Translations under genes and position numbers: made by a program | Assembly (NCBI GenBank): GCA_945903265.1 | Contig: CAMDNQ010000007.1 | Span: 26,111 to 90,110 of the forward strand | DNA length: 64,000 bases | Reading direction: 5' to 3' | DNA from: Candidatus Sulfopaludibacter sp. SbA3 | Lineage (GTDB): Bacteria; Acidobacteriota; Vicinamibacteria; Vicinamibacterales; UBA2999 | The notes under the pieces: model-generated | The model's database searches: none | Seen by the model: only the letters and a program-made list of their open reading frames with translations | What the model was told of the DNA's origin: nothing | In this document: in pieces, positions 1 through 64,000 of the stretch | Position numbering within the stretch: the first letter of the stretch is position 1 | Layout of the letters: every line of letters begins with the position of its first letter

Positions 1-1
1 G

Positions 2-2248
2 GTGGAGGTGTTCGAGCAGTTTCTGCACCGCATCTTTCCCGGCAAGACACGGTTCTCGATCGAAGGGCTCGACATGCTGGTGCCGATCCTCGACGAGATC
101 ATCAGCGGCGCCGGCGACCAGGGTGTGCGGCACACGGTCCTCGGCATGGCGCACCGCGGCAGGCTCAACGTGCTGGCCCACATTCTCGACAAGCCGTATC
201 GGGAGATTCTCGCGGAGTTCAAGGATCCGGTGCACCGGGATACCGTTCGGCTCGACGTCGGGTGGCGCGGCGACGTGAAGTACCACGCGGGGGCCCGCAC
301 GTCCAGCCCGCGCGGACAGATGTTCCTGACGCTCGTGCCGAATCCCAGCCATCTCGAGGCAGTCAATCCGGTCGTGGAAGGAATGACGCGCGCGGCGGGC
401 ACGAACGCCAGCCAGCCAGGTGCGCCGCGGTTTGACGGAAGCGTCGTGCTGCCATTGCTCATTCATGGCGACACGTCGTTCCCGGGGCAGGGGGTGGTGG
501 CGGAGACGCTCAATCTGTCCCGCCTCGACGGCTACGACACGGGCGGAACGATCCACATCATCGCGAACAACCAGCTCGGGTTTACCGCGACGCCGGACGA
601 ATCGTACAGCACGAGCTACGCGAGCGGCCTGGCGCGCGGGTTCAAGATTCCGATCGTCCACGTCAACGCAGACGACCCTGCCGCCTGCCTCGAAGCCGCG
701 CGACTGGCGTGGGAGTACCGCTGCCGCTTCCGGCGTGACTTTCTCATCGATCTCGTCGGCTACCGGCGGTATGGCCACAACGAGGGCGATGAGCCCGCGT
801 TCACGCAGCCGCTCATCTACAAGAAGGTGACTGGCCATCCGACCGTGCGGAGCGTCTGGGCGCAGGCACAAAGCCAGCACGGGCACATCCCGCTGGAGCG
901 CGCCGACGAACTCGTGAAGAAGCACTTCTCGGTCCTGGACGAGGCGTATGCCTCGCTGAACCCCGAGGAGCACATGTCAGCCCCCGTGGTCGACATGGCG
1001 CCCGCCGGCCTGGCGACACGGACGGCGACAGGAGTTCCGGTTGAACAGCTGCGTGAGCTGAACGACTCGCTGACACAGCGGCCCGAAGGTTTTACGTTCC
1101 ACAAGAAACTGGAGCGGGCGAGAGACAAACGGAAGAACGCGCTGGCGGACCCCGATGCGCGGTCGATCGACTGGGCGACCGCGGAGGAGCTCGCGTTTGC
1201 CAGCGTGCTGGCCGACGGCATTCCGATCAGGCTGACCGGCGAGGACGTCGAGCGCGGCACCTTCAGTCAGCGGCACGCGGTCTTCCACGACGCCGAGACC
1301 GGCCGCAGGCATATTCCGCTGCAGACGTTCTCCGGCAGCCGCGGCGCCTTCGAGGTCTGCAACAGTCCGCTCTCGGAGAATGCCGCCATCGGTTTCGAGT
1401 TCGGTTACAACGTCTACGAACCTGGACGGCTCGTCCTCTGGGAGGCGCAGTACGGCGATTTCCTGAACGGCGCGCAGGTGATGCTCGACCAGTTCGTGAC
1501 GTCCAGCCGCGCCAAGTGGGGCATGGAACCCTCGCTCGTGTTCCTGCTGCCGCACGGCTACGAAGGACAGGGACCCGAGCACTCGAGCGCGCGTCCCGAG
1601 CGTATCCTCGAGGCCGCGGCCGATCTGAACCTCCGCCTCGTGAATTGCAGCACGGCCGCCCAGTATTTTCACGTGCTGCGGCGGCAGGCTTTGCTCCTGG
1701 CCGACGATCCACTGCCGCTGTTCATCCTGACGCCGAAAAGCCTGCTCCGCCATCCGGCGGTCGCCTCCGCTCCCCGCGAGCTTGCGGAAGGACGCTTCGA
1801 GCCGGTGATTGACGACCGCGGCGCCCGTACGCGCGCCAGGGAGATCCGGCGCCTGATTCTGTGCAGCGGCAAGGTCTTCGTGGACGCCGACACCAATGAG
1901 CGGCGGAAGGACGAAACCGCCATCGCGATCTGCCGCGTCGAACAGCTTTTCCCGTTTCCATCGGACGCCATCGCATCGACGCTTGCCGCCTATCCGGCGC
2001 TTCGCGATGTCGTCTGGCTCCAGGAGGAGCCGGAAAACATGGGAGCCTGGGAGTTCGTACGGCCGCTGCTCGAAGAGCTCCTCGAGGGGAAATGTCCCCT
2101 GCGGTACGTCGGCCGCGCCCGCAGCGCGAGTCCCTCTGAGGGCTCGGCCGCATGGCATCAGATCAACCAGAAGGCGCTGATCGCGCAGGCGTTCGAGACG
2201 CGCACCGAGTCGCGCGAGCCATCGCTGGTTCTGTCCAAGCAGGCATAG
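2..2248 (+). CDS. sucA: 2-oxoglutarate dehydrogenase E1 component, C-terminal ~750 aa (5' end off-window)
   Basis: ORF open from the window edge. E1o motifs [16 protein letters not shown] and [11 protein letters not shown], and C-terminal [13 protein letters not shown]. The E2o gene starts 10 nt downstream. Confidence 0.93.
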
Positions 2249-2258
2249 GCACTCTCAC

Positions 2259-3440
2259 ATGTCCAACATCGTTGTTCCGCAACTCAGTGAATCGGTCGTC
2301 GAGGCGCGCGTCACCAAATGGCTCAAGAAGGTGGGCGACCGCGTCACGACGGGAGAGCCGGTCGTCGAGCTCGAGACCGACAAGGTCGATCTGGAAGTCG
2401 GTGCGAACCACTCCGGCGTGCTGTCCAGCATCACGCGGGGCGAAGGCGAAGACGTCAAGGTTGGAGATGTTCTCGCCGTCGTCGACGAGTCGGCCGCACC
2501 GGCGTCGCCCGCGTCTCAGGAACCCAAGGAACCCCAAGAAGCTAACGAACCGAAGGCACCTCAAGCACCTCAAGAACCCCAAGCACCCTCCCGCGCCACG
2601 CCAACCGCGAAACGGATCGCTCGTGAGCACGACGTCGACATTCGCGCCGTTCAGGGCTCCGGCTCGAGCGGCCGCGTCACCAAGCAGGACGTTCAGACCG
2701 CGCTGAAGCCGGCGCCCTCCTCCGCCAGGCCGTCCGGCGAACGCACCGAAGAGCGTGTGCGGATGTCCAAGCGCCGGCAGACAATTGCGCGGCGGCTTGT
2801 CGAAGCGCAGCGCACCGCGGCGATGCTGACGACGTTCAATGACGTGGATATGTCAGCGGTGATGGCGCTGCGCGAACGTCGCAAGGAAGATTTCAAAAAG
2901 CAGCACGGTGTCGGCCTTGGCATCGCGTCGTTCTTCGTCAAGGCGAGCATTGCTGCCCTGCGCGCCTACCCGCTCCTCAACGCCGAAATTCAGGGCGAGG
3001 AGATCGTCTACAAGCGGTACTACGACATTGGCATCGCGGTGGGGGCCGAAGGCGGCCTGGTCGTTCCCGTCCTGCGCGATGCTGACCGGATGTCATTCCC
3101 CGATATTGAACTGGGGATTCGCGCCTTCGCGACGCGGGCGGCGGACGGCACCCTGACGCTCGACGACATCACGGGCGGGACATTCACCATTACCAATGGC
3201 GGGGTGTTCGGATCCCTGATGAGCACGCCAATTCTCAATCCGCCCCAGGTCGGTATTCTGGGCCTCCACAAGATCCAGGATCGCGCGGTACCTGTGAACG
3301 GTCAGGTCGTCATCCGGCCGATGATGTACGTGGCGCTCAGTTACGATCACCGGCTCGTAGACGGACGCGAGGCGGTCAAGTTCCTCGTGACCCTCAAGGA
3401 GTTGGTGGAAGATCCGGCTAATCTGTTACTGGTCCCGTGA
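2259..3440 (+). CDS. sucB: dihydrolipoyllysine-residue succinyltransferase (E2o)
   Basis: Lipoyl domain with [12 protein letters not shown], a PE/PQ-rich linker, E3-binding region [15 protein letters not shown], and catalytic [12 protein letters not shown]. Confidence 0.93.
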
Positions 3441-4321
3441 TGATGCACCGTCTCTCGTCCGCTGCTGTAGCCATGCTGCTCGCGCTCATTCTCGTGGGGG
3501 CCGGCTTCCCCGGCCCGCTCACGCCTGACGGGGCGGGCAGCCAGCTCTGGGCGCAGACCGTCCCGGACATTCCTGCCCCGCCCGATGTGGCAGCGCCGCC
3601 CGCCGACGCCACGAAAAGCGCGACAGGCCTGGCGTCAAGGATCATCTCGCCCGGAACCGGCGAAAAGCTGGTATCGGAGAGCGACGTGGTGACGGTTCAT
3701 TACAACGGATGGACGTCTGAGGGACGGTTGTTCGATAGCTCACGCGCGCGAAGCCTGCCCAGCATGTTTCCGCTGAACCGCGTGATGGCCGGCTGGCGCG
3801 AGTGCGTGCTCCAGATGACGGTAGGCGAAACGCGGCGCTGCTGGGTGCCGCAGGCGCTGGCCTACAACGGACAGGCAGGACGGCCGACGGGCACAGTCGT
3901 CTTCGATATCGAACTCGTCGATGCGCGTCGCGCCCCCAGCGTGCCGCCGCCGGACGTCGCCGCGCCGCCGGCCGACGTGACGACGACGGCGTCGGGGCTC
4001 ATGTACAAGGTCATCAAGCCGGGCACCGGCACACGGCGCCCGACCCCCCGCGAGGGCGTGACGGTCCACTACACCGGGTGGACAACGGACGGGAAGGTCT
4101 TCGACAGCACCGTCGCGAAGGGCATGCCGGTCACGCTGGAATTGAACAACGTCATCCCCGGATGGACGGAGGGCATGCAGCTGATGGTGGAAGGCGACCG
4201 GATGCGTTTCTGGATTCCGCAGAATCTGGCCTACAAGGGGGCACGAGGCGCCCCCGCCGGCATGCTCGTCTTCGACATCGACCTCATAAAGATCGAGCCG
4301 CCCATCACGTCCCGATTCTAA
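3437..4321 (+). CDS. secreted FKBP-type peptidyl-prolyl isomerase with two tandem FKBP domains
   Basis: Hydrophobic N-terminus. Two FKBP cores ([18 protein letters not shown] and [18 protein letters not shown]), each preceded by [10 protein letters not shown]. The start (GTG 3437 or ATG 3440) overlaps the sucB stop. Confidence 0.8.
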
Positions 4322-4353
4322 GAACTCCCAACTTCCAAGACGCCAACTCCCAA
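4322..4353 (+). repeat. 32-nt C/A-rich dispersed repeat, copy 1 (gaactcccaacttccaagacgccaactcccaa)
   Basis: Begins 1 nt after the FKBP TAA. Matches the reverse complement of 8026-8057 at 30/32 positions, and partly matches 5772-5799. Confidence 0.8.
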
Positions 4354-4487
4354 GGCGCGGCGCAAGCCGTTCGCTGCAAGTGCACGCAGGTGCTAACATC
4401 CCGCCCTATCAGATACTTGGGTGCGATCGGGGTCTGAGCGAGGCGACGGCGTTAGCTGCAGCCTGGCGTTGCGGTCTACTCCAAGAG

Positions 4488-5124
4488 ACGTATGTACCTG
4501 CATCGTTCGCTGTCTCAGATGAGAAGACCCTGGCGTCGTTCATCGAGAGGTACGACTTCGCGACGCTGACCAGTTCGTCATCGACAGGGTTGGTGGCCTC
4601 GCACATCCCGATCATGCTTCGCCGTTCAGCGGGGAAGGCCGTCCTCATTGGCCATGTCGCCCGCGCCAACAACCAATGGCGGCAGTTTGACGGAAGCGCG
4701 GAGGCTCTCGCCATCTTTCACGGACCTCATGCCTACGTCTCACCCACGTGGTACGCGACATCGCCCGCCGTACCTACGTGGAACTACGCGGCCGTTCATG
4801 TCTATGGGAAGCCACGCGCAAGAGAAGAGGGCGACTTCACGGCTGCCGCTCTTCAAGACCTTGTTGCGAGACACGAGGGCTCTCGGGCGAAGCCGTGGCG
4901 CACCGAAGACCTGGGGGGGAGACTTTTTCGAGAAGCTGGCCAAAGCCATCGTCGCCTTCGAGATGCCAATCGATAGGATCGAAGGAAAGTTCAAACTCGG
5001 CCAGAACCGCTCTCAAGACGACCGCCTTGGGATGCTCCAAGGACTCGATGCTGAGAAGTCTCCCGACGCCGGAGCGCTCGCCGCTTTCATCAGAGAAACC
5101 CTTAAGAGCGACGGGGGCGTCTGA
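4488..5124 (+). pseudogene. PaiB-like FMN-binding regulator, apparently disrupted (frameshift plus missing canonical start)
   Basis: The N-terminal part lies in the frame of ORF 4380-4976 (YVPASFAVSDEKTLASFIERYDFATLTS...HGPHAYVSPTWY). The C-terminal part lies in the +1 frame of ORF 4648-5124 (DFFEKLAKAIVAFEMPIDRIEGKFKLGQNR). The junction is a G7 run at 4913-4919. ACG (4488-4490) sits where family members carry the initiator Met of MY(I/V)P. Confidence 0.65.
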
Positions 5125-5193
5125 CCTGGCGATGAACCTGACGGGCCGCTTCGCGTTCCGCAGGTTATCGGCTAAACGTTAGACGGCTCTCGA

Positions 5194-5493
5194 TCAGCTA
5201 CGGCCTTTCCAATAACCTGGGCAGCGACTCGTGTGCGCGACGGCGACGACGTACATGTCGTCGTCGCGGACTCGATACACGACTTTATAGGGAAATCCAC
5301 TGACGAGGAGTTGCCGGTTCGGGAGCCGACCGGTTCGTGGCGTCCCAACCTCTGGATGCGTCCGGATAAGGTCGATCGCCCGGACCACCGAATCGTAGAA
5401 GTCGGCGCCAAGCCCTGACCGTCGCGCCTCGTACCACAGCACGGCCGCGGATAACTCGTCCGAGGCAGGTGCGCTGTATTGAACCGGCTTCAC
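5194..5493 (-). CDS. RelE/ParE-family type II toxin
   Basis: 99 aa with family-like features (FYDSVVRAIDLIRTHPEVG, YKVVYRVRDDDMYVVAVAH). The GTG start overlaps the stop of the upstream small gene (GTGA). Confidence 0.75.
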   Translation of the reverse strand: MKPVQYSAPASDELSAAVLWYEARRSGLGADFYDSVVRAIDLIRTHPEVGTPRTGRLPNRQLLVSGFPYKVVYRVRDDDMYVVAVAHTSRCPGYWKGRS

Positions 5494-5726
5494 CGCCCGA
5501 GAATGTCTTTCTCGATTCGGCGTCGCACGTTGTCCCAGGGTTCAAGGGGAATGGTACCGGCCTCAATGGCCGCGATGCGACGCTCGATTTCGGCATCCCA
5601 CGCAGCCTCTGCGTCGATGTCAGCGGGGCCATCAAGGCTCGCGACCAGTTCGGCCGCAAGTTCGGCGCGCGCCGCATCATCGAGGCGTAGCGCATCGGCC
5701 AGGACCGCGGCCATCGGCTTCGTCAT
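5490..5726 (-). CDS. putative addiction-module antitoxin (TIGR02574-like)
   Basis: 78-aa acidic protein with DAEAAWDAEIERRIAAIEAGT, typical of this antitoxin family. Has a 4-nt overlap with the toxin gene. Confidence 0.65.
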   Translation of the reverse strand: MTKPMAAVLADALRLDDAARAELAAELVASLDGPADIDAEAAWDAEIERRIAAIEAGTIPLEPWDNVRRRIEKDILGR

Positions 5727-5771
5727 ATGCCGATCCTACGCTTCGGCTCCAGGCCTAACAAGCGGCTGCGT

Positions 5772-5799
5772 GTTGACGCCTTGGAAGTTGGGCGTTTCG
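5772..5799 (-). repeat. partial third copy of the C/A-rich repeat (rc: cgaaacgcccaacttccaaggcgtcaac)
   Basis: Shares CCCAACTTCCAAG(A/G)CG(C/T)CAAC with copy 1. Lies between the antitoxin start and the propeller gene start. Confidence 0.6.
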
Positions 5800-5825
5800 T
5801 GTAATGATCCGCGCGGAGGTCGCCG

Positions 5826-6833
5826 ATGCGGATCCCTAGGCATTTCATTCAGATCGCTCTGTCGTCTACTGCCCTCGCGGCTGTCACGAACGTCGCAGCC
5901 GCGCAGGCTCCTCCGACCGCGCGTCTCCTCGTCCTCCTCAGGAACGCCAGCGCGCTCGCCATCGTCGACCCGGCGTCCGGGAAGGAGCTGGGCCGCGTCC
6001 CGACCGGCGTGGATCCGCACGAAGTCGCGGTCACGCCAGACGGAACCATGGCATTCGTAGCCAGCCCTCGCGAGGGAATTTCCGTCATCGACGTGGCGGC
6101 GATGAAGGAGCTGCGGCGCGTGGACACCGGCACCCTCAGTGCGCCGCATGACGTGCTCTACGCAAACGGGAAGCTATATTTCACGGCCGAGGGTTTCAAG
6201 ACGATCGGCCGCTACGATCCGGCTGCGAACAAGATTGAATGGATGCTCGGGATCGGCCAGGACGGCACGCACATGATGGTGCTCGCCAAAGACCAGCAGA
6301 CGATGTGGGTGCCGAACCGCGGATCGAACAGCATCTCCGTGATTGAGGGCGTGGCCGGCGGGCCGCCGAAGTTCCGGACCACGGCGATCCCCGTACCCGG
6401 GATCAGGCCGGAAGGCCTCGACCTGTCGCCCGACGGCCGCGAGCTCTGGACGGCGACGCGCGGCGACGGCGGCGTGACCATCATCGACACGGCGACCAGG
6501 AAGGTCACCCACACATTCAATCTCAAGCTGACCGACGCCAATCGCCTGAAGTTCACGCCCGATGGCAAGGTGCTGATCCTCGACGGCGGCACCGGCACGC
6601 TCGTGATTCTCGATGCCGCGTCGCGCAAGGAGATCAAACGGCTTCAGGTCGCGCCTGGTGACAGCGGCGACGGCGGTATGTTCGTGATGCCGGACGGATC
6701 GCGTGCCTACCTGGGTCTGCGTGACGACCACAGCGTGGTGACGATCAACCTGAAGACGCTCGAGATCGAGAGCCGCCTTGCGATGGGTCCCGATTCAGGT
6801 CCTGGCTGCGTGAACTGGGCGGCTCTGAAGTAG
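5826..6833 (+). CDS. secreted YVTN/YncE-like beta-propeller repeat protein
   Basis: Signal-like N-terminus (ALAAVTNVAAAQA). Contains repeated units of the form ...D...G..L.......P..V.V.PDG..A. Confidence 0.65.
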   Translation: MRIPRHFIQIALSSTALAAVTNVAAAQAPPTARLLVLLRNASALAIVDPASGKELGRVPTGVDPHEVAVTPDGTMAFVASPREGISVIDVAAMKELRRVDTGTLSAPHDVLYANGKLYFTAEGFKTIGRYDPAANKIEWMLGIGQDGTHMMVLAKDQQTMWVPNRGSNSISVIEGVAGGPPKFRTTAIPVPGIRPEGLDLSPDGRELWTATRGDGGVTIIDTATRKVTHTFNLKLTDANRLKFTPDGKVLILDGGTGTLVILDAASRKEIKRLQVAPGDSGDGGMFVMPDGSRAYLGLRDDHSVVTINLKTLEIESRLAMGPDSGPGCVNWAALK

Positions 6834-6837
6834 AAAC

Positions 6838-8025
6838 GTGATGAACCGGCGAGAGTTTCTCTACACCGCCGCCGCGGGAACGCTGGCGGCGCACGTTACG
6901 CCGGCTGCCGCCCAGGCTACCAACTACGATCTGATCATCCGCGGCGGCCGCGTGATCGACCCTTCGCTTCGCCTCGATGGGATCCGCGATGTCGCCATCA
7001 ACGGCGCACGAATCGCGGCCGTCGACGCACACATTGCCGCCGGCGCCACCGAGACCATCAACGCGGCCGGCAGGCTCGTCGTGCCAGGGCTCATCGACAT
7101 TCACACCCACGCCGCCCGCACCGTCGAGGGTCCGGCGCTCGTGCTCGCCGACGGCGTGACCGGATGGATCGATGCCGGTTCACAGGGCGCCGATGGGATC
7201 GCTGGTCCTGCCGTTATAGCCCGCGCGTCTCCGCAGCAGGGACGCGTGCTGATCAACGTCGGGCGGGGTGGCATTCTGCCCGATGGCGACACCGTGGACA
7301 TCGCGCGCGCGGACGTCGGCGCGCTGCGCGATGCGATTGCGAAGCACCGCGACGTCATCGTCGGCGTCAAGGCGAGGCTGTCACGGGAGAATACCGGCGA
7401 GAACGACGACGAGGTGCTCAGGCGCGCTCAGGAAGTCGCGACCGCCGCCAATCTTCCGGTGATGATTCACATGGGACAGTCGCGCTCGCCCCTCCCCCGC
7501 CTGCTCGATCGCCTCAAGCCCGGCGACATCGTCACGCACATGTTCGCGCCGCCGCCCAACAGCATCATTGACGAGAGCGGCCGCATCCTTCCGGAAGTGC
7601 TGGCCGCCAGACGCCGCGGCGTCTGGTTCGACGTCGGCAACGGGCAGAACGGCCACATCCGATGGGATGTCGTCCAGCCCATCATGCGGGCCGGCTTCTG
7701 GCCCGACACGTTCTCCACCGACTGGAACGTCAATAGCCCGAAGACCGGAGTCATCGACTTTCCCAACTGCATGTCGAAATTCTTCGGCTTCGGCATGAGC
7801 GTGTCAGACGCGATTTCATGCGCGACCGTCAACGCCGCGCGCACCTTCGCCGTGTTCCGCGACCGCGGCACCCTCAACGTGGGCGCGGTGGCCGACATCG
7901 CGCTGCTCGAATTGCGTGAGGGACACTTCGAATTCCTGGATAACTACAAGAACACGATCCAGGGCCGGCAGCGGCTGTTCCCGAGTGGAACTATCCTGGC
8001 TGGAAAGCGGGTCCCGCGAGCCTGA
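6838..8025 (+). CDS. Tat-signal amidohydrolase/deacetylase-family metallohydrolase
   Basis: MMNRREFLYTAAAG twin-arginine leader. PGLIDIHTHA metal-binding HxH motif. Lies 4 nt after the propeller gene. Confidence 0.72.
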   Translation: MMNRREFLYTAAAGTLAAHVTPAAAQATNYDLIIRGGRVIDPSLRLDGIRDVAINGARIAAVDAHIAAGATETINAAGRLVVPGLIDIHTHAARTVEGPALVLADGVTGWIDAGSQGADGIAGPAVIARASPQQGRVLINVGRGGILPDGDTVDIARADVGALRDAIAKHRDVIVGVKARLSRENTGENDDEVLRRAQEVATAANLPVMIHMGQSRSPLPRLLDRLKPGDIVTHMFAPPPNSIIDESGRILPEVLAARRRGVWFDVGNGQNGHIRWDVVQPIMRAGFWPDTFSTDWNVNSPKTGVIDFPNCMSKFFGFGMSVSDAISCATVNAARTFAVFRDRGTLNVGAVADIALLELREGHFEFLDNYKNTIQGRQRLFPSGTILAGKRVPRA

Positions 8026-8057
8026 TTGGGAGTTGGCGCCTTGGGAGTTGGGAGTTC
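8026..8057 (-). repeat. 32-nt C/A-rich dispersed repeat, copy 2 (inverted relative to copy 1)
   Basis: The reverse complement gaactcccaactcccaaggcgccaactcccaa differs from 4322-4353 at 2 positions. Begins 1 nt after the amidohydrolase TGA. Confidence 0.8.
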
Positions 8058-8119
8058 GAGTCAGATTCGGTTCGTTAACGGGCGGGGAAGTGCTCGCGGT
8101 CGCGAAGCGATTGTACGCT

Positions 8120-9598
8120 TCAGGAGCGCGGTGCCGGCTCGCTGGTCTCGCGGATTGGTATGCGAGGCTCGGCGCACGGAATCTCCGCCTCGGCCGTAAT
8201 AATGTGAGGCTTCGACGGTCCGATGTCGACGGCTATCGTGCGCCACTTCTGCTGCTGAAACCGCGCGACGCTGAGACCGCACCGGAGCATGTGCCCGGTG
8301 AGAATCGCCATCCAGATGTGACGCGCCTCGAGGCCGGTCGTCGCCTGAAAGAACGTGCACAGTCCGAGAGGTACGACGATCTGCGACACGATGGAAATAT
8401 AGAGCGGACTTCTGGTATCGCCGGTTCCCTGCAGCGCGCCGGTGTAACTCAATGCGACCGTGATGAAGAATCCCGAGACGCTCAGATATCGCAGCAGCTC
8501 TACACCGATATCGATGACGCGGGGATCGTCCATGCCGAAGATCGCCAGCAGGTACCGCGGAATCAGAAAGAATGTAAGCCCCACGACGGCGGCGACCGCC
8601 AGCCCGAACTGAGACGCCACCCGGACCCCTGCAATCGCGCGGTCGGGATTTCCCGCGCCCAGATTCTGGCCGGCGATTGTCGACGCGGCACCCATCAGGC
8701 CAACGGACGTCCATGTGATGAACGAAAACAGCTCCGTATAGCCGATGGTGTATGCCGCCTGCGCCGCGGCGCTTTCGTCGAGTGAACCGATGAACCGGAG
8801 CAGAAGGACGCCCCCCACATTCATCGCGATCCCCTGCACACCGGTCGGGAGGCCGAAGCGGAAGAGCGATCGGATGATCGTGAAGTCGGGTCGGAGATCC
8901 ATGTGGCGTTCGAAATGGATGACCGACTCCGGCCGCATCAGACGCCAGATGCCATACCCCGAGACGAGGGTGCTGCTCGCGATGGTTCCGTAGGCCGCCC
9001 CTACAGTGCCGAGTGCGGGAATCAGAACCAGGTTGAAGCCAATCGTCAGCACCGTCATGCCGACGCCAAGGCGAAGCGGGGTGTGAGGATCACCCGCGGC
9101 GCGAAAGGCGCCGCTCAGCATGAAGAACATCATCATGCCGATGAAGCCAACCATCATCGTCCGCAGGAATGGCAGCGCTTCGGCGTGCACGTCGGGCGCC
9201 GCGTTGACGAGATCGAGCAGCGTCGGTGCGGCCGCCCATCCCACGGCGCCAAGAATTACGGAGAGTCCGGCGGCCGTGAGAAATGCCTGATAGACGACGC
9301 GATTGACCTTGTCAGGCTGGTTCGCGCCGGCGAACCGCGCGACCAGTACACCCATGCCGGTGAAGACCGATACCGCGAAGACGATGACGACGATGATGAT
9401 CTGCCAGCTGACGCCGATTGCTGCGTTGGCGGTGTAGCCGACAAAGTGGCCGACCATCGCATGATCGATGATGCCCTGCAGACCCGCGATGACATTCTGG
9501 AGCATCGTTGGCCATGCGAGGCGCCAGACGGCTGGGCGGAGCGGGCCTTCGATGATCGAGCGGTCGAACTTCTTTCGTACCGGGACGGCGCCTGCCAT
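8120..9598 (-). CDS. MATE-family efflux transporter
   Basis: 492 aa and polytopic. MATE-like N-terminus (WRLAWPTMLQNVIAGLQGIIDHAMVGH). The start lies 3 nt after the topoisomerase B stop. Confidence 0.82.
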   Translation of the reverse strand: MAGAVPVRKKFDRSIIEGPLRPAVWRLAWPTMLQNVIAGLQGIIDHAMVGHFVGYTANAAIGVSWQIIIVVIVFAVSVFTGMGVLVARFAGANQPDKVNRVVYQAFLTAAGLSVILGAVGWAAAPTLLDLVNAAPDVHAEALPFLRTMMVGFIGMMMFFMLSGAFRAAGDPHTPLRLGVGMTVLTIGFNLVLIPALGTVGAAYGTIASSTLVSGYGIWRLMRPESVIHFERHMDLRPDFTIIRSLFRFGLPTGVQGIAMNVGGVLLLRFIGSLDESAAAQAAYTIGYTELFSFITWTSVGLMGAASTIAGQNLGAGNPDRAIAGVRVASQFGLAVAAVVGLTFFLIPRYLLAIFGMDDPRVIDIGVELLRYLSVSGFFITVALSYTGALQGTGDTRSPLYISIVSQIVVPLGLCTFFQATTGLEARHIWMAILTGHMLRCGLSVARFQQQKWRTIAVDIGPSKPHIITAEAEIPCAEPRIPIRETSEPAPRS

Positions 9599-9601
9599 GG
9601 G

Positions 9602-11506
9602 CTAAACGTCGAGCTCCTGCGCGTCCTCGGCGCGGTCCATGATGAACCTGAATCGCGCGGAGGCGTCCTTCCCCATCAGCTCGTTGATCACGCGGTCGGT
9701 CACGATCTGATCCGAGATCTCGACGCGGAGGAGCCGCCTGGTTTTGGGGTTGAGCGTCGTCTCCCAGAGCACTTTCGGCATCATCTCACCGAGACCCTTG
9801 AAGCGGGTGATGTCGGGATGCGAGCGCCCGTTGCCGTGCTGCTTGAGGATGCGGTCGCGATGCGGCTCGTCCAGCGCCCAGAACGTTTCTTTGCCGATAT
9901 CGATCCGGTAGAGAGGGGGCTGTGCGAGGAACACCCGCCCGTTCGCGATCAGCTGCGGTAGATGGCGATAGAGAAATGTAAGCAGCAGCGTGGCGATGTG
10001 ATGACCGTCGGAGTCCGCATCGGCAAGGATGACGACTTTGCCGTAGCGCAGGCGCCCGAGGTCGAAGTTCTTGCCCATCCCGCAGCCAAGCGCGGTGACG
10101 AGATCGGCGAGCTCCTTGTTCTCCAGCACCTTGGCGAGGGTCATGCCCTCCGTGTTCATCACTTTCCCGCGGAGCGGAAGGATGGCCTGCCGGCCGCGGT
10201 CGCGCCCCTGCTTGGCGGACCCTCCTGCGGAATCGCCTTCGACGACGAAGAGCTCGCTGTCCTCACGGCCCGCGCCGGTGCAGTCGCTCAACTTCCCCGG
10301 AAGATTGAGTCGCCCTGAGGTCGCCGTCTTGCGTGTGACCTCGGCCGAAGCGGCGCGGCTCGCCTCGCGAGCGCGCGCGGAAAGAATGATCCGCCCGACG
10401 ATCGCTTCGGCGACGCTGCGATTGTGATTGAGCCAGTGCTCCAGCGCCGGGCGGACCGCTGAATCGATGACGGATGTCAGCTCAGGATTGTTCAGCCGAT
10501 CCTTGGTCTGACCCTGAAACTGCGGTTCGGCAATAAAGATGCTGACGACGCCGGTGAGTCCTTCCCGGATGTCTTCGGCTGAGAGCGTGACGCCTTTCGG
10601 CGACAGGCTGTGCGTGTCGATGTAATTCCGCACGGCTTTGCCGAGACCCGCTCGAAGCCCGTTTTCGTGTGTCCCGCCCGAACCCGTGGGGATCCCGTTC
10701 ACGTAGCTGCGGATGTGTTCGTCGGTGGCTTCCGTCCACTGCAGGACCAGGTCAATCCGCGGTCCGCTCTCCCGCTCCTGCGTGAACGCGACATCGTGAA
10801 CCGGCTTCGCGCCCCGCTCGGCGACGATCTTCTTCAGGTAATCGAGAAGGCCTTCCTGATGCTGGAAAACTTCCCTGGTCTTAGCCGCTTCGTTCTCGAA
10901 GGTGACGCGTACACCCTTGTGGATGTAGCTGACGATCTCGAGCCGCTCGCGAATCACGGCGGGATCGAATTCGACCTTCGGAAAAATCGTGGGATCGGGA
11001 TGGAAGTAGACGGTGGTGCCGCTGCCGCGTGCGGGCCCCGCCTTCTTCAGCGGACCCGTCGGCTTGCCGCGGCGGAACGTCATCTCCCACTGCGAGCCGT
11101 CGCGCCTCACGGTCGCGTGCAGTTCGGTGGAGAGCGCATTCACGACGCTCGCGCCGACGCCGTGCAGGCCTCCGGCCGTCTTGTAGCTGCCGTGCTCGAA
11201 CTTCCCACCGGCATGGAGCACGGTGAAAATGACCTCGAGGGCGCTCTTCTTCGTTGCCGAATGCTTGTCTACGGGAATGCCGCGGCCGTCGTCTGCGATG
11301 GTGATTGAGCTGCCGTCGGTATGAAGGGTGACGACGATGTTCGAGGCAAACCCGTTCATCGCCTCGTCGACGGCGTTGTCCAGGATTTCCCAGACCAGAT
11401 GGTGGAGGCCGGCCGTGCCGACCCCACCGATATACATGCCGGGACGCTTGCGGACCGGCTCCAGTCCCTCGAGGACGGTGATGTCTTTGGCTGTGTAGTT
11501 ACTCAC
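9602..11506 (-). CDS. type IIA topoisomerase subunit B (GyrB/ParE family; ParE-like by sequence feel)
   Basis: VLEGLEPVRKRPGMYIGG, GLHHLVWEILDNAVDEA, LHAGGKF...GGLHGVGASVVNALS, Toprim EGDSAGGSAKQGRDR, PLRGKVMN. 634 aa. GTG start. Confidence 0.9.
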   Translation of the reverse strand: MSNYTAKDITVLEGLEPVRKRPGMYIGGVGTAGLHHLVWEILDNAVDEAMNGFASNIVVTLHTDGSSITIADDGRGIPVDKHSATKKSALEVIFTVLHAGGKFEHGSYKTAGGLHGVGASVVNALSTELHATVRRDGSQWEMTFRRGKPTGPLKKAGPARGSGTTVYFHPDPTIFPKVEFDPAVIRERLEIVSYIHKGVRVTFENEAAKTREVFQHQEGLLDYLKKIVAERGAKPVHDVAFTQERESGPRIDLVLQWTEATDEHIRSYVNGIPTGSGGTHENGLRAGLGKAVRNYIDTHSLSPKGVTLSAEDIREGLTGVVSIFIAEPQFQGQTKDRLNNPELTSVIDSAVRPALEHWLNHNRSVAEAIVGRIILSARAREASRAASAEVTRKTATSGRLNLPGKLSDCTGAGREDSELFVVEGDSAGGSAKQGRDRGRQAILPLRGKVMNTEGMTLAKVLENKELADLVTALGCGMGKNFDLGRLRYGKVVILADADSDGHHIATLLLTFLYRHLPQLIANGRVFLAQPPLYRIDIGKETFWALDEPHRDRILKQHGNGRSHPDITRFKGLGEMMPKVLWETTLNPKTRRLLRVEISDQIVTDRVINELMGKDASARFRFIMDRAEDAQELDV

Positions 11507-12980
11507 CCGTATCTGCGGCGACCGTTCGCGACTTCACGGTCTTTCTGGCCCGCGGCGTCGCCGGCTTCGCGACCTTCGCCCGGCTGCGCGGGGCTTTCGA
11601 CACAGCACTCGGAGCAGGACTCTTGCGGCGGCGGGTGCCCTTTGGCAACGGCCCATCTTCACCCAGGCCCTGGGCACTGGCTTCGATCACCGCGTCCACG
11701 ATGGGCCGGTCGGCCACGATTTCACCGGGCATCTCGCCCTCTACCGGCTCCGCCACGACATCGGCGACAGCCTCCGGAAGCGGCACGTTGCCCTGCGCGT
11801 TCGGGCGCGAGGCGAGCTTCTGACCCGGGAACAGGCGAATCGCACCCTGGCGATCGCGCTCGACGCGCAGCACGCCTTCCTTGCCGGCGGCGCGCATGAG
11901 GTCGTTGACCGACGCGAACCCGTAGTTGCGTTCGTCAAAACCGCTGATGGCGGTGCGCAGGAACTGCTTCGCCTGGCGCACGTACATCGGCCACCTGATT
12001 GGCGAGGCCGCGTCCGCGAACGCCGTCTGCACCGCGCGGATGCCGTCCTGCATTGTCATGGGCGAGACCGGCAGTGCTTCGTCGGCGTCGGGGTCGACGA
12101 CGCCATCCACGGGGGCCACGGCCGGTTGCGATGGTGGCGCCGCACGGACTACCGGCGCGACGGGCTCCGCTGACGCGGTCGCATGATCCGCATGGTCGCC
12201 ATCCGGCGATTCGACCAGAATGCTCCGGCCTACATGTCGCAACGTCACGGCTCCAGAGGCCGCGATCTTCTCCATGAAGTCGCGGAAGCTGCCGGCGCCG
12301 TATTCCCGTTCCGAGAATGTCGAGTCGAGCTGCAGCAGCGTGCTCTTGAGAAGACCGAGCTGCGGCGTCGCTTCGCGTTCGGACAGGACCTTCAGGGCAC
12401 GCCGCACGAGCGGGAGTGCTTCGGCCACCTGCGTGGAGCCGCCGCTGGAAGGCTGCTTCGCGCCACGTCCCGACGAGCGCCCGCTGCTGCGGGTCACCGC
12501 CGCGAGATTCTCGTACGCGATGAACTCGTGGCAGTTCTTCTGCATCGTCGCGCTGGTGAACTGCCGGCCGCCGACGACCAGCACTTTGCGGCCGTACTGC
12601 TTGAGTTTTTCGACCAGGGAGATGAAGTCACTGTCGCCGCCGACGATGACGAAGGTGTTGATGTGGCTGTGTGTGAAGGCGAGCTCGAGCGCGTCGAGCG
12701 CCATGGTGATGTCGGCGCCATTCTTGTCGCCGCCCGGCGTCATCGTGCGCTGGACCATCCGGATCGCATGCTGCGCGAGCACGCGGCTGTAATCGCCGGC
12801 GCGCTTCCAGTCGCTGTACGCAATCTTGGTCACAATCTCGCCGCGCTCTTTAATCGCTTCGAGCACGAGCCCGATATCGAACTGACCGCCGATCGTGTTC
12901 TTGACGCCGATCTCGACGTTGTCGAAATCAATGAAAACCGCAATGCGGCTGGTGCTGGGAATCTCTGTAGTGATGTTCAT
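11499..12980 (-). CDS. NYN (LabA-like) domain protein with two OST-HTH/LOTUS domains and a Lys/Arg-rich C-terminal tail
   Basis: The NYN core is RIAVFIDFDNV...ADITMALDALELA...FVIVGGDSDFISLVEKLKQYGRKVLVVG. Two LOTUS-like segments are present (...FSEREYGAGSFRDFMEKI... and ...FDERNYGFASVNDLMRAAG...). The tail is KGTRRRKSPAPSAVSKAPRSRAKVAKPATPRARKTVKSR. The last 8 nt overlap the subunit B start. Confidence 0.78.
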   Translation of the reverse strand: MNITTEIPSTSRIAVFIDFDNVEIGVKNTIGGQFDIGLVLEAIKERGEIVTKIAYSDWKRAGDYSRVLAQHAIRMVQRTMTPGGDKNGADITMALDALELAFTHSHINTFVIVGGDSDFISLVEKLKQYGRKVLVVGGRQFTSATMQKNCHEFIAYENLAAVTRSSGRSSGRGAKQPSSGGSTQVAEALPLVRRALKVLSEREATPQLGLLKSTLLQLDSTFSEREYGAGSFRDFMEKIAASGAVTLRHVGRSILVESPDGDHADHATASAEPVAPVVRAAPPSQPAVAPVDGVVDPDADEALPVSPMTMQDGIRAVQTAFADAASPIRWPMYVRQAKQFLRTAISGFDERNYGFASVNDLMRAAGKEGVLRVERDRQGAIRLFPGQKLASRPNAQGNVPLPEAVADVVAEPVEGEMPGEIVADRPIVDAVIEASAQGLGEDGPLPKGTRRRKSPAPSAVSKAPRSRAKVAKPATPRARKTVKSRTVAADTGE

Positions 12981-13080
12981 GAACTCTCTGGCGCCTGGCG
13001 GCGCCGCGTGAAATGCCTTGGAAGGGCCTGACTTATTGGCCTCCGACAGTATAGCAGTCGGGCTATCCCCCTGCCTGACA

Positions 13081-15486
13081 TTAATTTACAGCCGTTCCGT
13101 CGAGCGGCTGCGGGTTGGGGACTTCGGGCGGAATCACCCGCGTAAACTGCCCCCGCTGCAGGAGTTCGCGCCCCTTGCCGCCCCGCCCGGTCACCTCGTA
13201 TTTGGCCGTACTGATGGTCTGCTCGCTGCCGCGGCTCGTCTCGACCCGCATGAGGTCCCGGTCGCCGGTCGACGCCATGAATCCGAGGACCTTGTCGTCC
13301 TTTTCCGTGAGCTTGATCAGAATGACGCCCTTGCCGGGCCCTGACAGGTAGTTCACCTCGTCGGCGCGGCACAGCAGCGCACGGGCGCTTTGCGTCGCGG
13401 CGATGACGATCTCTTCGCCGGTGACCCGTTCCACGCCGGTGACTTCGACGCCCTGCGACGGGCGGGCGTAGCGGCGGCCGGCGCGCGTGCTCGGCTCGAG
13501 GAACGACTCGAAGCTGAATCGCAGGCTGTACCCGTCGCTCGTCACGGCCAGCGCGTGGACGGGCGGTGGATCGCCTTCTTTCTTCGCGGCGATCTTTCCG
13601 CTGACCCGGGGATCGAGGCTGAACGCCGCGATCACGCGCTCGCCGTCACGGAGCTTGAACAGCTTCTGCACCGGCTCTCCGTACCCGGTTGACGCAGGCA
13701 CGTCGATGATGCGCGCCGTGTAGGCCGCGCCGAAGTTGGTGAAGAGCACGATGCTCGCGCGCGTGCTCCCTGGCAGCACCGCCAGCACCGCATCCCCCTC
13801 GCGAAGGCGCGTCGTGGACAGATCGCGCACCTCCTTCTGGCGCTTGAGCCATCCGTCGCGCGACACGATGACGACGTTGTCTTCCTCGACGATGAAGTCA
13901 TCAGCCGTGAACGTGACTTCCTCGACCGTCTCGATGATCGAGCGGCGCGGGTCGCCCTTGCCGCCGTAGGTCTTCTCGATGGCTTCGATTTCCTCCCGGA
14001 CGATCGTCCAGCGTCCGTCTTCGTCCTTCAGCAGCCCCCCGATCTGGCGCGCGCGCTTGCGCTTCTCCGCCAGCTCGTTCTGAATGACGAGGATTTCGAG
14101 CCGGGCGAGCCGATACAGTTTCAATTCGAGGATGGCGTCGGTCTGGTCGGCATCGAGCGCGAAGCGCTTCATGATCTTGTCGGCGGCGTCGGCTTTCCCG
14201 TCCGACTTCCGAATCAGCTTCAGGATCTCGTCGAGCGCGTCGAAAATCTTCTCGAAGCCCTCGAGAATGTGGATGCGTTTCTTCAGCGCTTCCAGCTCGT
14301 GCTCGAGCCGATTGGTCACGACCTCGAGGCGGAAGTGCAGGAAGTGCCAGAGGATCGACTTGAGATCGAGGCGCTCCGGGCGGCCCACTTCCGCGTTCTC
14401 CGTCGGAATGAGACAGGTCAGATTGACGATGAAGTTGGACTGGAGCGGCGTGTTCTTGAAGAGATACGCCATCACCATCTTCACGTCGGCGTCTTTTTTC
14501 AGCTCCAGCTCGATGCGCACGTCGTCCGTGGAGATGTCACGGACGTCGAGCAACTGGGGCAGCTTGCGCGACAGGACCACGTCGGCAATCCGTTCGACGA
14601 GCGTGGACTTGTTCGTGAAGTAGGGCACGCTCGTGATGAAGATCTTCTGGCCGCCGCGCGAGGACGGCCCTTCCTCCCACGTGGCTCGCAGGCGCACCGT
14701 GCCCGATCCGGTCCTGTAAATCTCCTTCAACTCGTCGGGGGAATTGAGAATCTGCCCGCCCGTCGGGAAGTCGGGACCTTTGACCCAGCGGCACAACTGA
14801 ACGCTGCTGAGATCCGGGTTGTCGAGCAACTTGAGCAGCGCCGTGCAGATTTCGCCCAGGTTGTGCGGCGGGATGCTGGTCGCCATACCGACCGCGATCC
14901 CGGTTGTCCCGTTGATCAACAGATTCGGGATGCGCGCCGGCAACACGACAGGCTCGGTCTTCGTGCCGTCGTAGTTCGGCTTGAAGGCGACGGTCGCCTG
15001 ATCGATTTCCGTCAGCATCTCGTCCGAGATGCGGGCCAGGCGGCATTCCGTGTAGCGCATCGCCGCGGCGCTGTCGCCGTCGAGGGACCCGAAGTTCCCC
15101 GACCCGTCCACCAGCGGATAGCGCAGCGAGAATGACTGCGCCATGCGGACGAGCGTTTCGTAGAGCGCCGCGTCGCCGTGTGGGTGGAAGCTGCCCATGA
15201 CGTCGCCAACGACCTTCGCGCACTTTCGATGCTTGGTGTCAGCGGTCAGGTTCTGCTGCCACATCGCGTACAGGATGCGGCGCTGGACGGGCTTCAATCC
15301 GTCCCGCACATCGGGAAGCGCGCGCGATGTGATGACGGACAACGCGTAGTTCAGATAACGCGTCTGCGCGGCTTCGTGCAGCGGCACGGCCTCGAGAAAT
15401 CCCCCCGGGGGCGGCGGGACGCCTCCGGATGATTCGCTCGCCGGCATGTCGAAGAGAGAAGGAGAAGACTTGCGCGCCTTGGCCAT
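13081..15486 (-). CDS. type IIA topoisomerase subunit A (GyrA/ParC family)
   Basis: [54 protein letters not shown], and active-site [11 protein letters not shown]. 801 aa. Confidence 0.9.
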
Positions 15487-15489
15487 GTC

Positions 15490-16935
15490 TTAGCGGGGGG
15501 ATGCGGTGAACATCTTACCGGGGTTCATCAGGTTATCGGGGTCCAGCGCACGCTTGATCGCGCGCATCACGTCGAGCGCGTCGCCATGCTCGGCGTGCAG
15601 ATAGTCCATCTTGCCGATGCCGACGCCATGCTCGCCGCTGCAGGTCCCGCCCATCGCCTGGGCGCGCTTGACGAGGCGCGCATTAATCGCGGTGGCCTCG
15701 GCGAGCTCGGCCGGGTTGTCGGGATCGAGCACGAACACGAAGTGGAAGTTGCCGTCGCCGACGTGACCCATCAGCGGCGCGATCAGCGAAGACGCCTGCA
15801 CGTCGCGGCGTGTGTCGAGAATGCACTCGGCCAGGCGCGAGATCGGCACGCACACATCGGTCGTCCATGGCTTCGCGCCAGGACGAAGCGCGATCGACGC
15901 GTAGAAGGCGTTGTGGCGCGCCTGCCAGAGTCGCGTGCGGTCCTCCGGCGTCGATGCCCACTCGAATCCGGACCCGCCCTGCTCCGCGGCAATCTCCTGG
16001 GCGGTGCCCGCGTGCTCGGTAACCGCGGCGGCGCTGGTCCCGTGAAACTCGAAGAACAGGGTCGGCTTCGGTGGATACGACAGCTTCGAGTACTTGTTGA
16101 CGGCTTCGATCTGCAGCTCGTCGAGCAGTTCGAGACGGGCGACCGGAATCCCCAGCTGAATCGTCGTCATCGCCGTGCGCACGGCGCCTTCCATCGTCTC
16201 GAACTGGCAGACGGCCGCCGACACCGCCTCCGGCAGCCCGAAGAGACGCAGCGTCAGCTCGGTGATGACACCAAGGGTTCCCTCGGAGCCGACGAACAAC
16301 CGCGTCAGGTCGTAGCCGGACGATGACTTCCGCGCACGGCCGCCGGTGCGGATGATCCGTCCGTCCGCCAGGACGACCGTCATTCCGAGGACCACGTCGC
16401 GCATGGTGCCGTAGCGAACGGCCGTCGTTCCTGACGCGCGCGTGGCCGCCATGCCGCCAATCGTCGCGTCAGCGCCCGGATCTACCCAGAAGGCGACCCC
16501 GGTGTTGGCCAGCGCCTTGTTCAACTGCCGGTGCGTGACGCCGGCCTCAACGTCGCAATCAAGGTCGTCCGCGCTGACACGCAGCACGCGGTTCATGCGC
16601 GAACAATCGAGCGAGACGCCGCCGTGAAGGGCGTTCACGTGTCCTTCGAGCGACGACCCGACGCCGAACGGCACGATGGGCGCGCCATGCCTGGTCGCAA
16701 TGCGGACGATGGCCGCCACCTCCTCGGTCGTCGCCGGAAACACGACGACGTCCGGAGCGCCGGCGGCGTGCCACGACTCGCCGTGGCTGTGGTGCTCGAT
16801 CTGCGTGGGATTCGTACTGCACCGCTCGCCGATCGCGGTGGATAAATCTGCAATGAGGGCGTCGCGCGCGCTTCCGGACAGGACCGATGTCATCAGCGTT
16901 GTATTATCAATCTTCCGCGTCCATCCGGCGCTCAT
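15490..16935 (-). CDS. FAD-linked oxidase (GlcD / D-lactate dehydrogenase family)
   Basis: PCMH-type FAD-binding region VVVFPATTEEVAAIVRIATRHGAPIVPFGVGSSLEGH. C-terminal GGTCSGEHGVGIGK. The stop lies 3 nt before the subunit A start. Confidence 0.82.
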   Translation of the reverse strand: MSAGWTRKIDNTTLMTSVLSGSARDALIADLSTAIGERCSTNPTQIEHHSHGESWHAAGAPDVVVFPATTEEVAAIVRIATRHGAPIVPFGVGSSLEGHVNALHGGVSLDCSRMNRVLRVSADDLDCDVEAGVTHRQLNKALANTGVAFWVDPGADATIGGMAATRASGTTAVRYGTMRDVVLGMTVVLADGRIIRTGGRARKSSSGYDLTRLFVGSEGTLGVITELTLRLFGLPEAVSAAVCQFETMEGAVRTAMTTIQLGIPVARLELLDELQIEAVNKYSKLSYPPKPTLFFEFHGTSAAAVTEHAGTAQEIAAEQGGSGFEWASTPEDRTRLWQARHNAFYASIALRPGAKPWTTDVCVPISRLAECILDTRRDVQASSLIAPLMGHVGDGNFHFVFVLDPDNPAELAEATAINARLVKRAQAMGGTCSGEHGVGIGKMDYLHAEHGDALDVMRAIKRALDPDNLMNPGKMFTASPR

Positions 16936-16964
16936 CCAGGCGCATCTGCAAGAGGTTCAGGCTC

Positions 16965-17738
16965 GTGAAGTCCCCGTTTACCAGCAAGACACTCTCCTTT
17001 CTCCGTTCACTGAAGCGCAACAACGATCGCGAGTGGTTCCGGTCGCGCAAGCCCCAATACGAGCAGCATGTGCGCGGTCCGATGGTGGAGCTCCTGGCGC
17101 AGCTCGCCCAGGATCTGCCCGCCTTCGCTCCCGATCACGTGTCGGACCCGCGTGTCTCGCTGTACCGCATCTATCGCGACACGCGTTTCAGCGGCGATAA
17201 GCGTCCCCTCAAAACGCACGTTGCGGCGCACTTTCCGTCGCGCAAGTTTGCCCGCGGCGAAGGTGCCGGCCTCTATCTCGAGATCGCGCCCACCTGGGTC
17301 TGGATCGGCGGCGGCCTCTACATGCCCTCGTCCACCGACCTCCGGGCCATCCGTGCACGGATTGGTACGCGCCACCGGGCCCTCGACCGCATCGTCACCA
17401 CACCGGCGTTCCGCCGCGCCGTGGGACGCCTCGAGGGCGACCAGCTTTCGCGCATCCCGCGTGGCTACGCGAAGGATCATCCGGGCGAGCACTACCTTCG
17501 TTTCAAGCAGTTTCTCGCCGGGCGCGAGTTCGAGGCGGAGCTGGCGACGCGCGGCCGGTTTTACTCGGACGTGCTGTCGATCTTCCGCGCCGTCGCGCCG
17601 CTCGTGCAATTTCTTAATAGCGCGCTCCTTGCCGAACCGCGGGGGACTGCACCGGTTACGAGCGCCCTCGACCCGTCACCGCTGCCAGGTCTGCGGCAAA
17701 TCGCGGAGCGTCGGCCGGATCCAGCGCCGATGTGGTGA
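16965..17738 (+). CDS. DUF2461 (TIGR02453) family protein
   Basis: LSFLRSLKRNNDREWFRSRKPQYEQHV is typical of the family. I chose GTG 16965 as the start, because the ATG at 16887 would overlap the divergent oxidase gene. Confidence 0.65.
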   Translation: MKSPFTSKTLSFLRSLKRNNDREWFRSRKPQYEQHVRGPMVELLAQLAQDLPAFAPDHVSDPRVSLYRIYRDTRFSGDKRPLKTHVAAHFPSRKFARGEGAGLYLEIAPTWVWIGGGLYMPSSTDLRAIRARIGTRHRALDRIVTTPAFRRAVGRLEGDQLSRIPRGYAKDHPGEHYLRFKQFLAGREFEAELATRGRFYSDVLSIFRAVAPLVQFLNSALLAEPRGTAPVTSALDPSPLPGLRQIAERRPDPAPMW

Positions 17739-18945
17739 CCCGAATTGCCGGCTGGCTGCGCGTCCGGAATGGTTCGCCGGCCGCGACGGCCCACCCTCGA
17801 ACCATCAGCGCGGCGACGACTGCCGTCTCCTCGCGAACTGGAAGCCACACATTGAATCCGGATTTCGCCGAGGCGGCGATGCCCCGTTCTGCGAGGGCCG
17901 ACAGCACGGCGGCGCGTCGCAGAGCGTAGGTCTCCGCGGCGCGGGCAAGCCGCCGCCCGCCCGATGGATCCGACCAGCAGGCGAGCACCAGCCGCTGCAC
18001 GATGCGACTGACCCATCGTGCGCCGAGCGCCTGCCGGTGGCGCACGCGCGCAATCGTGAGCGGGTCGCCGGACACGAGAGCGAGACGCAGATCCGGACCG
18101 AGGAACTTCGACGTGGAGCGAACGATTGCCCATCGCCCTGCGTGGGTTCCGCGAACGGGAGCGATGGGCACGCCGGCAATCGGCGCTGCGTAGTCGTTCT
18201 CGATCACGACGACATCGGGATGCGGTTTGAGAATGCGGCGAAGGTCGGCCGCCCTGGCGTCGCTGATCGCCGCCCCTGTCGGATTCTGGGCGCGCGACGT
18301 CACGACGACGGCGCGGCACCCGGCGGCGACGGCCCTGGCCAGCGACTCCGGCTCGGGACCGTCGGCGTCGACGGTGACCGGCATCGGGACAAAGCCGGAG
18401 GTCGCGACGAGCTCGCGAATGTCCGGGAGCGTGGGGTCTTCAATTGCCACCGCGTCGCCGGTTTTCACGTGCTCCCAGAGAATCCGCTCGATCGCGTCGA
18501 GCGCACCCGTCGCTATGGTGAGGTCGGCCGCCGGGATGCCGTCGGCGTCGAGTTCCATCGCGGCAAATGCCATCAACGACGGGTCGAGCGGCGCACGGTC
18601 GTCCGGGTCGAACCGGGAAATCAGGTGAGTCGGAAGGTCGAGCGGGAGAAGACTCGGGTCGGGGTTCCCGCTGGCCAGGTCCACGACGTCGTCGGGTATC
18701 GCGACGGGGAGACGCGCGGCCGGGAGAGGAACCGGGGAAACGACCCTGGTGCCTCGACGGCCGCCTCCTGACGTTAACCCACGCGCCTGCAGTAGTTTAT
18801 AGGCAGCGGCAACAGTCGCAGGGCTGACATTCAGCTTCGCCGCGACGGTCCGGACAGGAGGGAGCCGGGTGTCGGGATTGGCCGGAACCAGCTGCTGCTC
18901 AATCGACAGGGCGATAGCAGCAGCGGTCCGGCCGGTGATCTTCAT
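17656..18945 (-). CDS. MocR/PdxR-type regulator (GntR wHTH fused to a fold-type I aminotransferase domain)
   Basis: N-terminal LPPVRTVAAKLNVSPATVAAAYKLLQARGL. C-terminal aminotransferase-like domain with STSKFLGPDLRLA, the putative PLP lysine. Confidence 0.82.
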   Translation of the reverse strand: MKITGRTAAAIALSIEQQLVPANPDTRLPPVRTVAAKLNVSPATVAAAYKLLQARGLTSGGGRRGTRVVSPVPLPAARLPVAIPDDVVDLASGNPDPSLLPLDLPTHLISRFDPDDRAPLDPSLMAFAAMELDADGIPAADLTIATGALDAIERILWEHVKTGDAVAIEDPTLPDIRELVATSGFVPMPVTVDADGPEPESLARAVAAGCRAVVVTSRAQNPTGAAISDARAADLRRILKPHPDVVVIENDYAAPIAGVPIAPVRGTHAGRWAIVRSTSKFLGPDLRLALVSGDPLTIARVRHRQALGARWVSRIVQRLVLACWSDPSGGRRLARAAETYALRRAAVLSALAERGIAASAKSGFNVWLPVREETAVVAALMVRGWAVAAGEPFRTRSQPAIRVTTSALDPADAPRFAADLAAVTGRGRS

Positions 18946-18949
18946 TTAT

Positions 18950-18981
18950 GTTCTAGTACAAATAGATTGTTGTACTTGAAC
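18950..18981. promoter_or_regulatory. candidate operator: 12-bp imperfect inverted repeat GTTCTAGTACAA-N8-TTGTACTTGAAC
   Basis: 11/12 complementary. Lies in the only AT-rich stretch between the divergent MocR-type and MutS-like genes. Confidence 0.4.
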
Positions 18982-19041
18982 ATATTACCACTGCAGGACT
19001 GGCCCCGCGACGGGCCGTCTGGCGCTCGGAGAGAATGAGAC

Positions 19042-20835
19042 GTGCCCGCTTTTCCGGCCGACGAGTACACCACGCGCCTGAATCGGCTCAGGACCGCCGC
19101 GATGCGGCTCTCTCAGGCCGACGCCCGTGTCAGCTGGATGCGTCTCGGGGTGTTCCTGGCGGCTACTGCCCTCGGAATTCTCTGGTGGCGCGGCAGCATC
19201 GGTGGCGCGTGGCCGGTTCTCGCGCTGGCGGCCTTCGCCGTCCTCGTGTCGTGGCATGACCGCCTCCTTCGGCGGGCAGACGCCGCGGCGCGCACCATTG
19301 CCTTTTACGAACGCGGGATCGCGCGGATCGAAGACCGGTGGGCGGGGAGTGGAGAAACGGGCGAGCGATTCCGCGACGAACACCATCTGTACGCCAATGA
19401 TCTCGACATCTTCGGACCCGGGTCGCTCTTCCAGCTCCTGTCGAACGCCCGGACCCGCGCGGGCGAGGAAACGCTCGCCGGCTGGCTGACGCGCCCCGCG
19501 TCCCCCCCGGACATCCGTGAACGCCAGCAGGCCGTCACCGAGCTCGGACCCGCGCTCGATCTGCGCGAAGCGCTCGCGCTCGCAGGAGCGGACGTCGCGG
19601 CCGCGGTCGATCCCGGCAATCTGACCGCGTGGGCCGAAGCGCCGCCGACACTGCGGATGCCCGTACTGCGCGTCGTGGCGGTGCTGTTCACGGTCGCCGT
19701 GGTGGCTGCGGCGTCCTATGGTTTCGCAACGGGAACCTACGGCGTCGTCGTCGCGGTGCTGCTGACACAGGCCCTCTTCGCCATTCCGCAGCGCGCCCGG
19801 TTGCAGCACGTGCTGCACGCGGCCGACGGGCCCGCACACGATCTCGATGTCGTCGCGCATGTCCTCGCACGACTGGAGCGCGAGACGTTTACGTCGCCGC
19901 GTCTGCTTGCGCTTCGGCGTGAGCTCGACACATCCGGGGTCCACGCATCCGTGGCGATCCGTCGTCTTCATCGACTCGTCGAATGGCACGACTGGCAGCA
20001 CAACCAGTTCTTTGCGCCGCTCGCCGCCGTACTTCTCTGGGGCACCCACCTGGCCTGGGCTATCGAGAGCTGGCGCCGCCGCCACGGCATCCACGTTCGG
20101 GTCTGGCTCCGCCTCGTCGGAGACTTCGAGGCGCTCAGCTCGCTGGCCGCGTACCGCTATGAGCATCCGGACGACGTGTGGCCGGCGATTGTTGAGGGGA
20201 ACGCGCTCTTCGAAGCGACCTCGCTTGGGCATCCACTTCTGCCGCGCGCACGGACGGTGCGGAACGATGTCGCGCTGTCCTCCGCGGCGCCGCTGATCAT
20301 CGTCAGTGGATCGAACATGTCTGGCAAGAGCACGTTCCTGCGCACGATCGGTATCAATGCCGTGCTCGCACTCGCCGGCGCGCCCGTGCGCGCCGAATCA
20401 CTGCGCCTCACCCCGCTGGCGATTGGGGCCACGCTGCGCATCCAGGACTCCCTGCAGGAAGGGCGATCGCGCTTCTACGCGGAAATCACGCGCATACGCC
20501 AGCTCGCAGATGCGGCCGCCGGCCCCTTACCGCTGCTCTTTCTGCTCGACGAGCTGTTCCATGGCACGAACTCACACGACAGGATGGCCGGGGGAGCGGG
20601 TGTGCTGCGAAGCCTTACCGACCGGGGCTCCATCGGACTCATCACCACGCACGATCTCGCGCTCACCTCGATCGCGGCGGACCTCGGGCCTCGAGCCGTC
20701 AACGTGCATTTCGAGGATCACTTCGAAGACGGACAGATTCTGTTCGATTACCGCGTCAAGCGAGGGCCGGTGACGCGGAGCAACGCGATTGCGCTGATGC
20801 GCGCGGTAGGCCTCGACGTACCAGACGAACGCTGA
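19042..20835 (+). CDS. membrane-anchored MutS-related ATPase (MutS domain V only)
   Basis: Hydrophobic segments in the N-terminal half (LGVFLAATALGILWW, VLRVVAVLFTVAVVAAASYGF). C-terminal Walker A GSNMSGKSTFLRTIG and Walker B LLFLLDELFHGTNSHDR. I recognised no mismatch-binding domain. GTG start. Confidence 0.72.
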   Translation: MPAFPADEYTTRLNRLRTAAMRLSQADARVSWMRLGVFLAATALGILWWRGSIGGAWPVLALAAFAVLVSWHDRLLRRADAAARTIAFYERGIARIEDRWAGSGETGERFRDEHHLYANDLDIFGPGSLFQLLSNARTRAGEETLAGWLTRPASPPDIRERQQAVTELGPALDLREALALAGADVAAAVDPGNLTAWAEAPPTLRMPVLRVVAVLFTVAVVAAASYGFATGTYGVVVAVLLTQALFAIPQRARLQHVLHAADGPAHDLDVVAHVLARLERETFTSPRLLALRRELDTSGVHASVAIRRLHRLVEWHDWQHNQFFAPLAAVLLWGTHLAWAIESWRRRHGIHVRVWLRLVGDFEALSSLAAYRYEHPDDVWPAIVEGNALFEATSLGHPLLPRARTVRNDVALSSAAPLIIVSGSNMSGKSTFLRTIGINAVLALAGAPVRAESLRLTPLAIGATLRIQDSLQEGRSRFYAEITRIRQLADAAAGPLPLLFLLDELFHGTNSHDRMAGGAGVLRSLTDRGSIGLITTHDLALTSIAADLGPRAVNVHFEDHFEDGQILFDYRVKRGPVTRSNAIALMRAVGLDVPDER

Positions 20836-20850
20836 CAAATGGAAACCGCG

Positions 20851-22050
20851 TTACCGCGGCGGTGTTGCGGTCTTCCGGGACGGATTGAAGAACGGCGTCG
20901 GAACGACTGTGGCGCCCACGCGATGCCGCGCGGCCTCGACGGTCATCTCCATCTCGAGCCGTGTCCCCGGCGCGTAAAACGGCGCGTCGATCGTGGCCAG
21001 CGCGATGAGCCGCTTCAGCATCGGCGACCAGGTGGTCGTCGTCGCCCGTCCGACCTGCTGTCCATCGCGTGTGACCGGCACCGCGACGCGGGAGGCCGCC
21101 GAGGGCGCAACCGGTGTCAGGCCGATGCGGTCGTGAACGGATTCCACGTCGGTCCAATCGACTTCGAGCCCCACAACCATCTTCGACGCCCCTCGCCGCT
21201 GTTCGGCGGCCAGCGCGTCGCGCCCCACGAACGGACGTTTGTCGAGCGTGACCAGCCGGCCGAGGCCCATCTCGAGGGGCGAATATTTCTGCGCCTCGAT
21301 GAACGCCTTTCGGCTGCTATTGAAGTCCACGTCGATGAGGAGAAGTCCGGCCTCGACTCTTGCCACGTCGAGCGCCAGCATCCCGGCCGGCTTGATGTCG
21401 AACGGCCGTCCTCCGGCGATCAGCGCGTCCCATACCCCGAGCGCCGCGTCTGCGGGCATCCAGATTTCATACCCGAGGTCGCCCGTGTATCCGGTGCGCG
21501 AGATCTCGACCGGCACGCCGCCGATGCGCCCTCTGGTCAGCCGGAAATAGCGGAGGGAATCGACGTCCGCATCCGCGACGGCGCGCAGCACCTGCGCTGA
21601 CGTCGGGCCCTGAAGCGCCAGCGCCACGACCTCTTCCGAAATGTCGTCGATCGTGACATTCAACCCGGCTGCGTTCTGCCGGAACCACCGCAGACTGGGA
21701 TCCGCCGCCGTCCACCGATAGACCGACTCCTCGAGTCGCGCGACCGTCCCATCGTCGATGACCTTGCCCGCCTCGTCGCACCAGGGGGTGTACCAGACCT
21801 GGCCGATCGTCATCCTGGTGGCGTCGCGGGTGATCACCCGGTCCACCAGGCGCATCGCATCGATGCCGCTGACGCGGTACTTGAAGAGGGGTGAAATGTC
21901 GATGAGCGCGGCGGCGTTGCGGATGGCGTTGTATTCGTGCTCGTGGTGCGACTCGTACGCGCTGACCGCGTAGTAGCCCGACCATTCGCGGTAATTGAGC
22001 GACTCGCAGAGAGGAAACGTCCGCGGATGGAAGGCGGTTCCGACCGGCAC
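20851..22050 (-). CDS. aminomethyltransferase (GcvT) family protein
   Basis: EYNAIRNAAALIDISPLFKYRVSGIDAMRLVDRVITRD is a typical GcvT/DmdA-like N-terminal domain. 399 aa. Confidence 0.78.
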   Translation of the reverse strand: MPVGTAFHPRTFPLCESLNYREWSGYYAVSAYESHHEHEYNAIRNAAALIDISPLFKYRVSGIDAMRLVDRVITRDATRMTIGQVWYTPWCDEAGKVIDDGTVARLEESVYRWTAADPSLRWFRQNAAGLNVTIDDISEEVVALALQGPTSAQVLRAVADADVDSLRYFRLTRGRIGGVPVEISRTGYTGDLGYEIWMPADAALGVWDALIAGGRPFDIKPAGMLALDVARVEAGLLLIDVDFNSSRKAFIEAQKYSPLEMGLGRLVTLDKRPFVGRDALAAEQRRGASKMVVGLEVDWTDVESVHDRIGLTPVAPSAASRVAVPVTRDGQQVGRATTTTWSPMLKRLIALATIDAPFYAPGTRLEMEMTVEAARHRVGATVVPTPFFNPSRKTATPPR

Positions 22051-22075
22051 GGGGAGATCTTATGCCGACGACCGC

Positions 22076-23119
22076 GTGGTACGATGCGCACCCGGAACCG
22101 CCTTGGACAACAGGGCTCACCTCACTCGCCGCACTTGGCTCCGCCGCGCTCTCGCCGTGACGATGACGGTCGCCGCGCACCCTCTGCATGCCAGGCAGCA
22201 GATGCAGACGCACATGCCTCCAGGCATGCCGCCTCGCGCCAAGGGCCCCCTCGTCTTTCTCGACTACGACCAGCAGGAGCTGGACGCGGCGTACGACCAG
22301 GTGCACTGGGCGCCGAATCAGGCGGAGATCGCCAGGCGCGTCGCGCAGCGCAACGTGGCGACGCTCGCGCGGATTGGACCGCCGAAGCGCTTCTCGTACG
22401 GCCCAACGCCCGTCGAACAACTCGACGTGTATGTCACCCGCCAGCCACGCGCGCCGGTGCACGTGCACATCCATGGCGGCGCATGGCGCGAAGGCGTTGC
22501 ATCCGCATCGGCATATTTGTCCGAGGTGTTCGTCGATCACGGTGCCCACTTTGTCGCAGTCGATTTCAACAACGTGCTGGAAACCAAGGGCGACCTCATG
22601 ACGCTGGCCCGCCAGGTGCGCCGTGCTGTTGCATGGGTCTCCGCGAACGCCGGAATGTTCGGCGGAGATGGGAACCGGCTTTATGTTTCGGGCTTCTCCT
22701 CTGGCGGCCACCTCGCCGCTGTCGCCGCGACCACCGACTGGGCCCGCGATTTCAAGCTGCCCGCCGGCATCATCACGGGGGCACTCTTCTGCAGCGGTAT
22801 GTACGACCTCGAGCCTGTCAGCCTGTCGGCTCGACGGACATATGTGAACTTCACGCGCGAGACGATCGACGAGCTGAGTCCTGAACGGCACCTGGCGCGC
22901 CTGCCCGCGTCGGTCATCGTCGCCCACGGCACACTCGAGACACCCGAGTTTCAGCGTCAGAACCGGCAGTTCGCCGCGGCGGTGAAGGCTGCCGGCAAGT
23001 CCGCGACGCTGCTGATTGGCGAGGGCTACAACCATTTCGAGATGATCGAAACGCTTGGCAGTCCGTATGGGCTGCTCGGCCGCGCCGCGCTGCAGCAGAT
23101 GAACCTGACGCGGTCGTGA
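22076..23119 (+). CDS. arylformamidase-like alpha/beta hydrolase
   Basis: HGGAWREG oxyanion motif and GFSSGGHLAA nucleophile elbow. The start is ambiguous: GTG 22076 gives a Tat-like TRRTWLRRALAV leader, while ATG 22163 gives none. Confidence 0.68.
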   Translation: MVRCAPGTALDNRAHLTRRTWLRRALAVTMTVAAHPLHARQQMQTHMPPGMPPRAKGPLVFLDYDQQELDAAYDQVHWAPNQAEIARRVAQRNVATLARIGPPKRFSYGPTPVEQLDVYVTRQPRAPVHVHIHGGAWREGVASASAYLSEVFVDHGAHFVAVDFNNVLETKGDLMTLARQVRRAVAWVSANAGMFGGDGNRLYVSGFSSGGHLAAVAATTDWARDFKLPAGIITGALFCSGMYDLEPVSLSARRTYVNFTRETIDELSPERHLARLPASVIVAHGTLETPEFQRQNRQFAAAVKAAGKSATLLIGEGYNHFEMIETLGSPYGLLGRAALQQMNLTRS

Positions 23120-24696
23120 CGCGCGAGTACGACGTCATTGTGATTGGCGGGGGCCACAACGGTCTCACCGCTGCCGCGTATCTGGCCCGCGCCGGTCGCA
23201 AGGTCCTCGTCCTCGAGCGGCGGCACGTGCTTGGCGGCGCCGCGGTCACCGAAGAAGTCTTCCCCGGATTCAAGTTCTCGGTCTGCTCCTACGTCGTGTC
23301 CCTCCTGCGGCCAGAGATCATCCGCGAGCTCGACCTGACGCGGCACGGACTCGAGATCCTCCCGCTGGACGGCACGTTCACGCCCATGCCGGACGGCAAT
23401 CACCTCTGGCGCATGAACGACCACGCCAGAACCCGCCGTGAAATCACGCGTCACTCCAGGGTCGACGCGGAGGCCTACGACGAATACGGCAAGGCGATGG
23501 TCGACATGGGACGGTTCGTCAAGCCGATCCTGACCATGCTGCCGCCGGATCCGACGTCGATCCATCCACGCGACCTGCGGAAGCTGCTGTTCCTCGTCGA
23601 GCGTTTTCGCGACCTCTCACGCCAGGACCAGTACAACCTGGTCCAGCTGATGACGATGAGCGCGGTCGACTTTCTCGATCAGTGGTTCGAGACGGACGTG
23701 CTCAAGGCGACGATGTCCGCATCCGGCATCATCGGGACCTTTCTCGGAGTCCGATCGCCGGGGACGGCGTACGTGCTGCTGCACCACTACATGGGCGAGA
23801 TCGATGGCGCATTCCGCTCATGGGGCCTCTCGCGCGGTGGCACGGGCGCGATCTCCGAGTCGATCGCCAGCGCTGCACGCCTGGCCGGCGTCGAGATTCG
23901 GACGCAGGCCGCGGTCGCGGGCATCACGATTCGGGACAATATCGCGCGCGGTATCGTCCTCGACAATGGCGACGAGATTGCCGCGAAGGTCGTGGCCTCG
24001 AGCCTGGATCCGCGCCAGACATTCGTGCGCTTCATCGACCGCGGCGTCCTTCCGGCCGATTTTCAGGACGATATCGATCGCTACAAGTTCCGCGGGTCGT
24101 CCGGCAAGGTGAACCTGGCGCTCGACGCACTGCCTGACTTCACCTGCATGCCGGGCACCGGCGCGCATCTTCGCGGCGCGATCTCCATTTCTCCGAGCGT
24201 CGATTACATGGAGCGCGCGTACGACTCGGCCAAGTACGGCCGGTTCTCACGCCGTCCGTATATCGACGTCGTGATTCCGTCGCTGACCGATCCGAGCGTC
24301 GCGCCGCCCGGCAAGCATGTGATGTCCTGCTTCGTCCAGTACGCGCCGTACGACCTCAGGGAAGGAACGTGGGACGAGAAACGCGAGGAGTTCGGCGATA
24401 CGGTCATTCAGACCCTCGCGGAATACGCGCCCAACCTGCCCGGGATCGTCCGCGACCGTCAGGTGCTCACCCCGCTCGACCTCGAACGCGAGTGGGGCCT
24501 CTCGGAGGGGAACATCTTCCAGGGTGAGCTCACGCTGGAGCAGCTCTTCTTCCTGCGGCCCGCGCCGGGATGGTCGCAGTACCGCACCCCCGTCAGCCAG
24601 CTCTATATGTGCGGGTCGGCCACGCATCCGGGCGGTGGCATCATGGGCGCGCCGGGCCGCAACGCGGCGCTTCGCATCCTGGCGGACACGAAATGA
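23116..24696 (+). CDS. CrtI/PYROXD2-like FAD-dependent oxidoreductase, paralog 1
   Basis: YDVIVIGGGHNGLTAAAYLARAG Rossmann motif. C-terminal LYMCGSATHPGGGIMGAPG. The GTGA start overlaps the hydrolase stop. Confidence 0.8.
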   Translation: MTREYDVIVIGGGHNGLTAAAYLARAGRKVLVLERRHVLGGAAVTEEVFPGFKFSVCSYVVSLLRPEIIRELDLTRHGLEILPLDGTFTPMPDGNHLWRMNDHARTRREITRHSRVDAEAYDEYGKAMVDMGRFVKPILTMLPPDPTSIHPRDLRKLLFLVERFRDLSRQDQYNLVQLMTMSAVDFLDQWFETDVLKATMSASGIIGTFLGVRSPGTAYVLLHHYMGEIDGAFRSWGLSRGGTGAISESIASAARLAGVEIRTQAAVAGITIRDNIARGIVLDNGDEIAAKVVASSLDPRQTFVRFIDRGVLPADFQDDIDRYKFRGSSGKVNLALDALPDFTCMPGTGAHLRGAISISPSVDYMERAYDSAKYGRFSRRPYIDVVIPSLTDPSVAPPGKHVMSCFVQYAPYDLREGTWDEKREEFGDTVIQTLAEYAPNLPGIVRDRQVLTPLDLEREWGLSEGNIFQGELTLEQLFFLRPAPGWSQYRTPVSQLYMCGSATHPGGGIMGAPGRNAALRILADTK

Positions 24697-26249
24697 CCGT
24701 CGTCGTGATCGGCGGCGGACACAACGGACTTGCCGCGGCGTTCTATCTCGCACGCGCCGGCCTCAAGCCAATCGTGATCGAACAGCGATCGACCGTCGGC
24801 GGCGGCGCCATCACCGGAGAACTGCAGCCGGGTTTCAAGTGCCCAACGCTCACACACCATGCGGCCATCGGGTCCGACATTGCGGCCGAGATGGATCTCG
24901 CGCGCCACGGACTCGACGTCCTGCGTCCCGTCGTCGATGTCTTCATCCCGGCGCCAGACGGTCCGGCTGCCGTGATGTACGTCGATGCCGCCCGCACGGC
25001 CGACGCACTGCGGCCGACGGCGCCCCGCGACGCCGAGGCATTTCTCAAGTATCGGGCGGCCATGACGGCCGTCGGCGGCGTCGTCGAGGCCTTGTTGACC
25101 GCTCCGCCGCCGGATGTCGATAGCCTCGATCCGCGCGACCTCTGGAATCTGCTGGGCGTGGGACGGCGCTTCCGCGCGCTCGGAAAGCAGGACGCCTATC
25201 GCCTCCTCCGGTGGGCGCCAATGCCGGTGGCCGATTTCGTCACGGAATGGTTTGAGTCGCCTCTGCTCCGCGCGGCGGTCTGCGGTTCGGGAGTCTCGGG
25301 GACCATGCTGGGCCCCCGGTCGGCCGGATCCACGCTGGTCCATCTTCTGCGCGACGCACACAGGCGGATGTCGGGCGGACGCATGCAGGTCCGCGGCGGC
25401 CCCGGAGCATTGACGCAGGCGATGGCAGCCGCCGCTCGGGGCGCCGGTGCCGACATCCGGGTGGGTAGCCGCGTGGACCGGATCGCCGTCGCCAATGGAG
25501 CCGTCACCGCGGTGACGGTCGACGGCCGCGACATCGCCTCCGATGCGGTGGTCTCGGCGGCCGATCCCAAAGCGACCTGCCTCGGCCTTCTCGACCCTCT
25601 CGACCTGTCGCCAGACTTCCTCTCGAAGATGGGCAACGTCCGGTCGGCAGGGACGGTCGCCAAAGTAAACCTGGCACTCTCGGCGCTGCCATCATTCGGC
25701 GCGGCGAACGCGGAGCTTCTGTCCGGCAGCATTCACATCGGACCCGACGTCGACGCCATCGAGCATGCCTTTGACCATGCGAAGTACGGCGAGCTGTCAG
25801 AAGAGCCGTGGCTCGACGTGACAATCCCGTCGGTGCTCGATCCGTCCCTCGTGCCTCCGGGCGCCCACGTCATGTCGGTATATGTCCACTACGCCCCGTA
25901 TCGGCTTCGCGGCGCCAGCTGGGATTTAATGAAGGAGATGGTGCTGACGCGAACCATGGCGATGCTCGAGCGGTATGCGCCTGGCATCGGTGCACTCGTG
26001 ATCGCCGCGGAGGTCATCACGCCCGCTGAGCTCGAGTCCACATACGGCTTCGTGGGAGGCCACATGTTTCATGGGGAACTCTCGATCGACCAGTTATTCA
26101 CGATGCGGCCGCTCCTCGGGTTCGGTGGCTACAGCACGCCCGTCCGCGGACTGTACTTGTGTGGGAGCGGCACTCACCCAGGGGGATTCATGTCCGGTGT
26201 CAGCGGTAAGCTCGCGGTCAACGCCGTCCTTACAGGGATGAAGAGATGA
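24693..26249 (+). CDS. CrtI/PYROXD2-like FAD-dependent oxidoreductase, paralog 2
   Basis: MTVVVIGGGHNGLAAAFYLARAG. C-terminal LYLCGSGTHPGGFMSGVSG. ATGA overlap with paralog 1. The track ORF start at 24570 was rejected. Confidence 0.8.
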   Translation: MTVVVIGGGHNGLAAAFYLARAGLKPIVIEQRSTVGGGAITGELQPGFKCPTLTHHAAIGSDIAAEMDLARHGLDVLRPVVDVFIPAPDGPAAVMYVDAARTADALRPTAPRDAEAFLKYRAAMTAVGGVVEALLTAPPPDVDSLDPRDLWNLLGVGRRFRALGKQDAYRLLRWAPMPVADFVTEWFESPLLRAAVCGSGVSGTMLGPRSAGSTLVHLLRDAHRRMSGGRMQVRGGPGALTQAMAAAARGAGADIRVGSRVDRIAVANGAVTAVTVDGRDIASDAVVSAADPKATCLGLLDPLDLSPDFLSKMGNVRSAGTVAKVNLALSALPSFGAANAELLSGSIHIGPDVDAIEHAFDHAKYGELSEEPWLDVTIPSVLDPSLVPPGAHVMSVYVHYAPYRLRGASWDLMKEMVLTRTMAMLERYAPGIGALVIAAEVITPAELESTYGFVGGHMFHGELSIDQLFTMRPLLGFGGYSTPVRGLYLCGSGTHPGGFMSGVSGKLAVNAVLTGMKR

Positions 26250-26776
26250 CACCCGACCTGCGATACCCCGTGGGCACGTTTGACTACTCCGTTGTTCCGG
26301 CTCCGGAACTTCGGCAACCGGCGATTGCGACGATGGCCGCCTTGCCCGCGCGTATGCGCGACGCGGTCAACGGACTGGACGACCGCCAGCTCGATACGCC
26401 GTACCGCCACGGTGGCTGGACCGTGCGTCAGGTCGTCCACCACGTCGTCGACAGTCACGCGAACGGTTTCCTCCGCACGAAGTTTGGACTGACGGAGGAC
26501 ACGCCGACCATCAAGCCGTACGACGAGAAGACCTGGGCGACGCTGGCGGACAGCCGGATGCCAGTCGATGCATCACTGGCAATCCTTGACGGATTGCACG
26601 CCCGGTGGGCGGAAATCTGGCGATCGCTGGACAACGCGCAGTTCTTGCGCACGTTTGTCCATCCTGAGATCGGCATCGTGACGCTGGAGAAGCAGCTTCA
26701 GGGTTACGCGTGGCATTCACGGCATCACGTCGCGCACATCACGGAACTTCGCCGGCGCGAGGGCTGGCTAAGGTAG
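26246..26776 (+). CDS. DinB/YfiT-family putative thiol (bacillithiol) S-transferase
   Basis: PYRHGGWTVRQVVHHVVDSHANGF and WHSRHHVAHI His-rich metal-site motifs, as in YfiT/BstA. ATGA overlap with the upstream gene. Confidence 0.75.
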   Translation: MTPDLRYPVGTFDYSVVPAPELRQPAIATMAALPARMRDAVNGLDDRQLDTPYRHGGWTVRQVVHHVVDSHANGFLRTKFGLTEDTPTIKPYDEKTWATLADSRMPVDASLAILDGLHARWAEIWRSLDNAQFLRTFVHPEIGIVTLEKQLQGYAWHSRHHVAHITELRRREGWLR

Positions 26777-26788
26777 GATAGGCACGGC

Positions 26789-27100
26789 ATGGCGGCACCG
26801 AAACCCAGAGACAAAGACGATCGCGAGATTGGCGACGCGCTCGGCATGATCGAGACGCGGGGACTCATCGGCATGATCGAGGCGGCCGACGCCATGCTGA
26901 AGACCGCCAACGTCGTGCTCGTCAGCTGGCAGAAGGTGGATGCGGGCCTCGTGACGGCGCTCATCCGCGGCGACGTGGGGTCCGTGAAGGCCGCGACCGA
27001 TGCGGGTGCCGCGGCGGCCCGCCGGGTAGGCGAGCTGATCGGCGTGCATGTCATTGCGCGCCCCTCCGACGACCTCGAAAAAATCTTCCCGATTCGCTGA
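26789..27100 (+). CDS. bacterial microcompartment shell protein, BMC-H (PduA/EutM/CcmK fold)
   Basis: [29 protein letters not shown]...[40 protein letters not shown] aligns almost residue for residue with PduA as I remember it. An AGGTAGGA Shine-Dalgarno lies about 10 nt upstream. Confidence 0.9.
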
Positions 27101-27131
27101 CGCCCAGTCTGGGTTCGCGCAGGACAGCGCG

Positions 27132-28193
27132 TCAGTCCGTCGCGCGGACGGCCCAGCGCAACTTTGCGGACGAAGCGCGCCGGTTCGCGCGGTTTTCTTC
27201 CATCGTCGCCCGAATGACCTCACCCGCCACGTCGGCATACACATCCGCTCGATAGCCGGCCTGGAATGCCTTCTTCACACGCCGGTCTTCGCCGGAGTGA
27301 AACGTCAGTATGGCCACTCGACCGCCTGGCGCGAGGCACTGCGGCAGCGACCGCAGCAGCGCATCGAGCGCGGAGAATTCGTCGTTCACGGCGATGCGTA
27401 GCGCCTGGAGCGTGCGGCGGACGGACATCTTCATCTCGGGCGTCGCCAGACTCGGAAACGCCGCGGTGAGCCCGTTGCGCACCAGACGGTCGACCTCGTG
27501 CGTCGTCTCCACCGGCCCCTGCTTCAGGAGACGGGCGATGAGATCGGCGTGCGGTTCATCGGCATTCTCGTCCAGCAGGGCCGCAAGCTTGTCTTCGCTC
27601 ACTCGCGCGAGGAGTCTCGACGCCGGCTCTCCACGCGATGGATTCATCCGCATGTCGAGCTGGCCGAAGTGTTTGTAGCTGAAGCCGCGATCGGGATTGT
27701 CGAGCTGCATGGACGACACGCCCAGGTCCGCCAGGATTAGGTCAGCGGCCGCGACTCCCTCAGTGGCGAGCACCTGCGGCAAACCCGCAAAGTTCATGTG
27801 GTGGGCGACGAACGTCTCGGGGCCGAAGCCGGCCGCGCGGAGACGTGCTTCGGTGCGGGGCAACTCGAGCGGATCGACGTCGAGTCCAAGCAGGCGGCCG
27901 CCGGGTTGGACGCGCTCCAGGATCGCTCGCGCATGACCGCCGCCGCCGAGCGTGCAGTCCACCGCGACCTCGCCGGCGCTGGGCTGAAGGCAGCGCAGGA
28001 CTTCCGCCACCATGATGGGCCGATGCGTCCCCGCCGGCGTCTTGCCGGACGCGAGGATCTTCTCCACGTCCGCGTGGTACTTCTCGGGGTTGAGTTCCTT
28101 GTACCTCTCATGGAACCCACGCGGGTTTCTGCCCGGGTATCGCGGGCGCCGTGTGTGCCCCTGCGGCGAGTCAGACGGATTCTTCAGCGCCAA
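27132..28193 (-). CDS. rsmH: RsmH (MraW)-family 16S rRNA m4C1402 methyltransferase homolog with N-terminal extension
   Basis: HRPIMVAEVL, DCTLGGGGHA, DLGVSSMQLD and TFHSGEDRRVKK motifs. About 55 extra N-terminal residues if the TTG at 28193 is used; GTG 28067 is an alternative start. Confidence 0.78.
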   Translation of the reverse strand: MALKNPSDSPQGHTRRPRYPGRNPRGFHERYKELNPEKYHADVEKILASGKTPAGTHRPIMVAEVLRCLQPSAGEVAVDCTLGGGGHARAILERVQPGGRLLGLDVDPLELPRTEARLRAAGFGPETFVAHHMNFAGLPQVLATEGVAAADLILADLGVSSMQLDNPDRGFSYKHFGQLDMRMNPSRGEPASRLLARVSEDKLAALLDENADEPHADLIARLLKQGPVETTHEVDRLVRNGLTAAFPSLATPEMKMSVRRTLQALRIAVNDEFSALDALLRSLPQCLAPGGRVAILTFHSGEDRRVKKAFQAGYRADVYADVAGEVIRATMEENRANRRASSAKLRWAVRATD

Positions 28194-28206
28194 GGACTTA
28201 TAACGC

Positions 28207-28677
28207 TCACGGCTTGCGGACGATCGCCCGAGTGCGACGCTTGCGCTCGCGTGCGACGACCGGCCGGATCGGCAATTCCTCCCCCACCATCAGCAGCGGC
28301 TGCGACGGATCTTCGAGGTTGAAGACCCGCCCGTCTTCCGTACGCGCGTACAGCTGATCCCCGCCAATGAGCAGGGTCAACGGCCCGTCGTCACCGATCG
28401 CCTCATAGAGACGGACGCCAAACCGATCGCGCAGCGTGCCGAGCAGGCGGCGCAGCTGGGGGATCGAAAACCCGCGCCGTCGTAAATCGGCGAGCACCTG
28501 CAACTCGAGCACGTCCAGAGGCGTATAACGACGCTCCGTGAAGCCGCCTGCTTCCGTCTTGTGCGTCGCCACCGCGGCCCTGAAGAGCCGGCGCGAGTCC
28601 CACCATTGCAGCTGGCGTGCGGTCAGGCCCGTCAGGCCGGCCACTTCCCGCGACGTGTAGTGCTTCTTCAGTCTCAC
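28207..28677 (-). CDS. MerR-family transcriptional regulator
   Basis: N-terminal HTH YTSREVAGLTGLTARQLQWWDSRRLF. GTG start 4 nt after the upstream stop. Confidence 0.7.
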   Translation of the reverse strand: MRLKKHYTSREVAGLTGLTARQLQWWDSRRLFRAAVATHKTEAGGFTERRYTPLDVLELQVLADLRRRGFSIPQLRRLLGTLRDRFGVRLYEAIGDDGPLTLLIGGDQLYARTEDGRVFNLEDPSQPLLMVGEELPIRPVVARERKRRTRAIVRKP

Positions 28678-28681
28678 GGGA

Positions 28682-29773
28682 TCACAGGCCGAACCGATCG
28701 GGCCGGACGAGATCCAGCCCTTCGCCGCGCGTACCGGTCAGAACGAGATCGGCTACGACCGATGCCGTCCAGGGGGCGAGCAACACACCATTGCGGTAAT
28801 GCCCGGTCGCGTAGAACACTCCGCGCATTGTGGAGGAAGGGCCGATGATCGGCAACTCGTCGACCGTCGCCGGCCGCAAGCCCGCGCGTGCTTCGACGAA
28901 CGTCGCCATTCGAAGCTTCGGAGCGAGCCGCTCACCGCTGGCGCGGAGGGACCGAACGGCCTTCTGGGTCACCCGTTCGTTGAAACCGACATCCTCGACG
29001 GTGGCGCCAACGAGGACGGTTCCGTTCGTCCACGGGACGAGGTAGCACGCGGAGCCCCAGACGACCCGCTGCAGCGCGCCCGGCGAGGCGTGGAGTTGCA
29101 CGAGTTGACCGCGGACGGGGCGGACCGGCGCTGGTGGCCCCGCCGTTGCGATGCCACCCGACCAGCTCCCCGCGGCGATGATGACGGCGTCACACGTCAC
29201 ATCACCATCGGTTGTCGTCACGGTGACCCGGCCTGCCGTGGCCGCGACCGCCTCGACGTTAGTCACGACGGGCGTCACTCCGCGTCGTGCTCCCGCGGCC
29301 ACGAGCGTGGTCATCAGGCTCGAAACGCCCACGTATCCGTGCTGCGGAACGAGCAGGCCGGCGCGGGCGTCGGACGCGACCCCGGGCTCGAGCCGCGCGA
29401 TGTCGCTGGTCGATACGAGCGAGTGGTCGACCTGTGCCCGCGCGAGCCGGCCCGCCTGCGCCTCGAGTTCCCTCACTTCATCCTGGTCGAGCGCGATCTG
29501 AAGCGTCCCGGTGCGGCGGTACTCCAGGTCGAGCCGCGCGTCGGCGGCGAGCCTGGCCAGGAAGTTGTCGTACTGGTTCAGACTGGCGATGCCGAGCTGG
29601 AGGAGCGCGTCGGAATGTCCCTCGATATAGGGCGCGAGAATCCCGGCTGACGCCCGCGTCGCGCCCTCGCCATGACCACGGGGATCGACGATGCGTACGT
29701 GCGCCCCACGCGCGGCCATTTCGTAGGCGACGGCATAGCCGATGACACCGGCGCCCACCACGACGACGTCCAC
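28682..29773 (-). CDS. glycine oxidase ThiO-like FAD-dependent oxidoreductase (DAO family)
   Basis: VVVVGAGVIGYAVAYEMAARG dinucleotide-binding motif. C-terminal GHYRNGVLLAP, typical of ThiO. No thiS/thiG neighbours. Confidence 0.7.
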   Translation of the reverse strand: MDVVVVGAGVIGYAVAYEMAARGAHVRIVDPRGHGEGATRASAGILAPYIEGHSDALLQLGIASLNQYDNFLARLAADARLDLEYRRTGTLQIALDQDEVRELEAQAGRLARAQVDHSLVSTSDIARLEPGVASDARAGLLVPQHGYVGVSSLMTTLVAAGARRGVTPVVTNVEAVAATAGRVTVTTTDGDVTCDAVIIAAGSWSGGIATAGPPAPVRPVRGQLVQLHASPGALQRVVWGSACYLVPWTNGTVLVGATVEDVGFNERVTQKAVRSLRASGERLAPKLRMATFVEARAGLRPATVDELPIIGPSSTMRGVFYATGHYRNGVLLAPWTASVVADLVLTGTRGEGLDLVRPDRFGL

Positions 29774-29814
29774 AGAGGAATTCTAGTTGGTAGTCGGTAG
29801 GCCGTAGGCCGTCG

Positions 29815-32538
29815 TTAGAAGCGGAACTGCATGCCGACTTCGACACGACGCGCCTGCGCGGCCGATGTCGCATTGCCGAAGAACGGCGACCGCAGGTTGC
29901 CGCTGAAGTTCACCAGGTTCACGCGATTGAGGATGTTGAAGCCCTGGAGATAGAACTCGACGCGGAAGCGTGAATCGTCGTTACCGCCCCCAGGTGCGCC
30001 ACCGCCGCCCGGCCCGCCGGGGCCGCCGGGGCCGCCAGGACCACCCGGACCGCCCTGGCCACCGTTGTTGATGATGACCTGGCCCGCTCCGCCCTGGCCG
30101 GCGTTTTGGGCGCCACTGCCCGGGCCACCGAAGCCGAACCCGCGGCTCAGACGCATGTTCATGTCCCACCGGGCGGCGCCGCGCTCAGAATTCCGTCCGG
30201 CGCCTGCGGGTCGATCGCTGCTGACACCGTCGAGATTGTCGTCGCGTCCCGTCGTAATCGTATATGGCGAGGCCGACTGGGCGGTGCCGCCGATGTTCGC
30301 GCGAACGTCGAAGGGCAGCATGAAGTTGAACATCGCGTTGAACCGGTGCCGCACATCCTGCGCGGCCGGTCCCCATTCCGCGTCGGGGTTGTAGCTGTCG
30401 GCCGGCAGTGACAGCGCGCCGTCTGCATGATTGCGCGTGTTCGACCAGGTGTAATTGACGTTGATGAACGATCGCTGCGCCGGCATCCGATACACGGCGT
30501 TCAGGTTGATGCGATCGGACGCGGACCGGCCGGTCGACTCGATCTGCGTGACCGTGCCGATCCCGGGCTCGGGCCGGACGCCGAAGGCATCGGGAGCATT
30601 GACGTTCCGCGAACGCAGCTGGTTCCGTCCGCGCATCAGCATGTACGACGCCTGCACGTTAATCGTGGAGGTGAGGGCTCGTTCGAGTCCGAGCGACATC
30701 TGATGAACGAACGGCATCTGCAGATCCGGAGCGGCCTGGACGCGCCCACCGCCGAGGATCGTGGCGGCGATCCCGCCTGCCGGATCCGGGTACCCGGGAT
30801 TGAGGATCAGCAGGTCGCGCTGCGCGCCGGCTTCGCCTGTCACCCGCAGCGTCTGGTCGTGGAGCGAGGACTCGTACCAGTCGTGAAAGACGCCGTAACC
30901 GCCGCGAATGGTCGTCCGGCTGCGCTGCGGAGTGTAGGTGAAGCCCACCCGCGGCATGAAATTGAACGCGTCGCCCACGTGTGACTGCAACTCCTCGCGT
31001 ACGCCGACGCTGAGCGACAGGCTGCGATTGAGCCTGAAGTCGTCCTGCCAGTAGACGCCCAGCTGGTACTGCGAGAAGGAGGTGCCGACCTGGCCGAGCC
31101 GCTGCGTGTACGTGTTTGGCGTTCCCGCCAGAAACGCCTCGAGACTGCTGAACGTGAACGTTCCCGCCGCGTTTCGGCCGTCTAGGTTCCGGTAGGCGCC
31201 GGCCTCGAGCAGCACGCCGGCGCGCATCGCATGTTTGCCGACAGTGAAATCGACGTTGTCAGTCAGTTCGAGAGTACGGGTTGATCCCTCGCTCGCGACG
31301 CCCGCGCCCCCGCTGCTGAACGCGTCGATCACGACAATGGCCGGGGCTCCCGTCATCGACGAGGAGGTGCTCTCTTCTCCGTTCCACTCGAACCTGAACT
31401 CGTTGAACGCCGAGCGGCTGAGCACACTGTGCACCGACGTCCGGACCTGGTGGTCGACCGACGACCGGCTGTACGCGCGCTCCATCAAGTTGAAATCGCC
31501 CACGCCGAGATTGCTCCGGGCATCCTCTCCGCGGCGGTACTCCAGACGCAGAGTCTGGCCGGCGCTGAATCCGTGCTCGAGTCCGACCGTCACATTGGTC
31601 GACTCGAACGGCCGCTTCACCTGATCGGCGATGCGGCCGTCCGGGCGCAGCGCCACGATCGTCGCCGAGTCGAACGAGCGATTGCCGTCGACGTTGAAGC
31701 GAAGCGACGTCTGGTTCGGCACGAGCGGGCCACGCAGCCCCGCATTGAAGCGCCGGAACTGCTCTGGCGTTTGCGCCTGCGCGAAGGCGTTGCGCGCGTT
31801 CAGCACGTCGGTGCGCAGCCCCATGTTCGCGTTGCCGCTCCACTCGGTGAGACCCGGCCTCGTGATGATCTCCACCATGACGCGGCCGGCATCGTGGTTA
31901 TCCGCGGCAAACGAGTTCGTGCGAAAGCGAATCTGCCTGATCTCATCGCGGCTCGGGAGCCGGCCGCCGCGGAAACCATCCACCTGGAACACCGCGCCCG
32001 CGCCGCCCGTCATCGCCTCGAGCTGCTGGCGGAGTTCGTCCGGGTCGTCGGACAGCTGCGCGATGTCGTCTTCCTCGAGCGTCGTCGTCAGGGCGTTCCC
32101 GCGCGTGTCGCCGGCGGCCGCGTCGCTGACGACGATCTCTTCCTGAAGCCCGGCGACGCCGAGTGTCACTGACTGGTTGTTGTTCCCACGCCGGAGCGTC
32201 ACCAGCGCGCTGTAAGGCGTGAAGCCGTCGGCTTCGACGTCGAGTCGCACCGCGCCGAGTGGGAGTGCCGGGAGCACGACCTGCCCACGTTGATCGACGG
32301 CAACCTCGATCGTCACCGACTCCGGAAGGCCGGCAGCGGCGGCGGGCTGGGGCGTCACACGCAGGCGGGCCGTAGGCAGCGACGCGCCGCTCTGATCCAT
32401 GACGGTGACGCGGAGCTGGGCGGGCTGTGCGGCTTGCGCGGCCTGCGCAGTTTGCGCCAGGGCTGCGGCAGGCGTTGCGATCACCACGGCGAGCGCGACA
32501 GCGATCGCAACAACGATGAAACGCAACGTTTTCGTCAT
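29815..32538 (-). CDS. CarboxypepD_reg-domain TonB-dependent-receptor-like outer membrane barrel
   Basis: Signal peptide MTKTLRFIVVAIAVALAVVIATPAALAQ, an Ig-like LRVTVMDQSGASLP domain and a long beta-rich body. The C-terminus is VEVGMQFRF, ending in an aromatic residue. The start is set at ATG 32538, not the 33147 given in the track. Confidence 0.75.
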   Translation of the reverse strand: MTKTLRFIVVAIAVALAVVIATPAAALAQTAQAAQAAQPAQLRVTVMDQSGASLPTARLRVTPQPAAAAGLPESVTIEVAVDQRGQVVLPALPLGAVRLDVEADGFTPYSALVTLRRGNNNQSVTLGVAGLQEEIVVSDAAAGDTRGNALTTTLEEDDIAQLSDDPDELRQQLEAMTGGAGAVFQVDGFRGGRLPSRDEIRQIRFRTNSFAADNHDAGRVMVEIITRPGLTEWSGNANMGLRTDVLNARNAFAQAQTPEQFRRFNAGLRGPLVPNQTSLRFNVDGNRSFDSATIVALRPDGRIADQVKRPFESTNVTVGLEHGFSAGQTLRLEYRRGEDARSNLGVGDFNLMERAYSRSSVDHQVRTSVHSVLSRSAFNEFRFEWNGEESTSSSMTGAPAIVVIDAFSSGGAGVASEGSTRTLELTDNVDFTVGKHAMRAGVLLEAGAYRNLDGRNAAGTFTFSSLEAFLAGTPNTYTQRLGQVGTSFSQYQLGVYWQDDFRLNRSLSLSVGVREELQSHVGDAFNFMPRVGFTYTPQRSRTTIRGGYGVFHDWYESSLHDQTLRVTGEAGAQRDLLILNPGYPDPAGGIAATILGGGRVQAAPDLQMPFVHQMSLGLERALTSTINVQASYMLMRGRNQLRSRNVNAPDAFGVRPEPGIGTVTQIESTGRSASDRINLNAVYRMPAQRSFINVNYTWSNTRNHADGALSLPADSYNPDAEWGPAAQDVRHRFNAMFNFMLPFDVRANIGGTAQSASPYTITTGRDDNLDGVSSDRPAGAGRNSERGAARWDMNMRLSRGFGFGGPGSGAQNAGQGGAGQVIINNGGQGGPGGPGGPGGPGGPGGGGAPGGGNDDSRFRVEFYLQGFNILNRVNLVNFSGNLRSPFFGNATSAAQARRVEVGMQFRF
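30010..30063 (-). repeat. 9-nt periodic GC tract (about 6 units) encoding a (G-G-P)n low-complexity insert
   Basis: Plus-strand units are ggcccgccg gggccgccg gggccgcca ggaccaccc ggaccgccc tggccaccg. They translate on the minus strand to GGQGGPGGPGGPGGPGGPGG inside the barrel gene. Confidence 0.7.
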
Positions 32539-33467
32539 TTCGTAAACACGTCCGCCCGGAACGCCGGGTTCACGCGGTAGCTGTCGATCGTCCACTCTTC
32601 GATCGTCATGTCGTTCGCGCCGCGTGTGATGAGGTGCGGCAGCTGCACACCGTTGACGGCCTTGTACTCCGCAAGCGTGAGCCGCAGCGTCGCCGGGGGC
32701 CCGCCCGGCCCCCGCCCGCCAGCGGGCGCATCGCCGCGTCCTTCTCCGCGACCTTCTCCACGACCGCCGCGTCTTCCGGCGATCAGCATCTGCGGCACGG
32801 CGCCCTGCCAGGTAATCATCAGCGGCATGTGCGACGACGCGTCGAGAAACAACCGCATGACGGGACCGACCGCAGGGGTGATTTCCAGCACGTCTGCCTT
32901 TCCGTCGGGTGCTTCCGCAATGCCGATCCACGCCACCTGCCCCTCTGTCGTCAGCAGCCAGATGAGCGCGAAACGAGCGAGTTCGGTCTGACGCGCGCGG
33001 CGCTGGGCGTCTTCGATCTGCGCCGGATCGAGCTGCGCGCGGCCGGCGGGTTGCGCATCGCCACCGCGAGCGCCACCGGCTCCTCCCCGGCCTCCGCCCC
33101 CGAAGCCGCCCATGAACATCCGCCCGCCGCCGCTGTTCTCGTCCCACACCGTACTGCCGTTCAGCACCTCGGTCCGCACGATGGCTGGACCGCCCCCGGG
33201 TGGGCTCAGGTCTTCGTCCCGTCGAAGCTTGTCAGGGAACGCGACGCGCACCTGGAGCTCTCCCTCGATCGTCGTCTGGCCGGCGAGGCGCTTGAAATCG
33301 CCACGGACGTCCAGCGTCTTGACGGCACGAAGGCGCTCGTCGCCCCCGAGCACCCGGCGGGCTTCCGCCAGCAGCGCAGCGCCCTTTTCGGGATCTTTCG
33401 TCTGACCTTCGATCCCTGGGGCCATCAAAAGGGCGATCAGGAGGGCGATCACGGGCGTCCGTTGCAT
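32535..33467 (-). CDS. secreted hypothetical protein with RGG/RGE-rich tracts
   Basis: Signal peptide MQRTPVIALLIALLMAPGIEGQ. Low-complexity tracts GGFGGGGRGGAGGARGG and GRRGGRGEGRGEGRGD. ATGA overlap with the downstream barrel gene. No family recognised. Confidence 0.5.
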   Translation of the reverse strand: MQRTPVIALLIALLMAPGIEGQTKDPEKGAALLAEARRVLGGDERLRAVKTLDVRGDFKRLAGQTTIEGELQVRVAFPDKLRRDEDLSPPGGGPAIVRTEVLNGSTVWDENSGGGRMFMGGFGGGGRGGAGGARGGDAQPAGRAQLDPAQIEDAQRRARQTELARFALIWLLTTEGQVAWIGIAEAPDGKADVLEITPAVGPVMRLFLDASSHMPLMITWQGAVPQMLIAGRRGGRGEGRGEGRGDAPAGGRGPGGPPATLRLTLAEYKAVNGVQLPHLITRGANDMTIEEWTIDSYRVNPAFRADVFTK

Positions 33468-33595
33468 GTCACTACCTATTACGACCGGACGGCTCATTTG
33501 GTTGCCATTGTGGCAGGCTCCCGGGCCGTCCCCGGATGAAAAAACTGTGAACGGCTCCTCGACCCGCACCAAAAGCTCAGCCGCCGTGAGGGATC

Positions 33596-34204
33596 ATGAT
33601 TCGTATGAATCGTCCGGCGCTCGTGCGTGTCTGCGTCTTCTGCGGATCGTCTCCCGGCCATCGCCCGGATTACCGCGACGCGGCCACGGCGCTCGCGCAG
33701 GAAATGGCCGCCCGGAACATCGCCCTGGTCTTCGGGGGTGGGCGCGTCGGGCTCATGGGACACCTCGCTGACGCCGTGCTCGCTGCCGGCGGCCACGCGA
33801 TCGGGGTCATCCCGCATTTCATGATCGAGCGCGAGCTCGCCCACCAGGGTCTGCCGGATCTGCGCGTCGTGCAGTCCATGCACGAACGGAAGGCGCTCAT
33901 GGCATCGCTGTCGGATGCCTTCATCGCGATGCCTGGCGGCTTCGGCACGTTCGAGGAACTGTGCGAGGCCATTACCTGGACGCAGCTGGGTCTTCACAGA
34001 AAGCGCTGCGGCCTGCTGAACGTCCGCGGCTTCTACGCGCCGTTGCTGACGCTCTTCGATCGCGCGGTCGAAGAAGGGTTCGTACGCGACGACACGCGCG
34101 AGATTCTCGTGGCCAGCGAGGATCCGGGATCTCTCCTCGACATCCTCTCTCTGCCGCTCAGTGCGCCGGAGCCTCGCTGGATCCGCTCCACCGAGCAAAC
34201 CTGA
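33596..34204 (+). CDS. LOG-family nucleotide 5'-monophosphate nucleosidase (TIGR00730)
   Basis: VFGGGRVGLMG and PGGFGTFEEL (PGGxGTxxE) motifs. Confidence 0.85.
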   Translation: MIRMNRPALVRVCVFCGSSPGHRPDYRDAATALAQEMAARNIALVFGGGRVGLMGHLADAVLAAGGHAIGVIPHFMIERELAHQGLPDLRVVQSMHERKALMASLSDAFIAMPGGFGTFEELCEAITWTQLGLHRKRCGLLNVRGFYAPLLTLFDRAVEEGFVRDDTREILVASEDPGSLLDILSLPLSAPEPRWIRSTEQT

Positions 34205-34342
34205 GACTGCGAGCAGAGCTGAGCGGCGTGCGCGTCCGCGAAAGTGGGCGGCGACGCGAGGCAGCGCAAATTCAGGCGTGATTCTTCACGTTTTCCCGGG
34301 CACAGGCCTTGCTGAATCACCGCGCGAAGGAGTTTTCATCCC

Positions 34343-35254
34343 ATGGATATCAGTACCGCTGCTGTCGGTGCGATCGCCGCGCTGTGCGTCACCGCCGGTG
34401 GAGCCGGTGTGTATGTCGCGACCGGCGGTGGCACTCACACACCGTCGACGCCGATCGAAACCGTCGTCACCGCCGCAACGCCAGGAGCGGATTTCGGCGC
34501 ACGCACCGTGCAGACGTTCGTCCCGGCATCCGCGGCTGTCGCCGCGCCGGCTCCGCGTGTCGCGCGCCGCGCGGCCGCACGCCCGGCCGCCATCGCGCGC
34601 GAGTCGCGCATCGAGCCGTCGCGCAATTGGGATGCGACCCCGGTCGTCGAGCCCTTCGTCGAGCCATTCGCCGACACCGCGACCGCACCCGTCCAGCAGA
34701 GGGAGACCTCACAGCCACAGCGGCCAACATTCCTCGAGCTCACCGTGCCTGCCGATGCGGTGCTCGGGCTGCAGCTCGAAACCGCGCTGACAAGCGAGAC
34801 GGCCGAGATCGAAGATGAAGTCGTGGCGCGAGTCACCCGCGACGTGCGTGTCGGCGATCGTGTGGTCATTCCATCCGGCGCGCAGGCGGTCGGGCAGGTC
34901 ACGCTCGTCGAGCAGGGCGGGCGGCTCCGTGAGCGCGCACGGCTCGGCATCCGCTTCACGTCGGCGGTGCTCGCAGACGGCACACGCATTCCCCTCCTGA
35001 CCGACACCATCGTCCGCGAAGGCAGCAGCCCCGGCGGCGAGAGTGCGGCCAAGATTGGCGGCGGCGCCATTGGCGGCGCGATCATCGGCGGAATCATCGG
35101 GGGCGCGCGCGGCGCGGTGATTGGCGGATCGGTCGGCGCCGGCGCCGGGACAGCCGCCGTGATGGTGGGTGGCCGCAATGCGGCCACATTCCCCTCCGGG
35201 ACGCCCGTATCCGCCCGCCTGGTCGAACCGACGACGGTCACGATTGATTACTGA
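34343..35254 (+). CDS. hypothetical membrane-anchored protein with C-terminal glycine-zipper segment
   Basis: N-terminal TM segment AAVGAIAALCVTAGGAGVYVA. Glycine zipper GGGAIGGAIIGGIIGGARGAVIGGSVGAGAG. AAGGAG Shine-Dalgarno upstream. Confidence 0.5.
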   Translation: MDISTAAVGAIAALCVTAGGAGVYVATGGGTHTPSTPIETVVTAATPGADFGARTVQTFVPASAAVAAPAPRVARRAAARPAAIARESRIEPSRNWDATPVVEPFVEPFADTATAPVQQRETSQPQRPTFLELTVPADAVLGLQLETALTSETAEIEDEVVARVTRDVRVGDRVVIPSGAQAVGQVTLVEQGGRLRERARLGIRFTSAVLADGTRIPLLTDTIVREGSSPGGESAAKIGGGAIGGAIIGGIIGGARGAVIGGSVGAGAGTAAVMVGGRNAATFPSGTPVSARLVEPTTVTIDY

Positions 35255-35315
35255 CGCCGGCGGACGCGTGCGCTCTACAGCGCGGGTGTAAGATCGCCGC
35301 CAAGGAGTCACCTCT

Positions 35316-35843
35316 ATGACGATGCGTATTGCACTCGCTGTTCTATTCGCCACGTTGATTGCTCTGCCGGCGGCGGCTCAGGTGGAGAAAAAAGAAGTGG
35401 CCGGGATCCGGAACTACTCGCGCGTTGACGCGACCGTCGGCTGCGGCGGCGCTGTGGACCCTGCCGCAATGGCGTCTCTCAAGAAGGAAGGGTTCGTGTC
35501 AGTCATCAATCTGCGCCTGCCGACCGAAGAGGGTGCCAATGTGGACGCCGGCCGTGCCGCGGCGCAAACAGCCGGGCTCAAGTACATCCATTTGCCGTTC
35601 AACGTGGCCGCGCCTGATTCCAAAGTCGTGGACAGCTTTCTGGCCACCGTCGCCGACAAGAGCAATCAGCCGGTCTTTATCCACTGCGGCTCGGCGAGCC
35701 GTGTCGGCGGGATGTGGATGATCAAGCGAGTGCTGCAGGACAAGTGGATGCTCGACCGTGCGATGACCGAAGCGAAGGCCATCGGCCTCAATAACGCCCA
35801 GCTCGAAGCGTTCGCGGTTCAGTACATAAAAAGCCATCAATAA
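35316..35843 (+). CDS. secreted DUF442/DSP-like protein tyrosine phosphatase family protein
   Basis: Signal peptide. CX5R P-loop HCGSASRVG. Confidence 0.62.
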   Translation: MTMRIALAVLFATLIALPAAAQVEKKEVAGIRNYSRVDATVGCGGAVDPAAMASLKKEGFVSVINLRLPTEEGANVDAGRAAAQTAGLKYIHLPFNVAAPDSKVVDSFLATVADKSNQPVFIHCGSASRVGGMWMIKRVLQDKWMLDRAMTEAKAIGLNNAQLEAFAVQYIKSHQ

Positions 35844-35857
35844 AGCGATGTAACAGC

Positions 35858-35882
35858 TTTAGTTTCAGCCGTTTAGTTCAGC
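35858..35882 (+). repeat. tandem direct repeat TTTAGTT(T)CAGC x2 upstream of the OMP gene
   Basis: tttagtttcagc at 35858-35869 and tttagttcagc at 35872-35882, in an AT-rich intergenic region. Possible promoter or operator. Confidence 0.4.
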
Positions 35883-35928
35883 TACTCGGGTATGTCGCTT
35901 GCACCAGCGAATACCGGAGGAACTGAAC

Positions 35929-36507
35929 ATGAAGAAATGGCTACTCATTGCGGCGCTGGCAGTGGTGCTTGCGCCCGCAACGGCCAGTGCGGACTGGCTC
36001 TTCACGCCGAACATCGGCACCGGCTTCGGCGGCGCAGCGTCGGGCCGTCAGCACATGACCTGGGGCGCGTCACTCGGCTGGATGGGCGAAGGTATTTTCG
36101 GCTGGGAGGCCGACCTCGCGTACACGCCCGAGTTCTTCGAGAGCGATGACGACGACCTCGATGCGTTCGACAGCAGCAACGCCACGTCGTTCATGGGGAA
36201 CGTCATCATCGGCGTGCCTGTTGGGGGCCAGCTCGGACCCGGATTCCGTCCGTACGTCTCTGGCGGCGCCGGCCTGCTGCAGACCAACGTGGCCAGCGAC
36301 GACGACCTGTTTGAAGTGACGAACGATGAATTCGGCGTCAACGTCGGCGCGGGTGCCATGGGCTTTGCGACGGACCATGTCGGGTTCCGCGGCGACGTGC
36401 GGTACTACCGTGCGCTGACCGACCCCGAGTCGGACAACGAGTTCGACATCGACTTCGGCAGCTTCGACTTCTGGCGCGCGACGGCCGGCATCACGTTCCG
36501 CTGGTAA
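35929..36507 (+). CDS. small outer membrane beta-barrel protein (OmpA-like/OmpW-like porin family)
   Basis: Signal peptide MKKWLLIAALAVVLAPATASA. Alternating amphipathic strands. C-terminal GITFRW. GGAGGA Shine-Dalgarno. Confidence 0.62.
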   Translation: MKKWLLIAALAVVLAPATASADWLFTPNIGTGFGGAASGRQHMTWGASLGWMGEGIFGWEADLAYTPEFFESDDDDLDAFDSSNATSFMGNVIIGVPVGGQLGPGFRPYVSGGAGLLQTNVASDDDLFEVTNDEFGVNVGAGAMGFATDHVGFRGDVRYYRALTDPESDNEFDIDFGSFDFWRATAGITFRW

Positions 36508-36522
36508 GAACCGCGTTCGAAA

Positions 36523-36566
36523 GTGCGATGATGCGACGGTGCAACGCGGCACCGCGCACATCGCAC
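36523..36566 (+). other. long near-perfect RNA hairpin (about 17 bp) in the OMP 3' region / metK 5' region
   Basis: GTGCGATG-a-TGCG-ac-GGTGC [aacgcg] GCACC-g-CGCA-CATCGCAC. Complementarity checked by hand. Confidence 0.6.
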
Positions 36567-36614
36567 CTCCCGCCCCCCTTAACCCTCAGATTCTGGTAGT
36601 ATTTACGGTCGGTA

Positions 36615-36641
36615 GCCCGTGCACGTCGACGGGCTTTTTTT
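36615..36641 (+). terminator. intrinsic terminator 47 nt upstream of the metK start codon
   Basis: GCCCGT-gcacgtcg-ACGGGC stem-loop followed by T7 (36635-36641). Confidence 0.7.
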
Positions 36642-36687
36642 GTGCCTGCACGTCCCGGCCGAGGCGGCCGCGCTTCAAAGGAGCATC

Positions 36688-37824
36688 ATGTCGCGTTTCA
36701 TCTTCACGTCTGAATCGGTGTCGGAAGGACACCCTGACAAGGTCTGCGATTACATCTCGGACTCGGTTCTCGATGCCTGCCTCGAGCAGGACCCCACGAG
36801 CCGCGTTGCGTGCGAGACCTTGTGCAAGAGCGACACGGTGGTGCTCGCCGGCGAGATCACGACCAAGGCCAAGCTCGATTTCGACAAGATCGTGCGGCAG
36901 GCGGTCAAGGAGATCGGCTACACCGACAAGACGGAGAAGTTCTGCGATACGACGCTGAAGCTGATCCCGATCATCACGCAGCAGTCGCCGCAGATTTCGC
37001 AGGGTGTGACCGCGTCGACGAGCCAGAGCGGCGATCAGGGCGCGGGTGACCAGGGCATCATGTTCGGCTACGCGACCGATGAATCCGCGGAGATGATGCC
37101 GCTGCCGATCCTGCTCGCCCACAAGCTGATGATTGGCCTCACCGAGGATCGCAAATCAGGCAAGGTCAGCTTCCTGCGCCCCGACAACAAGTCGCAGGTG
37201 TCGGTGGCCTACGAGGGAAACGACCCGAAGGCGGTCACCGCCGTCGTCGTCTCCACGCAGCACACGCCGGACGCCGACCAGAAGCGCATCACGCAGTACG
37301 TGCGCGAGGATCTCGGTCCGCGCATGCTCGGCCAGTGGTGGAACAAGGAGCTGTCGCTCTACGTGAATCCGACCGGTGACTTCAGCCACGGAGGGCCGGC
37401 GGCTGACGCCGGCGTCACAGGACGCAAGATCATCGTCGACACGTACGGCGGCTGGGGCCGCCACGGCGGCGGCGCGTTCAGCGGCAAGGACCCGTCAAAG
37501 GTCGATCGCAGCAGCGCGTACTTCTGCCGCTATGTGGCCAAGCAGGTCGTGGCGTCAGGGTTTGCGAAGAAGGCTGAAATTCAGGTCGGCTACGCGATCG
37601 GGATGGCGAAGCCGGTGTCAGTCAAGGTCGAAACGTTCGGCACGGGAGACGAGCGCGCCGCGGAGGAGTTCGTGATGAATGCCTTCGACTTCCGCCCGCG
37701 GGCGATCATCGAGCGGCTCAACCTGCTGCGCCCGATCTACCGGACCACGACCAATTACGGGCACTTCGGCCGGCCGGGGCTGCCGTGGGAAGCGGTCGAG
37801 AAGACCGCCGCGGTCGCCCGATAA
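36688..37824 (+). CDS. metK: S-adenosylmethionine synthetase
   Basis: MSRFIFTSESVSEGHPDKVCD, GAGDQGIMFGYA and GGGAFSGKDPSKVDRSAAY signature motifs. AAAGGAG Shine-Dalgarno. The track start at 36619 was rejected. Confidence 0.97.
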   Translation: MSRFIFTSESVSEGHPDKVCDYISDSVLDACLEQDPTSRVACETLCKSDTVVLAGEITTKAKLDFDKIVRQAVKEIGYTDKTEKFCDTTLKLIPIITQQSPQISQGVTASTSQSGDQGAGDQGIMFGYATDESAEMMPLPILLAHKLMIGLTEDRKSGKVSFLRPDNKSQVSVAYEGNDPKAVTAVVVSTQHTPDADQKRITQYVREDLGPRMLGQWWNKELSLYVNPTGDFSHGGPAADAGVTGRKIIVDTYGGWGRHGGGAFSGKDPSKVDRSSAYFCRYVAKQVVASGFAKKAEIQVGYAIGMAKPVSVKVETFGTGDERAAEEFVMNAFDFRPRAIIERLNLLRPIYRTTTNYGHFGRPGLPWEAVEKTAAVAR

Positions 37825-37835
37825 CATCACGCCTC

Positions 37836-37868
37836 GAGGCCCCGCCGTGCGTTCGCGCGGCGGGCCTC
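37836..37868. terminator. GC-rich hairpin between convergent metK and lipoprotein genes (possible bidirectional terminator; no U-tract)
   Basis: GAGGCCCCGCCG-tgcgttcgcg-CGGCGGGCCTC, an 11-bp stem with one bulged C. Confidence 0.35.
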
Positions 37869-37875
37869 TCCCCTC

Positions 37876-38376
37876 TTAAAACACTTCGTACCAGCGGCGC
37901 GTCCGGTCCGTAGCCAGCTGCTGGACGGCGCCGACCTGGGCAGCGACTGACGACGCCTGTCCCTCCGGCACACCTACCGAGCCAACCAGCGCCTGCACGT
38001 CGCTCTGCAGGGTCTCAATCTGACGCTCGCTCAACTCGCGGGCGGTCACCGCGACCCAGAAGTGGTGCGCGAGCTGTTGTGCAGCCTGCTCCGGAACGGT
38101 CCGGCCTGCCAGCGCCTCTGAGGTCTGCCGGGCGAGATCCATGACGGCGTCGTTCGCGTTCGTGCGCTTGTCCATCGTGTACCGGAGAAGGTCGTCGGTG
38201 AGATTCTTGGGGGCTTCCGGATCACTGCCCGATGCGATGCTCAGGATGTCGCGCGAGATGTCGCGAATTTCGCCCTGAGCGTCGGCATTCGGTGCCGGGA
38301 GATCACCGTCCGACTGGCGGCAGCCAGGCAGCACCAGAACCGCGGCGATCAGGACAACGCGAAATAGTGGTCTCAT
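37876..38376 (-). CDS. hypothetical lipoprotein
   Basis: Lipobox LVLPGC after a hydrophobic leader (MRPLFRVVLIAAVLVLPGC). No family recognised. Confidence 0.5.
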   Translation of the reverse strand: MRPLFRVVLIAAVLVLPGCRQSDGDLPAPNADAQGEIRDISRDILSIASGSDPEAPKNLTDDLLRYTMDKRTNANDAVMDLARQTSEALAGRTVPEQAAQQLAHHFWVAVTARELSERQIETLQSDVQALVGSVGVPEGQASSVAAQVGAVQQLATDRTRRWYEVF

Positions 38377-38425
38377 GCGATTCAGGTTGGCTTGACGGCC
38401 GCGATGCTGTCAAGAGCCGAGGCCT

Positions 38426-39508
38426 TCACCCTCTCGGCAGCGCCCTGATGCTGGCGGCCTTGACGATCGCCCAGGCGCGATCGCCGGGCTTCAAGCCCAG
38501 GCGGCGCCATGCGTCGCGGGTGACGAGCGCCGACAGCTTGAATCCGCAGTCGAGGCCGACGCGGACGAAGGCGCCCTGCATGGTTTCTGATCGGACCACC
38601 GCAGGCCACTGGTTCATGACGCTCGAATCGGCGACGTCGTGCCGCGCGATCACCACGTCTTCCGCGCGGATGCACAACGCCGCGTCGTGTCCCACCCCGG
38701 CCGGCGCCGCGGCCCGCACATCGCAGCCACCGATCACGACACGCGCCAGCCCCGCCTCGACGGACGCGATCCGTCCCATCACGACCGTATCCACGCCGAC
38801 GAGACGCGCGGCGGCCGGCGTCAGCGGTGCGTCAAACACCTCCTGTGTCGATCCGCTCTGAATGATGCGTCCTTCATCGAAGAGGACCGTGCGATCGGCG
38901 AGCGTCAGTGCGTCGGCGCGATCGTGGCTGACGATGTACGACGGGATGCCCAGCGTGCGGATCAGCGCCCCGAGCTCCTCCCGAAGTTCCTCGCCGGTTG
39001 GCCGGTCGACGGCCGAGAGCGGTTCGTCCAGGAAGAGAATCCGCGGCCTGCGGAACACCGCGCGTGCCAGCGCAACCCGTTGCTGCTGTCCGCCCGAGAG
39101 TTCGCCCGGGAGTCTCCGTTCGAGCCCGGTCAGCCGGAACATCTCGAGCAGTTCTGCCACCCGCGCGCCGGCGGCCTGCCGCGACAGGCCGTGAGCACCG
39201 AACCCCAGATTCCGTTCGACCGTCAGATGGGGAAAGAGCGCGTAGTCCTGAAAGAGCACGCCGACATGGCGGCGATCGGGCGGCAGGTGGATGCCACGCG
39301 CGGCGTCGAACCACACCTCCTCCGCAAACCGGATATGGCCGCGATGAGGCCGCTCGAGTCCCGCCAGACATCGAAGCACCGACGTCTTTCCCGACCCGGA
39401 AGCGCCCAGGAGCACGGTGATGCGCGGCTCGATCGGATCGTCCCAGCGGCAGATGACTTCGAAGCCAGAGGCGTAGCCGAACTCGATGTCGACGTCGAAC
39501 CGCGTCAC
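38426..39508 (-). CDS. modC: molybdate ABC transporter ATP-binding protein with C-terminal TOBE domain
   Basis: Walker A GASGSGKTS, signature LSGGQQQRVALAR, Walker B ILFLDEP, and a TOBE-like tail. The GTG start at 39508 overlaps the modB stop (GTGA). The upstream 80 codons of the track ORF were rejected. Confidence 0.85.
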   Translation of the reverse strand: MTRFDVDIEFGYASGFEVICRWDDPIEPRITVLLGASGSGKTSVLRCLAGLERPHRGHIRFAEEVWFDAARGIHLPPDRRHVGVLFQDYALFPHLTVERNLGFGAHGLSRQAAGARVAELLEMFRLTGLERRLPGELSGGQQQRVALARAVFRRPRILFLDEPLSAVDRPTGEELREELGALIRTLGIPSYIVSHDRADALTLADRTVLFDEGRIIQSGSTQEVFDAPLTPAAARLVGVDTVVMGRIASVEAGLARVVIGGCDVRAAAPAGVGHDAALCIRAEDVVIARHDVADSSVMNQWPAVVRSETMQGAFVRVGLDCGFKLSALVTRDAWRRLGLKPGDRAWAIVKAASIRALPRG

Positions 39509-40167
39509 AGTGTCGGCATCCGCCGCTGCAGCGAATACGTGACGGCCAGGACGCTGACCGCAAACACCAGCAGCATCAGCGACGCTTCGTTCGCACCCGC
39601 ATAGTCCAGCGCCTGGACGTCGTCGTAAATCGCCAGCGCAATGGTGCGCGTGACGCCGGGAATATTGCCGCCAACCATCAGCACGACGCCAAACTCGCCG
39701 ACGGTATGCGCGAACGCGAGGACGAGGCCCGCGAGCACCGCCGGCCACGACAGCGGAAGCACCACGGCTAAGAACGTGCGGGGACCGGATGCGCCCAGGC
39801 AGCGCGCCGCCTCAATGAGGCGCCGGTCGACGGCTGCGAAGCCCGCCACGAATGGACGGACCGCGAACGGCAGGTTGTAGACGACCGACGCGAGCAGAAT
39901 GCCGGTGAATGAAAACGGAATCGTCCCACCGGCGAGCTGCTCGTACAGGCGTCCGATGGCCGTGTTCGGCCCCGTCGACATCAGGAAGTAGAAGCCGAGA
40001 ACCGTTGGCGGGAGGAGGAGCGGAACCGCGACTGCTGCATCCACAAACGGCCGCCAGGCGCGCCGTGTTGTCGCCAGCCAGTACGCCAGCGGCAGTCCAA
40101 GAACCGCGAGGACCGCGGTCGTCAGCGCCGCAAGCCGCAGAGTGAGTCCGACCGCAACCCAGTCCAT
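39505..40167 (-). CDS. modB: molybdate ABC transporter permease
   Basis: 220 aa, multi-TM. EAA-loop IEAARCLGASGPRTFLAVVLPL. Confidence 0.85.
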   Translation of the reverse strand: MDWVAVGLTLRLAALTTAVLAVLGLPLAYWLATTRRAWRPFVDAAVAVPLLLPPTVLGFYFLMSTGPNTAIGRLYEQLAGGTIPFSFTGILLASVVYNLPFAVRPFVAGFAAVDRRLIEAARCLGASGPRTFLAVVLPLSWPAVLAGLVLAFAHTVGEFGVVLMVGGNIPGVTRTIALAIYDDVQALDYAGANEASLMLLVFAVSVLAVTYSLQRRMPTL

Positions 40168-40170
40168 CGG

Positions 40171-40971
40171 CTACTTCGACGAAGGCCCGAAGCCAAACCG
40201 GCGGAGGATTTCCTGGCCCTCGACGCCCGTCAGGAACTGCTGGAAGCGCACTGCCGCATCGCGAGAGGACGCCCAGGGAAGAATCAGGCCACCCTGTTCG
40301 ATGGGCGGGTGCATCGCCTCGGGAATATCCCAGTACCGGCCCAACCCGCGCATGGGCGTTGCGACCACGAGCGACTTGGCGATGATCCCGGCGTCGGCGG
40401 CGCCGCTTTCGACGAACTGGGCGGCCTGCGCCACGTTCTCCGCCAGCACGAGGCGGCGTTCTGCTGAGGCCCACACGCCGGCGTTCCTCATGGCCGCCTC
40501 GGCGGCGCGGCCGTAGGGCGCGTGCCGCGGATTCGCGATCGCGATCCGGGTGGCGCCGGTGAGGGCGCGAAGTCCCTCCCGCTCCACCGGCAGACGTGAC
40601 TGCTTCGGAACCCACAGGACGAGGCGGCCTCTCGCGTACCCAAACAGATCGCGTCGCGCCCCGATACCTTTCGACACCAGATCCTGCGGATAGGCGATAT
40701 CCGCGGACAGGTAGATGTCGTACGGCGCACGCTGCCGCAACTGCGCGTGGATCGTGCCGGACGATCCGTATGTCGGCTCGACGCGGACGCCGGGATGCGT
40801 CTGGCGGAACCTCGCGATCACGTCATCCAGCGCGAACTTGAGGTCCGCCGCGGCGGCCACGCGGACGAGCGAGACACCAGACGCCTGGCCCACCGCGACA
40901 TCCGCGCCCGGCGACGGAGTCGGCAAAAGGATCGGCCCGAGGACCAGCCACAGAAGAACGAGCGGAGTCAT
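40171..40971 (-). CDS. modA: molybdate ABC transporter periplasmic binding protein
   Basis: Signal peptide. VRVAAAADLKFAL...YGSSG... is typical of ModA. ATG 40971 is preferred over TTG 40983. Confidence 0.82.
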   Translation of the reverse strand: MTPLVLLWLVLGPILLPTPSPGADVAVGQASGVSLVRVAAAADLKFALDDVIARFRQTHPGVRVEPTYGSSGTIHAQLRQRAPYDIYLSADIAYPQDLVSKGIGARRDLFGYARGRLVLWVPKQSRLPVEREGLRALTGATRIAIANPRHAPYGRAAEAAMRNAGVWASAERRLVLAENVAQAAQFVESGAADAGIIAKSLVVATPMRGLGRYWDIPEAMHPPIEQGGLILPWASSRDAAVRFQQFLTGVEGQEILRRFGFGPSSK

Positions 40972-41021
40972 TACGATGATCAATTTAGTATGATTCGGTG
41001 CGATATGGAGTACGTTTTTAT

Positions 41022-41441
41022 ATGGCCTTAATCACTCCTCGTGCAGCCGCCGCCAGGCTGGGCGTCAGCTATTCCGCCTTCAAACAGTGGATCTACAAGG
41101 GCGCCGTGCGCACGGTGCGGACGAGCGGGGGCCACCACCGGGTCGCGGACGAGGAGATCGACCGGCTGCTCGCCTCACAGGGGAAGATGCCGCCGCAGCC
41201 GCGGGCGAAAAAACGCGTCCCGGGCGTGCTCGTCGCGCTCAGCGGGCGCAATCAGCTTCGGGGGATTGTCGAGGAAGTGCGCGTCGAAGGGTTGCTGGCA
41301 CAGGTGCGCATCCGCATCGGCGATCAGCGGCTCACCGCCGTCATCACCCGCGACGCCGTCGACGAGCTCCGCCTGAAGCGGGGTCAGCCGGCGCTGGCCG
41401 TGATCAAGTCGACCGAGGTGATGGTCGCGCGCGAGATGTAG
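41022..41441 (+). CDS. HTH (MerR/excisionase-type) plus TOBE/Mop-domain molybdate-responsive regulator
   Basis: N-terminal ITPRAAAARLGVSYSAFKQWIYKGAVRTVRTSGGHHRV. C-terminal TOBE LSGRNQLRGIVEEVRVEGLLAQVRIRIGDQRLTAVIT. Divergent from modABC. Confidence 0.72.
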   Translation: MALITPRAAAARLGVSYSAFKQWIYKGAVRTVRTSGGHHRVADEEIDRLLASQGKMPPQPRAKKRVPGVLVALSGRNQLRGIVEEVRVEGLLAQVRIRIGDQRLTAVITRDAVDELRLKRGQPALAVIKSTEVMVAREM

Positions 41442-42086
41442 TTATCGCTGCAGCGTCGCGAGGTGCACCTTCGCGACCGTGTGCATGTAACCCCCAGCGG
41501 CGGCAAACCGGCTGTCTGCAGCCGCCGTGATGTGCTCGAGGGCACGCGCCCGCTCTCCACGCGCTTCGGCAAACAACCCGAGATACAAGTGAGCGTAGAA
41601 CTGCGCGGAGGGCTCTGTTCCGGCCGACCGCAGCACGTCGGCCGGCGTCGCCCGGCCGCGAAACAGGTCGTACACCTGGCGCATCGGGACGCGCGCGTCC
41701 GGACCGACTGGAAGGAGCGCCGCCGTCGCGGCCGCGGGCGATTCGGCGCGCGCCACACACAGAAAATGCCATGTCGCGTTTTCGACGTCGTTCGGATTGA
41801 CGGTGCGGTGCAGCTCGAACTGCTTCCGGCAGTCGTCATACCGCCCGGCGTAATACAGGGCGATCCCGCGCTGCCAGAGCTCCGGAGCGATTTCGGGCCT
41901 GATCTTCACCAGCCGGTCGAACTCTTCGGCCGACTGGACGACGCGACCGGCTTCGAAGTGCGCGACCGCGCGCTGGTACACCTCCTGCGGCTGCTGCGCG
42001 TGTACCGGCGCACAAAGCAGACAGGCGACGGTCAGCGCCGCGATGGCCAGCGTCCTCAGCGTTCCTGTTCTATCAGCGCAGATCAA
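41442..42086 (-). CDS. secreted TPR-like (NlpI-like) repeat protein
   Basis: Signal-like LAIAALTVACLLCAPVHAQ. Helical repeats (YQRAVAHFEAGRVVQSAEEFDRLV, GIALYYAGRYDDCRKQFE). TTG start. Weak assignment. Confidence 0.45.
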   Translation of the reverse strand: MICADRTGTLRTLAIAALTVACLLCAPVHAQQPQEVYQRAVAHFEAGRVVQSAEEFDRLVKIRPEIAPELWQRGIALYYAGRYDDCRKQFELHRTVNPNDVENATWHFLCVARAESPAAATAALLPVGPDARVPMRQVYDLFRGRATPADVLRSAGTEPSAQFYAHLYLGLFAEARGERARALEHITAAADSRFAAAGGYMHTVAKVHLATLQR

Positions 42087-43299
42087 GAGCCACCAGCGTG
42101 TTCTCGTTGCGGACGAAGAGGTACCCGTCGGACAGCGCCGGATTCGCGCGTACGGTCGCCGGCAGGATCTGCGCGCGCGCCAGCGGCCGGAAGCGATCGG
42201 GCGACGCGGCCGCGAGAATGAGCTCGCCCGTTTCCTTCAGGATCACCAGCCGATTGGCCGCTGCGAGTACGGAGCCGGCGCGAAACTGGTCCTCGCTCCA
42301 GCGCACCGCGCCCGTGCGGAGATCGACAGCCCGGAAACTCGGATTGAACTCCTGCCGCCCGTGATAGCCGTAGAGATGGCCGTCGACGTGGACGCTCGTC
42401 GCGTAATGGTTCGACAGCGCGTCATCCGACGCCCACAGTTCCGTCAGCGTCCCGCCCTGAAGCCGCAGCACTCCCGCGCCTGGCCCGTACTGCGCCGACA
42501 CGAAAATCAAATCCCCGATGACGAGCGGCGTGGCGGCATTGACGGAGGAGGCCATGCGCGCGCGCCATGGGCGCTGAAACTCAATGGTGCCGGTGGCGGG
42601 GTCCAGGCCAAGCAGGCCCGCGCGCGTGAGAAACAGCGCAAACCGCCGGCCCGCGATCGTCGCGCCGGCTGCCGACGAGTAGCTCGCCTGATCGTTGGTC
42701 GCCGTCCAGAGAACCTTGCCGGTTTTCGCATCGAAGGCCACGACGCCGGCGCCCGGCCCGCCGATGTTGGCCAGGACGCGCCCGTCCTCGACGAGCGGCG
42801 ATCCCGCGGCGCCGAAAAATCCCTTCGGGACCTTGAAACGCCGCATCGTGTCCTCGCTCCAGAGCCGCGTCCCTTTCGCCAGGTCGAGCGCGTGGAGCTG
42901 CCCCTCGGCGCCGAACGTGTACACGGTGCCATTGGTGACGACAGGGACGGCGCGCGGACCCTCGTCGAAGCCGAAGTCATCGCGGTAGCCGGTCGCGTAG
43001 GCGTACCGCCACTGCGGGACGCCGGTGCGCGCATCAAGCGCCTCGACGACCTCCTCGTTGCCGACGCGGTGGAAGAGAATGACGCGCCCCTGTGCGACGA
43101 CCGGACCGCTGAAGCCCTGTCCGACCGACTTGCGCCACACAACTCGTGGGCCCTGCGCGCCCCAGCTGTCGGCGAGCGCCGGCCCGCTGTAGACGCCATT
43201 CCGCTCGGGGCCGAGGTGCTGTGGCCAGTCCTGGGCAGCCGCCCCCACGCCAGCGGCGAACACGATGGCGGCCGATATGTACGGGAGCAGGCGGCGCAT
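42073..43299 (-). CDS. PQQ-like (BamB-like) beta-propeller repeat protein
   Basis: Signal peptide MRRLLPYISAAIVFAAGVGAAAQDWPQ. Repeated motifs of the form G.v....dG.l.ALD..TG...W. ATG 43299 is preferred over TTG 43311. Confidence 0.75.
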   Translation of the reverse strand: MRRLLPYISAAIVFAAGVGAAAQDWPQHLGPERNGVYSGPALADSWGAQGPRVVWRKSVGQGFSGPVVAQGRVILFHRVGNEEVVEALDARTGVPQWRYAYATGYRDDFGFDEGPRAVPVVTNGTVYTFGAEGQLHALDLAKGTRLWSEDTMRRFKVPKGFFGAAGSPLVEDGRVLANIGGPGAGVVAFDAKTGKVLWTATNDQASYSSAAGATIAGRRFALFLTRAGLLGLDPATGTIEFQRPWRARMASSVNAATPLVIGDLIFVSAQYGPGAGVLRLQGGTLTELWASDDALSNHYATSVHVDGHLYGYHGRQEFNPSFRAVDLRTGAVRWSEDQFRAGSVLAAANRLVILKETGELILAAASPDRFRPLARAQILPATVRANPALSDGYLFVRNENTLVALDLR

Positions 43300-43407
43300 G
43301 GGGGGAGGCAATGCCGGTGTATGTTACGCCCGCCCGGGTCGCCCGCGGTTCCTCCGGCGGCACATCCTTGCGTGCGAGCCGGAAACTTTGATAGCCTGCA
43401 GACTCTG

Positions 43408-43485
43408 ATGTTCACCACCCTGCGCCACGCGCATCATCACCATCACGGCCACGCTGGCCGGTGGGGAGGACTGCGCACGCTGTAG
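43408..43485 (+). CDS. candidate his-operon leader peptide MFTTLRHAHHHHHGHAGRWGGLRTL
   Basis: 25 codons, 7 of them His, with five consecutive (cat cat cac cat cac at 43432-43446). Lies 34 nt upstream of an intrinsic terminator and 108 nt upstream of hisI. No Shine-Dalgarno seen. Confidence 0.6.
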   Translation: MFTTLRHAHHHHHGHAGRWGGLRTL

Positions 43486-43518
43486 GACGCTTCGAGCTAC
43501 ACAGGTAAACGCAGACGA

Positions 43519-43549
43519 GCCCCGCCGGAATTGAGTGGCGGGGTTTTTT
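43519..43549 (+). terminator. his attenuator terminator
   Basis: CCCCGCC (43520-43526) pairs with GGCGGGG (43537-43543) across a 10-nt loop, followed by T6 (43544-43549). The left arm can alternatively pair with CCGGUGGGG at 43458-43466. Confidence 0.72.
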
Positions 43550-43592
43550 ACGTACAGCGACTGTGAACCGGAAACGCGGAACTTGGAACGAT

Positions 43593-43919
43593 ATGGATTT
43601 CTCCAAACTTGACGGATTGATTCCCGCGGTGGTGCAGGACCACGTCAGCGGCGAGGTGTTGATGGTCGGCTTCATGAACCAGGAAGCCTGGGACATCACG
43701 CGGAAGACCGGCTACGTCACCTTCTTCAGCAGGACGCGGAACACCCTGTGGACCAAGGGCGAGACGTCGGGCAACCGTCTCGCGGTCCGCGACGTCCTCA
43801 TCGACTGCGACGACGACACGGTGCTCGTGAAGGCGGAGCGCCAGGGAGACGGCAACGTCTGCCACACGGGTGAGCGCACCTGCTTCTTTCAGCGCGCGGA
43901 GGGCGTGACGATTCCATGA
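43593..43919 (+). CDS. hisI: phosphoribosyl-AMP cyclohydrolase (monofunctional)
   Basis: [41 protein letters not shown] and [10 protein letters not shown]. Confidence 0.9.
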
Positions 43920-44803
43920 AGCTCAAACTCGGTATCCCGAAGGGTTCGCTGCAGGACGCCACGATCCAGCTGTTCGCGCGCGCCGGCTTCAACCTCTACG
44001 TCAACTCGCGCTCGTACTTCCCGACGATCGACGATCCGGACATCGAGTGCATGCTGATCCGTGCGCAGGAAATGGCGCGCTACGTCTGCGACGGCGTGCT
44101 CGACGCCGGCCTGACCGGCCAGGACTGGATCGCCGAACACAAGCTGGGAGGCGAGACGAAACACCAGCTCACCAGCATCACGGATCTGATCTACGCGAAA
44201 CAGAGCTTCGGCAAGGTCCGCTGGGTGCTCGCCGCGCCAGAGGATTCGCGGTTCAAGACGCCGGCGGATTTCGCCGGGGCGACCATCGCCACCGAGCTTG
44301 TGCGCGTGACGAAAGCCTATTTCGAGAGGCTGAAGGTCCCCGTCGAAGTCGAATTCTCCTGGGGCGCCACCGAGGTCAAGCCCCCCGTGCTCGCCGACGG
44401 CATCGTCGAAGTCACCGAAACCGGCTCGAGCCTGCGCGCCAACAGGCTGCGGATTCTCGATACGGTCATGGAGTCGAACACGCAGCTGATTGCGAACGAC
44501 GCGGCGCTGGCCGACCCCTGGAAGAAGACGAAAATCGAGAACATCGCCTTGCTCCTTCGTGCGGCCATCGAAGCGCAGGGGCGGGTCGGAATGATGCTCA
44601 ACGTGAAACGCATCGATCTCGACAAGATTCTTGCGCTCCTTCCCGCGCTGCAGCGCCCCACCATTTCGTCGCTGAGCGATCCGGACTGGGTCGCGGTGAA
44701 CACGATCATCGAAGAGCGGACCGTGCGCGATCTGATTCCCCGGATGAAGGCCGCGGGCGGCCAGGGCATTGTCGAGTACCCACTGAACAAGATCGTTCTA
44801 TGA
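43916..44803 (+). CDS. hisG: ATP phosphoribosyltransferase (long form)
   Basis: [13 protein letters not shown]...RSYF...[16 protein letters not shown]. 295 aa including the C-terminal regulatory domain. ATGA overlap with hisI. Confidence 0.9.
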
Positions 44804-46035
44804 AGATCGTCGACTCCTCGAATCGCCGCGCCGTGCGCGCCCTCCTGTCACCGGAGCGCGCGCGCGATGCCGCAACCGACCGTCGGGTGGCGCAGATCGT
44901 CCGCGACGTCCGGCGCGACGGCGACAAGGCGGTGCAGCGGTATGCCCGCCGGTTCGACGGCTTCGAGGGTGCGCTCGAAATCTCGAAAGAGGAGATGCGG
45001 GACGCCGCCGCACAGGTGCCGCGACCCGTACGGGCGGCGCTGCGTGCCGCGGCGCGCAACATTCGGCTCGTTGCTGCGAAGCAGGTCCCTCGAGGCTGGC
45101 GCCTACGCGTCGGCAGCGGCATCACCGTGGAACAGCGTGTGGTCCCGCTGGATCGTGTCGGCTGTTACGTCCCAGGCGGCCGCTATCCCCTTCCCTCCTC
45201 ACTGCTGATGACGGCCATTCCCGCGGCGGCAGCGGGGGTCGCCGAAATCATCGCGGTCTGTCCCCGGCCCGCGCCGGTCGTGCTGGCCGCTGCGCTCGAA
45301 GCCCGTGTCTCGCGCATGTTCCGCGTGGGCGGTGCCCATGCGATTGCGGCGCTTGCCTACGGCACGGAGACCATCCCGCGCGTGGACAAGATCGTCGGTC
45401 CAGGCAATCGGTACGTGGCCGCCGCAAAAGGCCTCGTCGCGGCCGACTGCGGGATCGATTTCTACGCGGGACCCACGGAGATCGTCATCGTGTCGGCCCG
45501 CGGACCCGCTGCGTGGATTGCCGCCGACCTGCTCGCGCAGGCCGAGCACGATCCCGATGCGCGTGCGGTCCTCATCACGCCCAGCCGCACGCTGGCGGAA
45601 CGAGTGGCTCGCGAAGTCGCCGCGATGCTGCCTGACAGCGGTCCTGCAAAGGCGTCCCTGCGAGCCCATGGCGGGATCATCGTCACGTCATCTCTCCGGG
45701 AGGCGATGACGCTTGCGAACGCCTCGGCCCCCGAGCACCTCGTCGTGGACGACGAGACACTTGCGCGGCAGGTGACGTGTGCGGGTTCTGTGTTCGTGGG
45801 ACCGTGGTCGGTGCAGGCGGCCGGCGATTATGCGATTGGATCGAACCACGTGCTGCCGACGGCCGGGGCCGCGCGGGCACGCGGCGGATTGTCCGGAGCT
45901 GACTTTGTCCGCCAGATGACCGTGCAGCGCGTCACACAGGCCGGCCTGCGGCGCATTGGAGACACCGTGATGACACTCGCCTCGGCAGAAGGGCTCCACG
46001 CCCATGCCGCATCGGTGAGCGTCCGGGTGAAGTGA
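44800..46035 (+). CDS. hisD: histidinol dehydrogenase
   Basis: The track ORF 44047-46035 was trimmed to ATG 44800, which overlaps the hisG stop (ATGA). Motifs: [28 protein letters not shown] and [13 protein letters not shown]. Confidence 0.9.
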
Positions 46036-47072
46036 TGGTGATACAGGGCTACCCCGATCCCGGCGACGGCCTCCGCCTGCACCTCAACGAGAACACGGGC
46101 GGCTGCTCGCCTCGCGTGCTGGAGGCCATCCGCCGTGTCAGCCCATCCGACGTGTCGACGTACCCGTCCTATCCGGACGCCGTGCGTGCGACGGCCCGTC
46201 ATTTCGGCGTCGACCCGGACTGGGTGCTGCTGACGAATGGGCTGGATGAGGGGCTGCTGATGACGGCGGTCGGGCACATTGCCAGGCCGCGGGTGCACGA
46301 CGCGGAAACGATCATTCCGCTGCCGGCATTCGATCCCTATCCGAATGCCACAGCAGCCGTGGGCGCCACGGCGGTCCGCGTGCCTCCGGGGCCGGAGTTC
46401 GCCTTCCCGACACAGGCCGTCATCGACGCGATCACGCCGCGTACGAGGATTGTGTTCCTCAATACGCCGAACAATCCGACCGGCCAGTTGATCCCCGTCC
46501 CCGATCTCGTGCGCATCAGCCAGGCGGCTCCCGGCGCGGTCGTCCTGATCGACGAGGCGTACATCGAGTTCGGGGGCACGACGTTCCTTCCGGAGCTGCC
46601 GCGTTTCCCGAACGTGCTCGTCGGGCGGACGTTTTCAAAGGCGTACGGCCTGGCCGGACTGCGCGTGGGCGTCGTGATCGGCCAGCCGCAGGCGCTGGAC
46701 CCGGTTCGCGCGGTGACGCTGCCGTTCAACATCAACGGCGTCGCGCTGGCGGCGATCGAGGCCGCGCTTTCCGACACGGAGTTCCTACCGCGCTATGCGG
46801 CGCAGGTGCGCGCGTCACGCGACAAGCTGTACGACGCATGCCGGCGGTTGGGGCTGCCGTTCTGGCCGAGCGCGGCCAACTACGTCCTGGTGCGCGTGGG
46901 CGAAGCGAAGCCGTTCGTCGACGCTCTGGCGGCGCGGAAGATTCACGTGCGCGACCGATCGAAGGATCCGGTGACAGCCGGGTGCATCCGGATCACAGCC
47001 GGAATCATGGAACACACTGACGCCGCCATCGAGGCGCTCGAAGACGTGATGGCCACGAGGCAGGGGCGATGA
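46032..47072 (+). CDS. hisC: histidinol-phosphate aminotransferase
   Basis: [17 protein letters not shown] and [15 protein letters not shown] (PLP lysine). The start is GTG 46032 or ATG 46035; both overlap the hisD stop. Confidence 0.9.
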
Positions 47073-47695
47073 CAAAGAAAGTACGTGGGGCGGGTTCCGC
47101 GAAGCGGACCCGCCGAGCAACGATCAACCGCCAGACAACCGAGACGCAGATTCGGGGCAAGCTCGTCATCGACGGCAAGGGAAAGTACGACATCCGCACC
47201 GGCATCCGCTTCTTCGACCACATGCTCGAGCTGTTCACGCGGCACGGCGGATTCGACCTGACGCTCCGCGCGACGGGAGATCTCGACGTCGATCAGCACC
47301 ACACGGTCGAGGACGTCGGGATTGCGCTCGGGGAGGCAACGCTGAGAGCGCTCGGCGACCGCAAGGGCATCAACCGCGCGGGCTACTTCGTCATGCCGAT
47401 GGACGAAACGCTCGGTGTCGCCGCCATCGATCTCAGCGGCCGGCCGCATGCCGTCGTCGATCTGAAGCTGAAAGTTGAACGGGTTGGCGATCTGCAGAGC
47501 GAGCTGATCGCGGACTTCTTCGACGGGTTCGCCTCCGCCGCGCGGGCGAACGTCCATGTCGTCGTGCTGTACGGCCGCTCGAGCCACCACCACGTCGAAG
47601 CGGTGTTCAAGGCGTTTGCACGCGCGCTGCGGGTTGCCTGCGCGCGCGACGCGCGGATGGCGAAGATGCTGCCGAGCACGAAGGGCCTGCTGTGA
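47069..47695 (+). CDS. hisB: imidazoleglycerol-phosphate dehydratase
   Basis: [35 protein letters not shown] and [17 protein letters not shown]. Confidence 0.92.
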
Positions 47696-48294
47696 TTGCG
47701 CTGATCGACTATGGCGCCGGCAATCTCACGTCGGTAAAGAAGGCGCTGCACGCGCTCGGCGCCGAGTTCACCGTGCCCGCGTCGCCTGATGAGTGCGCGG
47801 ACGCGGCAGGCCTGATCGTGCCCGGCGTGGGTCATTTTTCGGCGACGACCGCGCTCGGCCAACCGTGGCGCGACGCAATCTCTGGTGCGGTGGCTGCGGG
47901 CACTCCCCTGCTCGGCATCTGCGTCGGCATGCAGTGGCTGTATGCGGGCAGCGAGGAGGCGCCGGACGTCCCGGGCCTCGGTCTTCTCGAAGGCCAGTGC
48001 CGGCTGCTTCGCGGCAACGCCGAACAGCGCCTGAAGATTCCTCACGTCGGGTGGAACGCGCTCGACGTCTCGGGAGCCTGCCGCCTGCTGGCCGGAGTCT
48101 CAGGCGGCTCGCACGTGTACTTCACCCATTCATTCGCAGCGCCTGTCACGGACGCGTGTGTCGCATCGACGACGCACGGGGAGTCGTTCGCTGCGGCGGT
48201 CGAGCGCGACAACGTGTTCGGTGTTCAGTTCCACCCCGAAAAGTCCGGCGATGCGGGCCTGCGCATCCTGCGGAATTTCCTCGAGCTGTGCTGA
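47692..48294 (+). CDS. hisH: imidazole glycerol phosphate synthase, glutaminase subunit
   Basis: [21 protein letters not shown] (catalytic Cys) and [10 protein letters not shown]. Confidence 0.92.
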
Positions 48295-49055
48295 CCAAAC
48301 GCATCATCGCGTGCATGGACGTGCGCGACGGCCAGGTGGTCAAGGGCGTCCAGTTCCAGCAGCTGCGGCATGCAGGCGACCCCGCGGAGCTGGCGCGCCG
48401 CTATAACGTCGAGGGCATCGACGAAATCGTCGTTCTCGACGTCACGGCTACGCTTGAAACCCGCCGCGCCCTCCGCAACACCATCAGCGCGGTGGCGAAG
48501 GAGATCTTCCTGCCGTTGACTGTTGGAGGCGGCATCCGTGCTGAAGACGATGCGGCGGCGGCTGTCGATGCGGGCGCCGACAAGGTCAGCCTCAACACCG
48601 CGGCGTTGAGCAACCCGGGCCTGATTACGACGCTCGCGAACCGGTACGGCAGCCAGGCGGTGATCGTGGCCATCGATGCGAAGCGCCGCGGCGGCACCTC
48701 AGATAGCGGGTTTGGCGTGTTCGTCCGCAGCGGGACCGCAGACGCTGCACGCGATGCTGTTGAATGGGCGCGCGAAGCCGAGTCGCGTGGCGCCGGTGAA
48801 ATCCTGCTGACGTCGATGGATCGTGACGGCACGCGGGCCGGGTTCGATTGCGACCTGACAGCGGCCGTTTCGGATGCCGTCAATATTCCCGTCATTGCGT
48901 CTGGCGGCGCCGGTGGTCTCGAGCATTTCGCCGACGTCTTTACCCGCGGCCACGCGGATGCCGCGCTGGCGGCTTCTATTTTTCATTACGCCGACACGGG
49001 GGTCGCGGATCTGAAGCGCTACCTCCGCACCCAGGGCATTCCCATTCGTCTCTGA
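48288..49055 (+). CDS. hisF: imidazole glycerol phosphate synthase, cyclase subunit
   Basis: [31 protein letters not shown] and [10 protein letters not shown] 48288 overlaps the hisH end by 7 nt. The track start at 47793 was rejected. Confidence 0.9.
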
Positions 49056-49774
49056 TGCTGATTCCATCGATCGATCTTCAGGGCGGGCGCATCGTACAGC
49101 TCGTCCAGGGCGAAAAGCTCGCCATCGAAGCCGCTGACCCCGAGCCGTGGATCGCGCGCTTCTCCCGTTTCCCCCGCGTGCAGCTCATAGACCTGGACGC
49201 GGCCAAGGGTCAGGGCGACAACGCCGCCATGGTGGCGGCCATCTGCGGACGTCTGCCCTGTCGCGTGGGCGGCGGGATTCGCAGCATCGAGCGCGCCCAG
49301 GCGGTGCTCGGCGCCGGCGCCCACGCGGTGATCGTCAGCTCGGCACTGTTCCGCGACGGCAAGGTCGACCTGCCGTTCGCACAGTCGCTCGCGGACGCCA
49401 TCGGGCCCGACCGGATCATCGCGGCGGTCGACAGCCGCGGCGGCCAGGTCGCGATTCACGGCTGGCGGACCATGCTTCCGATCACCGCTGTCGACGCCGT
49501 GCGCGCCCTCGAGCCCTATTGCGCCGAGTTCCTGTATACCCACGTCGACACTGAAGGGCTGATGGGAGGCACCGACATGAACGCCATTCTCGCGGTCCGC
49601 CGTGCGACGACTCGCCGTGTCACGGCAGCCGGCGGCATTACGACCGCCGCCGACATCCACCGGCTCGACCGGGACGGCGTGGACGCGGTGGTCGGCATGG
49701 CCATCTACTCTGGGCAGCTCGCCATCGACGATCTGGCACCGCCAGAGCCCGGAACCCGGAACCTTCGGAACTAG
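49055..49774 (+). CDS. hisA: ProFAR isomerase (HisA)
   Basis: [30 protein letters not shown] and AAGGITT. The ATG overlaps the hisF TGA by 1 nt. The last 11 codons lie in a GGAAC-rich repeat. Confidence 0.85.
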   Translation: MLIPSIDLQGGRIVQLVQGEKLAIEAADPEPWIARFSRFPRVQLIDLDAAKGQGDNAAMVAAICGRLPCRVGGGIRSIERAQAVLGAGAHAVIVSSALFRDGKVDLPFAQSLADAIGPDRIIAAVDSRGGQVAIHGWRTMLPITAVDAVRALEPYCAEFLYTHVDTEGLMGGTDMNAILAVRRATTRRVTAAGGITTAADIHRLDRDGVDAVVGMAIYSGQLAIDDLAPPEPGTRNLRN

Positions 49775-49793
49775 GAACCTGCCGTTAGGCGTG

Positions 49794-49832
49794 TTACGTT
49801 AAACGCCGTAACGGCTACGGCATTTAACGTAA
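49794..49832. promoter_or_regulatory. AT-rich 10-bp perfect inverted repeat TTACGTTAAA-N19-TTTAACGTAA overlapping the ATPase start codon
   Basis: Arms at 49794-49803 and 49823-49832. The spacer holds the GCCGTAACGGC palindrome. The CGTAA/TTACG motif recurs about 5 times in 49782-49832. Confidence 0.45.
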
Positions 49833-50980
49833 TGGCCTCGGCAAACCCCTTCATCTACGGCGAGATCGTCCCGGACGACTCGTTCGCCGACCGCGAGGTC
49901 GAGCTGGACCGCCTGACGGCCGACCTCCGGGCCGGGCAGAAAATCTTTCTCATCTCGCCACGCCGGTACGGCAAGTCGTCGCTCGTCCGGCGCGCCCTCA
50001 GCACACTCGCCCGCCAGGGCGCCCTGACCGTCGACCTGACCGTCAGCAGCTACAGCTCGTACGTCTCGTTTCTCGAGGGATACGCGCGGGCGCTGGCGAC
50101 CGTGGAGACGAAGTGGCAGCGCGCGCGCGAGTGGCTGGGCGACGTGATTACGACGACCCGGCCGGAGCTGCGCTACGAGGCCGATGCGGCATCGGGACGC
50201 CTGGCGGTCGCGTTTCCACTCGTGCGGACGGAGCGCGACGTCACGCGGCTCGCCAACGAAATCTTTGCGCTGCCCGGGCGCCTCAGTACCGAGCGGAAGC
50301 GCCCTGTCATCGTGTCACTCGACGAATTCCAGGCGATCGACGCCTTCAACGGCGGGAGCGTCGAGCACGCGCTCCGCGCGGCCGCGCAGCAGCAGCGGCA
50401 GGTCGGGTACGTCTTCGCCGGGTCGGAGCCGAGCCTGATGGAAAAGATGATCGGTCCCAAGCGTCCGTTCTACAAAGCGGGACCGGTCATGCGCCTGGAG
50501 AAGATTCCCGCCGACATCTTCGCGGACTTCATCGAGAACCGGTTCGGGCGAACGGGCATCCGCGCCGAGCCGGGCCTGGGCGCCGCGATCGTCGACCTCG
50601 CCGGCAATCTTCCATACGACGTCCAGCGTCTCGCTCACGAAACCTGGGACGATATCCGCGCGGCCGGCATGAAGAAGGCGGGGCTCGACCAGCTGCACGC
50701 GACGCTCGGGAGGCTCCTCGCCGAACAGGACACGATGTTCGAAGCGGTCTGGCAACGGCTCACACTCGCGCAGCGCGCCGTCCTTCGCGCGGTCGTGCTC
50801 CAGAGCGGCCGCGAACTGCTGTCGGCGGAGACGCGCAACCGCCATCGCCTCGGAGGCCCGTCGAGCATTCAGGCCTCCCTGTCCGCACTCATGAAGCAGG
50901 ATCTGCTCCTCAAGGAAGGCCCGCAGTACGTGGTGATCGATTCCCTGCTCCGCGAATGGATCGCGCGGAAAACGTTCTAG
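49832..50980 (+). CDS. AAA-type ATPase (Arch_ATPase/PF01637-like) with C-terminal helical domain
   Basis: Walker A ISPRRYGKSSL and Walker B PVIVSLDEFQ. Family assignment by overall pattern only. Confidence 0.6.
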   Translation: MASANPFIYGEIVPDDSFADREVELDRLTADLRAGQKIFLISPRRYGKSSLVRRALSTLARQGALTVDLTVSSYSSYVSFLEGYARALATVETKWQRAREWLGDVITTTRPELRYEADAASGRLAVAFPLVRTERDVTRLANEIFALPGRLSTERKRPVIVSLDEFQAIDAFNGGSVEHALRAAAQQQRQVGYVFAGSEPSLMEKMIGPKRPFYKAGPVMRLEKIPADIFADFIENRFGRTGIRAEPGLGAAIVDLAGNLPYDVQRLAHETWDDIRAAGMKKAGLDQLHATLGRLLAEQDTMFEAVWQRLTLAQRAVLRAVVLQSGRELLSAETRNRHRLGGPSSIQASLSALMKQDLLLKEGPQYVVIDSLLREWIARKTF

Positions 50981-50982
50981 CC

Positions 50983-52287
50983 ATGCGCATGCCCTTTCTG
51001 TCCCGCATCGGTCTTGACAGACCAGAGCTGCGCGCGTGGGCGATGTACGACTGGGCGAACTCGGCGTTCTGGACCACCGTCATCGTCGCGGTCTTTCCGC
51101 CGTTCTTCAGCGATTACGCAGCCGCTGGGCTCACGCCCGCCGCGGCGACGGCGCGCTTTGCGTGGGCCACCACCATCGCGGTCACCATCGTCGCGATCCT
51201 CGGACCGGTGCTCGGGGCCATCGCCGATTACGGCGCGATGAAGAAGCGCATGCTGGCCATCTTCATGGTCTTCGGCGTGATCGCGACACTGCTGATGGCG
51301 ACGATCGCGCGCGGCGAGTGGGTGTACGCCGCGGTCATCTTCATCGCTGCCAATATCGGCGTCGCGTCGAGCCAGGTCTTTTACGATTCGCTGCTCCCGC
51401 ATATCGCCCGGTCGGAGGAGATGGACCGCGTGTCGACCGCGGGCTTCGCCATGGGGTTCCTCGGGGGTGGCGTGCTGCTCATCGTGAACCTCGTCTGGAT
51501 TCTCTATCCCGGACTGTTCGGCCTGCCGGATACCGTCGCGGCCATCAAGCTCTCGTTCATCAGCGTCGCAGTCTGGTGGCTCGTGTTCTCGATTCCGCTG
51601 TTGCGCGGCGTGCCAGAGCCCCCTCGTGTGCTGGAACGGGACGAAACCGGACAGGAGAATCCGGTGCGCGTCGCGCTCACGCGGGTCGGAGAGACGTTTC
51701 GCGAGCTTCGCGGATACCGGAACGCGTTCCTGATGCTCGTTGCGTTCCTGCTGTACAACGACGGGATTCAAACCATCATCCGGATGGCGTCGATCTACGG
51801 GGCCGAGATCGGCATCGATCGCAACGCCCAGATCGCCGCGTTCGTGGTCGTCCAGTTCACCGGTATTCCGTGCTCGTTCCTGTTCGGGGCGGCCGCCGAC
51901 CGCATCGGTGCGAAGCAGGCGCTGTACTTTGCCCTGGTGGTCTACGTCGGCATCAGTACGCTCGGCTATTTCATGACGACGACCTGGCAGTTCTTCGCGC
52001 TGGCGTTCCTGGTGGGTACGGTACAGGGAGGCAGCCAGGCGCTGAGCCGATCGATGTTTGCGCGGATGATTCCGCGGCACAAATCGTCGGAGTACTTCGG
52101 CTTCTTCTCGGTGTTCGAAAAATTTGCGGGCATCGCCGGGCCTGCGCTCTTTGCCGCATCCGTCACGATCTTCGGATCGAGCCGCGCGGCGATCCTGTCG
52201 GTGATTCTGTTCTTTGTCGCCGGCGGCCTCGTGCTGACGCGGGTCGACGTCGTCGAAGGCGAACGCCAGGCGCTCAATCCGACCTAA
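50983..52287 (+). CDS. MFS transporter, UMF1/Atg22-like
   Basis: MRMPFLSRIGLDRPELRAWAMYDWANSAFWTTV is typical of the UMF1 family. About 12 TM segments. The track start at 50113 was rejected. Confidence 0.72.
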   Translation: MRMPFLSRIGLDRPELRAWAMYDWANSAFWTTVIVAVFPPFFSDYAAAGLTPAAATARFAWATTIAVTIVAILGPVLGAIADYGAMKKRMLAIFMVFGVIATLLMATIARGEWVYAAVIFIAANIGVASSQVFYDSLLPHIARSEEMDRVSTAGFAMGFLGGGVLLIVNLVWILYPGLFGLPDTVAAIKLSFISVAVWWLVFSIPLLRGVPEPPRVLERDETGQENPVRVALTRVGETFRELRGYRNAFLMLVAFLLYNDGIQTIIRMASIYGAEIGIDRNAQIAAFVVVQFTGIPCSFLFGAAADRIGAKQALYFALVVYVGISTLGYFMTTTWQFFALAFLVGTVQGGSQALSRSMFARMIPRHKSSEYFGFFSVFEKFAGIAGPALFAASVTIFGSSRAAILSVILFFVAGGLVLTRVDVVEGERQALNPT

Positions 52288-53018
52288 GGCCGCAGATACG
52301 TACGGCGTTCCTTTTCAGGAAACCGCTCGATCGCGTAGCGCAGCATCGTGCGCGGCATCCGATCGTGGCGCGTCGCGAGAAACGCCCTGAGCCGGCGCGG
52401 ATCGCGGCGGCCCGTCTCACGCAGCATCCAGCCGACGGCCTTGTGAATCAGGTCGTGCGGATCGCGCAGCAGAATGTCGGCAATCCGGAACGTCTCGTCG
52501 ACGTCCCCCTGCCGGATGAAATAGTGCGTCGCCAGAATTGCAATCCTGCGCTCCCAGAGATTGCGCGACCGGGCGAGCCGCCGAAGCGGTGCCCGGCTGC
52601 GTTCAAAGAGCCAGCGGCCGACCACGCCGGGCGCCGAGACATCGACAAGATCCCAGTTATTGATGCGCGCCGCGCGCGACACGTAGAACTCATAGATACG
52701 ACGCCGCGCGCCGTCCTCCCGTGCCAGTTGGTACTGGCGGACCAGTAGCAGCACCGCAAGCAGCCGCGCTTCATGAATCGGCGAGGCCAGGAGCTTTTCG
52801 ATTTCTTTGAGTTCCGCAGCCTGAAATGTCCGTACCAGCGAACGCAACACAGGCAGCCGGATGCCGATGAACCTGTCACCCTCGCCGTATTCGCCCGGTC
52901 CGGTCTTGAAGAATCCCTGAAGCACCGTGACACGCGCCGGTTCGGCGCTCTTATGGAGCGCCCGCAACATCGCGGCGGCGGTGGCAGGTTTTGCAGCGAG
53001 CCTGGCAGCGGAGGGCAT
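52284..53018 (-). CDS. AlkD-like DNA alkylation repair protein (HEAT-like repeats)
   Basis: NNWDLVDVSAPGVVGRWL and HKAVGWMLRE motifs. The stop codon overlaps the MFS stop (cTAa). ATG 53018 is preferred over TTG 53027. Confidence 0.7.
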   Translation of the reverse strand: MPSAARLAAKPATAAAMLRALHKSAEPARVTVLQGFFKTGPGEYGEGDRFIGIRLPVLRSLVRTFQAAELKEIEKLLASPIHEARLLAVLLLVRQYQLAREDGARRRIYEFYVSRAARINNWDLVDVSAPGVVGRWLFERSRAPLRRLARSRNLWERRIAILATHYFIRQGDVDETFRIADILLRDPHDLIHKAVGWMLRETGRRDPRRLRAFLATRHDRMPRTMLRYAIERFPEKERRTYLRP

Positions 53019-53083
53019 CTTTTTCAACGAAAACGATGGACCGGTGATGGCCGTGCCGTCAACCGGGATACGATCTTCGGCAC

Positions 53084-53968
53084 ATGCGCATCGTGATCGC
53101 CGGCGGCAGCGGCTTCCTTGGTTCCGCCCTGGTCGACTCGCTCCGTGCCGACGGCCACGTCGTCACCGTCCTCACGCGCAAGGTCACCGAGAGTCATCAC
53201 GCGGCCTGGGACCCGTACGGATCGATCACAGGCTGGGCGCACGTCATGGAGGACGCCGATGCCGTGATCAACCTTACGGGCGCCCCGATCGATCGCCGCT
53301 GGACCGCCGCCCACAAGCGCGACATGTGGAACAGCCGTGTACGATCGACGCGCACGCTCGTGTCCGCGATGAAGAGCGTTCGGCGCATACCGCCAGTGCT
53401 GCTGAACGGATCGGCGGTGGGTATCTACGGTCCGCACGGAGATGAGCCCCTCACCGAAGAGAGCCGGCCGGGGAGTGGTTTTCTCGCAGGCCTCGGCGAA
53501 GCGTGGGAGAAAGAGGCGCTCGCGGCCGGACCCGAGGCGCGCGTCGTCCTGCTTCGCACCGCCGTCGTGCTCGCCCCCAACCACGGCGCGCTGCCGAAAA
53601 TGGCGCTCCCCTTCAGGTTTTTCGCCGGCGGCCCGATCGGTGCTGGCACGCAGTACCTGTCGTGGATTCATCGCGACGACTGGGTCGCGATGGTACGGTG
53701 GGCGCTGTTGAACGCTATTTCCGGCCCGCTCAATGTCACCTCGCCCAATCCGGTGACGAACGCCGAATTTGCCAGCACGCTCGGCAAGGCGTTGCACCGT
53801 CCGGCGCTGGTGCCCGCTCCTGCGTTTGCCGTGCGTCTCGCACTGGGCGAGATGGCGGACGCCATTCTGACCGGCCAGCGCGTGTTTCCAGACAAGGCGC
53901 ATCAGCTCGGATTCGACTTCGCCTATCCCACGCTCGAGGCCGCGCTCGGCGCCATTTACCCATCGTAG
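53084..53968 (+). CDS. TIGR01777-family epimerase-like SDR (YfcH/SDR39U1)
   Basis: MRIVIAGGSGFLGSAL Rossmann motif. C-terminal DUF1731-like FDFAYPTLEAAL. Confidence 0.8.
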   Translation: MRIVIAGGSGFLGSALVDSLRADGHVVTVLTRKVTESHHAAWDPYGSITGWAHVMEDADAVINLTGAPIDRRWTAAHKRDMWNSRVRSTRTLVSAMKSVRRIPPVLLNGSAVGIYGPHGDEPLTEESRPGSGFLAGLGEAWEKEALAAGPEARVVLLRTAVVLAPNHGALPKMALPFRFFAGGPIGAGTQYLSWIHRDDWVAMVRWALLNAISGPLNVTSPNPVTNAEFASTLGKALHRPALVPAPAFAVRLALGEMADAILTGQRVFPDKAHQLGFDFAYPTLEAALGAIYPS

Positions 53969-54009
53969 CCGCGTGCTACGATGGACGTTTCCTGTAGGTG
54001 AGATCTCTG

Positions 54010-56256
54010 ATGCATTCATTCCGTACGGCCGCGTTCACCGCGGCAGCTCTGTGTTTCGCCGGGTCGTTTACGGTTGCGCACGCCCAGACCAACGCCGAAG
54101 CCGCTGCCAGGCGCGTCCAGGCCGTGCGGGTGCCGAACGGCTCGATCACCGTTGATGGCAGGCTCGACGAGGGTGTCTGGGCGCAGGGCGACGCCGCGGG
54201 CGACTTCGTCCAGATGCAGCCGGTTGAAGGCGCTCCGGCGACGGCAGCACATCGTTCGGAAGTGCGGTTTCGTTACGACGACGAAAACCTGTACGTCGGC
54301 GCCACGTTCTTCGAGGACGAGCCAGACAGACTGGTGACCAACGACCTGAAGCGCGACTTCCCAGGCGCCCGCGACGGCGACCTCTACGTTCTGATTCTCG
54401 ATACGTTTCACGATCGCCTCAACGCCTATAACTTCCAGACCAATCCCGGCTGCGCCCTTCGCGACTCGCAGTCGTACGACGACGGACGCAGCGTCAACGC
54501 AAACTGGGACACGGTCTGGTTCTGCGAGTCGTCTGTCGACGAGAAGGCGTGGTACGTCGAGGAAGCCATCCCCTTCAAGCAGCTGCGCTTCCCCAAGGGC
54601 AGCGAGCAGACATGGGGGGTCAACGTCTTCCGGCTGATCCGCCACACGAACGAGCAGACCGTGTGGAACCAGATCCCGCGGCAGTTCAACCAGTTCAAGA
54701 CGTCCTACGCCGGTGTGCTCGAGGGCATCAGCGGCGTCACTCCAGGCCGCAACATCCGCATCAAGCCGTTCGCGACGACGCAGGGGCGGAATGACGGGCG
54801 GAGGACGCTCGGCGACGCCGACGGCGGCCTCGACGTCAAAGTCGGCCTCGGCACGAACCTGGTGCTCGACGCGACGTGGCGCACCGATTTCTCGCAGGTG
54901 GAGGCAGACGCGCAGCAGGTCAATCTGACCCGCTTCAGCCTGTTCTTCCCCGAGAAGCGGGAGTTCTTCCTCGAGAACCAGGGCGCACTGCAGATCGGCC
55001 CGCCGACCGGCTTCGGCGGACGCAACGTGAACTTCGTCCCCTTCTTCAGCCGCACCATTGGACTCAGCGAGCAAGGGACGCCTATCCCCGTCGTAGGAGG
55101 GCTGCGGCTGACCGGCAAGGTGGGCCGGAACACGATCGGCATCATGAACATGCAGGTCGATCGCGAGGAGCGTCCGGCCGGCCTCGGTTTTCTGCCATCG
55201 GCCAACTACTCGGTCTTCCGGTACGGCCGGGAGTTCATGAGCAACTCCTCGGTGGGCCTGTTCTTCCTCGACAAGGAGCGCGGCACCGCGTCCAATCGTC
55301 TCGGCGGCGCCGACCTGAAGTTCTACCCGATGCGGACGATGAACATCGACGCGCTCTACATGCGGTCCCAGCACACCGCGACCGACGACGGCACAGCGTG
55401 GCGCGCCGGGTTTCAATACGACCCTGGCCTGACGATCTATACGGTGAACTACACGTCGCTCGGCCAGACATTCAGGAATGAACTCGGATTCATCCCGCGG
55501 CAAGGCGTCGACATCCTCACGGGCAGCGTGCTCCACCGGTTCAGGCCGCGCGTGCTGGCGCCACGGATTCGCGAGATCCGCGCCGAGCTGCCGTACTCCC
55601 GCTTCGATCGCAACGCGATCAATCCGCTCACCGGACACGCCCTTGGCCTGGAGACCGAGACGGTGTCCCCGGTCATCACGGCAGAATTTTCCGATTCGTC
55701 GAACGTCAGCTTCCAGACGGTGAGAAACCTCGAAGTGCTCTCGACGCCGTTCCGGCCGCAGGGGATTCCCACCGGCCGCACGATTCCGGTTGGCGAGCAC
55801 ACGTTCTACGCCAACGAGCTGTCCTATGACCCGACCAATGCGCGGCGTTTTGCGCCGGCCGGCAGCGTCCGGTTCGGGGAGTTCTACAACGGGGAACGCG
55901 TCGGCTACACGGCGGGGATGCGCGTCCGGGCCAGCGAGAAGCTGGCGGCGACCGTGAGCTTCAGCCGGGACAACATCGATTTGCCTGAAGGCGTGTCGTT
56001 CAATACGGACCTCGCGTCGCTGCGTGTCGACGCGTCGTTCTCGACGCGGATGTTCCTGAACGCGTACATCCAGTACAACAGTGTGACGCGCCAGTGGCTG
56101 TCGAACATCCGGTTCGACTTCATCCACCACCCCCTCAGCGACATCTTCATCGTGTACAACGATACGCGGTACCAGGACGGGCTCTCGCCCGCGCGAACCA
56201 CACAAGTGCCGACACGGGCGCTCATCCTGAAGGTGACGCACCTCTTCAGCTTTTAG
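54010..56256 (+). CDS. DUF5916 / CBM9-like domain outer-membrane-associated protein
   Basis: Signal peptide. ITVDGRLDEGVWAQ...FVQMQP...DDENLYVGA...DTFHDRLNAYNFQTNP is typical of the family. Ends LKVTHLFSF. Confidence 0.7.
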   Translation: MHSFRTAAFTAAALCFAGSFTVAHAQTNAEAAARRVQAVRVPNGSITVDGRLDEGVWAQGDAAGDFVQMQPVEGAPATAAHRSEVRFRYDDENLYVGATFFEDEPDRLVTNDLKRDFPGARDGDLYVLILDTFHDRLNAYNFQTNPGCALRDSQSYDDGRSVNANWDTVWFCESSVDEKAWYVEEAIPFKQLRFPKGSEQTWGVNVFRLIRHTNEQTVWNQIPRQFNQFKTSYAGVLEGISGVTPGRNIRIKPFATTQGRNDGRRTLGDADGGLDVKVGLGTNLVLDATWRTDFSQVEADAQQVNLTRFSLFFPEKREFFLENQGALQIGPPTGFGGRNVNFVPFFSRTIGLSEQGTPIPVVGGLRLTGKVGRNTIGIMNMQVDREERPAGLGFLPSANYSVFRYGREFMSNSSVGLFFLDKERGTASNRLGGADLKFYPMRTMNIDALYMRSQHTATDDGTAWRAGFQYDPGLTIYTVNYTSLGQTFRNELGFIPRQGVDILTGSVLHRFRPRVLAPRIREIRAELPYSRFDRNAINPLTGHALGLETETVSPVITAEFSDSSNVSFQTVRNLEVLSTPFRPQGIPTGRTIPVGEHTFYANELSYDPTNARRFAPAGSVRFGEFYNGERVGYTAGMRVRASEKLAATVSFSRDNIDLPEGVSFNTDLASLRVDASFSTRMFLNAYIQYNSVTRQWLSNIRFDFIHHPLSDIFIVYNDTRYQDGLSPARTTQVPTRALILKVTHLFSF

Positions 56257-56277
56257 GGGTCCCTCCGTTTGGAGCCT

Positions 56278-56345
56278 CCGTTGGAGGGGACGGAGGGAAC
56301 GGGACGAGATCACAGGAGGAACGGGGAAACGGAGGGGAACGGAGA
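56278..56345. repeat. left arm of ~68-bp inverted repeat flanking the GxxExxY gene
   Basis: The core 56278-56324 equals the reverse complement of 56905-56951 at 46/47 positions. The outer approximately 20 nt are imperfectly conserved. Built from CGGAG/CTCCG units. Confidence 0.85.
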
Positions 56346-56349
56346 TTAG

Positions 56350-56772
56350 TCAGGTTGAAACGGAGCTGGCGGAGTTAGCGGCGTGACGCGGGTTGATGAC
56401 GCGTTTCACGCCTTCGACGAGCTTCGGGACATTGAAGTTGATCAACAAGCCGGCAGGACAGCCGGTCAGTCCTACATAAGTCAGAAGCTGCGCCTGGTGG
56501 ACCGGCACTAGACGTTCCACAGATTTAATCTCGACGACGACCGTATCTTCCACAATCAGATCGACGCGGTACCCGCCCTCGAGCAAACTTCCTTTATAGA
56601 CAATCGGGATAAGCCGCTCGGTCGTATAGCGCAGCTGGCGATCCGTTAGCTCGAATTTCAGACAGGACGAATACGTGGATTCGAGAAGGCCTGGGCCTAG
56701 CGCGCGGTGGACATCGATTGCGGCTGAAATGATCTGGCTGGTGAGCGCGTTGAAGGGGGCGTCGGTAAGCAT
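56350..56772 (-). CDS. GxxExxY protein (PD-(D/E)XK nuclease-like, TIGR04256)
   Basis: IISAAIDVHRALGPGLLESTYSSCLKFEL (GxxExxY motif) and YRVDLIVEDTVVVEIKS. Confidence 0.85.
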   Translation of the reverse strand: MLTDAPFNALTSQIISAAIDVHRALGPGLLESTYSSCLKFELTDRQLRYTTERLIPIVYKGSLLEGGYRVDLIVEDTVVVEIKSVERLVPVHQAQLLTYVGLTGCPAGLLINFNVPKLVEGVKRVINPRHAANSASSVST

Positions 56773-56883
56773 CCGCTGCTGAACAGCAAACGTGCGACCG
56801 CGGCGATTCTGTCGTGTTTCGGCGGCTTATGGACCGAAGTGCGCAGAAACGTCGTCCGTGGAACGGCGAAGAGTACGACAAAC

Positions 56884-56951
56884 TCTCCGTTCTCCTCCGT
56901 TACTCCGTTCCTCCTGTGATCTCGTCCCGTTCCCTCCGCCCCCTCCAACGG
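56884..56951. repeat. right arm of ~68-bp inverted repeat flanking the GxxExxY gene
   Basis: See the left arm. ccgttcctcctgtgatctcgtcccgttccctccgccccctccaacgg lies at 56905-56951. Confidence 0.85.
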
Positions 56952-56977
56952 AGCGACGGGGTTAAGGGGCTCTCTGC

Positions 56978-57667
56978 CTACTGCGCGTATTTCTGCAGCG
57001 CCTCGATCCATGCCGGCACCGGCGCGGGCAAGCCTGGCGCCGGCCCGAAGATGATCTGCTTGGTGTCGAGCGGCGTGCCGTAGAACCGCTGGTTCGCGTC
57101 GCGATCCTGCCGTATCGTGCTGCCGTTGACCGTGACACCGGCGAAGAGCCCGCGCGAGCGTGAGTAGCTGAGAATCTGCGCCCGCAGCTGCAGGTCGGTT
57201 GAGGCCTGGGCGTCGCGTCCGACCGGCCCTGCGGCCACCGCCGCGTCGACTCCCAGCTTGAACTGGTTGGACACGAGCGTCTCGAGGCCGCGGGGATCGA
57301 TGATCACGAGCACCAGATCCGCTGCCTGCCCGCCAATCTGCAGTCCAATGCTCCCGCCGGTCAGCGTCATGAACGCCGGCGCGGACCATGAGGCCCCGTC
57401 GCGCGCGCTGATGACGCCGCGGCCGCGCATGCCGCCGACGATGAACCCGGCTTTGACGGTGTTGGGAAAGATCGCAATGCCGGCCGCCTTGCCCATGATC
57501 GAGCGCGGGATGGCCTGATCCTCAGCCGACATGATCTCGCCGAAGACCGTCGCCGATTCCTGAACGCGCTTCGCTTCGTCTGATGGCTGCTGAGCTCGGA
57601 CCGACGGTCCCGCAGCAATAAGAAGCGCCACGGCGCCGGCCGCGGCCCAGATTCGATTGATTGTCAT
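56978..57667 (-). CDS. SYLF (DUF500/Ysc84-like) lipid-binding domain protein, secreted
   Basis: Signal peptide. GIAIFPNTVKAGFIVGGMRGRGV, GGSIGLQIGGQ and YSRSRGLFAGV motifs. Confidence 0.78.
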   Translation of the reverse strand: MTINRIWAAAGAVALLIAAGPSVRAQQPSDEAKRVQESATVFGEIMSAEDQAIPRSIMGKAAGIAIFPNTVKAGFIVGGMRGRGVISARDGASWSAPAFMTLTGGSIGLQIGGQAADLVLVIIDPRGLETLVSNQFKLGVDAAVAAGPVGRDAQASTDLQLRAQILSYSRSRGLFAGVTVNGSTIRQDRDANQRFYGTPLDTKQIIFGPAPGLPAPVPAWIEALQKYAQ

Positions 57668-57670
57668 GAA

Positions 57671-58930
57671 CTAGATGATAGCGGGAGCGCCCTGGCGGAA
57701 GTCGCCGCCGAGCAGCGAGACGGAATTCGCGCCAAGCCATCCGTCGAGGATGCGCGAGTAGACGGCGCGGAAGTCGGTCTCGTAGCGCACGTCGTTGCCC
57801 GCGTTCTCGAGCGTCGGATTGGCCGCATTCGGATCGAGCGATGCCGCGGTCCCGTAGATGCCTCCGCGGACACCGCCACCCATCGCCATCATGACCCCCG
57901 CGGCGCCGTGATCGGTACCCTGGCTGCCGTTTTCGCTGATGCGACGGCCGAACTCGGAGAACTGCAGGACGAGCGTGTCGTTGAGCAAGCCCTGGTTGCG
58001 GAGGTCCGTGTAGAACGCGGAGAGGCCGTCGCTGAACGTGCCCATGAGATTCGCGTACGAGCCGCCTCCGGCGTTCCCCTGGCCCGCGTGCGTATCGAAT
58101 CCACCAGTCTGCACCCAGTAGACCTTCGTGCCGATCCCGCGGACCATCGAGCCGGCGACCGTGCGCAGCGCGAGCGCAAAGCCGTTGTTGGGATATGCCA
58201 CGGACGGGGCGTACGTATTGACCGTTCCGACGCGATCCAGCGTGTCGAGCGCGCCCTTGATCGAACCGTTGACGAACGAGAGATGCGGGCGGTTCACCGA
58301 CACGTGCGACGCGATGCGGGTGGCCGCGGTCCGTTCGTTGAGCGCCTCGGCGCCGCTGTTCGGGCTCGAGAGGCTGTACGTGCGGGCGTCGGGAATTGCC
58401 GGCACCGAAACGAGACGCGATATCAGGGCGCGCGGGGTTTCACGCGTCGCGTTCCACCCCGCCAGCGCGTCGACCGGCGACGGCAGTGTGTCGAGGTAGC
58501 GTCCCAGCCAGCCTACGCCGGTAGGCGCATTGGGGTCGGCGGTGCCGTAAATGTCGAGCCCCTGGAAGTGCGAACGGCTGGAGTTCGTGTATCCGGTGCG
58601 CTGGATGACCGCGAGACGTCCCTCGTTGAAGATGTCCCGGAGGCCCGTCATCCGCGGATGAAGACCGAGCGTCTTGCCGGTCCGATCGCTGCCGATCTGC
58701 AGCACCTGTCCCGCCGGAATCGCAATCGCCGGGCGGCGGCTGTAATAGAACGGATCCTGATACGGGATGACCGTACTGAGCGCATCGTTGCCGCCGCTCA
58801 GATAGACGACGACCAGGTTGCGGCCGCGAACACCCTGCGCCAGCGCGAGATCGCTGAGGAACGCGGGCGCGGCAAAGCTGACGGTGAACGCCGCGACGCC
58901 GTCACGAATGAAGTCTCGTCGCGTAATCAC
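57671..58930 (-). CDS. DUF1501 (sulfatase-like) protein with Tat signal
   Basis: ITRRDFIRDG Tat motif. GGFDTHA motif. I chose the GTG start at 58930, which has GAGGA 5 nt upstream and no overlap. The track start is TTG 58969. Confidence 0.78.
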   Translation of the reverse strand: MITRRDFIRDGVAAFTVSFAAPAFLSDLALAQGVRGRNLVVVYLSGGNDALSTVIPYQDPFYYSRRPAIAIPAGQVLQIGSDRTGKTLGLHPRMTGLRDIFNEGRLAVIQRTGYTNSSRSHFQGLDIYGTADPNAPTGVGWLGRYLDTLPSPVDALAGWNATRETPRALISRLVSVPAIPDARTYSLSSPNSGAEALNERTAATRIASHVSVNRPHLSFVNGSIKGALDTLDRVGTVNTYAPSVAYPNNGFALALRTVAGSMVRGIGTKVYWVQTGGFDTHAGQGNAGGGSYANLMGTFSDGLSAFYTDLRNQGLLNDTLVLQFSEFGRRISENGSQGTDHGAAGVMMAMGGGVRGGIYGTAASLDPNAANPTLENAGNDVRYETDFRAVYSRILDGWLGANSVSLLGGDFRQGAPAII

Positions 58931-58937
58931 GGCATCC

Positions 58938-60410
58938 TCAAATGAACTGGTACTCGGCAGCGCCGACAATCAGCCTGACGAGTCCCGCGACTTTCGCATT
59001 CACCTGCGCGTCCGATCCGGTCCATTGCGCGATGCCGGCGCGCGCATAACTCTGCAGCTCCCGGTACGGCGCGAACTCGAACGCCGCCGGCGTGAGCTTC
59101 TCCAGCAGGAACCAGTCGAGCAGGGTATCGGGGGACGAGCGCACCCCGCCCACCGCCCGGGCTACATTGAAGCGCTGGTTCGACGCGAGCGAGGCGGCGA
59201 AATTCATTCGCGCGAGCATGGCCCCGGTCGAAAACCATCCGAGACCCAGCTCCCAGCCGTTGACGTCCGGCGGCTCGAAGAGCGTCTGTCCCATGTTGGT
59301 GAGCGGCGTCCGGACGCTGTCGATGGAGAAGCCGGTCCAGCCGACTTCGCGAATCGATCGAATGACGAATTCAGCCGGCCAGGAGTAACGCCCGAACCAG
59401 CGATCGGGATGGGTGAACCACCGGGATTGGAGGATGAAGCGCACGAGGGGCTTCATCTCCGTGTTGCCGCGCAGGTACTCGGTCGCGACGGCTTCGACGA
59501 ACGCCGGGTCTGGCGCCTCGAGCTCACTGACGAAAAAATTCCACAGCTTGCGGGCCAGCCGTCGCGCGGTTTCCGGATGGGTCGCCAGCGCCGTGATCAG
59601 GTCGATCCCGTCCTGCATGCCATCGGCCGCCGCGCGCGCGGGAATCGTCCTGCTGCCGCTGGAAGACACCGGGAACGTAAACGTCTTCTCGGTCGGGTCG
59701 TGCTGCGCGGCGTTGTAGAAAAATTCGTAATAGGTGTTCGGGTCGTCGTTGCGGCCACCGGCCGTCGCGAGCCGAAGGTTCCAGCCGGTAAACACACGCG
59801 CCGCCGCGTAGACGTCCGCCTCGGTGTAATTGCCGACGCCAAACGTGAAGAGCTCCATGATCTCGCGGCCGAAGTTTTCCTGCGGGCGCGCACGGACGTT
59901 CGTGCGGCCGTCGAGCCAGACCACCATCGCGGGATCTTTCGCCACTTCGACGAGGAGGTTGCGGAAGTTACCGAGTGCAAACTGACGGAACAGCTCGATC
60001 TGCCCCTGCGGGCCTGGCAGCTCGCCCGACTTGAGCGCCATCATCTTCGTCGCCTGCACGGCGCCATAGACGCCAGCGATCTTGCTGTACGCCGTCGCGA
60101 AATGGTTGTGCCAGAAGAGCGCCATCTTTTCCTGGAGCGGACGCTCCGAGTGCGCCATCCGGAACAGCCACCGCTGCCGCGCGTGATCGATGTTGGTGTT
60201 GGGCGAGAACGCGCCACCACTCTGCACGACACCGACATAGTCGGCATTGCCGATCTTCGCGTCGACGTCGTCCGCCTGGCGCTCGTAGTTCACCAGGTGA
60301 TCGACGACCGCCGCCGGCGAGACGGTGGCAAAACGCGCGAGATCGGCCGCACTCGGGCCGAACCCCCCGCGCCGGAGCACATGCTCGACGGGCCAGTTCT
60401 CTCTAGGCAT
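58938..60410 (-). CDS. DUF1800 family protein
   Basis: HVLRRGGFGPS and EKMALFWHNHFATA are typical of DUF1800. Canonical pairing with the downstream DUF1501 gene. Confidence 0.78.
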   Translation of the reverse strand: MPRENWPVEHVLRRGGFGPSAADLARFATVSPAAVVDHLVNYERQADDVDAKIGNADYVGVVQSGGAFSPNTNIDHARQRWLFRMAHSERPLQEKMALFWHNHFATAYSKIAGVYGAVQATKMMALKSGELPGPQGQIELFRQFALGNFRNLLVEVAKDPAMVVWLDGRTNVRARPQENFGREIMELFTFGVGNYTEADVYAAARVFTGWNLRLATAGGRNDDPNTYYEFFYNAAQHDPTEKTFTFPVSSSGSRTIPARAAADGMQDGIDLITALATHPETARRLARKLWNFFVSELEAPDPAFVEAVATEYLRGNTEMKPLVRFILQSRWFTHPDRWFGRYSWPAEFVIRSIREVGWTGFSIDSVRTPLTNMGQTLFEPPDVNGWELGLGWFSTGAMLARMNFAASLASNQRFNVARAVGGVRSSPDTLLDWFLLEKLTPAAFEFAPYRELQSYARAGIAQWTGSDAQVNAKVAGLVRLIVGAAEYQFI

Positions 60411-60703
60411 GGAATCTATGGAAGCTAGTCAATTGTATGCCTCGCATCGGCCGGGCCGCCGGTGAATTTTTGATGACCCCCCGGGCACTGCCAGTTTCGT
60501 GATCTGAAATACGATTGTGCAAGCGTGCGCACCCTGAATCTTCACCGGCAGGCCTGATCGTGGCCACACGAAAGCCCTCTCGCATCTCTCGCGCCACCTC
60601 ACGCCCCAGGCGCGCCAAGAAGAAAGCGCTTCCGGCGAGGCGCCGCATTGCGGCGCCACCCGCGGCCCGGCGTGCCGTCGTCGACAGCGGCCTTGCGCCA
60701 GGC

Positions 60704-61081
60704 ATGCAGGCCCTGAATACGTACCTGGCGGTGGCGAACGTCCACGCCTCGATCGAGTTTCTCGAGAAGGCGTTCGGGTTTTCTCGCGGGGTTGTCCTCA
60801 GCGACGCCGACGGAAAGGCGCGGTACGCCGAGATGCGCCACGGCAGTTCGGTCGTCATGTTGATTCGGAAGGGAGACGTCACCGCTGCGACGAGCGGCGC
60901 GTCCGCGCTGTATACCTACGTCGAGGATGTCGACCGCGCGCTCGCGCGGGCGCGCGATGCCGGTGCCGGCGTGGATCCCGCGGAAGACAAGCCGTGGGGC
61001 GATCGCGCAGGAACCGTCACGGATCCTGACGGCTACCGGTGGGTGCTGGCGACGTTCAAGAAGCTCGCCCCGTTTTCATAA
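60704..61081 (+). CDS. VOC/glyoxalase-family protein (PhnB-like)
   Basis: FLEKAFGF...YAEMRHG...WGDRAGTVTDPDGYRWVLAT. The start is uncertain: the ORF is open from TTG 60515, which would add a very basic 63-aa extension. Confidence 0.65.
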   Translation: MQALNTYLAVANVHASIEFLEKAFGFSRGVVLSDADGKARYAEMRHGSSVVMLIRKGDVTAATSGASALYTYVEDVDRALARARDAGAGVDPAEDKPWGDRAGTVTDPDGYRWVLATFKKLAPFS

Positions 61082-61098
61082 CCACCAACCACCAACCA

Positions 61099-62235
61099 CT
61101 AACTACCAACCAGCTTCCGGTAGCACTCCTCGTACATCGGGACCACGCGGTCGGCGCAGAAATCCACGCGCACGCGCAGGCAGGCCGCATCGGCTATCGC
61201 CCGGTGCCGCTCGGGATCGCGAAGCAGCATGATCGCGCTCGCCGCCATCTCCTCGATCGCATCGGGCGGATGCAGGTACCCGGTGACACCATGCTCGATG
61301 ACTTCGGGCAGGCCGCCCACATTCGATGCGACGACGGGCACCTCGCACGCCATCGCCTCGAGCGCCGCGAGACCGAAGCTCTCCTGCGCCGACGGGAGGA
61401 GAAACAGGTCGCTGATCGAAAGCAGCGGCACGATCTCTTCCTGCGCGCCGACGACGTCGATCAGATCCGTGATGCCGAGCTGGCGCGCAAGCCGCGACGC
61501 CTTGTCGAGGTCGGGCCCGTCTCCCACGAGCAGCAACCGGGCCGGCAGTGCCTGGCGGATGCGATCGAACACGGCGAGCACCGAGTCGACCCGCTTGACC
61601 GGACGGAAGTTCGAGACGTGGGTCACGATCTTCACGTTCGGATCGTTCCCGGTGAAGCGGCCGCGGAGCGACGGGATCGTCTGGCGCCGGTGCAGCGAGC
61701 AATCCAGGAAATTCGGGATCACCTCGATCTCCCTCGTCACGCCGAGCTCCGCGTACGTCGTCTGCCGCAGGCTCTCCGAGACCGCCGTCACGCCGTCGGA
61801 CTGCTCGATCGAGAACGCGACAATCTGCGAATACGACGGATCGTTGCCGATGAGGGTGATGTCCGTGCCGTGCAGTGTCGTCACGACGCGCGGCGTCGGG
61901 TGATGCCCGGATGCGAGGACCTGCCGCGACAGGAACGCCGCCGTCGCATGGGGCACGGCGTAGTGCGCGTGGATGATGTCGAGCCGGAATTCGCGGGCGA
62001 CCTGGACGATCCGGTTCGCGAGCGACAGCAGGTACTGCGGCTCACGGAAGAGCGGGTATGTCGGGGTCAGCACCTGGTGGAACGCCAGCCCGGCCTGGAA
62101 CTCGCCCAGGCGGAACGGCGTTTCGGTGCTGATGAAATGCACCTCGTGGCCGCGCCGGGCGAGCGCCTTCCCAAGCTCCGTGGCCACGATGCCGCTGCCT
62201 CCCACGGAGGCGTAGCAGACGATCCCGATGTTCAT
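61099..62235 (-). CDS. bshA: N-acetyl-alpha-D-glucosaminyl L-malate synthase (GT4)
   Basis: MNIGIVCYASVGGSGIVATELGKALARRGHEVHFI is highly characteristic of BshA. C-terminal GT4 E-x7-E region LPSAQESFGLAALEAMACEVPVV. Confidence 0.85.
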   Translation of the reverse strand: MNIGIVCYASVGGSGIVATELGKALARRGHEVHFISTETPFRLGEFQAGLAFHQVLTPTYPLFREPQYLLSLANRIVQVAREFRLDIIHAHYAVPHATAAFLSRQVLASGHHPTPRVVTTLHGTDITLIGNDPSYSQIVAFSIEQSDGVTAVSESLRQTTYAELGVTREIEVIPNFLDCSLHRRQTIPSLRGRFTGNDPNVKIVTHVSNFRPVKRVDSVLAVFDRIRQALPARLLLVGDGPDLDKASRLARQLGITDLIDVVGAQEEIVPLLSISDLFLLPSAQESFGLAALEAMACEVPVVASNVGGLPEVIEHGVTGYLHPPDAIEEMAASAIMLLRDPERHRAIADAACLRVRVDFCADRVVPMYEECYRKLVGS

Positions 62236-62957
62236 GCGCGAGCGCCGGGGGGGAGGAGATCGTCGCGCAGCAGCAGATGCCGCACGATAAACCCTTCGGC
62301 AAACTCGACGCCGGCCTGCGCGCCGAACTGGGCGTCGCGGCTTTCAATCAACTGGGCGAAGCGGCTCGACGTCAGGCGTGTGGCGACGGCGTCACGTGCG
62401 GACGGCGCGAACTGGGTCTTGTGACAGGCGAGCGCCCGCCGTTTCGTCTCGTAATGTTCGCTGACATCGACGACAAAGGACGGCGGGGCCGAGTCGTTGA
62501 TGAAGTAGTAGCAGACGGACTCGGCCTTCCACGCTTCCCCGGCAGCGGGAAATCGGCGCAAGCCGGCGCTGAACACGGCCTCGGTGAGCAGCTGGCTCGC
62601 TGCCGCATGGTCCGGATGGCGATCCGACCAGTACGGGAGGGCCACGACGCGCGGACGGGCGCCGCGCACCATCTCGGCCGCGACGCGCACGTGGGAGGGG
62701 TCGTGTCCGATCCCCCGGTCGGGCAGCCGGAGATTGACCCGCCAACTGGCGCCGAGCACCGTCGTCGCCGCCTCGGCCTCCGCCAGCCGCTCCTCGACGG
62801 TTCCATTGCTCCCCATTTCGCCGGCGGTCACGTCGCACAACCCCACTCGATGGCCGCGGGCGGCATGCTTCGCCAGCGTCGCGCCGATGCCGATTTCAAT
62901 GTCATCCGGGTGGGGACCGAACGCGAGGATGTCGACGGCGTCCTTCCCCGGGTTCAT
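62232..62957 (-). CDS. bshB1: N-acetyl-alpha-D-glucosaminyl L-malate deacetylase (LmbE/PIG-L family)
   Basis: DILAFGPHPDDIEIGIG, LCDVTAGEMGSNG and HPDH motifs. ATGA overlaps on both sides. The track start at 63149 was rejected in favour of ATG 62957. Confidence 0.82.
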   Translation of the reverse strand: MNPGKDAVDILAFGPHPDDIEIGIGATLAKHAARGHRVGLCDVTAGEMGSNGTVEERLAEAEAATTVLGASWRVNLRLPDRGIGHDPSHVRVAAEMVRGARPRVVALPYWSDRHPDHAAASQLLTEAVFSAGLRRFPAAGEAWKAESVCYYFINDSAPPSFVVDVSEHYETKRRALACHKTQFAPSARDAVATRLTSSRFAQLIESRDAQFGAQAGVEFAEGFIVRHLLLRDDLLPPGARA

Positions 62958-64000
62958 CTGGTCCAACCAAGGACCTCGTCTGACTTTTCGGATGCGTCTT
63001 GCACGGCGCGCAGCAGGACCCGCCCGGCCACAAACGCTCCGGTGACGCTGGCCGGATGAGCACCGACCGCGAACACATGGTGGGGGTAGTTGCGGTGCGC
63101 GCCGATGTACATCAGGCCGTCGGCGGTCTGGCCATACGGCGCGTCCCATCCGAGCTCGGGCCGGAGGCCGGAAATCGCCGGATAGCGCGTGAGCACCTCG
63201 TACATCAGCGCACCGGTTCGCTGCACGAGCGCCGCGTCGCGCTTTTTCTCAGGCATCGCGGGCTGGTCGCCGCCGGAGATCAGGAGCCGATCTTCGCGAA
63301 TGCCGATCTGCGGCGAGAGTCCCTCCAGATCGCGCAACAGCACGCGTGGATCGCCGAGCGCCTTTCGCATCGCCGCCGGCATAGCCTCAGTCAGCACCAT
63401 GTAGGACGCGCGGTCGTCGAGATGACGCTGCAGCGGCTTGTACACCTCGGTCATGCTGCCTGTCGCCACAATCACTTTCGCGGTGCGAATCTTCCCACCG
63501 TCGGCCAGCACCTCCGCGTATTTCCGCGTGAAGCGCACTTTTCGCACAGGCGATTTTTCGTAACAGACGGCTCGGGCGGCACGGGCCGCAGCAATGATCC
63601 CGATGCACGCACGATACGGATCCAGCGCGAATGCGTCGCGTGTCTTCAGGCCGCCGGCCGCCTCGAGCTTCAGCCGCGACAGCATCTGTTTGGGCAAGAG
63701 CCACGCTGCGTCGAGTCCAGCTTCCCGGCGTGCGTCGTGCTCCCGCCGGAGCTCGCGCTCGTTGTGGGTGGTCACGGCAGTGAATGTGTCGCGCGGTTCG
63801 ACGTCGCATTTGACGCGCAGCCGTTTCAGCAGCGCCACCCCATCGAGCGCGCCCTTCCGCCATGCGTCAAAAATCAGCCGGGCCGCGCGCAGGCCGTGCT
63901 GCGCGGCAACCGTCCGGAACAGCGGGCCCGGCTCCGGGGACATCATCCCCGCACCTCGAACCGTCTGCCCCAGGCCGATCCGATCCGCCTCGAGCAGAAT
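62954..64000 (-). CDS. DAO-family FAD-dependent oxidoreductase (5' end off-window)
   Basis: The reading frame stays open to the window edge (ILLEADRIGLGQTVRGAGMM...). No GxGxxG motif lies within the window, so the N-terminus is missing. C-terminal GAHRNYPHHVFAVGAHPASVTGAF. Confidence 0.6.
   Translation of the reverse strand: MLLEADRIGLGQTVRGAGMMSPEPGPLFRTVAAQHGLRAARLIFDAWRKGALDGVALLKRLRVKCDVEPRDTFTAVTTHNERELRREHDARREAGLDAAWLLPKQMLSRLKLEAAGGLKTRDAFALDPYRACIGIIAAARAARAVCYEKSPVRKVRFTRKYAEVLADGGKIRTAKVIVATGSMTEVYKPLQRHLDDRASYMVLTEAMPAAMRKALGDPRVLLRDLEGLSPQIGIREDRLLISGGDQPAMPEKKRDAALVQRTGALMYEVLTRYPAISGLRPELGWDAPYGQTADGLMYIGAHRNYPHHVFAVGAHPASVTGAFVAGRVLLRAVQDASEKSDEVLGWTR

Follow-up and report, generated by a model that had tools for sequence, protein, structure and literature searches.

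The gene lying between the two type IIA topoisomerase subunit genes in the window (the whole 64-kb stretch of DNA analysed here) probably encodes an ordinary LabA/DUF88-type NYN–LOTUS protein, a predicted RNase, that owes its position to inherited ancestral gene order. The gene is the middle one of five on the minus strand. These are an FAD-linked oxidase (15490..16935; Pfam FAD_binding_4 and FAD-oxidase_C), the topoisomerase A subunit (13081..15486, 801 amino acids; Pfam DNA_topoisoIV, E 9e-145), the NYN–LOTUS protein (11499..12980, an open reading frame of 493 amino acids with Pfam NYN and OST-HTH matches), the B subunit (9602..11506, 634 amino acids; Pfam HATPase_c, DNA_gyraseB, Toprim, and DNA_gyraseB_C), and a MATE efflux pump (8120..9598; Pfam MatE, E 2.5e-48). 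The gaps along the chain are 3, 100, −8, and 3 nt. The same five genes, with the same lengths and spacing, were called independently in a public annotation of a contig with an identical A subunit, so the chain, coordinates, and gaps described in an earlier note on this DNA hold. Codon-position GC also backs the minus-strand genes (GC3 0.78-0.86). Long plus-strand open reading frames, with GC3 of 0.58-0.65, were set aside as artefacts. Because the unrelated FAD oxidase and MATE genes, which we used as control neighbours, are packed just as tightly (3-nt gaps), neither the tight packing nor the stop/start overlap of the NYN and B genes is evidence of shared function.

Judged by its profile scores and motifs, the A subunit is topo IV-type (ParC-like) rather than GyrA. 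It scored 780 bits against NCBIfam NF004044 (cut-off 654) and fell short of the gyrA equivalog cut-offs (686 versus 877 for TIGR01063 and 696 versus 902 for NF004043). The start of its C-terminal domain lacks the Q(R/K)RGG(R/K)G GyrA box, the only similar stretch being GRGGKG at residue 769, and NCBI sources name its orthologues “DNA topoisomerase IV subunit A.” The B subunit matched the subfamily model NF004189 (785 bits, cut-off 740) and was below the cut-off for all gyrB and parE equivalogs. No separate canonical gyrA/gyrB pair lies within the 64-kb window. Bacteria carry gyrase, and such a pair is thus expected elsewhere in the genome.

For the earlier note, an HMM analysis in which the middle protein proved not to be NYN/OST-HTH would have been a refutation; Pfam confirmed both NYN and OST-HTH. 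The NYN (LabA/DUF88-type) nuclease domain occupies residues 12-156 (12513..12947, minus strand) and matched PF01936 with 111.3 bits (E 7e-32, cut-off 24.2) over profile positions 1-144 of 145. In a match to PDB entry 2qip (VPA0982; E 5e-8), D18, N21, D90, D96, D116, and D118 aligned with their counterparts, and D18, D20, N21, D90, D116, and D118 did not vary among 11 homologues with identities as low as 28%. Across 48 orthologues, the NYN domain is almost invariant, with conservation covering its whole surface beyond the active site. The AlphaFold model of residues 1-180 was of low confidence because the alignment is both shallow and nearly invariant; this model still matched the MARF1 NYN domain in Foldseek (5yaa and 6fdl; probability 0.97-0.98, E 0.02). 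TIGR00288, from which the JGI name for the orthologues comes, gave only a partial match of 31.1 bits, below its equivalog cut-off of 178.45. Among the PADLOC anti-phage models there was no full-length match, PDLC01154 aligning partially (24.7 bits, residues 88-159).

Two winged-helix modules follow the NYN domain. The second LOTUS/OST-HTH module (residues 310-390; 11811..12053, minus strand) was assigned from Pfam PF12872, AlphaFold, and Foldseek, the Pfam match being 32.6 bits over residues 337-381 in the whole-protein search (cut-off 23.8). The first, LOTUS/OST-HTH-like module (residues 181-257; 12210..12440, minus strand) reached 17.3 bits when searched alone (E 0.004), under the same Pfam cut-off of 23.8, and was assigned from AlphaFold and from a profile-profile hhalign comparison that placed it in register with the second (E 1e-4). 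AlphaFold modelled both with the same H-H-H-H-E-E order, a winged-helix fold, at a pLDDT of 76-92 for the first and 92-96 for the second. The best domain-level Foldseek matches, which we also took as support for the first module, were 3rco (the TDRD7 LOTUS domain; TM 0.70, rmsd 2.5 Å) and the NE0665 OST-HTH domain 2kpm, in an output silent on which of the two modules aligned. The C-terminal tail (residues 447-493; 11502..11642, minus strand) is Arg/Lys rich, with 15 such residues in the 40 from 447 to 486, and is predicted to be disordered (pLDDT below 50); the linkers are likewise disordered. Pfam, hhalign, AlphaFold, and Foldseek thus agree with the previously described architecture of NYN domain, two LOTUS modules, linkers, and basic tail. 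The description of the tail as “histone-H1-like” survives for its richness in Arg and Lys; since it matched no Pfam family, the likeness is one of composition only. Distant homologues without a topoisomerase gene nearby have basic tails too.

This architecture is a known one. The bacterial combination of NYN and OST-HTH domains has been interpreted as a probable RNase that functions by itself, and its genes as having no conserved neighbourhood (Anantharaman, Zhang & Aravind 2010, PMC2848206). Bacterial LOTUS domains, including the mLOTUS of TP0894, bind G4 RNA (PMC7498356). Members with a DUF88/LabA-type NYN domain (“LK-nuclease”) and OST-HTH, such as Treponema pallidum TP0894 and Nitrosomonas europaea NE0665 (2kpm), carry the same acidic residues as the protein here, and that family as a whole likewise lacks a conserved gene neighbourhood. 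The subfamily studied here differs in having long Ala/Pro/acidic linkers and the Arg/Lys-rich tail, in the unusual invariance of its NYN domain, and, in one clade, in the location of its gene between parC-like and parE-like genes. VPA0982 of Vibrio parahaemolyticus and cyanobacterial LabA have a homologous NYN domain but are NYN-only proteins, without the LOTUS modules or basic tail. Eukaryotic MARF1 (limkain-b1) likewise joins an NYN endoribonuclease, an activity that is predicted here, to LOTUS domains, and its NYN domains are active RNases. MARF1 differs in that it also has RRMs and as many as eight LOTUS domains and takes part in mRNA decay together with the decapping machinery, and its NYN domains are only about 17-21% identical to the one here in the Foldseek alignments. 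By analogy with its family, the NYN–LOTUS protein would be a metal-dependent endoribonuclease that works alone, with G-rich or structured RNA brought in by the LOTUS modules and further, non-specific affinity for nucleic acid supplied by the Arg/Lys tail.

We then consider how the gene is expressed. The 8-nt overlap GTGAGTAA (11499..11506, minus strand) is read as ACG GGT GAG TAA at the end of the NYN gene and as GTG AGT AAC at the start of B. This GTG is the most upstream start possible for B, and the N-terminus that it gives (M-S-N-Y-T-A-K-D-I-T-V-L-E-G-L-E) is conserved among homologues; the sequence and the public gene call both place the start of B inside the last 8 nt of the NYN gene, as had been claimed. 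Because it lies within the NYN stop region, translation of B is likely coupled to that of NYN. Among 44 related loci with a B gene nearby, an overlap was present in six (−8 nt in L001, L002, L003, L013, and L026 and −4 nt in L008) and absent from the other 38. NYN-B spacing reaches 5.3 kb, and in nine loci an opposite-strand gene lies between the two. Translational coupling is compatible with the overlap in this genome, but most of the related loci lack the overlap, and the proposed stoichiometric co-synthesis of the two proteins is not supported by these counts.

The 100-nt gap between A and NYN (12981..13080, minus strand) holds a candidate NYN promoter, TGcTATACT, at 13048-13056 and a GC hairpin at 12990-13005. 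The consensus promoter scan gave no full −35/−10 site. A −10-like hexamer occurred in the 130 nt before the NYN gene in 26 of 77 loci versus 3.2 in shuffles, an enrichment that holds whatever gene precedes; hairpins were weakly enriched (26/77 loci, compared with 9.5 in shuffled sequences and 15 in a control region). From these sequence patterns, the NYN gene seems to be served by a conserved promoter region of its own, and here NYN and B are probably co-transcribed from it. Coupling of this kind is a local expression link and not evidence that the proteins work together.

To place the arrangement in its clade, we took the best 80 NYN loci, which come from 80 genomes, almost all of them labelled Vicinamibacterales or Acidobacteria. 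Each of the 80 loci belongs to a different assembly, a pattern that fits a single copy per genome and resembles that of a conserved core gene. Homologues overall form more than 8000 clusters at 90% identity and 6709 at 50% identity (E <= 1e-3). Fifty-nine loci were informative for the topoisomerase genes: 22 have both A and B, 17 have B only, two have A only, and 18 have neither. Thus, A and/or B has left the vicinity of NYN in 37 of the 59, through several independent events, and at least six distinct synteny types surround the gene; in another clade, dinB adjoins it (18 loci). The A–NYN–B order occurs in the deepest ingroup branches and has broken up several times independently. It looks, from its distribution, to be ancestral and then repeatedly lost, and we propose that NYN between the ParC-like and ParE-like genes would be the ancestral order of the Vicinamibacteria-type clade. 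Part of the reason for its persistence is probably that NYN is enclosed by two genes which usually stay linked. We also observed that the A–NYN–B core survives in deep lineages with differing outer flanks (L067/L069, L036/L038, and the window's clade) and that, in the 17 B-only loci, which span many lineages, NYN is still beside B after A left. Persistence of the trio could reflect selection rather than passive trapping.

Adjacency was compared with that of the control neighbours; since the loci were picked via the NYN gene, this comparison lacks full symmetry. NYN→B adjacency was kept in 33/62 loci (53%) and A→NYN in 25/64 (39%), while B→MATE was kept in 21 of 31 informative loci (68%) and FAD oxidase→A in 11 of 24 (46%). 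By this measure, NYN is linked to the topoisomerase genes no more strongly than the unrelated MATE and FAD-oxidase genes are. Beyond the clade, eight more distant homologues (34–49% identity) sit in eight different gene contexts, and no type II topoisomerase gene was found within 8 kb of any of them. The active site is common to all aligned homologues, and the basic tail is present in most. NYN neighbours elsewhere are heterogeneous and include cyclophilin, BamB-like, TamB/Omp85, ammonium transporter, glycosyltransferase, and sigma-54 activator genes; one outgroup homologue adjoins a RecN-like SMC_N gene. In the suggested test of neighbourhood conservation, the linkage was not conserved across lineages beyond that of unrelated neighbours: the A–NYN–B order is apparently ancestral and kept in 22/59 loci, but neither gene is present in 18/59 and the linkage is missing from the 8 outgroup lineages.

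These results bear on the proposal of the earlier note, in which the NYN–LOTUS protein serves the topo IV-like enzyme as a dedicated accessory or regulator, is held in fixed ratio with B by coupling, and binds or modulates A2B2. The co-orientation of the three genes, the 8-nt NYN/B overlap in the window and five close relatives, and the apparently ancestral order in 22 of the 59 loci would fit such a role, as would a basic tail and winged-helix modules that could bind DNA. However, the overlap is confined to 6/44 loci, with intervening genes, some of them on the opposite strand, in most others. Linkage is broken in 37/59 loci, wholly absent in 18 of those same-clade loci and in all eight sampled outgroup lineages, and kept no better than the MATE and FAD-oxidase linkages. 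Nor do the sequence features set topoisomerase-linked versions apart, since the eight distant homologues without a topoisomerase nearby retain the active site and mostly the tail. The family had already been described as lacking a conserved neighbourhood (PMC2848206). LOTUS domains showed no preference for DNA G4 in published tests (PMC7498356). Known modulators of type IIA topoisomerases include YacG, GyrI/SbmC, the pentapeptide-repeat proteins MfpA/Qnr, and MukB, which acts with ParC. They share with the proposal only the idea of a small partner acting on the enzyme, and have no sequence or fold kinship to the protein here; to our knowledge, none is an NYN/LOTUS protein. We found no published link between NYN/LOTUS proteins and a type II topoisomerase. 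Taken together, we believe that a dedicated partner role is very unlikely.

A looser association is also conceivable, in which the ancestral parC–NYN–parE trio forms a co-regulated chromosome-maintenance set and the nuclease might clear R-loops or G-rich transcripts that obstruct segregation or decatenation, without a complex. Persistence of the trio across different outer flanks is consistent with this, the basic tail suggests nucleic-acid or nucleoid association, and genes of DNA metabolism recur near NYN, given dinB in one clade (18 loci) and the RecN-like SMC_N gene beside one outgroup homologue. Set against these are the heterogeneity of the other neighbours, from cyclophilin to sigma-54 activators, and the fact that studied NYN/LOTUS proteins work in RNA decay and not in DNA transactions; we regard the idea as unlikely. 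That the Vicinamibacteria parC–NYN/LOTUS–parE arrangement is a real module, with an RNA-binding nuclease that has a nucleoid-binding tail, is co-expressed with topoisomerase IV, and clears such transcripts or R-loops where decatenation takes place or modulates the enzyme directly, seems highly improbable. The protein might instead be mainly a non-catalytic regulator that binds RNA or other nucleic acid, in a role like the regulatory one assigned to cyanobacterial LabA, with NYN as a binding module. Nuclease activity in this subfamily is a prediction from sequence, two LOTUS modules plus a basic tail offer ample binding capacity, and the extreme conservation of the whole NYN surface suggests a conserved macromolecular partner. 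This reading is quite unlikely, as every acidic residue that metal-dependent catalysis should require is unchanged down to 28% identity and the NYN domains of MARF1, which are homologous, have RNase activity.

We thus view the NYN–LOTUS gene as a typical representative of a family known since 2010; inherited order best explains where it lies. Were the module reading true, it would be the first link between NYN/LOTUS proteins and a type II topoisomerase, and a true accessory role would mean a new class of topoisomerase partner and a first cellular role for bacterial NYN–LOTUS proteins. The unusually conserved NYN–LOTUS protein of this clade, apparently present in one copy per genome, is well suited to biochemical study.

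We called ORFs across the window and recovered, at the coordinates claimed in the earlier note, five minus-strand genes: an FAD-linked oxidase (15490-16935, 481 aa), the topoisomerase A subunit (13081-15486, 801 aa), the NYN/LOTUS gene (11499-12980, 493 aa), the topoisomerase B subunit (9602-11506, 634 aa), and a MATE pump (8120-9598, 492 aa). Gaps of 3 nt lie between the FAD oxidase and A and between B and the MATE pump; A and the NYN/LOTUS gene are 100 nt apart, and the latter overlaps B by 8 nt. The NYN/LOTUS gene ends in ...ACG GGT GAG TAA, which includes the GTG AGT AAC TAC... of the B subunit and places the B-subunit start inside GTGAGTAA. This GTG is the most upstream start possible and gives the conserved N-terminus seen in homologues. 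An independent annotation of a public contig with an identical A subunit agrees on the length of each gene and on the distances between them. The chain, its spacings, and the 8-nt overlap had thus been read correctly from the sequence. Opposite the five genes, the plus strand has long ORFs (8903-9961, 10610-11308, 11321-11899, 12183-13031, and 14269-15135), with high GC1 and a GC3 of 0.58-0.65 versus 0.78-0.86 for the minus-strand genes. We therefore rejected them as real genes and regard them as antisense artefacts of 65% G+C DNA. No tRNA genes were found in the window, and Rfam, searched over 7000-18000 with a permissive cut-off, gave no credible match, only a single chance-level sR14 hit (E 0.54).

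The A subunit passed NCBIfam model NF004044 and fell below both gyrA equivalogs, and the GyrA box is absent at the start of its C-terminal domain. Its orthologues are named topoisomerase IV subunit A in NCBI sources, while the B subunit passed one subfamily-level model only. Based on these results, we treated the A/B pair as a topo IV-type paralogue. A PDB sequence search with the A subunit was dropped as a classifier because gyrase and topo IV chains score alike. There is no canonical gyrase within the 64-kb window.

The earlier note's reading of the middle protein as NYN plus LOTUS was confirmed by Pfam, AlphaFold, and Foldseek. Pfam placed the NYN domain (PF01936) at residues 12-156 (E 7e-32) and one OST-HTH domain (PF12872) at residues 337-381 (32.6 bits against a cut-off of 23.8). 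On its own, the first LOTUS module scored 17.3 bits, under the Pfam cut-off; in a profile-profile comparison, it aligned in register with the second (E 1e-4). AlphaFold confidently predicted both modules (residues 181-257 and 310-390) at pLDDT 76-96 with the same helix-helix-helix-helix-hairpin order. For the full protein, pTM was low (0.29) and the NYN domain was modelled poorly, making whole-model Foldseek E-values weak, so only domain-level matches were used. The best domain-sized matches were the TDRD7 LOTUS domain (3rco, TM 0.70), the bacterial OST-HTH protein NE0665 (2kpm), and the MARF1 NYN domain (5yaa and 6fdl). The first LOTUS module is thus supported, at the level of alignment and predicted structure, by the module-module comparison, the AlphaFold model, and the Foldseek matches. 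The only PDB sequence match was the NYN protein VPA0982 (2qip), in which all acidic positions of the active site align; D18, D20, N21, D90, D116, and D118 show no change among homologues, even at 28% identity. The linkers and tail are predicted to be disordered, and the C-terminal tail, with 15 Arg/Lys per 40 residues, matched no Pfam family. The protein did not reach the cut-off of TIGR00288, the JGI label for its orthologues. We also rejected a defence-system reading, as PADLOC gave only a partial match, to the NYN part.

This protein belongs to a large family, with more than 8,000 clusters of homologues at 90% identity, many showing full-length identities of 60-70%, and 6,709 clusters at 50% identity (E <= 1e-3). 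In an alignment of 48 orthologues (A2; 66-95% overall identity), the linkers diverge freely, but hardly any changes are seen in the NYN domain (12513-12947, minus strand) or in the two LOTUS cores, an unusually strong constraint. The 80 best-matching loci each came from a different assembly, nearly all labelled Vicinamibacterales or Acidobacteria, which is consistent with one copy per genome. Five of these loci (L031, L043, L055, L074, and L077) have record labels of Acidimicrobiia, Bifidobacteriaceae, Binatia, or Solibacteraceae, yet their NYN genes are Vicinamibacterales-like, as are the neighbouring genes of L031 and L043. These loci are probably MAG contigs that were binned or labelled wrongly.

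The earlier note had proposed the NYN/LOTUS protein as a dedicated topoisomerase partner made stoichiometrically with the B subunit, with neighbourhood conservation as a check. We measured conservation by tblastn of the window's five proteins against the best 80 loci and took locus counts from the tblastn coordinates; a simple gene caller sometimes chose antisense ORFs over the NYN gene. Wherever topoisomerase genes lay less than 8 kb from the NYN gene, they shared its strand, and the gene order never varied. Among the 59 informative loci (at least 6 kb on both sides), A and B were both near the NYN gene in only 22, with B only in 17, A only in 2, and neither in 18, so this check did not bear out the proposal. 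Spacing from the NYN stop to the B start, measured in the 44 loci having B, was an overlap of 8 or 4 nt in 6, 2-58 nt in 9, and 110 nt to 5.3 kb in 29.

A map of neighbour families gave at least six synteny types. In the window type, the order is MutS2-like, DUF2461, FAD oxidase, A, NYN, B, MATE, and aldehyde dehydrogenase. Other types have lost A or have an extra gene between NYN and B; one clade of 20-odd loci has the NYN gene flanked by a cyclophilin gene, a BamB-like gene, and a convergent dinB, and one further type likewise lacks a topoisomerase gene. The extra genes include a small opposite-strand gene in nine loci (L005, L014-L018, L022, L023, and L027), which rules out obligatory co-transcription of NYN and B there. 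Its product, of ~136 aa with an N-terminal hydrophobic segment, had no Pfam match. Convergence of the NYN gene with dinB (DNA polymerase IV, PF00817) marks a large sister clade (L032-L034, L037, L040, L044, L045, L049, L051, L053, L054, L060, L061, L063, L071, and L078; around 8000-11000 in locus coordinates), where the cyclophilin and BamB-like genes precede the NYN gene in place of the topoisomerase genes. A neighbour-joining tree of NYN proteins has A–NYN–B in the window's clade as well as in the deepest-branching ingroup lineages, suggesting that this order is probably ancestral, and it is broken in at least six separate places.

The FAD oxidase and MATE genes, functionally unconnected neighbours that are also packed at 3-nt gaps in the window, served as controls. 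NYN then B was kept in 33/62 loci (53%) and A before NYN in 25/64 (39%), compared to 21/31 (68%) for B then MATE and 11/24 (46%) for FAD oxidase before A, although the loci were picked via the NYN gene, so that the two sides are not compared on fully equal terms. Linkage of the NYN gene to the topoisomerase genes is therefore no stronger than that of unrelated genes. MATE/NorM pumps export fluoroquinolones, drugs that target type IIA topoisomerases; the position of this pump (8120-9598, minus strand), 3 nt past the B subunit and after B in 21 of the 31 informative loci, is probably a coincidence.

P0112 (62% identity) shares the synteny block of the window. Outside the clade, no type II topoisomerase gene lay less than 8 kb from any of eight more distant homologues, P0147 (49%), P0274 (46%), P0180 (43%), P0175 (42%), P0173 and P0212 (39% each), P0225 (36%), and P0258 (34%), whose neighbourhoods were unlike one another. 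All aligned distant homologues kept the active site and most kept an Arg/Lys-rich C-terminus, implying that neither is an adaptation to the topoisomerase context.

The 100-nt gap (12981-13080) holds TGcTATACT, an extended -10-like box on the minus strand (13048-13056), 73 nt ahead of the NYN start. Of 77 loci, 26 have a -10-like hexamer in the 130 nt preceding the NYN gene, versus 3.2 in shuffles, and the similar boxes (TATACT, TATAAT, or CATAAT) are found regardless of the upstream gene. This enrichment suggests that the NYN gene probably has its own promoter. A consensus promoter scan gave no full sigma-70 site, and a terminator scan gave fewer terminator-like sites than expected from shuffles. 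A GC hairpin (GGCGCC-gcca-GGCGCC, 12990-13005, minus strand) stops 10 nt short of the NYN start codon, and hairpins of differing sequence occupy similar positions in 26/77 loci (shuffles, 9.5 ± 2.9; control region, 15/77). We dropped it as a defined element because this enrichment over the control region is too modest; it could be a 5'-UTR element or merely GC-rich sequence. The NYN promoter would then also drive transcription of the B subunit in the window's sub-clade, where translation of B would probably be coupled to that of the NYN gene.

Full-text searching of the literature for NYN in combination with OST-HTH and topoisomerase yielded no relevant paper. Anantharaman et al. (PMC2848206) described no conserved gene neighbourhoods for bacterial NYN plus OST-HTH proteins and proposed a standalone RNA-degradation enzyme. 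Ding et al. (PMC7498356) showed binding of G4 RNA by bacterial LOTUS domains. Given the eroded linkage, the controls, and the distant homologues, a dedicated topoisomerase partnership lacks comparative support, and we consider it very improbable that the A–NYN–B trio is a true functional module. The placement of the NYN gene between topoisomerase genes is best explained as a gene order that one lineage inherited from its ancestor, has lost many times, and probably still keeps in part because the two flanking genes tend to stay together and trap the NYN gene. The NYN/LOTUS protein itself is strongly conserved and typical of a known family.

Follow-up and report, generated by a model that had tools for sequence, protein, structure and literature searches.

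A lone BMC-H gene at the end of a five-gene chain in a Vicinamibacterales genome is probably an ACI-type satellite shell gene

Genomes that carry the ACI type of microcompartment occasionally hold another BMC-H shell protein gene "by itself" (Sutter et al. 2021, Nat Commun 12:3809, PMC8217296, Supplementary Data 2), and the catalog of these authors has a class, H_marine, for the lone BMC-H proteins of ACI genomes (PMC8217296). The ACI hosts belong mainly to Acidobacteria subdivisions 4 and 6, and the Vicinamibacterales make up one of the two groups in which ACI is chiefly found. Our own comparison of loci finds three classes that match those of Sutter et al. 2021 (PMC8217296): lone BMC-H genes, triplets in which BMC-H is followed by BMC-P (at more than 40 Acidobacteriota loci), and a third class in which an aldehyde dehydrogenase gene comes after BMC-H. 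The 64-kb stretch of DNA analysed here (the window), part of a 148-kb contig, has a chain of five genes that ends in a BMC-H gene. We think it probable that this is an ACI-type satellite shell gene, that the enzymes encoded upstream are not its cargo, and that its main locus is of the kind known from the metagenome-assembled genome (MAG) of a relative.

The five plus-strand open reading frames of the chain were confirmed. They encode an α/β hydrolase of the HSL/BD-FAE esterase type (22103..23119), two FAD oxidoreductases of the CrtI superfamily with an amine-oxidase fold (flavoprotein 1, 526 amino acids, 23116..24696, and its paralogue flavoprotein 2, 518 amino acids, 24693..26249), a DinB-superfamily protein of the YfiT family that is annotated as a thiol S-transferase (176 amino acids, 26246..26776) and the 103-amino acid BMC-H shell protein (26789..27100). 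The 4-nucleotide overlaps reported in the initial annotation were found again in the strings GTGA (23116-23119) and ATGA (24693-24696 and 26246-26249), as was the 12-nucleotide gap, GATAGGCACGGC, between the DinB stop codon (TAG, 26774-26776) and BMC-H; the Shine-Dalgarno string AGGTAGGA, which had been placed inside that gap, in fact runs across the stop codon. Because the gap is only 12 nucleotides long, read-through co-transcription of BMC-H with the enzymes is still likely in the window, whatever internal promoter exists. No further BMC gene was found in the 64 kb by tblastn with the BMC-H protein and an EutN sequence, and family annotation of the left flank, centre and right flank shows no BMC-P, BMC-T, aldehyde dehydrogenase, PTAC, RuBisCO or carbonic anhydrase gene there; the two approaches agree with the earlier statement that the window holds no other shell or core BMC gene.

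The assignment of the last gene to the BMC-H family stands on a PF00936 match of 94.9 bits, far over the cut-off of 24.5 (E 3e-27). The protein is a single PF00936 domain that is not circularly permuted (residues 17-92 align in order with profile positions 1-75), preceded by a charged N-terminal extension of 16 residues, and its best NCBIfam match is EutM, at 122 bits under the equivalog cut-off of 133. According to a motif table of 120 BMC-H sequences its pore motif is KVDAG, the edge lysine is kept within AMLKTANV, and ARPS stands where PRPH is expected, with the Arg kept; all members of the lone clade have Ser or Ala in place of the PRPH His, and the clade differs from other BMC-H proteins in its N-terminal extension, in KVDAG for KIGAG and in RP[AS] for PRPH. 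The edge lysine (D-x-x-x-K) and the Arg of (P)RPH are residues used in hexamer-hexamer tiling. An identical protein is encoded on 20 public contigs, over 100 cluster representatives match it at 85% identity or more, and across species it is 79-93% identical, where the downstream MerR and ThiO proteins of the same species are 53-81% and 37-61% identical, respectively. To judge from these figures, the lone BMC-H is under purifying selection and forms a strongly conserved paralogue clade.

A survey based on BMC-H gave about 20 distinct orthologous loci. Identity over the domain is 73-100%, and the pore motif is KVDAG or RVDAG throughout. The reference-genome loci closest to the window are those of Vicinamibacterales/Acidobacteriota MAGs, with which it shares synteny. 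In the window a convergent RsmH-family methyltransferase gene (27132..28193, minus strand; TIGR00006, 208 bits, cut-off 154) adjoins the shell gene and is followed by minus-strand genes for a MerR-family regulator (28207-28677; Pfam MerR_1) and the glycine oxidase ThiO (28682-29773; TIGR02352, 287 bits, cut-off 251). MerR and/or DAO (ThiO) genes lie downstream of BMC-H at L002, L005, L013-L016, L018-L021, L024 and L117 as well, and judged by gene order these two genes form the syntenic anchor on the downstream side of the lone BMC-H at most orthologous loci; the RsmH-family gene is outside the conserved block, since it is confined to the window's own lineage and missing from L002. The genes upstream, on the other hand, change from locus to locus: a PLP-dependent D-amino-acid aldolase-like gene after DUF1800-DUF1501 (L013, L016, L017, L019, L021, L022, L097, L117 and L124), CarboxypepD_reg (L005 and L015), MacB/FtsX (L020), a 222-232-amino acid protein without assigned family (L023 and L024) or, in the complete chromosome L026, no co-directional gene at all.

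The view from the other end of the chain is similar. Flavoprotein 1 is 76-83% identical across 80 soil metagenome loci; BMC-H is present at four of these 80, always three to five genes off and adjacent in none, and DinB at one, and BMC-H was not found in at least 10 flavoprotein 1 loci with at least 8 kb of downstream sequence. Between the flavoproteins and BMC-H, relatives have GNAT and/or DUF1800, DUF1501 and D-amino-acid-aldolase-like genes, and other relatives two CarboxypepD_reg genes and a GNAT gene, all of which are missing in the window. Thus, compared from both the BMC-H and the flavoprotein 1 sides, the five-gene linkage is lost in relatives and is no conserved unit; the chain is, on this evidence of neighbourhoods, a juxtaposition specific to the window's lineage. 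In related soil Acidobacteria BMC-H stays at one chromosomal position with changing enzyme genes upstream, and for this reason the satellite reading is the most likely one.

One of the two readings offered in the initial annotation was a minimal scaffold, in which sheets, tubes or a partial shell of the lone BMC-H would organise a hydrolase/flavoprotein/DinB pathway and confine a reactive electrophile. The tight packing of the five genes on one strand, seen in the window and in its nearest relatives, and the lack of BMC-P in the 64 kb are in its favor, but the loss of linkage in nearly all relatives, from either side, is not, and the relative L002 already has an 18-nucleotide gap instead of the hydrolase/flavoprotein 1 overlap. 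Inspection of the sequences of the four enzymes, which had been suggested as a check, found no encapsulation peptide and no appended linker and helix: the family profiles cover residues 3-523 of 526 in flavoprotein 1, 2-513 of 518 in flavoprotein 2 and 5-174 of 176 in DinB, whereas the ACI class II aldolase of locus L072, used as a positive control, has a clear Pro/Gly linker and C-terminal amphipathic helix. With two further objections given below, from the hydrolase leader and from the flavoproteins' own partners, we regard such a scaffold as highly improbable. Most likely, the window presents a lone BMC-H of a kind already known in ACI genomes (Sutter et al. 2021), and an organelle built around the flavoproteins is not favoured.

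The hydrolase has the motifs HGGAW and GFSSGGH and matches Pfam BD-FAE/Abhydrolase_3 (E 1e-17), but its earlier label, "arylformamidase-like", is a loose one; the nearest PDB entry is the lipase 9n8r (E 6e-24), and kynurenine formamidase is matched only at E 6e-9. Besides 22103 it has possible starts at 21995 (TTG), 22076 (GTG) and 22202 (ATG), the last being that of the gene caller of the public contigs (305 amino acids). The reading frame has a Tat-like leader, MDNRAHLTRRTWLRRALAVTMTVAAHPLHA, and encodes TRRTWLRRALAVTMTVAAHPLHA if the start is 22076 or 22103, in keeping with the initial annotation, which had noted such a leader for one possible start. The leader is probably translated, because three of its four substitutions relative to L002 are at codon position 3 (RRxWL is kept), and Tat export of the hydrolase is probable; the apparent translation of the leader speaks against a scaffold that includes this enzyme. 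The hydrolase gene is present at none of the 80 flavoprotein 1 metagenome loci and is missing from L021, L022 and L024 as well; from this distribution it is a recent, lineage-specific insertion.

The two flavoproteins are 42-43% identical to one another, which bears out their description as paralogues, and both match Pfam Amino_oxidase and NAD_binding_8. Their CrtI-like designation fares less well: both are far under the cut-off of every CrtI-family model in NCBIfam (crtI_fam, TIGR02734, 117.8 and 110.4 bits, subfamily cut-off 238.1; CrtO, 305 and 241 bits, cut-off 1000), and only the broad Amino_oxidase Pfam family is matched. The TIGR02734 scores do not support phytoene desaturase (CrtI) as their identity, and CrtI 4dgk, the nearest PDB entry of flavoprotein 1, is matched at only E 1e-15. 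We know of no characterised member of the flavoprotein pair. Flavoprotein 2 adjoins flavoprotein 1 at 64 of the 80 metagenome loci, many of those where it does not being short contigs that end near flavoprotein 1, and a GcvT-like gene is divergently upstream of flavoprotein 1 at 45 of them. In the window this gene (20851..22050, minus strand, divergent from the enzyme genes) encodes a GcvT-family, folate-dependent aminomethyltransferase-like protein (Pfam GCV_T and GCV_T_C) and has a TAAGAT hexamer 6 nucleotides before its GTG start; its best NCBIfam matches, the TMAO demethylase C-terminal domain and GcvT, are both under cut-off. On gene order it is a conserved partner of the flavoprotein pair, whose recurrent companions in the metagenome loci also include PurU, a Rieske oxygenase alpha subunit and APC (amino-acid) permeases.

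This company points to tetrahydrofolate-linked demethylation. The flavoprotein pair and the GcvT-like protein would together demethylate an N-methylated amine or amino acid oxidatively in the cytosol, in a tetrahydrofolate-linked reaction in which the folate protein would trap the formaldehyde unit released; this role is an inference from gene context. The pair would then have folate-based partners of its own for a C1 electrophile, which again tells against the scaffold. The minimal flavin-pathway scaffold has against it the loss of linkage, the lack of encapsulation peptides, the probable Tat leader and the separate gene set of the flavoproteins.

BMC-H may be transcribed from a promoter of its own. 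A −10-like hexamer, TAGGAT (26774..26779, plus strand), overlaps the DinB stop codon 9 nucleotides upstream of the BMC-H start codon and is a candidate BMC-H promoter. At 15 of 20 distinct ortholog loci TAGAAT, TAGGAT, TAGACT, TAAGAT or TAGCAT stands 7-12 nucleotides before BMC-H, whatever the upstream gene, and as a control a like geometry is found in only three of the 28 called genes of the window; at L026 BMC-H is a single-gene unit with TAGGAT in the intergenic region. This conservation suggests that BMC-H has its own promoter, probably of −10 type and directly before the start codon, and a promoter in that place would be a candidate for giving a leaderless or very short-leader mRNA. A promoter of its own was one of the findings that the initial annotation said would separate BMC-H from the upstream genes; it is now predicted from the conserved hexamer, but a two-hexamer sigma-70 scan found no site before BMC-H, and no −35 box is evident there.

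The DinB/YfiT-type identity of the fourth gene is upheld by matches to DinB_2 (Pfam, E 2e-22) and PRK13291 (YfiT, bacillithiol transferase; 228.9 bits against an equivalog cut-off of 160, residues 5-174 matching profile positions 1-172), the thiol transferase activity being that predicted by its annotation. Its gene is the immediate upstream neighbour of BMC-H in three places only, the window lineage, L128 and L014, where 12-15 nucleotides separate the two. Relative to the window, BMC-H and DinB are 96% and 65% identical in L128, where the pair comes after a divergent GNAT gene, and 81-88% and 61% identical in L014. Adjacency in three lineages leaves room for a specific relation of these two genes, for example a two-gene module of one subclade that would perform thiol chemistry at or in the shell, with the flavoproteins as bystanders. 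We consider this quite unlikely: BMC-H proteins of the same clade have other genes upstream (L005, 93% identical, L013, 88%, and L015), the 172-position YfiT profile spans DinB with only 4 and 2 residues outside it, so that it has no encapsulation peptide, and the position of the conserved hexamer, over or right beside the DinB stop codon, suggests that BMC-H is initiated separately.

A satellite shell gene would have its main locus elsewhere. No BMC-P gene is present within ±10 kb at the orthologous loci L001-L024. MAG SMAG_U3631 has a lone ortholog (L022) and, on another contig (L072), genes for a class II aldolase, BMC-H and BMC-P. The initial annotation had held that a main locus in the genome, together with loss of linkage, would count against a functional five-gene unit; the linkage is lost in close relatives, and a complete ACI-type main locus is seen in the relative MAG SMAG_U3631. 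The lone BMC-H might alternatively be an orphan in a genome without BMC-P or a main locus, a conserved paralogue that would work by itself, perhaps forming a sheet or tube. Its clade is distinct and very conserved, with the Asp pore, the lost PRPH His and the N-terminal extension, and among the 80 loci kept of the matches listed (at least 600 candidates), 10 of the 11 reference genomes with an ortholog show no further BMC locus. SMAG_U3631 nevertheless has both kinds of locus, the published catalog calls the lone BMC-H an occasional extra in ACI genomes (PMC8217296), the window's order is prominent among ACI bearers, and the protein retains the edge Lys and the Arg needed to tile with other shell proteins; we find the orphan unlikely.

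In many Vicinamibacterales the lone BMC-H is the last gene after the PLP-dependent enzyme noted above, which is of the D-threonine/3-hydroxy-D-aspartate aldolase family. The products of this family are an aldehyde and glycine, and to our knowledge no signature enzyme that generates an aldehyde has been assigned to the ACI microcompartment. For these reasons the KVDAG BMC-H might be a D-hydroxy-amino-acid pore or a marker of the missing ACI enzyme, or else an orphan in genomes without BMC-P, but we give this little chance; either way the window flavoproteins would be uninvolved. The satellite shell gene, the second possibility raised in the initial annotation, is better supported, with the linkage lost, an ACI main locus in a relative's MAG and a −10-like element predicted.

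How do these genes compare with known systems? The flavoprotein pair resembles tetrahydrofolate-linked N-demethylation clusters, in which sarcosine/dimethylglycine oxidases or dehydrogenases occur with a GcvT-like domain, PurU and Rieske GbcA-type oxygenases, in that it keeps company with a GcvT-family protein, PurU, a Rieske alpha subunit and amino-acid permeases; unlike the enzymes of those clusters, the window flavoproteins are of a CrtI/PYROXD2-like branch, not DAO/SoxB, and the likeness is one of gene context. With the canonical hexamers PduA and EutM, the window BMC-H shares the single PF00936 domain in standard order, the edge lysine in AMLKTANV and a core that begins GDVG(S/A), but it has KVDAG rather than KIGSG, ARPS rather than PRPH and the charged 16-residue extension.

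The lone BMC-H of the ACI catalog, compared through its catalog description, is closer. The window gene likewise comes from Acidobacteria subdivision 6 (Vicinamibacterales) and stands by itself, its interface motifs are mostly standard, no BMC-P or core enzyme gene lies close to it, and the two other catalog locus classes, the aldolase/BMC-H/BMC-P triplet and BMC-H with aldehyde dehydrogenase, are found in the same lineage; the KVDAG pore, N-terminal extension, fixed MerR/ThiO neighbourhood and −10-like hexamer are not in that description. The lone BMC-H would join shells encoded elsewhere, by the triplet and the separate BMC-H/aldehyde dehydrogenase satellite, and would change the pore properties of the ACI shell. 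A parallel is offered by CcmK3 and CcmK4 of beta-carboxysomes (Sommer et al. 2017, J Exp Bot 68:3841, cited in Sutter et al. 2021), which are likewise BMC-H paralogues away from the main locus with an altered pore, presumably separate regulation and a proposed role in tuning shell permeability. These differ in being a gene pair of a carboxysome in another phylum, where the window has a single ACI-type gene whose role is argued by analogy. With this precedent and the altered pore residues, incorporation into a shell and a change of its pore are the likely job of the lone BMC-H.

The five-gene chain described in the initial annotation is present, and its open reading frames, junctions and Pfam families all agree with that description. 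On the plus strand it comprises an alpha/beta hydrolase gene (ending at 23119, with possible starts at 21995, 22076, 22103 and 22202; Pfam BD-FAE/Abhydrolase_3), flavoprotein 1 (23116-24696) and flavoprotein 2 (24693-26249), both with Pfam Amino_oxidase and NAD_binding_8 matches, a DinB gene (26246-26776; Pfam DinB_2) whose product passes the curated NCBIfam cut-off of the YfiT family, and a BMC-H shell protein gene (26789-27100; PF00936, E = 3e-27). The overlap strings at its three junctions are GTGA, ATGA and ATGA, and the BMC-H ATG follows the DinB stop codon TAG (26774-26776) after 12 nt. A divergent minus-strand GcvT-like gene (NCBIfam) lies upstream, and downstream are three minus-strand genes, the first encoding an RsmH-family methyltransferase (27132-28193, above its NCBIfam cut-off), followed by a MerR regulator and the glycine oxidase ThiO (Pfam/NCBIfam). 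The accompanying claim that the 64 kb carry no other microcompartment genes was also upheld: tblastn (with the window BMC-H and a EutN sequence as shell-gene queries) and Pfam scans of the left, central and right parts of the window found no second shell gene and no classical core enzyme. The RsmH-family protein has about 55 extra N-terminal residues, and its gene separates BMC-H from MerR only in the window lineage, being absent from the close relative L002 and all other relatives; the gene may be a second copy, given that its surroundings are not the usual cell-division cluster.

An identical BMC-H in the same gene arrangement occurs on 20 public metagenome contigs, and L002, which has no RsmH gene, has an 18-nt gap in place of the window's hydrolase/flavoprotein 1 overlap. 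The BMC-H belongs to a highly abundant family, with over 100 cluster representatives at ≥85% identity, and a one-genome-per-species scan places its nearest relatives in the Vicinamibacterales, Acidobacteriota subdivision 6. We mapped the window genes onto 92 loci and searched every one of them for pentamer genes. The lone orthologs (L001-L024, 73–100% identity, with L026 as a more distant member) mostly keep MerR and/or ThiO downstream, and no BMC-P gene was found within ±10 kb of those in the 73–100% class. The main loci of Acidobacteriota (61–71% identity) have a BMC-P triplet directly after BMC-H, and a third BMC-H class, with the pore sequence KEYIGAGYVT, is followed by an aldehyde dehydrogenase gene in satellite loci.

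The linkage of shell gene and enzymes, tested from both the BMC-H side and the flavoprotein side, is lost in relatives. Across the lone class the gene immediately upstream of BMC-H is not conserved. The commonest upstream order is DUF1800, DUF1501 and a PLP enzyme with Ala_racemase_N and D-ser_dehydrat domains, with BMC-H as the last co-directional gene (about 5.3–10.3 kb in L013, L016, L017, L019, L021 and L022; also in the flavoprotein 1 loci L097, L117 and L124), and L018, L023 and L024 have variants of it. Elsewhere the upstream gene encodes a CarboxypepD_reg protein (L005 and L015) or a MacB/FtsX permease (L020), and in L014 an MFS transporter and then DinB precede BMC-H; DinB stands directly before BMC-H in three lineages only, those of the window, L128 and L014. 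The GcvT-like gene and flavoprotein pair do occur 5–8 kb upstream of BMC-H in L021, L022 and L024, with three to five genes intervening. On the complete chromosome L026, BMC-H is the sole plus-strand gene between two minus-strand genes. We took L026 in place of L006 as the monocistronic case, the latter being rejected because its last ~210 nt upstream of BMC-H exactly match the end (3') of the L005 CarboxypepD_reg gene; the L006 contig is also short and thinly covered, and could be rearranged or chimeric. The L014 contig (CAYNUO010000015.1) is labelled "uncultured Bifidobacteriaceae" yet is syntenic with Vicinamibacterales loci (DinB, BMC-H, MerR, ThiO, LOG and MetK, the last at 85% identity), and is probably mis-binned.

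In NCBIfam the PLP enzyme comes closest to 3-hydroxy-D-aspartate aldolase BhcC, though below that model's cut-off, and no obvious encapsulation peptide was seen on it. The ACI microcompartment of Acidobacteria is not known to have an aldehyde-generating enzyme, so the adjacency of PLP enzyme and BMC-H may offer a lead. Neither this enzyme nor the orthologous DUF1800/DUF1501 pair is present in the window, which has a paralogous pair (27–33% identity to that preceding BMC-H in relatives) 30 kb away at 57671-60410 on the minus strand. A pterin-4a-carbinolamine dehydratase gene is often found downstream of lone BMC-H in DTA-type loci (L022, 10338-10658, minus strand; equivalents in L013 and L015-L020).

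Seen from the flavoproteins, the picture is the same. Aligned flavoprotein 1 orthologs (A3), used as a query, gave 80 metagenome loci at 76–83% identity (L095-L174). Flavoprotein 2 is adjacent in 64 of them, many of the remainder being short contigs that end near flavoprotein 1, and the divergent GcvT-like gene lies upstream in 45; DinB is present in one, BMC-H in four and the hydrolase in none. In none of the four BMC-H-bearing loci does the shell gene directly follow the flavoproteins: L128 has two CarboxypepD_reg genes, GNAT and DinB in between, and the other three have GNAT and/or DUF1800, DUF1501 and the PLP enzyme there. BMC-H was not found in at least 10 flavoprotein loci with at least 8 kb of downstream sequence. 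These neighbour counts make the flavoprotein pair a conserved unit of its own, and it is very conserved and widespread in soil metagenomes, recurring with the GcvT-like gene (window 20851-26249 for all three genes). Clustering of neighbours identified PurU, a Rieske oxygenase alpha subunit, two amino-acid permease families (APC) and a methyltransferase as its recurrent partners. These neighbours suggest a role for the pair in oxidative demethylation, linked to folate, of an N-methylated amine or amino acid, and the CrtI/PYROXD2-like pair with its folate partners looks like an uncharacterised module of that kind. Both proteins score far below every CrtI-family NCBIfam cut-off, and their nearest solved structure, CrtI, is matched at only E = 1e-15; a literature search on PYROXD2-like bacterial flavoproteins found nothing relevant, and to our knowledge no member of the pair has been characterised.

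The five-gene chain is a lineage-specific contraction, in which the genes between the flavoproteins and BMC-H are missing and the hydrolase, which is confined to the window's immediate lineage, has been inserted. The initial annotation had called this enzyme arylformamidase-like; its alpha/beta hydrolase family stands, but the match to kynurenine formamidase is much weaker than that to its nearest solved relative, the lipase 9n8r (E = 6e-24). The Tat-like leader noted for one possible start gains some support: MDNRAHLTRRTWLRRALAVTMTVAAHPLHA, upstream of the gene caller's start, reads as a good twin-arginine signal. Within it, L002 differs from the window by four substitutions, three of them at third codon positions and the remaining one Leu to Ile. 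This pattern suggests that the leader is probably translated and the hydrolase probably exported. The leader is the hydrolase's only extension, and no encapsulation tag was found on it. Family profiles span nearly the full length of both flavoproteins and of DinB, leaving no room for such a tag; all four enzymes lack one, and the flavoproteins and DinB are ordinary non-encapsulated cytosolic proteins. In contrast, the ACI aldolase of L072, a main-locus contig, ends in a Pro/Gly-rich linker and an amphipathic helix, ELTALIEDAVRNLK.

Aligned upstream DNA of the BMC-H orthologs contains a single conserved element, a TAGAAT/TAGGAT/TAGACT/TAAGAT/TAGCAT hexamer found in 15 of 20 distinct loci, 7–12 nt ahead of the start codon, and kept whether DinB, the PLP enzyme, CarboxypepD_reg or nothing lies upstream. 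It is TAGGAT at 26774-26779 in the window; as a control, TANNNT occurs 5–13 nt before the start in only 3 of 28 called window genes, the other two being a small antitoxin-like gene and the GcvT-like gene at the head of the divergent unit. The initial annotation had read AGGTAGGA as a Shine-Dalgarno sequence; we rejected it as the key signal, since its GAGG/AGGT part is not conserved across orthologs and the TAGAAT-like hexamer is. The hexamer's geometry is that predicted for a -10 element of a leaderless or short-leader mRNA. L026, where BMC-H by its gene order must have its own promoter, has TAGGAT within the ~105-nt intergenic region, and the window's BMC-H, too, probably has a promoter of its own. 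No -35 box is evident, a sigma-70 two-hexamer scan gave no promoter, and terminator-like matches were no commoner than in shuffled sequence. The TAGGAT or TAAGAT hexamers at 26774-26779, at 22057-22062 (minus strand, GcvT-like gene) and before the minus-strand gene at 5490-5726 are 6–9 nt from the start codons that follow them, and few genes of the region have a recognisable Shine-Dalgarno sequence; together these suggest leaderless or very-short-leader mRNAs in this Vicinamibacterales lineage. The 31 nt that separate BMC-H from the convergent RsmH gene hold an inverted repeat, CTGACGC...GCGTCAG (27098-27140), and a GC-rich hairpin followed by a T-run lies inside the RsmH 3' end (27175-27200, plus strand); either might terminate BMC-H transcripts.

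One of the two readings in the initial annotation was a scaffold or compartment for a flavin-dependent pathway, which if true would be a new kind of organelle, flavoprotein-based and without pentamer or aldehyde/CO2 core. The tight packing in the window is real, but the variable upstream genes, the missing encapsulation peptides and the probable export of the hydrolase speak against it; the comparative evidence backs the other reading, a satellite shell gene, which here stands beside unrelated enzymes. The case cautions against over-reading tight gene packing in one genome. Three modest leads come out of it. Abundant soil Acidobacteria have a well-delimited BMC-H paralogue clade whose pore is acidic and which probably has its own promoter; within this microcompartment type, a D-amino-acid aldolase-like gene is often found next to the shell gene; and the flavoprotein pair, uncharacterised but widespread, recurs together with folate-linked genes.

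The most fitting reading of the BMC-H is a satellite shell gene of an ACI-type microcompartment, whose main locus was located in the MAG of a relative, and we are confident, though short of certain, of the whole reading: a real but lineage-specific chain of non-encapsulated enzymes and an ACI satellite BMC-H. No neighbouring gene is as well conserved as BMC-H (79–93% between species, against 53–81% for MerR and 37–61% for ThiO), which is therefore under strong selection and not a remnant. The lone clade has a charged N-terminal extension of 12–17 residues, RP[AS] in place of the canonical PRPH, the edge Lys and the Arg retained, and the pore motif KVDAG, as opposed to KIGAG or KIGSG in main-locus ACI proteins; this acidic pore may modify shell permeability. 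The lone-ortholog locus L022 and L072, which up to its contig end encodes a class II aldolase, BMC-H and BMC-P, belong to the same MAG, SMAG_U3631, a single such pair among the 600 candidates listed that shows the existence of the combination and not its frequency. The ACI type is restricted to Acidobacteria, mainly subdivisions 4 and 6; its main locus combines an aldolase, whose C terminus carries an encapsulation peptide, with a BMC-P triplet and one or more BMC-H genes, the aldehyde dehydrogenase being placed on a satellite locus (Sutter et al. 2021, PMC8217296). The same paper notes that ACI genomes now and then carry a further BMC-H standing alone. The gene order of L072 matches this type, and the lone, main and aldehyde dehydrogenase classes are all represented among the loci compared here.

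Follow-up and report, generated by a model that had tools for sequence, protein, structure and literature searches.

A predicted His-codon leader-peptide attenuator precedes the his operon in Vicinamibacterales (Acidobacteriota)

The region upstream of hisI in a soil acidobacterium of the order Vicinamibacterales (Acidobacteriota) very probably encodes a ribosome-mediated leader-peptide attenuator, which would make expression of hisIGDCBHFA depend on how much charged tRNA-His is available. The window, that is, the whole 64-kb stretch of DNA that was analysed, carried a first-pass annotation proposing that the attenuation logic of the his operon operates here, in a probably non-proteobacterial lineage and on an operon that starts with hisI. 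The lineage is indeed acidobacterial, NCBIfam matches identify the gene order hisIGDCBHFA, and the comparative evidence supports the proposed logic. The attenuation interpretation is supported by the combination of a mini-ORF, codon constraint, a terminator, an antiterminator and compensatory changes. The features are as follows, in window coordinates.

42073-43299, minus strand: PQQ_2/BamB-like gene, divergent, upstream of the leader (family match)
43368-43397, plus strand: promoter-like element with −35 TTGCGT (43368-73), an 18-nt spacer and −10 TAGCCT (43392-97), conserved in relatives
43408-43485, plus strand: leader ORF of 25 codons, MFTTLRHAHHHHHGHAGRWGGLRTL followed by a stop, without a Shine-Dalgarno (SD) sequence (direct reading; homologous mini-ORF in 80/80 relatives)
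43426-43452, plus strand: regulatory His cluster of seven CAY codons (containing the sole run of at least four His in the window)
43429-43477, plus strand: hairpin 1:2, a putative anti-antiterminator or pause hairpin, His codons paired with G-rich region 2 (folding, covariation)
43458-43475, plus strand: region 2, predicted 5' strand of the antiterminator, CCGGUGGGG plus CUGCG (minimum-energy fold of 43457-43529)
43510-43528, plus strand: region 3, CGCAG plus CCCCGCCGG, shared between antiterminator (as predicted 3' strand) and terminator (as 5' arm) (folding, near-invariance)
43517-43549, plus strand: predicted intrinsic terminator 3:4, core stem 43520-26/43537-43, T6 at 43544-49 (folding, conservation)
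43593-49774, plus strand: operon hisI-hisG (long form)-hisD-hisC-hisB-hisH-hisF-hisA (NCBIfam match per ORF)

The first structural gene downstream of the attenuator is hisI (ATG at 43593; identity by NCBIfam), and the operon is tightly packed, with neighbouring genes that abut or overlap. Since the PQQ_2/BamB-like gene upstream is divergent and lies on the minus strand, the plus-strand terminator is not its own. We rejected as a real gene a long plus-strand ORF (42043-43485, 480 codons) that is in frame with the leader: it has no Pfam match, it is antisense to the PQQ_2/BamB-like gene and reads as a GC-rich shadow of it, and the open frame 5' of the leader is short in most relatives. A tRNA scan of the 64-kb window found none. 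Many public HisI gene calls carry an N-terminus that is wrongly extended across the attenuator.

Relatives were identified by a HisI protein scan of one genome per GTDB species, which yielded 80 loci with a HisI identity of 80-96%. All are metagenome-assembled genomes, and apart from a few evident mislabellings their labels read Vicinamibacterales, Vicinamibacteria or Acidobacteriota. The first-pass annotation had pointed to the region upstream of hisI in related genomes as the place to look for His-run ORFs and compensatory changes, and both were found: a His-rich mini-ORF (4-9 His) precedes hisI in 80/80 genomes, and both alternative helices show compensatory changes. Alignment A1 holds 79 leaders, namely the window and 78 loci (L049 and L030 were left out). 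Because the sampled genomes are close relatives (HisI at least 80% identical), shared ancestry explains part of the apparent conservation. A HisI protein search, in which the 120 matches listed were all at least 85% identical, is uninformative on breadth beyond the order.

The terminator stem starts 34 nt past the leader ORF, where CCCCGCC (43520-26) pairs with GGCGGGG (43537-43) ahead of the T6 run, as the first reading had it. Folded alone, this hairpin reaches −20.0 kcal/mol (z = −4.7), and with it a predicted intrinsic terminator separates the leader ORF from hisI. A pattern search for CCCCGCCGG-loop-GGCGGGG-T4-8 recovered the terminator in 78/80 loci; L049 has an identical stem with an interrupted T-run, and L030 has the terminator in a locus that is truncated upstream. 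CCCCGCC is invariant except in L074, and covariation in the stem amounts to one C-G to G-C change in L074, with G-U pairs in L007 and L008. Such a near-invariant core fits a double constraint on region 3. Premature termination would occur at about 43549.

The distance between this hairpin and hisI bears on a reading in which the leader peptide is retained and the output is mainly translational, by masking of the hisI start, or Rho-dependent. The gap from T-run to hisI ATG is only 4-20 nt in several species, so that the hairpin could there occlude initiation; hisI is without a clear SD (mean anti-SD pairing energy −3.6 kcal/mol, versus −8.7 kcal/mol for hisG); and translational attenuator variants are known (PMC9413887). 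We nevertheless consider this reading very unlikely: virtually every species retains the GC-rich stem with T4-T8 directly behind it, and the 15-145 nt that separate hairpin and hisI start in most relatives and in the window are too many for masking. Transcription termination ahead of hisI is the output that we prefer.

Region 3 can also pair upstream. The antiterminator 2:3 consists of 9 bp between CCGGUGGGG (43458-66) and CCCCGCCGG (43520-28), extended by pairing of CUGCG (43471-75) with CGCAG (43510-14). It is the minimum-energy fold of 43457-43529 (−33.5 kcal/mol, z = −3.0), and it excludes the terminator by engaging the terminator's 5' arm. The His codons pair in turn with region 2 in hairpin 1:2 (−25.3 kcal/mol, z = −2.35), which has GGCC/GGCC at its apex and GCGCA/UGCGC at its base, so that the regulatory codons lie in the segment competing with the antiterminator. 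The first-pass annotation had proposed the 9-bp pairing and the folding of both alternatives; the pairing stands, in extended form, and folding recovered 1:2, 2:3 and 3:4. Hairpin 1:2 was absent from that annotation, and it completes the 1:2/2:3/3:4 architecture.

The minimum-energy fold of the free window leader combines hairpin 1:2 with the terminator. When region 1 is masked and all else is present, the terminator state (−34.7 kcal/mol) is approximately iso-energetic with the antiterminator state in the window, which suits a kinetic switch set by the order of folding during transcription. The same alternatives recur across the family: 75/79 free leaders have terminator plus 1:2 as their minimum-energy fold, and once regions 1 and 4 are left out the antiterminator takes that place in 79/79, with 6-9 of the 9 nt of region 3 paired with region 2 in every leader. 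At equilibrium the terminator is still preferred in most leaders with region 1 masked, which makes the model dependent on co-transcriptional kinetics. The strength of the 2:3 duplex is specific to these segments, averaging −23.3 kcal/mol where background 25-mers of these loci average −12.6 kcal/mol; in the window, region 2 pairs with region 3 better than any of about 1000 background 25-mers.

RNAalifold returned only the terminator on the 79-sequence alignment because the alternative helices compete. We assessed 1:2 and 2:3 separately, using named structures on the alignment and per-sequence folding. For helix 1:2, 88% of cells are paired, compared with 17-52% in slid controls; 8/12 pairs show changes on both sides, and the observed score was reached by 0/500 shuffles. 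One compensatory example is the C-G to U-A change at 32:95 in the L069-L080 clade, where CACGCGCA/UGCGCGCG becomes CACGUGCA/UGCACGUG, with U-G intermediates in other species. For the antiterminator, 81.5% of cells are paired versus 16-48% in slid controls, a figure that understates it, since column counting is affected by a register shift of window-type leaders by 4 columns that matches, by eye, a 4-5 nt insertion on the region 3 side. C-G to U-A changes are found there at pair 91:170 in 8 species and at pair 82:181 in 2. The cores of the terminator and antiterminator are almost invariant, and covariation in them rests on few positions.

The position of the leader stop codon ties translation to these helices. 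Across the family the stop lies 2-25 nt (median 19) past the region 2 core, close enough that a terminating ribosome would overlap region 2. The window's own stop comes 17 nt after the 9-nt core, where a ribosome would reach no more than the CUGCG part; termination must then rely on re-formation of 1:2. The first-pass annotation had doubted the ribosome geometry. With 1:2 included the layout is that of trp, which largely settles the doubt, and what is left of it in the window is that the overlap is only partial.

The leader ORF runs from ATG at 43408 to TAG at 43483-43485 and encodes MFTTLRHAHHHHHGHAGRWGGLRTL, the 25-codon ORF first reported from the letters of the sequence. Direct reading upholds that report: 7 of its 25 codons specify His, the amino acid of the downstream operon, at 43426-28, 43432-46 (five consecutive) and 43450-52. 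This His5 run is the only run of at least four His in a six-frame translation of the 64-kb window, and runs of at least five are expected about 0.0025 times per window of that size. Among the relatives the leader spans 23-31 codons, with 5-9 His codons (mean 6.7) in the aligned block of the 79 sequences; L049 is the weakest, with 4 His. Typical peptides read M..LHHAHHHHHGH.GRPAGLRA or ...AVRQDCAR, and the most divergent clade has FALHHVHHVHHHAAFGPAGLHV. The rarity of His5, the strength of the 2:3 duplex and the recurrence in 80/80 genomes indicate that the arrangement is more than chance.

Within the His block, the distances between invariant anchors are 12, 15, 18 or 21 nt plus 9, 12 or 15 nt, multiples of three in 79/79 leaders. 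In A1, the first two codon positions (C, A) are conserved, position 3 is divided about 50:50 between C and T, and entropy across the aligned block has a period of three. The 79 leaders then differ in the stretch directly behind the last His codon, which measures 11, 13, 14 or 17 nt. The conserved block CCGGCAGGACUGCGCGCG is consequently read in two frames, as ...GRPAGLRA (63 species) or as ...AVRQDCAR (16 species), which indicates that this block, region 2, is conserved as RNA and not as peptide. From it to the terminator the spacer is 54-75 nt, without preference for multiples of three. The coding signature, as read from these substitution and indel patterns, is confined to the His block, and downstream of it the molecule is apparently constrained as RNA. 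The in-frame start, the frame-preserving indels and the third-position variation make the leader ORF a putatively translated one.

The start of this ORF is SD-less and lies close to a promoter. TTGCnn-N17/18-TAnnnT occurs at the equivalent place in 75/81 sequences, and in 63 of these 75 the leader start codon falls 9-11 nt past the −10 element; every locus that is complete upstream has an in-frame ATG or GTG 4-9 codons 5' of the His block. Anti-SD pairing energy at the leader start averages −2.1 kcal/mol and is −6 kcal/mol or lower in 3% of loci, compared with the −8.7 kcal/mol mean and 88% of loci for hisG in the same loci. An SD is also evident at metK in the window (AAAGGAG). The lineage thus uses SD sequences, and the absence of one at the leader is a conserved trait. 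The usual gap from a −10 element to the transcription start is 6 nt, so that a 9-11 nt spacing would leave a 5' UTR of about 0-4 nt. This suggests that the leader ORF is leaderless or near-leaderless, the transcription start being placed by promoter spacing. The first-pass annotation had listed the missing SD, the weak TTGCGT-N18-TAGCCT promoter and the nearly leaderless mRNA among its doubts; both the SD-less start and the promoter-like element turn out to be conserved and coupled at 9-11 nt, and the start site follows as a prediction from their spacing.

A consensus promoter/terminator scan of the window found neither this promoter nor this terminator. The promoter was missed because its −35 and −10 are non-consensus, and the terminator probably because of the pattern rules, as its stem extends into the T-run. 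Given the folding and conservation of both elements, we judge the miss to be a limitation of the pattern.

Known RNA families were searched with Rfam cmscan. At gathering thresholds the whole window gave 0 matches, His_leader (RF00514) and T-box included, and with E up to 10 the interval 43250-43700 gave only unrelated chance matches, Sr006 and WT1-AS_4. Membership of His_leader was rejected for want of a match under either setting, and so was a His-specific T-box riboswitch, with no T-box match in the window or in 43250-43700 at E up to 10.

Much of the coding evidence also weighs on a translation-free RNA switch, sensed by a protein or a tRNA in the manner of TRAP/HutP or a T-box, in which the mini-ORF would be incidental. 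The terminator/antiterminator logic would be identical, and a protein that reads triplet repeats could also yield indels in multiples of three. Such a switch would leave without a role the in-frame ATG or GTG at 4-9 codons before the His block and 9-11 nt from a conserved −10, the in-frame stop that always comes just past region 2, and the contiguous His codons with free C/T third positions; no Rfam family, T-box included, matches at E up to 10, and the operon has no linked gene for a candidate binding protein. We regard it as very unlikely too, much like a translational or Rho-dependent output. Less credible still is a mini-ORF that encodes a working His-rich small protein, such as a metal-binding peptide, with its own terminator and a hisI promoter beyond it: His-rich peptides can bind Ni or Zn and a conserved promoter with a strong terminator resembles a self-contained small gene, but the peptide past the His block is not conserved (one RNA, two frames), a T-run 4-20 nt from the hisI ATG leaves no room for a promoter in several species, the ORF is linked to hisI in 80/80 genomes, and the extensive alternative pairing between ORF and terminator is left unexplained.

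Under the leader-peptide attenuation that we favour, transcription would start at, or a few nucleotides before, the leader start codon, and a ribosome would load without an SD. When His-tRNA is plentiful, this ribosome would pass the seven His codons and reach the stop at 43483, where it would cover the 3' part of region 2, or 1:2 would re-form after its release. Region 3 would thus be free for region 4, and RNA polymerase would terminate at the T-run (about 43549), before hisI. When His-tRNA is scarce, a ribosome stalled on the His codons would mask region 1, and region 2 (43458-75) would capture region 3 (43510-28) once it is transcribed; no terminator would form, and polymerase would read through into hisI. 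We infer the transcription start, the translation of the leader, the termination and the response to histidine from the arrangement and conservation of the elements.

The system appears to be a new, independently evolved sequence family in a new phylum that would work by a known mechanism; no new mechanism is revealed. As such, it would be a further apparently independent origin of His-codon attenuation, beside those of Gammaproteobacteria and several Firmicutes lineages, and this fits the view of a mechanism that is easily reinvented. It provides an attenuator example that is conserved in at least 80 Vicinamibacterales species, and a new RNA family model could be started from alignment A1. 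If true, classical attenuation, and hence tight coupling of RNA polymerase and ribosome, would extend to a poorly studied soil phylum. The promoter-adjacent SD-less start offers a handle on leaderless initiation and on transcription-translation coupling in Acidobacteriota: if true, the first ribosome would load as the start codon emerges, and coupling would be built into promoter geometry. The fullest version of the claim, an order-wide, independently evolved His attenuator that is the first leader-peptide attenuator to be assigned a function in Acidobacteriota and has an SD-less start at the 5' end of the transcript, we put forward tentatively, with slightly more doubt than confidence.

His-codon leader attenuation is the textbook mechanism of the enterobacterial his operon, and the E. 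coli hisL leader has 16 codons with 7 consecutive His. The Vicinamibacterales leader resembles enterobacterial hisL in its short His-run ORF before the his operon, in stalling that would select antiterminator versus terminator, and in the proposed signal, charged tRNA-His. Unlike hisL (RF00514), to which it has no detectable homology in sequence or structure, it has 23-31 codons with 4-9 partly interspersed His, a simple trp-like layout of three helices, and an SD-less start 9-11 nt past the promoter; its operon opens with hisI instead of hisG, and it belongs to the Acidobacteriota.

The closest architectural parallel is the E. coli trp attenuator, in the 1:2/2:3/3:4 model of Yanofsky (1981) as summarised in PMC4007540. 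Both have four segments, with the regulatory codons in segment 1 and the stop just after segment 2, and in both 1:2 acts, or would act, as pause hairpin or anti-antiterminator, 2:3 as antiterminator and 3:4 as terminator. They differ in the amino acid, in their unrelated sequences, in the number of regulatory codons (many here versus two in trp) and in the apparently leaderless or near-leaderless leader found here.

The first-pass annotation had asked whether this was classical attenuation outside the Proteobacteria. The lineage is non-proteobacterial; the novelty that the question implied does not hold, given predicted or reported precedents in Firmicutes, Actinobacteria and Deinococcus (PMC9413887, PMC2965389, PMC4833913, PMC4007540). 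His-leader attenuators have been predicted in the Firmicutes, in the Bacillus cereus group, Peptostreptococcaceae and Erysipelotrichales (PMC9413887) and for hisZ/hisS in bacilli (PMC2965389). They are, like ours, non-proteobacterial, independently evolved, known from comparative genomics only and without a match to RF00514; they differ in phylum and sequence and are reported with 3-5 consecutive His codons, and the text consulted gives no promoter-adjacent SD-less start for them. His leader peptides in Actinobacteria are the subject of a conference paper cited in PMC4833913. For Acidobacteria, a non-exhaustive literature search turned up no published leader-peptide attenuator, whether for His or for another amino acid.

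Leaderless leader peptides are a second group of relevant systems: 14 putative leader peptides at mRNA 5' ends in Deinococcus deserti (PMC4007540), the leaderless trpL leader peptide of the alphaproteobacterium Sinorhizobium meliloti (PMC7298713) and poly-Cys leaderless uORFs in mycobacteria (bioRxiv 10.1101/834739). For the Vicinamibacterales leader, promoter spacing predicts a 5' UTR of 0-4 nt in place of a demonstrated 5'-AUG, and amino acid and lineage differ as well. What it would share with them is an SD-less mini-ORF at the 5' end of the transcript, or within about a nucleotide of it, that adjusts downstream amino-acid genes to the availability of the corresponding amino acid.

Public gene calls for HisI, the 108-aa product of 43593-43919 in the window, are inconsistent among relatives: among the 120 matches listed from the HisI protein search (P0001-P0120), many run to 109-186 aa against 108 aa here. 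Gene callers have apparently pushed the start upstream across the GC-rich attenuator region, and as a result the hisI N-terminus is mis-annotated and the leader ORF, a His-rich mini-ORF 5' of hisI, has been overlooked. The Shine-Dalgarno of hisI is weak at best, with a mean anti-SD energy of -3.6 kcal/mol in the region equivalent to 43550-43595 across the 80 related loci (L001-L080) and -3.5 kcal/mol in the window itself (43550-43595); that of hisG is strong (mean -8.7 kcal/mol; motif GGAGGG in the window). In some species of this set, the hisI ATG lies just 4-20 nt 3' of the end of the attenuator terminator.

A long open frame also runs into the leader ORF:

42043-43485, plus strand, 480-codon open frame, in frame with the leader ORF
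42073-43299, minus strand, PQQ_2/BamB-like gene, a real gene antisense to the 480-codon frame

We rejected the plus-strand frame as a gene: it has no family match and is antisense to the PQQ_2/BamB-like gene, and it is therefore a high-GC shadow ORF, which could mislead gene callers.

Within the operon (43593-49774), hisI encodes a stand-alone cyclohydrolase. The ORFs inspected in the interval 43593-50980 showed neither hisE (phosphoribosyl-ATP pyrophosphatase) nor a gene for a histidinol-phosphatase, and the next gene after hisA encodes an AAA/ATPase_2-like protein (49832-50980).

Seven related loci (L023, L049, L050, L054, L064, L074 and L078) come from genomes titled “uncultured Bifidobacteriaceae” or “Acidimicrobiia”. 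Their HisI is 83-89% identical to that of the window and they also carry the Vicinamibacterales-type leader and terminator; their taxonomic labels, or the contig binning, look wrong.

Elsewhere in the window, a hairpin was seen upstream of metK (36600-36690):

about 36507, end of an outer-membrane beta-barrel gene, 5' of the hairpin
36615-36641, plus strand, clean hairpin and T7 (GCCCGUGCACGUCGACGGGC-TTTTTTT)
36688, ATG of metK, 3' of the hairpin, with Shine-Dalgarno AAAGGAG

Rfam returned no match to a SAM riboswitch or any other family in this upstream region (36600-36690). The hairpin may simply be the terminator of the beta-barrel gene, or it may be an uncharacterised metK leader.

The stretch of 9-11 nt that separates the leader start codon from the -10 element of the promoter-like site (43398-43407 in the window, and its equivalent in the loci) is itself fairly conserved, often reading (g/t)CTGaCTyc. 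Shared ancestry alone could account for this, or the gap could hold a discriminator or initial-transcribed-region signal, for instance for stringent control of the kind seen at the E. coli his promoter.
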